A stretch of 58,113 nt of DNA, counting the filler, from Catajapyx aquilonaris (Eukaryota), in the NCBI GenBank assembly GCA_000934665.2. It is 3 parts of 3 records of this genome, joined end to end, with 100 filler letters (N's around TTAATTAATTAA, not from the genome) between each part and the next. Parts side by side here need not be neighbours in the genome. Positions count along the whole stretch, not along the records: positions 19,456 to 38,740 come from JYFJ02006491.1; 2 more parts are not named here. One strand, given 5' to 3'. Below the pieces are notes generated by a model that was given only the letters and a program-made list of their open reading frames with translations, was not told the DNA's origin and did no database searches. Shown piece after piece: positions 1-58,113 of this stretch. A program made the translations under genes and the position numbers. Within the stretch, counting starts at the first letter, position 1, and each line of letters opens with the position of its first letter.

Positions 1-25506: not shown

Positions 25507-26214
25507 GCTGGGTGAGTGTGTTAGCATGGGCTCCTGCAAATTATAATTTAGCCCAAGAAGCTTTTGATATAATTCCTCTTCAGTTTTATCAGAGTGAGCA
25601 ATTCTGACTCATAGCTGCTCAGATTCGGCAATAATTTGATATCCTAAGAGGAAATTTAGTGCACCCTATTCACTCAAGTTGGCATCCTAGGTCAAATTGA
25701 TAATAATGGTTTGAAGATGCTCATGCAGGAATGCCTAGTTAACTCCAGAACTTAAATGAGATTTCCACCAAGCTTATTTGTGCAGACATTTGGCACCCTC
25801 GATGTAGGGAAGCACTTAATGATATAGATGCTGACTGTACAGTCATAAAGTATCCACTTTGAAAAATAAATATGCAGATGTTGGTTACTTTATAGCAGTG
25901 GAAATAGTGTCAAAGTTCTTCAGCTGTGGAAAAAGACACGATTAAGAGTTATAGGCAAATCAAAATTTGTAGGTTAAATCACAGGTGGGAGTGCTAAGTA
26001 ATGATTTTACATCTCTAGTTAGTAGCATTCAGTGTGAAAATCTAAGTGTTTTCCTGATCCCTTGCAGATTTATAAGTTCAGCTGCAGTTAGTGGTCATCT
26101 ACATGTCTTTCATTTAGGGATTCTGAAACAACATGTTTTTTTTTTTTTTTTAATAATTATGATAGCCATCCAAAAAATGCCACAGTATTTCACTCATGAC
26201 ATTGTACTTTCTAG

Positions 26215-26289
26215 AGAGGAAGGAGTCAACATCCACAGAGAAGAAGAAAAAGAAAGGCAAGAAATCCAGGAAGCGAAATTCAACTGAAA
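26215..26289 (+). CDS. RPS19BP1: AROS/RPS19BP1 homologue, internal basic exon (RKESTSTEKKKKKGKKSRKRNSTE)
   Basis: Acceptor tactttctag|, donor A|gtagga, phase 1/1. A 73-nt intron leads to the next exon in frame. The first (ATG) exon was not located. Confidence 0.65.
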
Positions 26290-26362
26290 GTAGGAAAATT
26301 AGTGGAATCCCTTGTAACTGAGCTTCGTTTACAGTTTCTATACTGTTTGTTCTTGTTTCCAG

Positions 26363-26508
26363 GAAGCGTTGGCATACGGAACAAGAAAGTAAATTCTGGT
26401 TTGGCAGCGTATTTGTTGCAGCATCAAAAGGAAGACAAAACTGAAGAAAATGTACAAGCTCTTCTTCGTTTGTCATCGAGCTCTCTTAGCAAGCATACTG
26501 CAGAAACG
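26363..26508 (+). CDS. RPS19BP1: AROS/RPS19BP1 homologue, middle exon (NSGLAAYLLQHQKEDKTEENVQALLRLSSSSLSKHTAET)
   Basis: Acceptor cttgtttccag|, donor ACG|gtgaac, ends in phase 0. Resembles the SALDEYRK..DHL..NLKFL segment of human AROS as I recall it. Confidence 0.75.
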
Positions 26509-26995
26509 GTGAACCTCTTTTGCTTCCTTTATTGTAGTTTGCAAAAGACTCGAAGGCCCATATACATATTTTCGAACACCAAGTTGAGAGGGGGTTAACC
26601 CCCTGTTCATCTACATAATGGCAATTCAATCCCATTTTGGGGGTCAAGTTGGGGTTAAGAGCATCTGGAAGTGGTGGCCTGAATCGAGTTGGAAAAAAGT
26701 GCTTTAGAGCTTCTGGAGTTTAAGGCTGGGTGGCAAGGTATTAGCTACCTCTTATAGGGATGGGTCTTAAGACAGGGACACTCCATAAGGTGTATGATGC
26801 CATTTCTCCCTGTAAAAAGTCAGATATGGTTCCAGGGTCGAATGGGGTCCTAGCCTACATTTTGCAAACCCATGTAAAAAATCGTCCTTATTTTTAATTG
26901 AATTTTGGTGTTTTTTGTTTGAAGAAATACATATTAGTTTTTGAGCCATGATTGATCTAAGATCCTAATAATTATACGGTATCGTATTGCCCTCT

Positions 26996-27766
26996 TAGTC
27001 TGGGCCCTAAGCGCAAAAATCAGGCCTAACCTTGCATTTTGGGATAAGAAGGTGCCACTTGGCACATATGTTCCTCAGGCCTATAGGAGCAATTCCAGAG
27101 TTGCAGGCAACTGGTCGGCCCCTTAGGTCACGAGTTATGCGGTGTTGCCAACATGGCCGGGGATGACCTGAGCGTTTTTAACGTTGCATTTTGTGATAAG
27201 AAGGTGCCGCTTGGCACATAATTATGTTCCCTAGGCCTGTAGGAGTCGTTTGAGACATGGCGGCACTTGATCGGCTCCTTAGGTCAGGAGTTATGCGGTG
27301 TTGCCAACCTGGTCAGGAACCTAAGCATAACCGCATAACTCGTGATCTAAGGGGCAAATCAGGTGCCACCAACTCTCAAATGGAACCTCTAGGCCTGGGG
27401 AACATTCTTGCCAAAATCCCAAAATGCAAAGTTAAAAATGGTTCAAAACGCTTAGGTCCAGGACCAGGTTGGCAACACCGCATAACTCCTGACCTAAGGA
27501 GCCGATCAAGTGCCGCCATGTCTCAAATGACTCCTACAGGCCTAGGGAACATATGTGCCAAGCGGCACCTTCTTATCACAAAATGCAACGTTAAAAACGC
27601 TCAGGTCATCCCCGGCCATGTTGGCAACACCGCATAACTCGTGACCTAAGGGGCCGACCAGTTGCCTGCAACTCTGGAATTGCTCCTATAGGCCTAAGGA
27701 ACATATGTGCCAAGTGGCACCTTCTTATCCCAAAATGCAAGGTTAAGACGCTTAGGGCCCGGACTA
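26996..27766. mobile_element. Foldback element with ~300-bp near-perfect arms built from ~150-bp subrepeats
   Basis: TAGTC(T/C)GGGCCCTAAGCG termini; 27029-27314 is the reverse complement of 27462-27742. Confidence 0.9.
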
Positions 27767-28657
27767 TCTGACGTCACTGTTGTCCAAAGATCGGTGCAGA
27801 GGCAGGAATGCACCCGGGTTGCTTTGTTCCTTTGTTTGTTGCCTAACAACGAAATTGAACGACCACGAGGCAACGGCCTGTTGACGTTACTGTTGTCCTT
27901 GGTTAAGCAGGAGTGGGCATGCACTTCTTAGACCATGCCCCCATTTTCCCGCCAATTTCAGAGTGACTTTTTAACCCCCAATTACACTAGTCAACAAAAT
28001 TGAACTTTTTTTTCTGGCACATGGACTTGAATGTGAAATTCTTATTGTATTTTTTGCGCTGATTTCAAATATGTTTACCAATTTCTTCTATCACCCACAG
28101 TTTTTGAGTAATCACCATTTTATTGTAGCAATGAACTTCCTTCAATGTAGCCTATATGTAGCTTTTCACCCAATATGTCCGGGCAGCCTTGCATTCCCCT
28201 CTCTGCCCAGAGCCATAAGAAAAGGTCTGGCATAAGGACTGTCCGAAATGACTTGAAACTATAACCGCCCTCCGTTGGGAACCTCCCCCTCCTCAAGCAC
28301 CTAGGTGGACCAAGGCGTTGCAGCAGAACAAGCTCCTCTGGATATTGAAAGTTTGGATTGAAATCAAGGTCCCTGCTATACCTCATGTGAGGTCTGCACT
28401 ACCCATTATTATTATACAGGATGTTTCAAGTATATTAGTCCTTTTAGTTGCATAATAGGAAATTTCACTCAAAGCTGTTCTTTTTTTGTAGCTTGTTGTG
28501 CTCCGATCCAGGTGCCCTATTCTATAGCAACTGGTATATTCGACCACCTGGGAGTAATATGCACCTAATCAGGCACAACAACCTACACAAAAGCAACGAC
28601 TACAGTCGATATTAGTGATAACTAAAAACGACCCACAAACTTGGAACACCCTTTATA

Positions 28658-29076
28658 CAGGGGAAACTGATAGTACTCGCAAAAGTAATATAGGGATGTA
28701 CAATTAGTTTTGGGCGCCATTGCATAGTTAATGCGTACGGCGCCATCAAAGTTTCGTGACGTCACATCTGTTCCGCCAGCTTCTAGGAAGCAAAAGTCAG
28801 CTCGAGGGGCTCCGAACAATCCAGCTTGGGTCCTTACACATCGTCCATGTGCATTGTGCAATAGGTTATCAGATCCCATCAGAAAAGAATCTGGGTACGA
28901 CACCCGTGCGCTTTGTCGTTTTTGCCTCATATTTTATCATCCAGCCCTCTACACTTTAAAGGAGCCATACACAATAACTACGCAACAGAGCCAAAAACTA
29001 ATGGCATATTCCTATATTAGCTTTGCGAGTACTATCAGTCTACCTGGCGATTGTACGCGAGTTTCCCTTTACCCTG
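28658..29076. mobile_element. Tc1/mariner-type MITE (same family as 29579-31146)
   Basis: TA-CAGGG...CCCTG-TA; inverted homology with 29579-29925. Confidence 0.75.
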
Positions 29077-29927
29077 TATACTGTACACTGGGGTTGCGCA
29101 ATGTAAGTGTCACGTCAATAGCTGGCTAGGCATGAACCTATGATTGAATGCATCCACATAATAAACAACAAGTGTAGAGTTACTCAACTCTGACCCTGGA
29201 ACCCAAGCCAACATTACTGGAAATACTGGGAATAAACAACATAATACATTGTAGGATGTCCCTGTTCATCAGATGCATTTGCATGAAGTCATACCAAACT
29301 TGATCACAAGTTTCAACCTCCTCCAGGAGCTCCAAAACCCTTCTTCCAACTTGACACTGTGGAGTATTGTGTAATCTTGTCAATCCTTTTAGTGATCTGA
29401 CTCAACCTTGTGGCATGAGATTGAACTTCCATTATGTATATAAGCATGGAATCAACCCCTTCTCAACCCGGTGTCAACCCTGATCCCTCATTTGAAAATC
29501 TGCTATCCAAATGATCCTGAAAAAGTTCCAAGTTAATGTGTAGGAGAGATAAGAGTGTCAGGTGTGTCAAGGGTTGTACAGGGTGAAGGGAAACTCGCGG
29601 ACAATCACCAGGTAAACTAATACTAGTAGTACTCACAAAACTAATATAGGGATGTGCAATTAGTTTTTGGCTCCGTTCAGTAGATAATGCGTACGGCGCC
29701 TTTAAACTGTAGAGGGCTGGATTGTAAAATATGAGGTGAAAACTACCAAGTGCATGGGTGTCGTACCCGGATTCTTACTCTGACGGGATTTTATCACCTA
29801 TTGCACATAGACGATTCATTAGGTGACCAAGGCTGGATTGTTCGGAGGCCCTCGAGCTGACTTTTGCTTCTTTGAAACTGGCGGAACGGATGTGACATCA
29901 CGAAACTTTGATGACGCCATATGCATT

Positions 29928-31027
29928 TTATTTATTTATTTATTTATTTATTCAATTATCCTGTTAAAGAGCAGGGCTCTTGTAGGGGAACACCACCACC
30001 TATACATTGGAAAACTCAATTCGTTTGGCAACATTTACAAAAAAATTATGTACATTATACAGGGTGGACCAACTTCAAGTGTCGTTTTATAACGGCTATT
30101 AATAGAAGCGCTTTACGATTGACGTAGCAGCGACGTGTAAAATGGCCCACTTCGGCGCCATCGAAAATATTGGCTGCCCTATTGGCAGCTAATATTTTCG
30201 ATGGTGTCGAAGTGGGACATTTTACATGTCACTGCTATGTCATCGGAAAATCACTTCTATTAATCGCCGTTATAAAACGACACTTGAAGTTGGTCCACCC
30301 TGTATAGCAAATGTAAACTTGGTGTACAAAAAGCATACATTATTTTATTTGGGGGAAACCCTCGGAAGAGTAGACAAAAACTGAGTACGAGGAGTGCGAA
30401 AGTAGAGACAATCATATAAGTAAGTGATCCATGGGTAGGTCCAAGTTACACCACTCACAACGCGAGTCGGAAAACTCGATTTTAGTACCTTTGAGCCATA
30501 GGTACCTAGAGCCATTACGCAGGCTAACCCAGGTTCGGAGTGTCGCCAGCGGTATGTTATATGACCAATACTGTTCCTTTCCAATGGGGCTTTTTATTTC
30601 GTTATAGCTCGCATATGATTTCGATCCCTCTAGTAGATTCCGGACATGAGTCCCAAAAATGACTGGCTAGTTTGTTCTGAATTTGATTCAGTGTTACCCC
30701 ACTTATGTCACTCATATCAATACCAGCCGATGATGTAATCGACCCAAATAACTCAAACCAGTTACAAGAGGAAGACTGACAATGGGGCCTGGATGATTTG
30801 GCATACATGTGTGCTGCTCGCAACAATGATTTCTCAATCCCTACCTCCAGCCTACTGTAATATTTAATTGTCTGTCTTATTAAGGTCACCGCAAGGTGGG
30901 GAGTGTCAGTTTCTAGTCTCACAAAAAAACCGGCTGCTTGTTTTGGTAGACCTAGGAATTTTTTCAGGAAATAATTTTGAATGCTTTCTAATTCGCCAAT
31001 GTATTGAAGACCTCATATGGGGAAATG
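29928..31027 (-). mobile_element. 5'-truncated LINE (post-RT region) with (AAAT)n tail
   Basis: TSD TGATGACGCCA(T/A)ATGCATT; reads LESIQNYFLKKFLGLPK...VRLET on the minus strand. Confidence 0.7.
30060..30302. mobile_element. Palindromic Tc1/mariner-type MITE nested in the LINE
   Basis: TA-CAGGGTGGACCAACTTCAAGTGTCG...CGACACTTGAAGTTGGTCCACCCTG-TA. Confidence 0.9.
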
Positions 31028-31331
31028 ATGACGCCAAATGCATTAACTACGCAACGGCGCCCAAAACAACTTGCACATCCCTATATTAGTTTTACGAGTA
31101 CTATAAGTCTACCTGGCGATTGTCTGTGAGATTCCCTTCGCCCTGCATACAATGGTGTATCAAATTAAAAGCTTAAATAAAAGTGCAATAAAAATTTTAA
31201 GCTTGGTGTTTCGGAAGCCATTCAAGAGGAACAATTACAGGCTCAATATGGTGGTCATAATAACTTAAGGCAGTTTATTGATAGTGGAGTGTGAGTCAGA
31301 CTGGTGGTGCGTCTTCAGACATGTACTATGA

Positions 31332-31333
31332 TA

Positions 31334-31410
<77 letters not shown>

Positions 31411-31667
31411 GATACCCTGTGATAAGCCTCCTTGGGCTTTTTAGGGGATCATCTTTTTAATTAACCGTCTTTAATCATTGCCTGCGCTGTGATGGATTTT
31501 GATTGCGGGAGGAAACGGGAGGACCCCGAGAAAACCCACGCGAACACGGAGAGAACCCATCGAAACTCTATCCACATAAGTATCCTCTGTCCGATCCGGG
31601 GATCGAACTCGGGACCTTACAGATGTGGAAGGCTGCGGCGCTAACCACTCCGCCACCGTGTCGCCCT
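31332..31667 (-). mobile_element. SINE family D inserted into a mariner relic
   Basis: TSD AGACATGTACTATGA; the downstream flank reads EQRAVICFLW (mariner HTH). Confidence 0.9.
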
Positions 31668-32376
31668 AGACATGTACTATGAGGGAGCAGAGAGCTGTTA
31701 TTTGTTTTTGTGGATGAAAAGGACAAAACCCAGAGAAATTTATTGGTGAATGCAGGGGCAAAATGTGGATCTGCCCTGTAACTCACAGTTGCATGCCTTT
31801 GGCTGGTGTAAAAATTTTCAGAAGGATGAGAGCAGTCTGACAGACATGCCAGGACAGGCAAATCAATCTGACACTTGGAATTTTTTTACATCATGCGTAC
31901 ACACATAACTGCAATGTTGCATAAAAAGTTTATAAAAGCTTTCTGTTTTGTTTTGGTGCTTGCCTGAATGCTCATTGGCATCTTTATGCAGCTGTTGTCA
32001 TGTTGACAAACTGCCTGAAGTTATGAGAACCATACAAATCCAACTGTTTCTCTCAACCCAAATGGCAGGTTTAGAAATTTCATTGTAATTTTTCTTGTCA
32101 ATAAGAGAACTCCACTCCTCCTTAATGCATTTCTGAAGGCACTGTGCCATCTTTATACAGCTGATATGTGAATCACACTCCACCTATTAACGATATGAGC
32201 ACAATATGAGTTTGACTCTCTTGAAATGCATCCCAAACAATGGGGTTTTAAATTTTTTATTATTGCACTTTTAACATTTTTATTTCATCTACTCTTGCAC
32301 TTTGAGCCTGTATGATTGGTACCAAGCCATTTAGCAGATGCATAATGGTGTCCCTGAAAATCATGTTCTGCACATA

Positions 32377-32681
32377 ATATAATCCTTGGGTAGTGCCTGA
32401 CCCTATAGAGGGTATGTGGCACGAACCTTGAGCGAATCGCCCGGGCCCACGGGCAGGATGACAGGAGGGGATGTGCAAGGTGCAGTGCAATGTCTTAAAC
32501 ATGGCCATTTTTAGTGAACTCCCCCGGGTGGTTTAGTCAGTTGGAAATACCACCCGAGACGAAGCCAGAGGTGACCCTGAACTCTGCACGAGATGAAGGG
32601 GGTGTCCCCGGGTTGGGATCGAACCCGGGACCTTAACATCCGTGGGCGCATACGTTACCGCAGCACCACTCCGCCTCCCCT
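32377..32681 (-). mobile_element. SINE family C
   Basis: Core identity with the other copies; TSD ATGTTCTGCA(C/T)ATA. Confidence 0.85.
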
Positions 32682-32838
32682 ATGTTCTGCATATAGTGTT
32701 TTGTTGTTAAGACTGGCAGGAAAGAGGCCATCAACCCAATGAGGACATTTTTAGTGATCAGTTGACCAATTCAACTGGCCAATAGCTGAGCAGTTGGTGT
32801 ACCAATGACTTCACAGTTGAGAAAAATGTTAGATACTA

Positions 32839-33078
32839 TACTGCTTACAGCCTCACTTCTCAAAAAGTAGGTGGCGACCTCTGCCCCTCCAGACACCCAA
32901 AGTGATCTGATTGTTGGAACAGAGGGCGGGGGGACCAATCATCTCACTTAGGGAATGGTGGGTACAAGGAGATCAAAAGACAAATCGGGTTTGAAATCCT
33001 ACCATGTATGGCTTAAACACAGGGGTCGAAATATTTAGGCCATGCATATCTTTTTGAGAAGTTAGGCTGTGAGCAGTA
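32839..33078. mobile_element. MITE with TIR TACTGCTTACAGCCT.ACTTCTCAAAAAG
   Basis: Inverted termini read directly from the sequence. Confidence 0.7.
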
Positions 33079-33081
33079 TAA

Positions 33082-33262
33082 AGGCCCATACACACAGGCC
33101 GTCGACGGTTTTGGTCTTTGGTCACGTCAACGCCGCGGACCAATCAGAGCGGGCCCTCACAGTAACCATGACGCGTTGTTACCGTGAGGGCCCACTCTGA
33201 TTGGTCCGCGGTGTCGATGCGACCAAAGACCAAAACCGTCGACGGCCTGTGTGTATAGGCCT
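33082..33262. mobile_element. Palindromic PIF/Harbinger-type MITE
   Basis: AGGCC(C/T)ATACACACAGGCCGTCGACGG arms; TAA TSD. Confidence 0.88.
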
Positions 33263-33554
33263 TAAAGCAAAGTAAGTTGGTTGACGGCAGAATTCAAAAC
33301 CCTTCACCAGAGTTCAGCAGAGTTTCACACAGGGGAGAACTTGACAGTGGGGATAAACTATGACTTGCTTCCCCTTCCTGTCTAGGTATGGTGCAGCCTT
33401 TATTTTCACAGCATAGTTGAAACAGGATGTCAATGAGGACTGAGCACAAGAGTGTTTAAACAAGAGTTGCCATGCATAATTTTATATTAATACTGGTACT
33501 TCCTTAAATCTGTTACTCTTTGATTGTTAATAGCAGTGCCTTTATCTCCCATAG

Positions 33555-33680
33555 ATATTGAATCATCAGAGGGGGCAGCTGTCAAAGGACCGAGTCAAAG
33601 CAGAGAAATTAGATGAGAAGACTGTGTTCACAAAAGAGGATTTTGAGAAATTTGAGAAAGAATATTTTGTCAAAGAGTGA
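33555..33680 (+). CDS. RPS19BP1: AROS/RPS19BP1 homologue, last coding exon
   Basis: Acceptor tctcccatag| in phase 0. Reads ILNHQRGQLSKDRVKAEKLDEKTVFTKEDFEKFEKEYFVKE*, matching the AROS C-terminal signature ILRQNRG...TVFTEEDFQKFQQEYF. Confidence 0.9.
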   Translation: MLNHQRGQLSKDRVKAEKLDEKTVFTKEDFEKFEKEYFVKE

Positions 33681-33706
33681 GAGGAACTGTGGACTTATAG
33701 GACTCC

Positions 33707-33952
33707 ATGTTTATTGGTCATGATATTTTAGTTGGCAGAATAATTCTTTTCCTTTGCATTTCCTTTTATCTGTGGTTTATATTTTCCTTATTTGCTGCAC
33801 CCTTTGTGACGGAAGAGGACATTTTGTATTCTTTCTTACCATCTCCACAAAGGCTTGTGGTAATTCCATGCTGTATTGGAGTTATTTTAGTCGGCTCTCT
33901 AGTTGCCTACACTTGCTGGGTTCTTTATCAGTCGAAAGGTTTAACTAAGTAA
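33707..33952 (+). CDS. DPM2: Dolichol-phosphate mannose synthase regulatory subunit DPM2-like, 81 aa, two TM helices, intronless
   Basis: Aligns without gaps to human DPM2 as recalled: M..G.D..VG, hydrophobic TM1, PF, IP...G, TM2, basic K..TK tail. Size is typical for the family. Confidence 0.8.
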   Translation: MFIGHDILVGRIILFLCISFYLWFIFSLFAAPFVTEEDILYSFLPSPQRLVVIPCCIGVILVGSLVAYTCWVLYQSKGLTK

Positions 33953-33957
33953 CAAGA

Positions 33958-34641
33958 ATGAATAATTGGTTAGTAATTGGTGTCTCTGGGGTCACTTGTG
34001 GAGGAAAGACCACCATAAGCAGACTGTTGCATCGTGCCTTCCCTTGGGCCCATGTGATTAATCAGGACAAGTATTTTCTACCACCCGATAGTGACCGCCA
34101 TGTATGGGTTACAGAAATTAATCACCAAAATTGGGAGATTCTTTCTAGCATGGACATGGATGCTATGTGGAATGACATCAAATGCCTGCTCAATTCCACT
34201 CCAGACTGCAAGACCCAGTCAGATGTCATTTGGCCTAATATGGCAGGAAGCATTGATCATATCAATCTGCCACACTCACTGTTGGAAGAGTTGAAAAGGG
34301 ATTTTTCACATTGCCCAATTTTGATACTTGATGGACTGCTCATTTGTAACTATAAACCAATTTCAGATTTGTGCCATTTGAAATATTACATTACTGTCAG
34401 CAGAGAAGTATGTGAGGCTAGACGCAATGAGAGAACATATGACCCTCCTGATCCACCAAAATATTTTGAGAAAGTAGTATGGCCAATGTTTGAAAAGCAT
34501 AGAGATGAAGTGAAAGCTACTGTTGCAGGTGTTGAGTACTGTGATGGAGAACAGAAAATGGAGCAAGTCTTCCACAAGGTGTTGCAGGAAGTGACAACCA
34601 CCCTCAAGTCACGTTGTGGGTGTATGTCGGCGAAGAAGTAA
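33958..34641 (+). CDS. NMRK1: Nicotinamide riboside kinase (NRK/NMRK family), 227 aa, intronless
   Basis: VIGVSGVTCGGKTT P-loop, INQDKYF, ILILDG, C.ARR..RTYDPPDPPKYFEKVVWPMF. Confidence 0.93.
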   Translation: MNNWLVIGVSGVTCGGKTTISRLLHRAFPWAHVINQDKYFLPPDSDRHVWVTEINHQNWEILSSMDMDAMWNDIKCLLNSTPDCKTQSDVIWPNMAGSIDHINLPHSLLEELKRDFSHCPILILDGLLICNYKPISDLCHLKYYITVSREVCEARRNERTYDPPDPPKYFEKVVWPMFEKHRDEVKATVAGVEYCDGEQKMEQVFHKVLQEVTTTLKSRCGCMSAKK

Positions 34642-35870
34642 ATGGCTGGAATTGGTTTGCCAATTTTCATTCCAAACCACATGATGTCTAAAGAATAATG
34701 TTCATAACATGAACTGCAATATAATTACTTGTTTTCTTGTATAGTCATTGTGTTATAGTTTTTTGGAAAATTTATGATTTGTCTTTGGGTACTTGTAGTT
34801 GACATCTACCAATCAGCATGAGCTATGCCTCTCCTTGTCTTGGCCTAGTTTGCCTAGACTGGTTTATGGTGTTTGTGGTTGAGGCCAACAACCAGCTTAA
34901 TGAAGCCTGCAAGGACCCAGCTTAAGCTGTTAAGTTTTGATAGGATGGAAAAATAGTGATTATATTAGAAATGCTTCTCCTGTCTATCATGGGGAAATTC
35001 TGAGCAGTTCAGTGACACCATTGATTGATGGATGATTTATTGCAACACAATATGTTAGTACATAAATCAGGTGATTTGCTTGCAGGTTCAGCAGGCAACC
35101 TACAAATTCCGACGTTTGACTGTTCCCCCTTGACTTTTCTTGCTCCTTTCAGTCAGCTCACTGGGAAAGAATTTCATGTCAAACATGTTAAACTGGTTAG
35201 TGTGAAGGCAAAATCTTGCAGTCTGTTGCAAAAATGTAAGAAAGTAGAATATATTTTTGGACTCTCAACTCATTGCAAAGAAAATGTACTCTCCCCTCAC
35301 TTTCCAGAGCAGTACTGAGAAGCTAGATAATTTCTTCTGCTTCTCTGTCTTGAATAATTATGGTTTGTGAGTTGAAAGGTAAAATAGTGACACTGTAAAA
35401 TAAGTATGGACCTTCGTCACCAGGTAATATTGCTTATTCCAATTTACATGAGTTCTATCGTCCAACTGCTGCATGAAAGTGTTGAAAATCTGGAGGTACA
35501 CGTCGGATGTCACTTGAAGTGAAGAATACGGGTCCAACAATGCGACGACGTGAAATCCCACACCACACGCCAACTTTCTCAGAATGGGGCGGTTCCTCGT
35601 GTATCGCGTGGGGATTTTCGCTTGCCCAACAACGGGTGTTTTGGGAGTTTTACTCATGGATCAAGCTGTCCCCTTAAAATTTCATCGCCCTACATGAAGT
35701 GGTTTACTAGTTATGCACCATTTTGCCGGTCCGGGAAGTAGTGGGACACCCTGTACTCTTCAGCAACTGTAATAGTGGCAAGAGTCACTGTGCGACTAAA
35801 TTTACTTGCAACGGAAAAATTGTTATTAGTATTGGTCTACTTAGCACCAAGTGCTTTATATCAACAAACT

Positions 35871-36172
35871 CACCGAAGCAGTTTGGTGGAGTGGATAAGG
35901 TGTTCGACTGCTAATCGGGAGGTCCTGGGTTCGAGCCCTGGGGCTGGCAATCCTAACCGTGGTTTTCTGTGCTTTCCCACGGTCCCCCCAGAAGAATTCC
36001 GGGATTGCTTCCTAAATAATAGGCCACAGCCGCTTCCTTCCATCCCTATCCTATCCCAAAAGCGAAGTAAATGAAAGCAAAGAGTTCCAGTCAAAACAAA
36101 ATTGGGATGAACTCTCCCCCTTAAGAGCCACCGGCTGATAATGGGGTATGAATTATGAATATATTATTATTA
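35871..36172 (+). mobile_element. SINE family A, full length
   Basis: tRNA-like head (cgactGCTaatcg, GGTTCGAGCC); TSD TTATATCAACAAACT. Confidence 0.9.
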
Positions 36173-36258
36173 TTATATCAACAAACTATAGAAGGGTTAT
36201 ATGAACTTATAGGTTATAGGAAGGTGGATAGAGGAAGGTTATATATTGTGTATTATGG

Positions 36259-36841
36259 GTGACAAGCATTGGTGAGGAATGTTACTGTTCCCCAAACATG
36301 ATAACAGTGAGGGATTATGATCAGCAAGCTAGGAGATTGTGTGACAAGATAAAGGATACAAAGGGAAATAAATTGCTTGATCTACTAGAACAACGATCAT
36401 TGCAAGTAGTAAGTGGCACGTTTAAGGGGGATCGACTGGGTAACTATACTTCCTGCAGTGAACTGGGAAATTCTGTGATTGACTATGGGATTGTATCACC
36501 CGAATTATGGGATTGTGTAATGGATTTTCGAGTGGTAAATGTTGTGGGATCGGATCACTTTCCTATTATGCTGTCCCTAATAGAAGTAAGTACGAGGATT
36601 GATGTAAATCATAATGGTGAATTGGTGACATATGTAAAAATACCTGATGGAGGATTGGACTACCTGGTAAAAGTTCTGGATGAAACATTGGAACAGGTAG
36701 ACAGTGAGTTGGGCGTGCAAGAACTGGCCAAATTGTTAATTACGGAAATAAAAAATATTCTCCAAGAGGAAGATCTATTGAGAACACGGGATGATAGTGC
36801 GGTGGGAGTGTGGCTGGGAAATAAACAACCTTTCCATGTTC
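36259..36841 (+). pseudogene. LINE ORF2 apurinic endonuclease fragment
   Basis: G.KLL.L, GNYT, SVIDY and SDHFP motifs; truncated by the piggyBac-like insertion. Confidence 0.85.
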
Positions 36842-36845
36842 TTAA

Positions 36846-36981
36846 CCCTAACAAGACAGGTGGTTTTTCGCGTTTTTGCAAGTATCTGCAAAAAATTTGC
36901 TTTCGTTGGGGCTTGGGGGACGAGACTTGAAAACACTACTGAATAAGATCGTACAGTGTCCAGGCTTATAATAATAATAAT

Positions 36982-37024
<43 letters not shown>

Positions 37025-38002
37025 GATACCCCGTGATATGCCCCTTGGGCCTCTTAGGGGATCATCTTTTGAAAACCCGACTTTAATCATTTGCCTGAAA
37101 TGTGATGGATTTTGATAGTGGGAGGAAACGGGAGAACCCCGAGAAAACCCACGCGAACACGGAGAGAACCCATCGAAACTCTATCCACATAAGTATCCTC
37201 CGTCCGACCCGGGGATCGAACTCGGGACCTTAGAGGTGGAAGGCTGCGGCGCTAACCACTCGGCCACCATGTCGCCCACAGTGTCCAGGCTTAATCCTGA
37301 GGCCATCTATGTGACCCTCCTCTCATGCGTACGCAGTGGAAACTCTCATATGCAGAACAAGGTGGCGCAGAGTGGTATGTTTCGCGCCTACTCCAATTTT
37401 TTGTCACTCTGTCTGCTTGACAAAAAATTATTGGTATGTAGCCTGGGCATCGCTGAACAAAGCAGTACATAAGCACATAGCATGAATTACGGCACAGGCC
37501 TGCCAAGCGAGCTGTGTTGATCAACACACAACCTCTCACGAACGTAAACATCACAGCAGTTCATAAACAGCGCCGGGCATGCGCCCTGCATCAAGACGGA
37601 GGGCGGGCAGGAGTTGCGCAGAAGCCTGCCAGCCGCTAATTGGCATTTACGAACATTAGTTATTTATTTTAAAACTATTGAATCATCTTTTGCACTAATT
37701 TTAGGGTGGAATCTCTTGAGGTTTGGGGGCAACTATGTATGCCAAAAATTTGTCGGTCAAGGTCGGATTTTTTTTTTTAAGTTTTTTTTTCAGCGGCTTC
37801 AAAAAGATGATTTCATTCAAGTTAATCTGGTTTATTTATGCATGATTTTGTAGTCCAAAACTCGCGATTTTTTACGCGAGAGAAAATTTAAAAAGCCATA
37901 TAGAAACCACGTTACATAGTGGGAAAACGCTATAGTTTCGCCAGCAGAATTTTTTTAAAGCCAGCGTCACAGCATAATTATGTGACGCCCGTCTTATTAG
38001 GG
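36846..38002 (+). mobile_element. Non-autonomous piggyBac-like element
   Basis: TTAA-CCCTAACAAGAC...GTCTTATTAGGG-TTAA. Confidence 0.9.
36969..37277 (-). mobile_element. SINE family D nested in the piggyBac-like element
   Basis: 16-bp TSD ACAGTGTCCAGGCTTA; the empty site is visible in the paralogous copy near 6746. Confidence 0.93.
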
Positions 38003-38740
38003 TTAACTTCAATCTTTTTAAAAAGATTCCACTTTGGATACACCAGTTCGGAGGAGGGATGAGGGTGAAACTTTGTGAGTATGCTGTAGTAGTGTCAGAA
38101 TTTGCAAAGAACTACTATAAAAACGGGAAAGGATTGGTGATATGTACGTAATAACAGCTAACATGGCAAGTCGTCTCACAACCAAAGTAACTCTTCGTAC
38201 CCTCCTGAATTTTGAAAATTTTTGGATTTTCTAATTCTGCTTGGCCTATAGTGTTGAGAAAACATCACCTCCGCTGCTAATTTTCACTTTAGCAGAATTA
38301 AAATACAGCCAGAGGGGATGTTCTGAAGCCACAACACCTGCATCCGGTCGCGAGTCGCCGGTCCTGGCTGCCTGATTGCAGTCGCCTTTCACCGAGTCTG
38401 TAGGTCTCTCCGGTGCCGCGGAGGAGAAGGGTCATCTCGCACACTTTGAAGTTGAAGGCGATTATAATAATGGAGAGCCACGACCCAAGGCTCTCTATTA
38501 CTTGCTCTGATCTGAAAATATTGGGACACCCCCAAAAAATGGAGTGGTGGGGTTATACACAGGATGTGATAAAAAGTTTCCACTAAGATTATCTGGACTT
38601 TAGAATGGATAATTATGAATAGTAACAATTGAGCTAGGAGGAGACCAAATTTGAAGTTAATTTGACAGTTAACAACTGAAATAAATACGATTATACCTTG
38701 GACAGTGAATTTCTGTGGGGTCTGGTAAAAATTGCTGCCA

Positions 38741-38840
38741 NNNNNNNNNNNNNNNNNNNNNNNNNNNNNNNNNNNNNNNNNNNNTTAATTAATTAANNNN
38801 NNNNNNNNNNNNNNNNNNNNNNNNNNNNNNNNNNNNNNNN
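38741..38840. other. Artificial join spacer (N44-TTAATTAATTAA-N44)
   Basis: Same structure as 19356-19455. Confidence 0.95.
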
Positions 38841-39019
38841 CAAATACACTGGCGATTTCAGTGGTAAGGAGTGGAAATTACCACTAAATTTGAGTTAAAA
38901 ATTTTCACTCCTTGGAAGGAGTGGTTTTCACTCAAAAGGACTGGGTTGCATTTCAAGTGGGAGAAAGAGTGAAAAACCGCTCCAATAGAGCGGAAAACCA
39001 CTCGAAAATTTTTAGCGTG
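38841..39019. repeat. Probable MITE end with repeated GAGTG/CACTC motifs
   Basis: Motif repeats; ends ttttagcgtg. Confidence 0.4.
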
Positions 39020-39867
39020 TATTCCCAATCAGGGGTGAGCATGTTTGTGTTTCACCAGATGACAGCATCCCTCACTTTGCTCCTTAATGGACTTTGTCCG
39101 TGGGAAGATCTGCTGGGAACCCCACAAAAATTGCACGGAAATTGTTGCCCGGAATTTACCAATATAAACAATTAGTTGGGGACATGATGGGTACAGCATG
39201 TGATCAAATCAAATCAAATTCGGCTGGTATATGTGTGGGGTGGGTGAGGTGGGAGGTGGGAGGGAATGTTTCCGACCCTCCCCAACTTTCACAACAAGCA
39301 AACATAATTATAACGCTATCACGGACCCACTGCTGTATAGCGGGCCCCAAAAACAAAACAGAAACGAGCTGGCAAATAACATGATTGTCACATACCGAAA
39401 AGTCCCATCAGTCTCAATCAGGCAACAGCACAGAGAGGGGTGGTTGAGGGAGGGAGGAGGGGGATGTACAGAGAGAGAGGAGGGGTAGGGGGGGGGGNTA
39501 TACCGGGCACAGCAAATCCGCGTAATTATGCTTTCTGCAATTTTCACCCCTTGCTGGCCGCAAAATTAGGAATCATATTTGTCACAAAGTGTTACGCATT
39601 GGTAAATCTGCGCTGGATTGGCAAAACATGTCCCAAATTGCAACCGTACAGGGTCGTTTCTGCCAAACGAATTGCGGTTTTTTAAATTATCTGCAGCTTG
39701 GTAAATCTGGAAAACTATACGTATATACTAATCCCATTATTCTGTCTGTCTGCGACTCATGGGCTAAGGAAGTAGTTTTGACTTTCCCCGTTCAACAATT
39801 AGAAATTTGGCGGTCAGAGAGATTGGGACCCACTTCAATGGAGGCGAGACACGCGCTGGTTATACCA

Positions 39868-40036
39868 CCCTGGTGGGCTTTGTCCGCGCGGTGACTCATC
39901 ACCAACGTGCATGTAGTACTATACTTTCCCCATGAGAGCGGCAGTAGTGGGCATATGAAGAGCATATGCGCCAACTGGTAGTAGCACATCGCACTACGTC
40001 CAAGTTGTGGGGTGGGCCAGGCAGTGTTGCCAAAAT
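39868..40036 (+). repeat. Dispersed repeat, copy 1 (copy 2 at 54715-54881)
   Basis: ccctggtgg.ctttgtccg.gcggtgactcatcaccaacgtgcatgtagtact...gcagtgttgccaaaat is shared. Confidence 0.8.
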
Positions 40037-41293
40037 TTGGCTATAGCACACCACGGATTGATAATAATTTTTAGGCTTAAAACAGTTGGAGCAACGTTAT
40101 GCGCAGGTGTCAGTGGCGACCGAGTTTTATTTTTTTCCTTTTTTCTTGTCCGCGTGACCTCGATGCGACAACACCCAAGTTGGCGAGATAAATAATTGAA
40201 GAGGCTTTCGGGCCCAGAGAGAGGCTGAGATTGACTTAGGCCTGTAGTTAAGACTGTTGCAGGATGACGTCTGTATGGATGTCGCGTTCCCTCTCCCATC
40301 TTTTTTCCTCCTTCTCTGTCTCTCTCTGCCCATTTCCTCTCTCTTCCTCTTTCTCTCTCTCTACCCATCACAGCATCCAAGCCAAGAGACCAAAAAGCCC
40401 ATCTCGGCAGCAGAGACCTCTGGCTAAACAAGCGGAATCTAATTTGTCGGAGGCGACGAAAGCGACTCGCGGCGACGCTTCTCTCAAAAGAGCCCGGAAT
40501 TGGGTAGGGGCGCCCCAAAAAGGTGCAAAGAGAGACGGCTTCCCCTTTCATCTTCGCCGACTCTCGCCCAGCACAACTCAGGAGCTGCCTCAAATCCCCC
40601 ACCCACACTATACACAGCACACCCACCCACACCCACAGCACAAGGTGTTCCATAATAATTCTGACAAACTTGTGAATATATAAGCACGCACTTAATGTCC
40701 GTCAGCAGCGCAGGACATTATGAGACACCCGGTGTGTGATATATATAGATATACACACACACATACATCAGGGAATTTTCATTCCTTCACAAGCCTTCCT
40801 TCATCGTGATTCCGGGCAGGGGACGATCGTAAAAATTTCATTTCCAATTTATACCGAGTCGAGCTCGGGCCCAAGTTAGCACGGCGCGTGATTGTCGCTC
40901 TTTTGGCCATTGATGGCGGAAATATGGCGTCGAGATATTTACGTACTCGCACGCATTGCCCCCCCCCCCCTTTGTGTCCCGATTCGTGATGGCGCACGTG
41001 CAATAAATGCCTTGAGTAATATATACCTTATCTAGCAGAATCACCAACAACAACTATAAACACTTAGGCTGTGGCGTAAAAATTATGCGTATATGAAACA
41101 ACTCGCATCAGAATAAGGAACAAAAAAAGTGCATATTTTTAATCGTTTAGTGCACGGCTGCATATACAGTACATGTATGTACTGTACACAGTTCCATGCT
41201 GTACACATCAACTCAACACGTGGTAAATTAGTAATTAGCACCATGTTCACAACATTTTCTTGCTAATATAGTCATCACCACACGCTTCACCCG

Positions 41294-41323
41294 TTATTAT
41301 TATTATTATTATTATTATCATCA

Positions 41324-41375
<52 letters not shown>
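41294..41375. repeat. (ATT)n/(ATC)n microsatellite
   Basis: Read directly from the sequence. Confidence 0.95.
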
Positions 41376-41376
<1 letters not shown>

Positions 41377-44300
41377 GGCGATGCATATTATAGGCGTTAC
41401 ATAACACTGAATGATTCACCGAATTTTCAACGATGCTAACTGATATGTTGAACTCATTTTTGGGGGCCGGCAAAGCCCCAAAAATTCCCCCTGGTCCTAT
41501 GCGCCTCCTAAGTAGGCATCTCTGCTTCTCAAGAGAAGTGCAAGGGTTACCTACCCGCCAGGATAAAAAACCCCGCAGCACTGAACGAGTTTTGTGACAA
41601 TTTGGGGGGCGATTCAATTACTTTCTCCAGCAATTACTTTGCGACAAGTACAGTTGGTTGCGTCAAAATGAGAGAAGAAGAAGAAAAAAAAAGCGCAAAG
41701 GTTGGCAAGCGTGTGTTTGTTTCGGCGTCGGCTGTCCCCCGTATAATTCTCGTCTCTTGATGAGGAGCAGGAAGCAGCGGCGTCGCGACGCCAAACGACG
41801 ACAAGCACAACACTATATAGGCAAAAGTCCCTTCTCTTCCAATCCTGTTGGTGCGCGACGTGTTAATCTCTGGGAATTAGCGGCCTGGTTGGGCTTTAGG
41901 CAGGCTTCAGGATTGATGGCCCCCGATTGGATGCTGTGCTGTGCTGGGGAGAGGAAAAGGGGAAAAGGAAAAGGCCATGCAGAGTGTGGACACACACACA
42001 CACATACAAAGTCTGAGCTGTTACAAAAGCAATTGTTGGCAACAATAACCGAACCGAATGCTCTTTTTTTATTGCGCCTTTTTCTGATGGTAAGACGCCA
42101 ATAGATAAATCGGTCTCCCTCCCCAAAAAATCAGGGCGTATTGCAAACTTCGGAATCGAGCATGATGGCTGCCTGCTTGCAACGACATGATCCTGTGGGG
42201 TATATGGGCCGAGAATAAAACCGGATTCCGCGATTGAAATGTGGCAAGAGACGGATCAATTCCGTCTCCAGCATTGCAAATGGCCGCATAAACAGGTCGT
42301 TCCCTCAAAAAAAAAAACCCTTCCTTTCACTTCCCCCCTCAAAAAAGTCGACCCATTTTTAGCAAAGCAATACAACAAGTACAGGGTGTTGGCACGTCTT
42401 TTTGTTCGTGTCTGATGGCCCCCGTCCTCATCAGGTCGTTTTTTTTCGGCCAAAAGGTTTTCCGGTTCGTTAGTCCGGTCCTAAATAGCGTCCCGGTTGC
42501 ACTTGTGGACGTCGGAAGGGGGAGGAGGAGTAAGGGGGGGGGAAAGAAGGAAAGAAGGAGGGGGGGATATTAAAAGAGGAAGAAGAGGACTCAGGTTGTT
42601 GGAGGGAGAGACTGACTCATGGCTGCCTCATGCAAGATGCATGAGAAGAGAGATGCTGGGGGGGAGAAAAGGAGGGTTCAGAGATGGCGGTTTCACTGAG
42701 GTTCCGATACACTATATATAAGTACACACCTAACATACATGTGTCCAGTGAATCAGTGACAGGTGTCCTGAAACTATATTGTTCTGCTTCAGCCTTGTTT
42801 GTTGCGAGGAACGAGTCACATTGGGACAAAGTGGAAACAATGGCGACATAAATTGGAGGAGAATTCGGGGAGGTCTAAAATGTTACGTTTTACATCGCTT
42901 TCCGGACCATTTTTCAGGACGAATCCTTCGTTTTGGGGGGGGGGGNGGGGGGGAGAGAGAGAGAGAGAGAGAGAGAAAAAAAAGGGAGAGTTTTCATTCG
43001 ATAAACCACGTCTTCTGCTTTCCATAATTTCGTTCCATCCAGAGCACCGTCATGCGTTTCAATTTTACGGTACATAAATTATACTTCCCCCGATGAATCT
43101 CTCTTTTCTCTCGTTTTTTAAATGGAGTGTACACACACTCACTCACAGAACATGTCTAAATATATATGACAAAGTTCGGTGCATTAAAGAGTGTCTGTAT
43201 ATGGCAGGCTGAGCCAAAGGATATAAATCATTACATTTCCTGTTTTTCGGAGAATTCTCCGCCCTTCCCTGCACTGCCTCTTATTCTCATTGGTGCATCC
43301 AACAGGGTGGCCCGAAAATTGGGCGGATATTCGCGTATATCCGCACGTAACCGAAATTACTTTGGAGTCCCTGACAATCAGTTGATGTGGTGACAACCAC
43401 AGCTGGTGACAGGCTTATTGTAACCCAGACTGGTGATGGAAAATCGGCGTGACAGCGGCTTCCATTGTTACTGTGCTGTTTATAGTTGTTTTTAAAACCA
43501 GGAGCGCAAAAATAATATTTAATGAACAAATAATATTATGGATTATTTTATCATTAAATTGTTTCAATTGTACGGGCCATTTACACAGGGAGAAGGCGAA
43601 TTGAGTAAATAATGATCGGATTTGGTGGGAAATTGAGAGAACCATTTTCTGGTCCAGGTTCCAGAAGCTGATGAAAATCTTTTTCCCTCCCCATCCTGCG
43701 GCCCTGGTCTTAAGCCCATCCGAGGCATAAAAACCCCCTTGGAAAAGCTTGATCCGTGGCTTCCGACAAGGAGCTTTTGTTTCGCAGCATCATTTGTCAT
43801 TTTGTCTCTCTCTCTCTCTCTCTTTTTTGGAGGGGGGTCCTCCTTGCTGCCTCTGGGATATGGAAGCACCACGGTTGCCACGTGACCTCCTTGGGTCATG
43901 GACGATGGGCAGCATTGTCCAGGCCACGTGGCAACCTGCGATGTTGCCCAGGGGTCATCCTCTGCTATACCGTGGACAATGTTGATTTATGGTCGCTGCA
44001 ACTTTAGGTTCCGGAACCAAAGTGTCCTGCAGCTGACGTCACCAGGGCCTTGATTATGCTTGGCTCTGTTCGACTATAGAGTCTATGTCCGCGCATAATT
44101 TTGCAGGCAGGCCGTGGTCACGCTCGTTCATCCCTTGCCACAAACAGAATCATGGTAATGCAATATCGTCGGCACCAGCACGACTCTACCATCACGCCGT
44201 AAATGAATCAGCAACCCAGGGTTGCTGCCTACCGACACCCTCCTATGTACTACATACATACCTATATATAATTATGTGAAAGCTACATAACTGATATAAA

Positions 44301-47300
44301 GTTGCCAATTCGTTGTGGGGGGGTTTTACCGGCTGGTGCATCGTCTACATTGGGGGATATGTGTCCCTAGGGTGCACTCTTCTCCGTCCGTCCCATTTCC
44401 ATCTGATCCTGCTGGAAAAAGACCCTCGCCATCTTGGCTCCTTCTTTGCCCTCAGCTTATATATCCCTCTCTGACCAATCACTTTGGCCTCTTCCTATTT
44501 GCGCCAGGCCCATTTGTGCCAGTGCGCGGGCCACTAATTCAAACCCTCATTTCAGATGGACCCCACATCTAATCGCGTTCAAGGATAAGCAATTCCTGCG
44601 ACGTCACAATTGATACGAATCAAGCTCATTTACAAACATGTCCACAGCTTAAAAATTAATTAGCAACTTTTCAGGGTAACAACCTGATCGCATTTTTTTT
44701 TCTTGATGTAATTTTGGCGAATAATTTTGGGCTACATAACTGGCAGTTTCTGTTGATTTTCGGTTACACTGGCAGAGTTGTAGAGATGATGAGATGAGAG
44801 GGATGCTGCGGGAGAAAGAGGACCTCCCTCGCCATCTGTGAAGGGAAGCTGGAACTGGCGGGATAAACTGGCTTTCGGGATGGCAGCAGGTGGGGAGGGG
44901 GTTTTTCGAAGCCGGCATTACACACACACACAAAAAAAAGAACAGGTTCTTTGCTACATGTTCTAAAAGGCAAACTCTTTGTTCCAAAAGTCCATTCATT
45001 CATCTCATGACGTCCGTTGGGAACGAATTATTTAAAAAAAAAACTCTTAACAATGAATCGGACACTTTCTGCCATTTTCTTCACAGGTTGTGAGTGTATA
45101 TGCAACTGCAAATTGGCAAAGCCACAATAACGTGCAGGTTGCCTGAAATATTAGTTGGAGTACGTAATATATCGGATTCTAACACAGCACTGTATGTCAC
45201 TCTGAATATTTTTGCAAAACAAATCGTCACACCCGTGCCTTTACAACTATAAATGGCGCTGATTTTTTTTTGCCAGATTCTGCGAAAAGTTCTTTGTGTT
45301 GAATTCAATGCGGAGGCACCACTGGGGTGTTAATTATGCCCTGTTTTAATCCCTCCTTTTGCTGCTGCATCTTCGTTCCTCCTTTTGCCCTTTCCTTATT
45401 CCTTTCCTCCTTCATCCTATACTTCTCTTGCGGCGCCTCAACTCGACGTGTCGGGCCGGTCGGTAATGTGTTAATTAGGGCCGGTAAACCGCCCGCCCCC
45501 CGGACAATAACAGATGATGCTCCCCCCTTTACCCGGCACTAATTAATTTTCGCAATTAACAACAAATGCGGCTGCTTATCATCTTATGATGGATTTAGCC
45601 CATATGAATATGCATGAGCACTTGATGATAACGATACTCGGGAGGACTGGGGGAGGCGAAGCGGGGAGAGGGAAGGGGGGGGGGTTTGCAGGCTTGCTAG
45701 TTCGCCCCCCCCCCCTCGAAAACTCCCTTTTCACCACCCCCCTCAAAACCCCCTATCCAAAACCACAACTCCTGTGTGCTTGTTGACGACTGACAGGTGT
45801 GGCTATGGGGACCGCACAATATCTTTTGCACCAATTTTTCCCCCGCAAAAGGGTACTCGCGAAATTCGGCTAATTCGCATCGCCAATTTTGAACCTCGAT
45901 ATGGAAGGGGTTGCATATATATATATATTTCCACACCTGTTTTCCTTCCCATGTATCGGACGCTCTGTTTCCTTTCCGCGAAATAACATTTCGAACCGGC
46001 AGAGTGGGGGCGCAGGTGTATATATAGTCAGAGACCCTAAACTTTTGGCATCTGCTCCGGTTCTCAACCCTTTTTTTTTGCTTTTTTGGGGGGGAGGTAA
46101 GGACGAAAAAATAATAATAAGTCGAGCAGATTTTTAAAAAAAAAATGGCGAATGTTTTTCCCATGGTGTTGGCAATCGGAGGCTGAGCTTACGGAGATTG
46201 CTTCCGTCTCATTCTGGGTCAACAATGAATGCAAAAAAAAGGAGATGGGGGGACATTTGCTATGATACACCAGAGGGGGGGCGTAGTTTTTTTTTAAGTA
46301 AGTCACGTGGACATCCGGAGAAACCGGAACATTTAAGAGATTGATGGCGGATGACTCCATCGCGTCCTCGGTGACGTTGCGTCATCTATACTGGCTCCGG
46401 ATACAGCTTTCTTCCCCCTCTTGTGTTTGTTCTCTCTTTTTTTATTATTATACTCATAGGCGGGTCGCTGGGGGGGGCGAAAGTTTTGTTGGGGAAAATA
46501 ATAAAAAGGATGCTTTTTTGTGCGGGCTTTGTTAAACGCTGCTGGCTAACTACTGCGGAACAGTTGACTTGGAAAGGTTCTCAACAAAAAGTACGGCCTT
46601 ATATGTGCATAGATATATGTCAACAATTTTGACATGAAAGTTTGGCAACGCAGCGTGCGTATGTAAACAATGAATTATTTCAGTTGGTATGCCTGCAGAC
46701 ACAGGGTGTGTCAAAAATTTCTCTGCCTTTTCCTCTCTCTCTCTCTCTCTCCAAAACCTAGTGAAGTCACGCTTTGTCGCGGAAGAAAAATGTGTTGGTT
46801 CCCCAGGAGAGATGCATCATGTACAAATTGACGTCCGAGCTGGAGTGTGTAGAGATCCGGTGTGGTATGGTGTGGGAGGATCCAGCTTGGATGCTGGGGG
46901 TGACATCTTTGGGAGAAAAATGGGTCGCAGGTTATAGGAGTATATATGGAAGGGAGGGGTAGGTGTTGAGCAGGCAAGTCTGCCTCTCCATTTATCTGAA
47001 GAGTGTTTCTCTCTGCTGGGAGGTCTATCTATCTATCTGTTTTTAGAGAGAGAGAAGAGAGAGAGAGAGAGAGATGAAGAGAGTTGGAGAAGAGAGAGAG
47101 AGCAAAAGCAGCAAGGCCCCAAAAGCCCCGCCGCCTGTCATCCGCAACGGCGCGCTTCTCCAGTTATTTGTATTCCGTCTCAATCCCTCCGAAAGCTTTT
47201 CCAAAGTTCATTTGCACTTCGCAGCTCCTCTCCCAGAGTTTCTCTCTCCAAGTTTCACTTTATTAAGAATCTCCAAGTTTGTCTTAATTATGAGAATGAG

Positions 47301-50085
47301 AGGCTGTGCGGCTTTTTCCCTTTGCCCCAAACTGGCAAAGTTTCCAGTTCGGTGGAAGGAAAGGGGGGGGAGGGGGAGGGGGGGAGGCAAAAGGAAGGAG
47401 TTCAAGGGAGGGAAGGAGGAGGACAAGATGGGGGGTGGGCCTAAGGAAGAGGCTTTTCAGATGCACCCTCTTCAAGACGGGGTTGACAAGACAACCTCAG
47501 CGGTGACTTTCAATATTGGACTTTCCGCCAACCAAGTCTCTTAAAGGGAAGCAACCAACATGCTGGGGTAAACAATTCGGTTTTAGCTCCGTTGCAACGA
47601 GTAACAATATATATTATATATAGTCTATGTTATGAGCCAGTACATGTATAACTTATATCAGAAGCAGAATGTATTAAAATAATTTTAACATCAGAATCAG
47701 CAACAATTACCAGGGGATCCGGACATAAAAGGGTTGAGATCTATTATAGTCTTGTACGTAAAATGCTAAGTGCTGCATTCATGAAAAGTGTATTAGGCAT
47801 ATTCGATGCTTGTGCCGAGTAGTAATGAGGTATAGTCTGCGTGTTACATAACCGTATAGAATTTTCTTGGAATATGTTTCATATACTGAATGTTATTGAT
47901 GCATGATGCACTTTGTTATGGAGAGGGAATTTACAGTGTAAAGGCGTGAATGTTACATTGACTCATCAGATATGTAGATCGCCTGCAACAATTCAATGCA
48001 TTGTTACCTAGAGTGTAAGGTATACGTGTTGCCCCAAATACATCAGCAGTGTCATCCCTTGCAATTCCTCCTGATTACATTGTTTATAGGGGGGAGTCGA
48101 GGAGCAGGGGATGGTTCGGAATTAAAATAATGAGAGGCATTTTGAGCAGGTCGGCTTGTGGCATCCCCTCCCTCCCTCCCCTCCTCTCCCTCCAAGCAAA
48201 AAGAAGACCCGCGGTGATTAATAATTGGGCTGCAAGTCTCGACAGGCGCATTAATACGCGTCCCAAACCACAAACGTTCCCTGAATTCCTGGCATTTTCT
48301 TGTCGGCAGTCGCCAAGGTGGTCCTTCCTCCAAACACACGACACGTCACGACACACAAACTATACTCCAAATATTCAGATTTACTTACCAGTCATATCTT
48401 AAAATATATTTATGCAACAACATAGTTTGCTTAGGCTGCGTGTGATGCTGACGGGGGTGCTTTGGCTTTATATACACACAGAGCGCCGAGGAGTAGCTAC
48501 CTGTTGAAAGTCCCCGTTGCTGGTTGGCGTCGCTCTGCATTCATGCCCACGCGGCCCTTTTCCTCTCCCATCATTCCAGACAACTACTCCAAACGCCATT
48601 TATCCCCAAAGAGAACCAGAGCTCGCACATCGTTACCTTTTGCTCACAAACCCGCCCCCCCATCCACCACTTCAATCTTATATAATGGAGGCTATATAGC
48701 ATGCTTTTATGCCCGGCACTTGTATCGCAATTATGAGGCTGTCAAAAAAAAAACTCTGCCACATTTCCCTACTTATGGGTCCCATGACGCTCGTCGATGT
48801 GACGTCGCCTCCAATAATAAATAAATAAGCCGGCCTATCTTATGCTACTGTGTGTCAATCGTGACAAAACTGCGCGACCTCCGCATCTTTACGAGCATCT
48901 CAGAACCGGTTATTTCCATTGCGCGGTCCTGATGCATTATATCTCTGCAATCACTCGTGTTGGGTAAGACCAGTAGTGTATATAGAAAGGCGCAGGATCT
49001 TATGTGTGTGGAGGCGGCGAAAGTTGCATCTTATTAAAAATTATTGTTTTTAGCATCAGTTTCATTTGGCTGCGAACTCGACCTGCTGCATTAATGTGGA
49101 GATACACCCAGAGAGGATGAGGAGGGAAAAAACCCAATCTTGGAATAAGTCGATATTTCCGCAATCTTTTGAATATGCAATGTGCAGCACTCTTGAAGAA
49201 GCCAACCCACCTCATATTTAGCCCCCTTCCCCCCTAGCTCCTCTCCTTCCCGAAGACGCTGTATATACCAACGTTATGGAAATTGACCAGCTTCCTTGCA
49301 ACGAAACAGCGGGTTAGAGATTAATTAAAAAACGAACCTACTTCAACCTATACCCGGTGCAGCCGTTTTGTATCAACAAAGTAAAACACATCAAAAAGTT
49401 CAGATAAGATCCGGACCTCTTTTTGCAAATTGCTGGCCGATAATCCCGTGGTGTTTGTCCACCCAAAAAAAACTCACTATACGTTAATAAGGACGATCGA
49501 GCTGATTTAAATTATTAAAGATTAAATGGACATCACAGCATAATGTATCCTGCATAATGGCATGAAATAGTAGGATTTTGCAGGGATGAGAATGATTACA
49601 GAGACTGCATCACTGGGTATATAAACTGGGAATGGCTGCTGGAGCAGTAAATATTTGAGCGGGGAGAGGAGGGGCAGAGGTTGAGATAGATAGACAGAGA
49701 AGCAGAGGAGGGTTAGTTGAGGAGGAGGGCAGGGATGATGATGTTGATCCAAGGAGTCGTCAGAAGCGGGTTAGGAATGGTTGGAAGGAGGAGGAGGCCT
49801 TGGGAGAGTTTCTTACGGAAGTGAACAAATATTGTCAAATCGGCCAGCCCCTTTCTCTCTCTCGAACCCCCCCACCGCATGGCAATCAGCCTAATATGAA
49901 TTTCATATCCGAGGAGCTCCGATGCAAAAACACAAGCCCCAGCATCCCTCTCAAAACCATCTCTTGATGAATCGAGATAACCCCCACCTTGCTTGTGTTG
50001 TGCCAAAGTCCAATGAAGGGACGTTTAGTAGACGATCTGCGTCTATAATCATAGTTGACGTCTTCTATCACATTCAGCCCTGGAG

Positions 50086-50089
<4 letters not shown>

Positions 50090-50132
<43 letters not shown>
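50090..50132. repeat. (CT)n microsatellite / GAGA tract
   Basis: Read directly; similar tracts at ~42953, 43805, 46733, 47045 and 51865. Confidence 0.95.
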
Positions 50133-50134
<2 letters not shown>

Positions 50135-53100
50135 TCAAACATGGATCCCTAATCTGACTTAATCCCGAGGCTGTCAGTGGCGCCAGTCGCGCGCTCCCAA
50201 GCCTCTCTCTCTCCATCTCCTCCACCTTTCCCTCCCCGCTCTCTCGAACCCCTTTTCTGCTCTAGTCTCTTCCTCTTCATCCGACCGCCCCGCCNCCCCC
50301 CCTCACCTCCCCCCTGCTTCTTGCAGCGAAATTAAATCCGACGAAACCGATTTGCATACATAATACAATCCTTCCTTTTACGGCCTGGAGTTTGGGAGGA
50401 TCTCTCTTCTCTCTCCCTCTCTCTTAGTATCCTCTCTCGTGTCTTCTCTCTCTCTCGGGCGGTGCAGCAGCAGCCTCTCCTTTCCGCTTCTTTCCCTTGG
50501 GGGCAAGTCATCCAACACCTACCTACTACCACTTAGCCCCACAGAGTCCTTCCCAATCTGGGCGCCGAATCGCAGACGACGCTACCGCCTTGCAACTCAT
50601 ATTTAACCACCATTAAAATGGGGGCTCATTGGACCCACGATTTTGAGCAATTTTAATGTACAAAAAGTTGCGAGCAGGTCGACATATCGTACGTAACATA
50701 CAATAAAATAAGAGAAAAAAAGAATCCGATTTGTGTGTCCCTTTGCCGGAACAATCTGATCACAAATATTGACTCTGGCAACAGAACTTGGTCAACATTA
50801 AAAAAAAGAACAATGTGATCCCCTTAAGTCAACTTAAGTCAACGGCCTGTCACCAGCAGGAACATGGCTTCCGACCAGAATGAGACAAACTGTTCCGGAA
50901 TGACAAGAAGTAGATGACATAATTGGGTTTACCTTGGGATGAGTCCATCTTGGCCACTCCATCTGTAAACGAAAAAAAAAATGTAATCCATTATTAGAAA
51001 ACTACGTTGCCAAATTTCGCACCCAAATCACTGTATACTGCCTGAAAATTAAATGCGAGCAAATTTTATAAATTGCGCAAGTGACTCCAAAGATGGCGGA
51101 TAGGCTCACACGTGCTAGACGAAAAATCTTCGCAAAATCGTCGCAAAAAAAGCTATGGTGGAAAAAAAAGTCGAGGGAGGGCAAAATGCACATCAAAGTC
51201 TTCCACTTTTTTTTGGAGGGGGTGGAGAGGATGAAGGAGGAAGTCGTAAAGAGAAGCTGTCGGCGGCCATTTTCTGAGCCGGCGGAAGTGGCCTGTCGAC
51301 GGGGCGCCCCGTCTTTTGTTCTTTTTAGCAAGGGTGGGCGCAGTTAATTCGCTTTCCCCGCTCGGCACTCCGGATCATTTATATTCTTTTATTTCTGGGC
51401 TGCTGCTGCTGCTGCTATCATGAGAAGAAGGAGGGGGTGGTCCATGGCTGGAGCTTGCACAAAGATGTATGGCAGGGGTGGTGGTGCTGGTGGTTGGTGA
51501 CCTCGCTTCGTCGACTGAGAAACGACACTTTCCAAGTTCTAACGGCGCTGTCTGGCGCTAGGCCCGAAAATTGCGTTTAGAGAGGAAAGGGTATAATATG
51601 CGAAAGTTCTGGAAAAGGAGTTATATACTCACCCGGAGACACTGACCGGAACAGTCCGGCACATTCCGGTTCCCACCCTTGAAATGAAACCGCGGGTGTA
51701 AAAAAAAACATTGTTTTTGTGTCCTATTATGCTAAGCAAAAGAGGTCTTTGGAGCATGTCATTCCTCCAGTAGGAAAATTAACCTCCCCAAAAACGCGCT
51801 CGTATAAAAAAAATGTCGCTGGCCCATTAGCATCCGGAGGTATAACAAAAAAAAAATGCCAAAAAGAGAGAGAGAGAGAGCAGAGGCTCGCAGCGGCAGA
51901 GAGACAGAGAATGACATGAATAAATTGCGCTAAAAGCAAGACCATGAGGTGCTGTTTTTTTTGGAGGACTCTCTTGCCTTTTTTTCCTGATGGCAACAAC
52001 ATTTTGTTTCCATTGCAAAAGACGAGTGTCCGGCGACCCTTCTCTTACCCACAGGACGAACCCCCGAGAGTACTTTGGGTCCGAGGCCTCTAAAGGGATT
52101 TATTGACACTACTCGAGTCGGATGGTCTTGTATAAATTTGTTTCCATGCTCCCGAATGGCCGCGTCCTCTATATAGTACACTTCCACTCCGTCTCTTTTC
52201 GTGCTGCTGGTCTCTTGAAAAGAACTGGTCATTCGCGGATTAAGAGATAGGTTCTCTCTCTCGGGGGGAGGGGGGGGGGATACAATTTGCAAAATTCCAC
52301 CCCGACGTAATGAGGTCTAATTGGATTAACCGCCTCGGTAATTAGGCTTAGCGGAACTTCACCTTGACGTCATAAGAGCCGAGGTGCTGGGTTTTAAGTC
52401 GGCGAGGCTACTGCTCCGGCAGCGATATTCACCTTGGTGTTTTATTCAAGTGACGTATCACGTCAGTGCATTATTTTACTGCCACAGTTATTATGGATTG
52501 ACCAGAAGTTTCATTCCTATATAGAACCACCCTGTAGATCTGGATCGCCAGAGCAATACTTCATCTCTCCCAGAAGAGCGGCTTCTACACAAACAACTAT
52601 CGCCTGTTGACGCTTCTTCCCCTTACAGAATTAAAAAAAGAAGAAGAAGAAAGGAAGCGAGAATGAATGGTGGTGGTGGTGGTGGTGAGAGGAGGAAAGA
52701 GATGAAAAAAAAGAAAGAAGAAATAACATCGCAGTCATTCTGTAAGATGATGATCTTTGGAGCGCTTGGGTGAAAAGGATCGATGGGCCATTGTCAAATC
52801 TTTCTCCCACTAGTGATTGATTCATGGGGGCTTGTCAAGCATTGCTCGCCTTTCTCTCACTTTGAGGCCGGAAGTTTGGCTGAGAAATGAATCGTGTCTC
52901 TTAAGCACAAACATGTTCCCAACCATTTCTTCTCCTGTCTTTTTTTTATTATTATACCACCACGAGGTATATACGGTCCTGAATTATGGCTTGACTATCA
53001 ATTTCCAGTTTGTCCGTAACTTTATTTGGTCTTATATACCGCAGTGCGATTGGAGCAAGCACATCAGCTGAGGTCTTTGCGTTAAAAGCTTGAAAGGCTA

Positions 53101-54714
53101 TATAGCGCGGGTTGCACATGACCACAGCGCTAATGAGGTGTAAATGGGATTAGAGAGCGCCCTTTCCCTCCTCCCAGTTCATTAAAAGGTCTCTGAAAGA
53201 TAAAGAGCCTTCTGCCTTCCCTCCCCATCAATCCACACTGGTCCATCCATCTCAGCAAGCACCATCCATCAGCAAACACGGTACGGAGTGTTGGTGCATT
53301 TGATGCACTCTTCCCAGTATATAGAGCTAGAAGTTTTTTGAACAAAAAAGAGTGCAGATATCTCTGGATGACAGCTAGAAACTCGTGGCGTTTGGTGGTG
53401 GGATATCCCTCCCCCCTCCCAGCAGCAGCAGCCTCTCCCTGCGGCAAATCCTCCCTCCCAACTTCCCTCTGGAGATTTATACGGGGCTGTAGCTGAAGGC
53501 AGGAGTCCACCTCTGGGCGCGCCTGCAGGGAAGAGGCCATTACGCCCGCCGCGGCATCACTTATGGATACTGATGGCCGTCGGCAAATGAGTTGCCGCCG
53601 CCCGCATTATACGGGAAAACCCCCCCCCGCGCCAGCCATCTTGCTGCCTTGCCTCTCCCTCTACAGCCCCCTTCCACCTCCCACACAACCCGGATCAGAT
53701 GAACTATACCCGGGCTATACCTATACTCATCCCTGCTGCAAAAAGCACATCAAAATCACATAACGCAACGGGGGAGGCATTATACGAGGGGCATTGTTGT
53801 TGGCAGATGCAGAGCTCCGCCCACTTATATCTAACCGGACTGTATTTCACAGGGTGGTTCGTAATGGCGACAACTAACTGGCAGAGGGAAGTCGTGGTCA
53901 CTAGAGGGTCACTTTATGTCAGGGTGTCGTTTGCTCTCCGAAGCTTGGTTATCCAGATAATTTGGTTCAAAGGCACTGGAGAAAATTGCCAAAATTGTAA
54001 GACTATTCCGATTTTTACAATGATAAACATATATTTAACTAGACCAAAACAACGGGCGGCGTGTTATTTTAAGCGGGGTATAAATAGCAAGAACTGCTAC
54101 TTAAAAACACAGGTAGCTCGTATATAAAACAGATGCAAAAATTAAATTACGTGCGTCCCAATTCGCTAGACTGGAATTGGCGTAATATGAAACCCCCGGG
54201 CCTGCGATAACAGTCAGCTATTACAGTCGCCGATTTTTATATTATAAACAGCGGCGCATCACTGGATGCTATATATGTGATGATATATGTATACAAAAAG
54301 AAGAGAGAACTGCGAATAAAGTAAGTCCTGGGAAACAGGTCGGCAACTGGAGTTAAATTCCCGTAAAAATTAATGGCGCAGTATAACTCGACGGAGCGAA
54401 TCTGGGTGCCGTTTTCCAGCATTTCATCCCGCCGCATCAATTCACGCCGGGTTATGTCTATTTTCGGCTGAACACTTCGATGCCACCGACTCTATTATAT
54501 CCCCCCCTTTTACAAAATAACCGCCAAGCAGTGCATGGTGGAATGCTCCATTATAATATTTACGCTGAACATGCAATACGAGAGTCGCTTCCTAACCTAA
54601 CCTAACACCAGAATTCACAATCCGCGACTCCATCTCGTAAACAAGTTGACTCATCGACTATTAGGTAGCAGTTGCCATCTTTCGCTTCTGTCCTCGGGGA
54701 AAGTTTAGTGTAGC

Positions 54715-54881
54715 GCCCTGGTGGACTTTGTCCGGGCGGTGACTCATCACCAACGTGCATGTAGTACTGTACTTTCCCCATAAGCATGGCATAGTAGTGT
54801 GCAGAGGGAGAGCCTATGCGCCAACTGGCAGTGGCCTATCGTACTACGTCCAAGTTGGGGGGGAAGCAGTGTTGCCAAAAT
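54715..54881 (+). repeat. Dispersed repeat, copy 2
   Basis: Direct homology with 39868-40036. Confidence 0.8.
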
Positions 54882-57775
54882 ATTTTGGTCAGTGTGTCCT
54901 GAAGCAACTTGGACCGGTATAGTACAGAAGTCTAAACTTCAGAGTGGTCCATTAGTCCAGAGTGCAAAGCAGGTCTCCCAGAGGAGCTGTTGTCCATCCG
55001 GTGCAAGCAATTGGGCAGCAGCAGAAGCTTCCTTCCTCCATACAGAAGCAGCAGCAAATATGTTTCCTCCATGGTCCAGCGATATTGGCTGCTGGGCCCA
55101 GAGGAACAATAAGCAAACCAGAAAAAAAGGGGGAGGAAAAGGCTCACACTGGCGAAGCGAAACTTGATTCTACACCAACCAGAAGAAGAAAAAAAAAGTG
55201 TAGAAAGAAAAGAAAAAAAAAGCTTCCTCCGCAGTGGATTTACGGCATCGAATGGGATTGTCTCCCCCTTTTTTTTCTTTTCTTTCTTCTTCTTCTTCTT
55301 CTTCTTTCCTCCTCCCAAGCAGCAGCAGCCCCCCTTTGCTTTTCTGGAAGCAGAATTTTTGATCCGGAGCGAATAGCGTCGGTGGCGATCCATCTCGCCT
55401 TTCCCAGACGGCTTCCAAGTCGAGAATTAATTCAGAAAGGAGCGGCCAAGTAGTTTCCAACGTCGCGCGGAGGCCCTCGATGAGAGGTGATGGCCGCTTT
55501 TCTGAGTTCCAGCCCGCTGGAAAACACGGCAGCCTGCTGCATTTCGTTATCCCCTCCTCCTCTCTGACGATGGCAAAAGGAAGGGGGGGAAACTGTTTTC
55601 ATCGGTGGAGATACACACACCCGGGGGAATGGGTTGGCCCAAATGGCACTGAGGGAAAGGAAGTGGCCACTGACGACGACCCAGGCCTGGCTTCTCTCTT
55701 AACGTCGGCGCCGCCAATCTCTCTCGGCCAGACTCATACTGTATACGCATATATAGGACCCTTCCTTTTGCTATGGGCACACACACACAGCACAGCACAG
55801 CACCACCAAAATGGGGAAAACCGCAACCCGCCCACACAACAGGAGCCGTTATGGTTCCTCTCCCAGCAAGGAAAGAGCTGCTATTGCGGAAGAGGAAGAT
55901 GCGCGGATTTATATGCCGCTAGTTGCACTGTAAAACGGGCTGTATATAGGGTGCAATGCCAGGTACTTGTCTGTATACAACCAGGCTGCCAACCTCAAAT
56001 GCCGCTATCGTGTTTAGCAATTTGTGCTGTTGATGTCGACACGAATTAATTTTTTTTCCTCGTGTTGCTACAACGACACTGTAAACCTCAAAACATTAAA
56101 TGAGCTCCAGCATGCGCTCTTCTAATGCTTTTTTGTTGCTGAAAATCGTCAGAAGAGCATTAAAAATTGATGCTCCATGGGAGACTCGCCAGTGTTATGC
56201 TCTTTTAAGGTTTTGCGGTTTACAACTGTAGCCCAATGTTTTTTGTGACACAGAGCCAAAGTGCAAGTTGTGCTTTTGGGCGGAAGAAAAAAGAACCGCC
56301 CTTTCCTGCACCTATATTATATTCTGACAGGAAAAGAAAAAAGGCCAAGGGTCAGCAGGTCCGGTGCTGGTTCAGCTTTTGCTTTATTTGCTGTTCCGAG
56401 CACAGCAGCACCTGCGCCGATTCCTTAATCGCCGATTCTCATTACCCTCGACCCCACCGTCCCTATTTTTTTTTCTCTCTCTCTCGTTTCTCCAACAGTC
56501 TGTTCCAACCCATGCATTTTTTTTCTCCTTCTTTCCTTCTGTCTTCCTCTCCCCCACTCCTCCTTCCATCTCCAGGGAGGTGAATTATTCCAAGAGGCCT
56601 CACCCTTTGTCAGGTGAGCGATTCCGCTTTCGTCAACCGACCATTCAAAGCTGCTGCTGCTGCTGCTCCCACATGTTTTCTTTTCTTCTCTTTTTCCCTC
56701 CGCTCCGTTCTCCTTAGAAAAAAAAAGGTCGAACCTTCCTTTTATTTCCCCTACCTAACATGCTGCCTGCAAATAAGTACGATGTAGGATGCGCCAATAA
56801 AGTACAAGTTCCAATTTCACCTACAGTGTTGGCCACTGACCAGTAACAAACATGTGCATTTGAAATTTCAACCTGGAAGTGGTTATAAGCAAACAAAAAT
56901 AAATTATGGGGTCTTTTGGTTTTCAAAAGTGAAAAATCCTATAGTGGCAAAATAGTTGATGGGCGATTCGAAAAATTGTCAATAAAATTGGAATGTTTTA
57001 AATGCCTTGTTAATGCACAAATGAGGCTTTGGTGATCAGATCAGTTGCCCTCCACCTCACTAACTAAGTGTTACCCTATGATCCACAATCCAAAGAGGAT
57101 GAAAGTTACAGGTTATTATGTCAGCAACCAGTTCAAATAAAATAAGCAAACAGTGACTCAAACAGTGGGCTGTCGACAATATTGTTTTCTGAGGTGAACA
57201 CTCCTCACTTCTCATTTGACTACGTTCTCATGTATGTGGATTTGACATGTTCACATCCTGCGTAAGAATATATTATTCCCCCTGGTTTAGGAGAAAGAAA
57301 AGCTGGCTCCTAAGAGTGAAGAATTTATTATTTTACACTTGCAATAGTGAACAGAATATTATTTTTCTCCGTGATCAATTCCCAGACACTGCCGTCAGTT
57401 TTTTAATCCCTTACCTCGAAAGTGACCAAGTATAGAACTGATATTATAATATTTTTTGCTTGATCTCTATTAGCATCAGTTTTAGTTACTTTACTACCTT
57501 ACCATAGCAGTTACCGTCTTCTTTCATTGATCAGCAGCTTCTGCCGGCACTTCCGGCGGTTCACTCGCTTCGTATACAAAAGTAGCCCATGCTTTTGGTT
57601 CCTTCCGACAAGGTGTTTCAGTGTATGGGAGACTTGAAGGGTGGAATGGAATCTGACCTGCTCTTGTCTCTCCTTCTCTGAATGGCCTATGTCTCTCTAT
57701 GCCCTCCCTACTTCTTAGCCCGATTCGGATGAGCTTCGAAGGGATGGAACAGGAGGAGGGGGGGAAGGCAATAGA

Positions 57776-57842
57776 NNNNNNNNNNNNNNNNNNNNNNNNN
57801 NNNNNNNNNNNNNNNNNNNNNNNNNNNNNNNNNNNNNNNNNN
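57776..57842. other. Assembly gap (67 N)
   Basis: Plain N run with no linker. Confidence 0.9.
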
Positions 57843-58113
57843 GGAAGAGGAAAGGGGGGGGGGATCCTTCGGGGATGCAGCGCTCTGCTGTATAATCCTC
57901 CTCACAGACGTTTAGGCATCCCCCCGTGGAACGACTCCACTTTAAATTGTATGAAAGTTGCATGAGAGAGGGCTGGTTAGTTTACAAATGAATACGGCGA
58001 TTGGGCGACTTATAATATCAATGTAGCATCTCCTGACTTTGTCGGGTGCTCAGCGGTTCTCAATGGCCATATTAACTTGATAATTAGCTTCTGCTAGGAC
58101 TTGCAGATGAGAA

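What the first reader, a model, noticed from the sequence alone, without database searches (positions are those of the whole stretch)
33555..34641. Operon-like tricistron in an animal: AROS/RPS19BP1, DPM2 and nicotinamide riboside kinase in one terminal exon
Seen: the AROS stop (TGA 33678-33680) is followed by a 26-nt spacer, a complete DPM2-like ORF (33707-33952), a 5-nt spacer (CAAGA) and a complete NRK ORF (33958-34641), all on the same strand. Both spacers are out of frame, so readthrough cannot fuse the proteins. I found no AATAAA between the ORFs, and the spacers are too short to hold a terminator plus promoter. Known: animal dicistronic mRNAs exist (e.g. in Drosophila) and often pair small housekeeping ORFs; three unrelated conserved proteins in one exon is much rarer. 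Inference: a single polycistronic mRNA, or a pre-mRNA resolved by alternative or trans-splicing. I cannot say whether this arrangement has been described.
Basis: partly seen in the sequence, partly recalled or inferred. Interest (0 to 1): 0.92.

Follow-up and report, generated by a model that had tools for sequence, protein, structure and literature searches.

The report
Conserved three-gene insect-type messenger RNA locus
The last exon of a small ribosome/sirtuin-linked gene (AROS) also carries complete genes for DPM2 and nicotinamide riboside kinase, a packing shared by several insect lineages; it is a real but not unprecedented multi-gene animal transcript, and its DPM2-kinase half is already catalogued in fruit flies.

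Summary
Window 33555-34641 (+) carries the AROS C-terminal exon, an 81-aa DPM2 ORF and a 227-aa nicotinamide riboside kinase (NRK) ORF. Each lies in a different frame, with 26-nt and 5-nt spacers. All three pass family tests.

The order AROS>DPM2>NRK on one strand recurs in 14 of 48 environmental loci fetched with an NRK profile, and DPM2>NRK in 23 of 48. About six lineages carry it, including an attine ant, a mayfly-like and an aphid-like one. Six short contigs carry an uninterrupted AROS ORF plus both downstream ORFs. A sister genomic contig and the window have an intron at the same AROS position, so these contigs look like spliced tricistronic mRNAs.

The DPM2-NRK half is already known. FlyBase lists CG42456-CG12016 as dicistronic (PMC4528330, File S1), and it was reported in 2008 as a conserved 81-aa uORF (PMC2276209). 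AROS as first cistron appeared in none of my literature searches.

The translation route I propose, leaky scanning plus reinitiation, is inferred.

Verdict: a new member of a known kind, of moderate interest. The scan has already noted other polycistronic units in this genome.

The parts
26215..26289 (+). Inferred internal AROS coding exon (Lys/Arg-rich part). AG acceptor at 26213-26214, GT donor at 26290-26291.
   Evidence: The sequence shows the splice sites. There is a weak collinear hit to my AROS profile (positions 12-41, E 0.31). The phase joins in frame to the next exon (worked out). Inferred, not shown by RNA.
26363..26508 (+). The acceptor AG ends at 26362 and the donor GT starts at 26509.
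   Evidence: Sequence. It reads in frame from 26365. Weak collinear profile hit (positions 51-89, E 0.04). It ends in phase 0, matching the start of the last exon.
26509..33554 (+). Last AROS intron (7,046 nt), full of repeats.
   Evidence: Splice sites. Repeats. L013 has a 57-nt GT-AG intron at the same position of the protein.
33555..33680 (+). AROS C-terminal coding part (41 codons plus TGA). This is the start of the terminal exon.
   Evidence: Pfam AROS 36.2 bits against cut-off 27, profile 88-129/129. Translation.
33681..33706 (+). Spacer 1 (26 nt) between the AROS stop and the DPM2 ATG.
   Evidence: The DPM2 start has T at -3, a weak context.
33707..33952 (+). DPM2 ORF, 81 aa. A divergent member of the family.
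   Evidence: Pfam PF07297 30.9 bits against cut-off 27.3, profile 2-73/75. It aligns over its full length with 15 DPM2 ORFs from related loci at 19-32% identity.
33953..33957 (+). Spacer 2 (5 nt, caaga) between the DPM2 stop and the NRK ATG.
   Evidence: The NRK start has A at -3, a strong context.
33958..34641 (+). Nicotinamide riboside kinase ORF, 227 aa.
   Evidence: Matches human NRK1 chains 2qg6/2p0e at E 1.5e-33. One search returned 118 homologues, the best a named NRK1 of Schistocerca at 47% identity. The P-loop and 6 of 8 named active-site residues are identical, and 2 are conservative changes.
34718..34723 (+). AATATA, the first poly(A)-signal-like hexamer after the NRK stop. Candidate only.
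   Evidence: No AATAAA or ATTAAA occurs in 33501-36200. The 3' end is not mapped.

Best explanation
The window holds the 3' part of a conserved insect-type tricistronic gene. The AROS gene is spliced from at least three coding exons: 26215-26289, 26363-26508 and 33555 onward. A first exon was not found.

The terminal exon continues, with no processing signal, through a complete DPM2 gene and a complete nicotinamide riboside kinase gene. The primary product is most likely one capped, spliced, polyadenylated mRNA carrying all three ORFs. Shorter alternative transcripts may exist beside it.

All three proteins would be made from this mRNA by scanning ribosomes. Some ribosomes start at AROS and, after its stop, resume scanning over the 26-nt spacer. 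Others pass the few upstream AUGs. The DPM2 AUG is in a weak context and is partly skipped, so ribosomes reach the strong NRK AUG 5 nt after the DPM2 stop.

What is shown:
- the ORFs, their families and the splice-site logic;
- conservation of order and tight spacing in about six lineages;
- the existence of the DPM2-NRK dicistronic mRNA in Drosophila.

What is inferred:
- that this organism makes the tricistronic mRNA;
- the translation route.
For: (1) Anatomy. Three family-confirmed ORFs lie in three frames with 26-nt and 5-nt spacers.

(2) Conservation (profiles at E<=0.01 over 48 loci fetched).
- DPM2 lies on the NRK strand and upstream of NRK in 23 of 48 loci.
- AROS lies upstream of that DPM2 in 14 of 48. 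No locus has AROS without DPM2.
- Pfam confirms 20 of 20 tested DPM2 ORFs above cut-off. It confirms 6 of 8 tested full-length AROS ORFs above cut-off; L013 scores 17.0 bits and L017 23.2 bits, both below.

(3) Lineages.
- The L004 NRK is identical to the Atta colombica protein.
- The L015 NRK is 78% identical to a mayfly NRK.
- L023/L027/L031 resemble, by eye, the aphid peptide aligned in PMC2276209.
- L009/L013/L018 form a well-supported clade.

(4) Spacers are tight in the window and 9 loci. Values are spacer 1/spacer 2:
- window 26/5
- L009 20/-1
- L013 14/13
- L018 20/19
- L015 25/-11
- L023, L027 and L031 -1/3
- L040 3/3
- L022 77/11

(5) mRNA nature.
- L009, L018, L023, L027, L031 and L040 carry an uninterrupted AROS ORF.
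- The window and L013, the genomic sister of L009/L018, have an intron at the same AROS position.
- L018, L019 and L020 end in A-runs.

(6) Print.
- CG42456-CG12016 is listed as dicistronic, with 93 nt between stop and start.
- CG12016 is the NMRK1 orthologue.
- Its 81-aa conserved uORF has EST support across insects.

(7) Translation.
- A purine sits at -3 in 6 of 16 DPM2 starts against 14 of 16 NRK starts.
- ATG triplets between the AROS ATG and the NRK ATG number 39 against 87.1 expected in 7 contigs. In the window the figures are 5 against 13.4 (P 0.0055). NRK bodies show 75 against 64.3.
- Human RPS19BP1 has its first downstream AUG beyond the CDS, and that ORF shows ribosome footprints (PMC7397870, passages read).
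Against: - No RNA of this organism was seen.
- That the environmental contigs are transcripts is inferred from intron absence and A-runs, not from their records.
- The ATG depletion largely disappears under a codon-preserving shuffle: AROS 19 against 25.3, DPM2 31 against 42.3, with one ORF (L030 DPM2, P 0.024) of 23 at P<0.05. It may therefore reflect the low methionine content of these families. It is absent in L027 (P 0.34) and L031 (P 0.16).
- AROS starts have a purine at -3 in 6 of 7 contigs, so they are not obviously leaky.
- In the ant loci, the DPM2-NRK spacer is 247-301 nt and holds many ATGs (L004, L006, L047); in the two Atta-type loci (L004, L047) it also holds an AATAAA. The unit is therefore not tight everywhere.
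- In Drosophila, CG12016 also has a monocistronic transcript from an alternative promoter, and AROS is not listed as part of that unit.
- 25 of 48 loci show neither upstream gene. Many of these are short or distant, but L008, L026 and L028 have more than 1 kb upstream.
Confidence: 0.7

Rival explanations
1. The three ORFs share DNA but not a working mRNA. DPM2 and NRK would be expressed mainly from an internal promoter in the 7-kb last intron, or from alternative 5' exons spliced in just upstream. This would give a DPM2-NRK dicistronic or an NRK monocistronic mRNA. AROS-containing transcripts would then yield only AROS.
For: - In Drosophila, CG12016 has an alternative monocistronic transcript from an alternative promoter.
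- L019, L020 and L030 begin about 40 nt before DPM2 with no AROS, although their DPM2 relatives L017, L029 and L040 have AROS upstream.
- The FlyBase paper says only 45 of 159 dicistronic loci lack any monocistronic alternative.
- An AG lies 7 nt before the DPM2 ATG and another 1 nt before the NRK ATG.
Against: - Six contigs from relatives carry all three ORFs with AROS spliced.
- Spacers of -1 to 26 nt are kept tight across lineages. That fits translational linkage and would not be needed if the promoters were separate.
- The sequences before the two AGs are purine-rich, not pyrimidine tracts.
- This rival can coexist with the main reading. The confidence given is for it being the only productive route.
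Confidence: 0.17
2. It is an operon in the nematode or tunicate sense. A polycistronic pre-mRNA would be cut into three monocistronic mRNAs by spliced-leader trans-splicing at AG sites just before each downstream ATG.
For: - The very short spacers resemble tunicate-type operons (recalled knowledge).
- AG dinucleotides lie just upstream of both downstream ATGs.
- L019 and L030 share an identical 18-nt stretch at their extreme 5' ends while their coding parts have diverged. That could be a leader in that unknown lineage.
Against: - Relatives have stop and start overlapping (TAATG in L023/L027/L031, TGATG in L009, 11-nt and 23-nt overlaps in L015, L029 and L017). Cutting there would truncate the upstream ORF.
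- No poly(A) signal lies upstream of either downstream cistron.
- The named nearest relatives are insects, a group not known to use spliced leaders (recalled).
- Assembled contigs keep the three ORFs together.
- L020 carries extra sequence 5' of the shared stretch.
Confidence: 0.04
3. The DPM2 and NRK ORFs here are a non-functional or decaying copy, for example a retrocopy of a polycistronic mRNA inserted after an AROS exon. The working genes would lie elsewhere in the genome.
For: - The window's DPM2 scores lowest of all DPM2 ORFs tested (30.9 bits against 30.1-71.7). It lacks the YYT motif that most relatives keep.
- DPM2 and NRK have no introns.
- The genome could not be searched for other copies.
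Against: - Both ORFs are intact and of full family length.
- NRK keeps the P-loop and all eight named active-site positions, six identical and two as Asp/Glu swaps.
- The AROS part is a spliced exon whose intron lies at the conserved position, so it is not part of a retrocopy.
- The intronless terminal-exon layout is the same in genomic contigs of other lineages: L013, L015 and L022.
Confidence: 0.04

Closest known systems
Drosophila melanogaster dicistronic locus CG42456-CG12016 (FlyBase; Crosby et al. 2015, PMC4528330, File S1 rows 252-253). It was first reported as an 81-aa conserved-peptide uORF of CG12016 by Hayden and Bosco 2008 (PMC2276209).
   Same: A small membrane-protein ORF sits directly upstream of the NMRK1 orthologue on one mRNA. 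CG12016 = NMRK1 comes from PMC8664455. The upstream ORF is 81 aa in both fly and window. It is conserved with EST support in aphid, silkworm, mosquitoes and tsetse. By eye, the fly peptide printed in the supplement has the DPM2 pattern.
   Different: - The fly spacer is 93 nt, against 5 nt here.
- The fly unit is listed as dicistronic, not as having more than two genes, so AROS is not part of it.
- Neither paper, in the parts I read, names the uORF as DPM2. The 2008 paper lists the function of CG12016 as unknown.
- I did not run the fly peptide through any tool.
The 7 tricistronic and 2 tetracistronic loci annotated in FlyBase r6.04 (PMC4528330, main-text passages read).
   Same: Processed insect mRNAs carry three or more separate conserved CDS. 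Small proteins are over-represented among them. Stop-to-start distances range from overlapping to a few hundred nt.
   Different: Of the four multi-gene sets I saw in File S1, three are marked as possible or probable tandem duplications. Here the three proteins are unrelated, and the trio is conserved across orders.
Silkworm tricistronic paralytic-peptide mRNA, translated by context-dependent scanning (PMC2978622; only the search listing and the start of the abstract were seen).
   Same: One insect mRNA yields three proteins, with start-codon context deciding which AUG is used.
   Different: The genes differ. I did not read the paper, so the details are not compared.
Human RPS19BP1 (AROS) mRNA with a translated ORF in its 3' UTR (Benitez-Cantos et al. 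2020, PMC7397870; passages read).
   Same: An AROS coding sequence with no or few internal AUGs lets scanning ribosomes reach an ORF downstream of the AROS stop.
   Different: The human downstream ORF is not described there as DPM2 or NRK. The authors treat most such ORFs as probably non-functional.
Spliced-leader-resolved operons of nematodes and tunicates (recalled, not read here).
   Same: Several unrelated genes are transcribed together with very short intercistronic gaps.
   Different: Those pre-mRNAs are cut into monocistronic mRNAs. Here the overlapping stop-start junctions in relatives and the lack of 3'-end signals argue for translation from the intact polycistronic mRNA.
Polycistronic nuclear genes of green algae, translated by leaky scanning (PMC7896298, PMC11892635; search listings and abstract starts only).
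   Same: Conserved, exclusively polycistronic nuclear transcripts, with leaky scanning as the proposed route.
   Different: A different kingdom and different genes. Not read beyond the abstracts.

Membership tests
AROS / RPS19BP1 (Pfam PF15684) | Match to the family profile above the curated cut-off. | tested here: met
   The last exon alone scores 36.2 bits against cut-off 27 and covers profile 88-129 of 129. The upstream exons give only weak collinear hits to my own profile (E 0.04 and 0.31). The first exon was not found.
DPM2 (Pfam PF07297) | Full-length match of a roughly 75-85-aa protein to the family profile above the cut-off. | tested here: met
   30.9 bits against cut-off 27.3, profile 2-73 of 75. 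It aligns end to end with 15 relatives. G10, P32 and P54 are invariant, but the YYT motif of most relatives is absent.
DPM2 (function) | Binds and stabilises the DPM1/DPM3 dolichol-phosphate-mannose synthase. | not testable with these tools
   No partner proteins from this genome are at hand, and no assay is possible.
Nicotinamide riboside kinase (NRK/NMRK) | Sequence relationship to solved NRK1 and to named NRK orthologues. | tested here: met
   Human NRK1 chains match at E 1.5e-33 and 9.5e-33 over residues 5-220. One search returned 118 homologues; every source name that assigns a function calls them nicotinamide(/nicotinate) riboside kinase. The generic Pfam kinase families score below their cut-offs.
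Nicotinamide riboside kinase (NRK/NMRK) | Active-site residues of human Nrk1 named in PMC1994991: Thr12, Lys16, Asp36, Asp56, Glu98, Arg129, Arg132, Tyr134. | tested here: met
   Read from the alignment against the passages. T13, K17, D37, R156, R159 and Y161 are identical. Asp56 is Glu60 here and Glu98 is Asp125. Both keep the carboxylate, and these are the majority residues of the arthropod alignment. Activity was not assayed.
Polycistronic mRNA in the FlyBase sense | Two or more separate conserved CDS on one strand within one transcription unit. | tested here: met
   The same order occurs in 14 of 48 related loci.
Polycistronic mRNA in the FlyBase sense | A processed mRNA that spans all the CDS. 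| tested here: inconclusive
For relatives, six contigs have spliced AROS plus DPM2 plus NRK, and L018 ends in an A-run. For fly DPM2-NRK, cDNA/EST support is in print.
Polycistronic mRNA in the FlyBase sense | Each cistron is translated from that mRNA. | not testable with these tools
   This needs Ribo-seq, proteomics or reporters. Only indirect signs exist, namely start contexts and ATG counts.
Spliced-leader-resolved operon | A 3'-end formation signal for the upstream gene and a trans-splice acceptor between cistrons. | tested here: not met
   No AATAAA or ATTAAA occurs in 33501-36200. AG dinucleotides are present but lack pyrimidine tracts. Relatives have overlapping stop and start codons.
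Spliced-leader-resolved operon | The organism uses a spliced leader. | not testable with these tools
   No genome is held and there are no reads.

The most novel reading that the evidence does not exclude
AROS-DPM2-NRK may be an ancient translationally coupled unit, dating at least to early winged insects. In it, the AUG-poor AROS coding sequence would act as a conserved leaky-scanning platform. That property would persist in human RPS19BP1, where a 3'-UTR ORF is translated.

The unit would tie the output of a SIRT1 activator and 40S-binding protein to that of the NAD+ salvage kinase that feeds sirtuins, so the ratio of the two is set on one mRNA.
Probability: 0.18. Interest if true: 0.7.

Novelty: new member of a known kind. 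Interest (0 to 1): 0.4.

Why it matters
Polycistronic mRNAs in animals are usually missed by automatic annotation. Here the DPM2 and NRK proteins of the window are absent from the protein collection I searched (best hit 47%), and one thrips gene model fuses DPM2 to NRK (P0033).

Knowing that AROS, DPM2 and NRK form one conserved unit has three uses:
- It corrects gene models across insects.
- It gives a well-conserved natural case, with tight spacers and one-base stop-start overlaps, for studying how eukaryotic ribosomes translate second and third cistrons.
- It raises a testable link between a sirtuin activator and NAD+ salvage.

It does not change the picture that insects have a few hundred such genes.

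Tried and rejected
Nothing was laid.
- Fused or longer DPM2 forms. The 'longer' search gave no hit among 76 candidates. This is weak evidence.
- Organism.
  - The UHRF1-exon search returned only two aphid proteins at 37-38%.
  - The NRK tree left the window unplaced, with 11 of 25 inner branches open.
  - The Atlas said only Arthropoda.
  - No genome is held.
- First AROS exon. Two pattern scans of 10-33.6 kb and 18.8-26.2 kb gave no convincing candidate. It may lie in the N gap.
- ATG depletion by codon-preserving shuffle was not significant overall.
- Earlier findings. Nothing was found near this place or by sequence.
- Literature.
  - DPM2 / NRK / dicistronic found 2 papers.
  - DPM2 + polycistronic found 7; the Tribolium paper cites DPM2 only in a reference.
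  - RPS19BP1 + polycistronic found 3.
  - 'active regulator of SIRT1' + NRK found 4.
  - CG42456 found 1.
  - None describes the trio, judged from listings and the passages read.
  - The five-term search was too loose to be a test.
- Minus strand under the ORFs. The 98-aa ORF 34389-34682 has no Pfam family.
Full report
**Observation**

On the + strand a 3' splice site (...cccatag|) opens an AROS-frame segment at 33555 that ends at TGA 33678-33680. After 26 nt an ATG opens an 81-codon ORF (33707-33952). After 5 more nt an ATG opens a 227-codon ORF (33958-34641). The three ORFs use the three different frames, so readthrough cannot fuse them.

There is no AATAAA or ATTAAA between them. There is none in the 1.5 kb after the last stop either, so that absence says little. 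The first variant hexamer is AATATA at 34718.

**Families**

- AROS: Pfam scores the 41-residue segment at 36.2 bits (cut-off 27), covering the last 42 positions of the AROS profile.
- DPM2: the 81-aa ORF scores 30.9 bits (cut-off 27.3) over nearly the whole DPM2 profile.
- NRK:
  - The 227-aa ORF falls below the cut-offs of the generic kinase families.
  - It matches the solved human NRK1 chains at E 1.5e-33.
  - It has 118 homologues; every source name that assigns a function calls them nicotinamide(/nicotinate) riboside kinase, the best a Schistocerca protein at 47%.
- NRK active site: of the eight residues named for human Nrk1 (PMC1994991, passages read), six are identical. Two are Asp/Glu exchanges that are also the majority state in arthropods.

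The window's own proteins are not in the protein collection I searched.

**Gene structure in the window**

Two upstream AROS exons can be placed from splice sites, matching phases and weak collinear profile hits: 26215-26289 and 26363-26508. The last intron is 7,046 nt and repeat-rich. I could not find the first, ATG-bearing exon. It may lie in the run of N near 19.4 kb.

A UHRF1-like gene lies upstream on the other strand.

**Relatives**

An NRK profile pulled 48 loci from metagenome contigs. I built profiles from some of these loci and searched all six frames of all 48 loci.

- DPM2 lies on the same strand and upstream of NRK in 23 of 48.
- AROS lies upstream of that DPM2 in 14 of 48.
- No locus has AROS without DPM2.
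- 25 of 48 show neither. Many of these are fragments or distant kinases, but L008, L026 and L028 have more than 1 kb of upstream sequence without them.

Because my profiles were built from some of the same loci, I checked with Pfam. 20 of 20 tested DPM2 ORFs pass the cut-off. 6 of 8 tested full-length AROS ORFs pass. L013 (17.0 bits, its ORF cut by an intron) and L017 (23.2 bits) do not. The C-terminal AROS pieces in L004, L006, L015, L022, L029 and L047 rest on my profile alone (E 7.7e-5 to 5.6e-13).

Several loci are near-duplicates: L010/L011, L004/L047 and L019/L020. I count about six lineages that carry the trio:
- the window;
- L009/L013/L018, with L022;
- L023/L027/L031;
- L015;
- L004/L047/L006;
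- L017/L029/L040.

Taxon hints:
- The L004 kinase is identical to the Atta colombica protein.
- The L015 kinase is 78% identical to a mayfly kinase.
- The L023-group DPM2 resembles, by eye, the aphid peptide printed in PMC2276209.

The NRK tree does not place the window.

**Spacing**

| Source | AROS stop to DPM2 ATG (nt) | DPM2 stop to NRK ATG (nt) |
|---|---|---|
| window | 26 | 5 |
| L009 | 20 | -1 (TGATG) |
| L013 | 14 | 13 |
| L018 | 20 | 19 |
| L015 | 25 | -11 |
| L023, L027, L031 | -1 (TAATG) | 3 |
| L040 | 3 | 3 |
| L022 | 77 | 11 |
| Ant loci (L004, L006, L047) | 70-79 | 247-301 (AATAAA inside in L004 and L047) |
| L029 | -11 | 83 |
| L017 | -23 | 318 |

The unit is tight in most lineages but not all.

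**Are these mRNAs?**

L009, L018, L023, L027, L031 and L040 are contigs of 1.1-1.6 kb with an uninterrupted AROS ORF followed by the other two ORFs. L013 groups with L009 and L018 in a well-supported clade. It has a 57-nt GT-AG intron exactly where the window has its 7-kb intron, before the residues ILxxx of the last exon. L015 and L022 likewise start their AROS part at an acceptor.

The simplest reading is that L009 and L018 are spliced transcripts and L013 is genomic. L018, L019 and L020 end in A-runs. This is inference; I did not use the records' descriptions.

**What is in print**

FlyBase r6.04 annotates 159 dicistronic pairs, 7 tricistronic and 2 tetracistronic loci (PMC4528330, passages read). 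Its File S1 lists CG42456 and CG12016 as one dicistronic unit. The file gives 93 nt between stop and start, marks CG42456 as 'di/polycistronic only', records an alternative monocistronic transcript for CG12016, and does not flag the unit as having more than two genes.

CG12016 is the NMRK1 orthologue (PMC8664455). Hayden and Bosco (PMC2276209) had reported an 81-aa conserved-peptide uORF on the CG12016 transcript. It is conserved to aphids, with EST-based alignments from silkworm, mosquitoes and tsetse, and function listed as unknown. By eye the printed fly peptide has the DPM2 pattern; I did not run it through a tool. So the DPM2-NRK half of the finding is already catalogued.

My searches for the trio, or for AROS in any polycistronic context, found nothing relevant (listings, plus passages).

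One passage bears on the question. In a human RPS19BP1 transcript the first AUG after the start lies beyond the CDS, and that downstream ORF shows ribosome footprints. It is one of 76 such mRNAs (PMC7397870).

Earlier notes of this scan report other di- and tricistronic units in this same genome, and an overlapping AROS/NRK gene in another genome. I did not test those.

**How it probably works**

I take the locus to give one spliced tricistronic mRNA, translated by scanning ribosomes through a mix of reinitiation and leaky scanning. Three observations fit this.

- Stop-start gaps of -1 to 26 nt are conserved.
- The DPM2 start context is weak and the NRK context strong. A purine sits at -3 in 6 of 16 DPM2 starts against 14 of 16 NRK starts. 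In the window it is T against A.
- Few ATGs lie ahead of the NRK start. Across seven full contigs there are 39 against 87.1 expected by base shuffling, significant in 5 of 7. In the window there are 5 against 13.4 (P 0.0055). NRK bodies show 75 against 64.3.

Three observations weaken it.

- Under a shuffle that keeps codons, the depletion is small (AROS 19 against 25.3, DPM2 31 against 42.3). It may only reflect methionine-poor proteins.
- AROS starts have a purine at -3 in 6 of 7 contigs.
- L027 and L031 show no depletion.

The translation route is therefore a best guess, at about even odds.

**Rivals**

- Separate transcripts from an internal promoter or alternative 5' exons probably coexist with the tricistronic mRNA, as in the fly and as L019, L020 and L030 suggest. 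As the only productive route this is unlikely, given the tricistronic contigs and the conserved tight spacing.
- Spliced-leader resolution is unlikely, because relatives have overlapping stop and start codons and there are no 3'-end signals.
- A dead copy is unlikely, given intact ORFs, kept active-site residues and the conserved intron position.

**Limits**

- No RNA from this organism was examined.
- The organism is known only as an arthropod with insect-like relatives.
- The genome could not be searched for paralogues.
- I could not look at named insect genomes directly.

**Verdict**

The polycistronic reading is supported by relatives and by the literature for two of the three genes. This is a new member of a known kind, an insect polycistronic gene, with AROS as an apparently undescribed first cistron. 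Interest is moderate.

Noticed in passing
window 13449-13916 (-) and 18147-18776 (-): These are exons of a UHRF1-like gene on the opposite strand, upstream of AROS. One carries an SRA domain (107.4 bits). The other carries a tandem tudor domain (74 bits) plus a PHD finger (37.5 bits). The gene may share a promoter region with AROS.
   Followed up: partly
L019 13-30 and L030 9-26: An identical 18-nt stretch sits at the extreme 5' end of two DPM2-NRK contigs whose coding parts have diverged. It is absent from the other 46 loci. It may be a spliced leader or a conserved 5' exon in that unknown lineage. L020 has two mismatches in it and extra 5' sequence.
   Followed up: partly
L004 875-1167, L047 2688-2988, L006 440-686: In the ant loci (the L004 kinase is identical to that of Atta colombica), the DPM2-NRK gap is 247-301 nt with many ATGs; in L004 and L047 it also holds an AATAAA. 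In ants the kinase may therefore have become a separate transcript.
   Followed up: no
L015 836-863: In the mayfly-like locus the AROS stop TAA is followed at once by GTAAGT, a consensus donor, and by a branch-point-like ctaac before the DPM2 ATG. I could not tell whether this is chance or an alternative splice.
   Followed up: no
P0033 (thrips gene model, 286 aa): A deposited Frankliniella fusca model fuses DPM2 and NRK into one protein (Pfam PF07297 + PF13238). It is probably an annotation artefact of the same dicistronic layout.
   Followed up: partly
window 36232-36930 (+): An endonuclease/reverse-transcriptase fragment (Exo_endo_phos_2, 22.3 bits, below cut-off). It looks like a decayed LINE-type element downstream of the tricistron.
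   Followed up: no
window 27027-27745, 24524-24998, 31331-31409, 25373-25449: The last AROS intron and its upstream flank hold long inverted repeats: 194-nt arms at 99% identity and 197-nt arms at 92%. They also hold an (ATA)n tract of about 27 units and a (TAGGG)n tract of about 16 units.
   Followed up: no
window about 19.35-19.46 kb and about 38.74-38.78 kb: Runs of N (247 in the window in all). The first lies where the missing first AROS exon or its promoter could be.
   Followed up: no
window about 14.6, 18.9-19.1, 31.5 and 32.6 kb: The same short translated motif (...GIEPGT...) recurs in ORF listings at four places. This suggests copies of one small repeat element.
   Followed up: no
PMC7397870, Fig. 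2D text: A human RPS19BP1 transcript has no AUG after its start until beyond the CDS, and the downstream ORF shows ribosome footprints. This parallels the AUG-poor AROS cistron here.
   Followed up: partly
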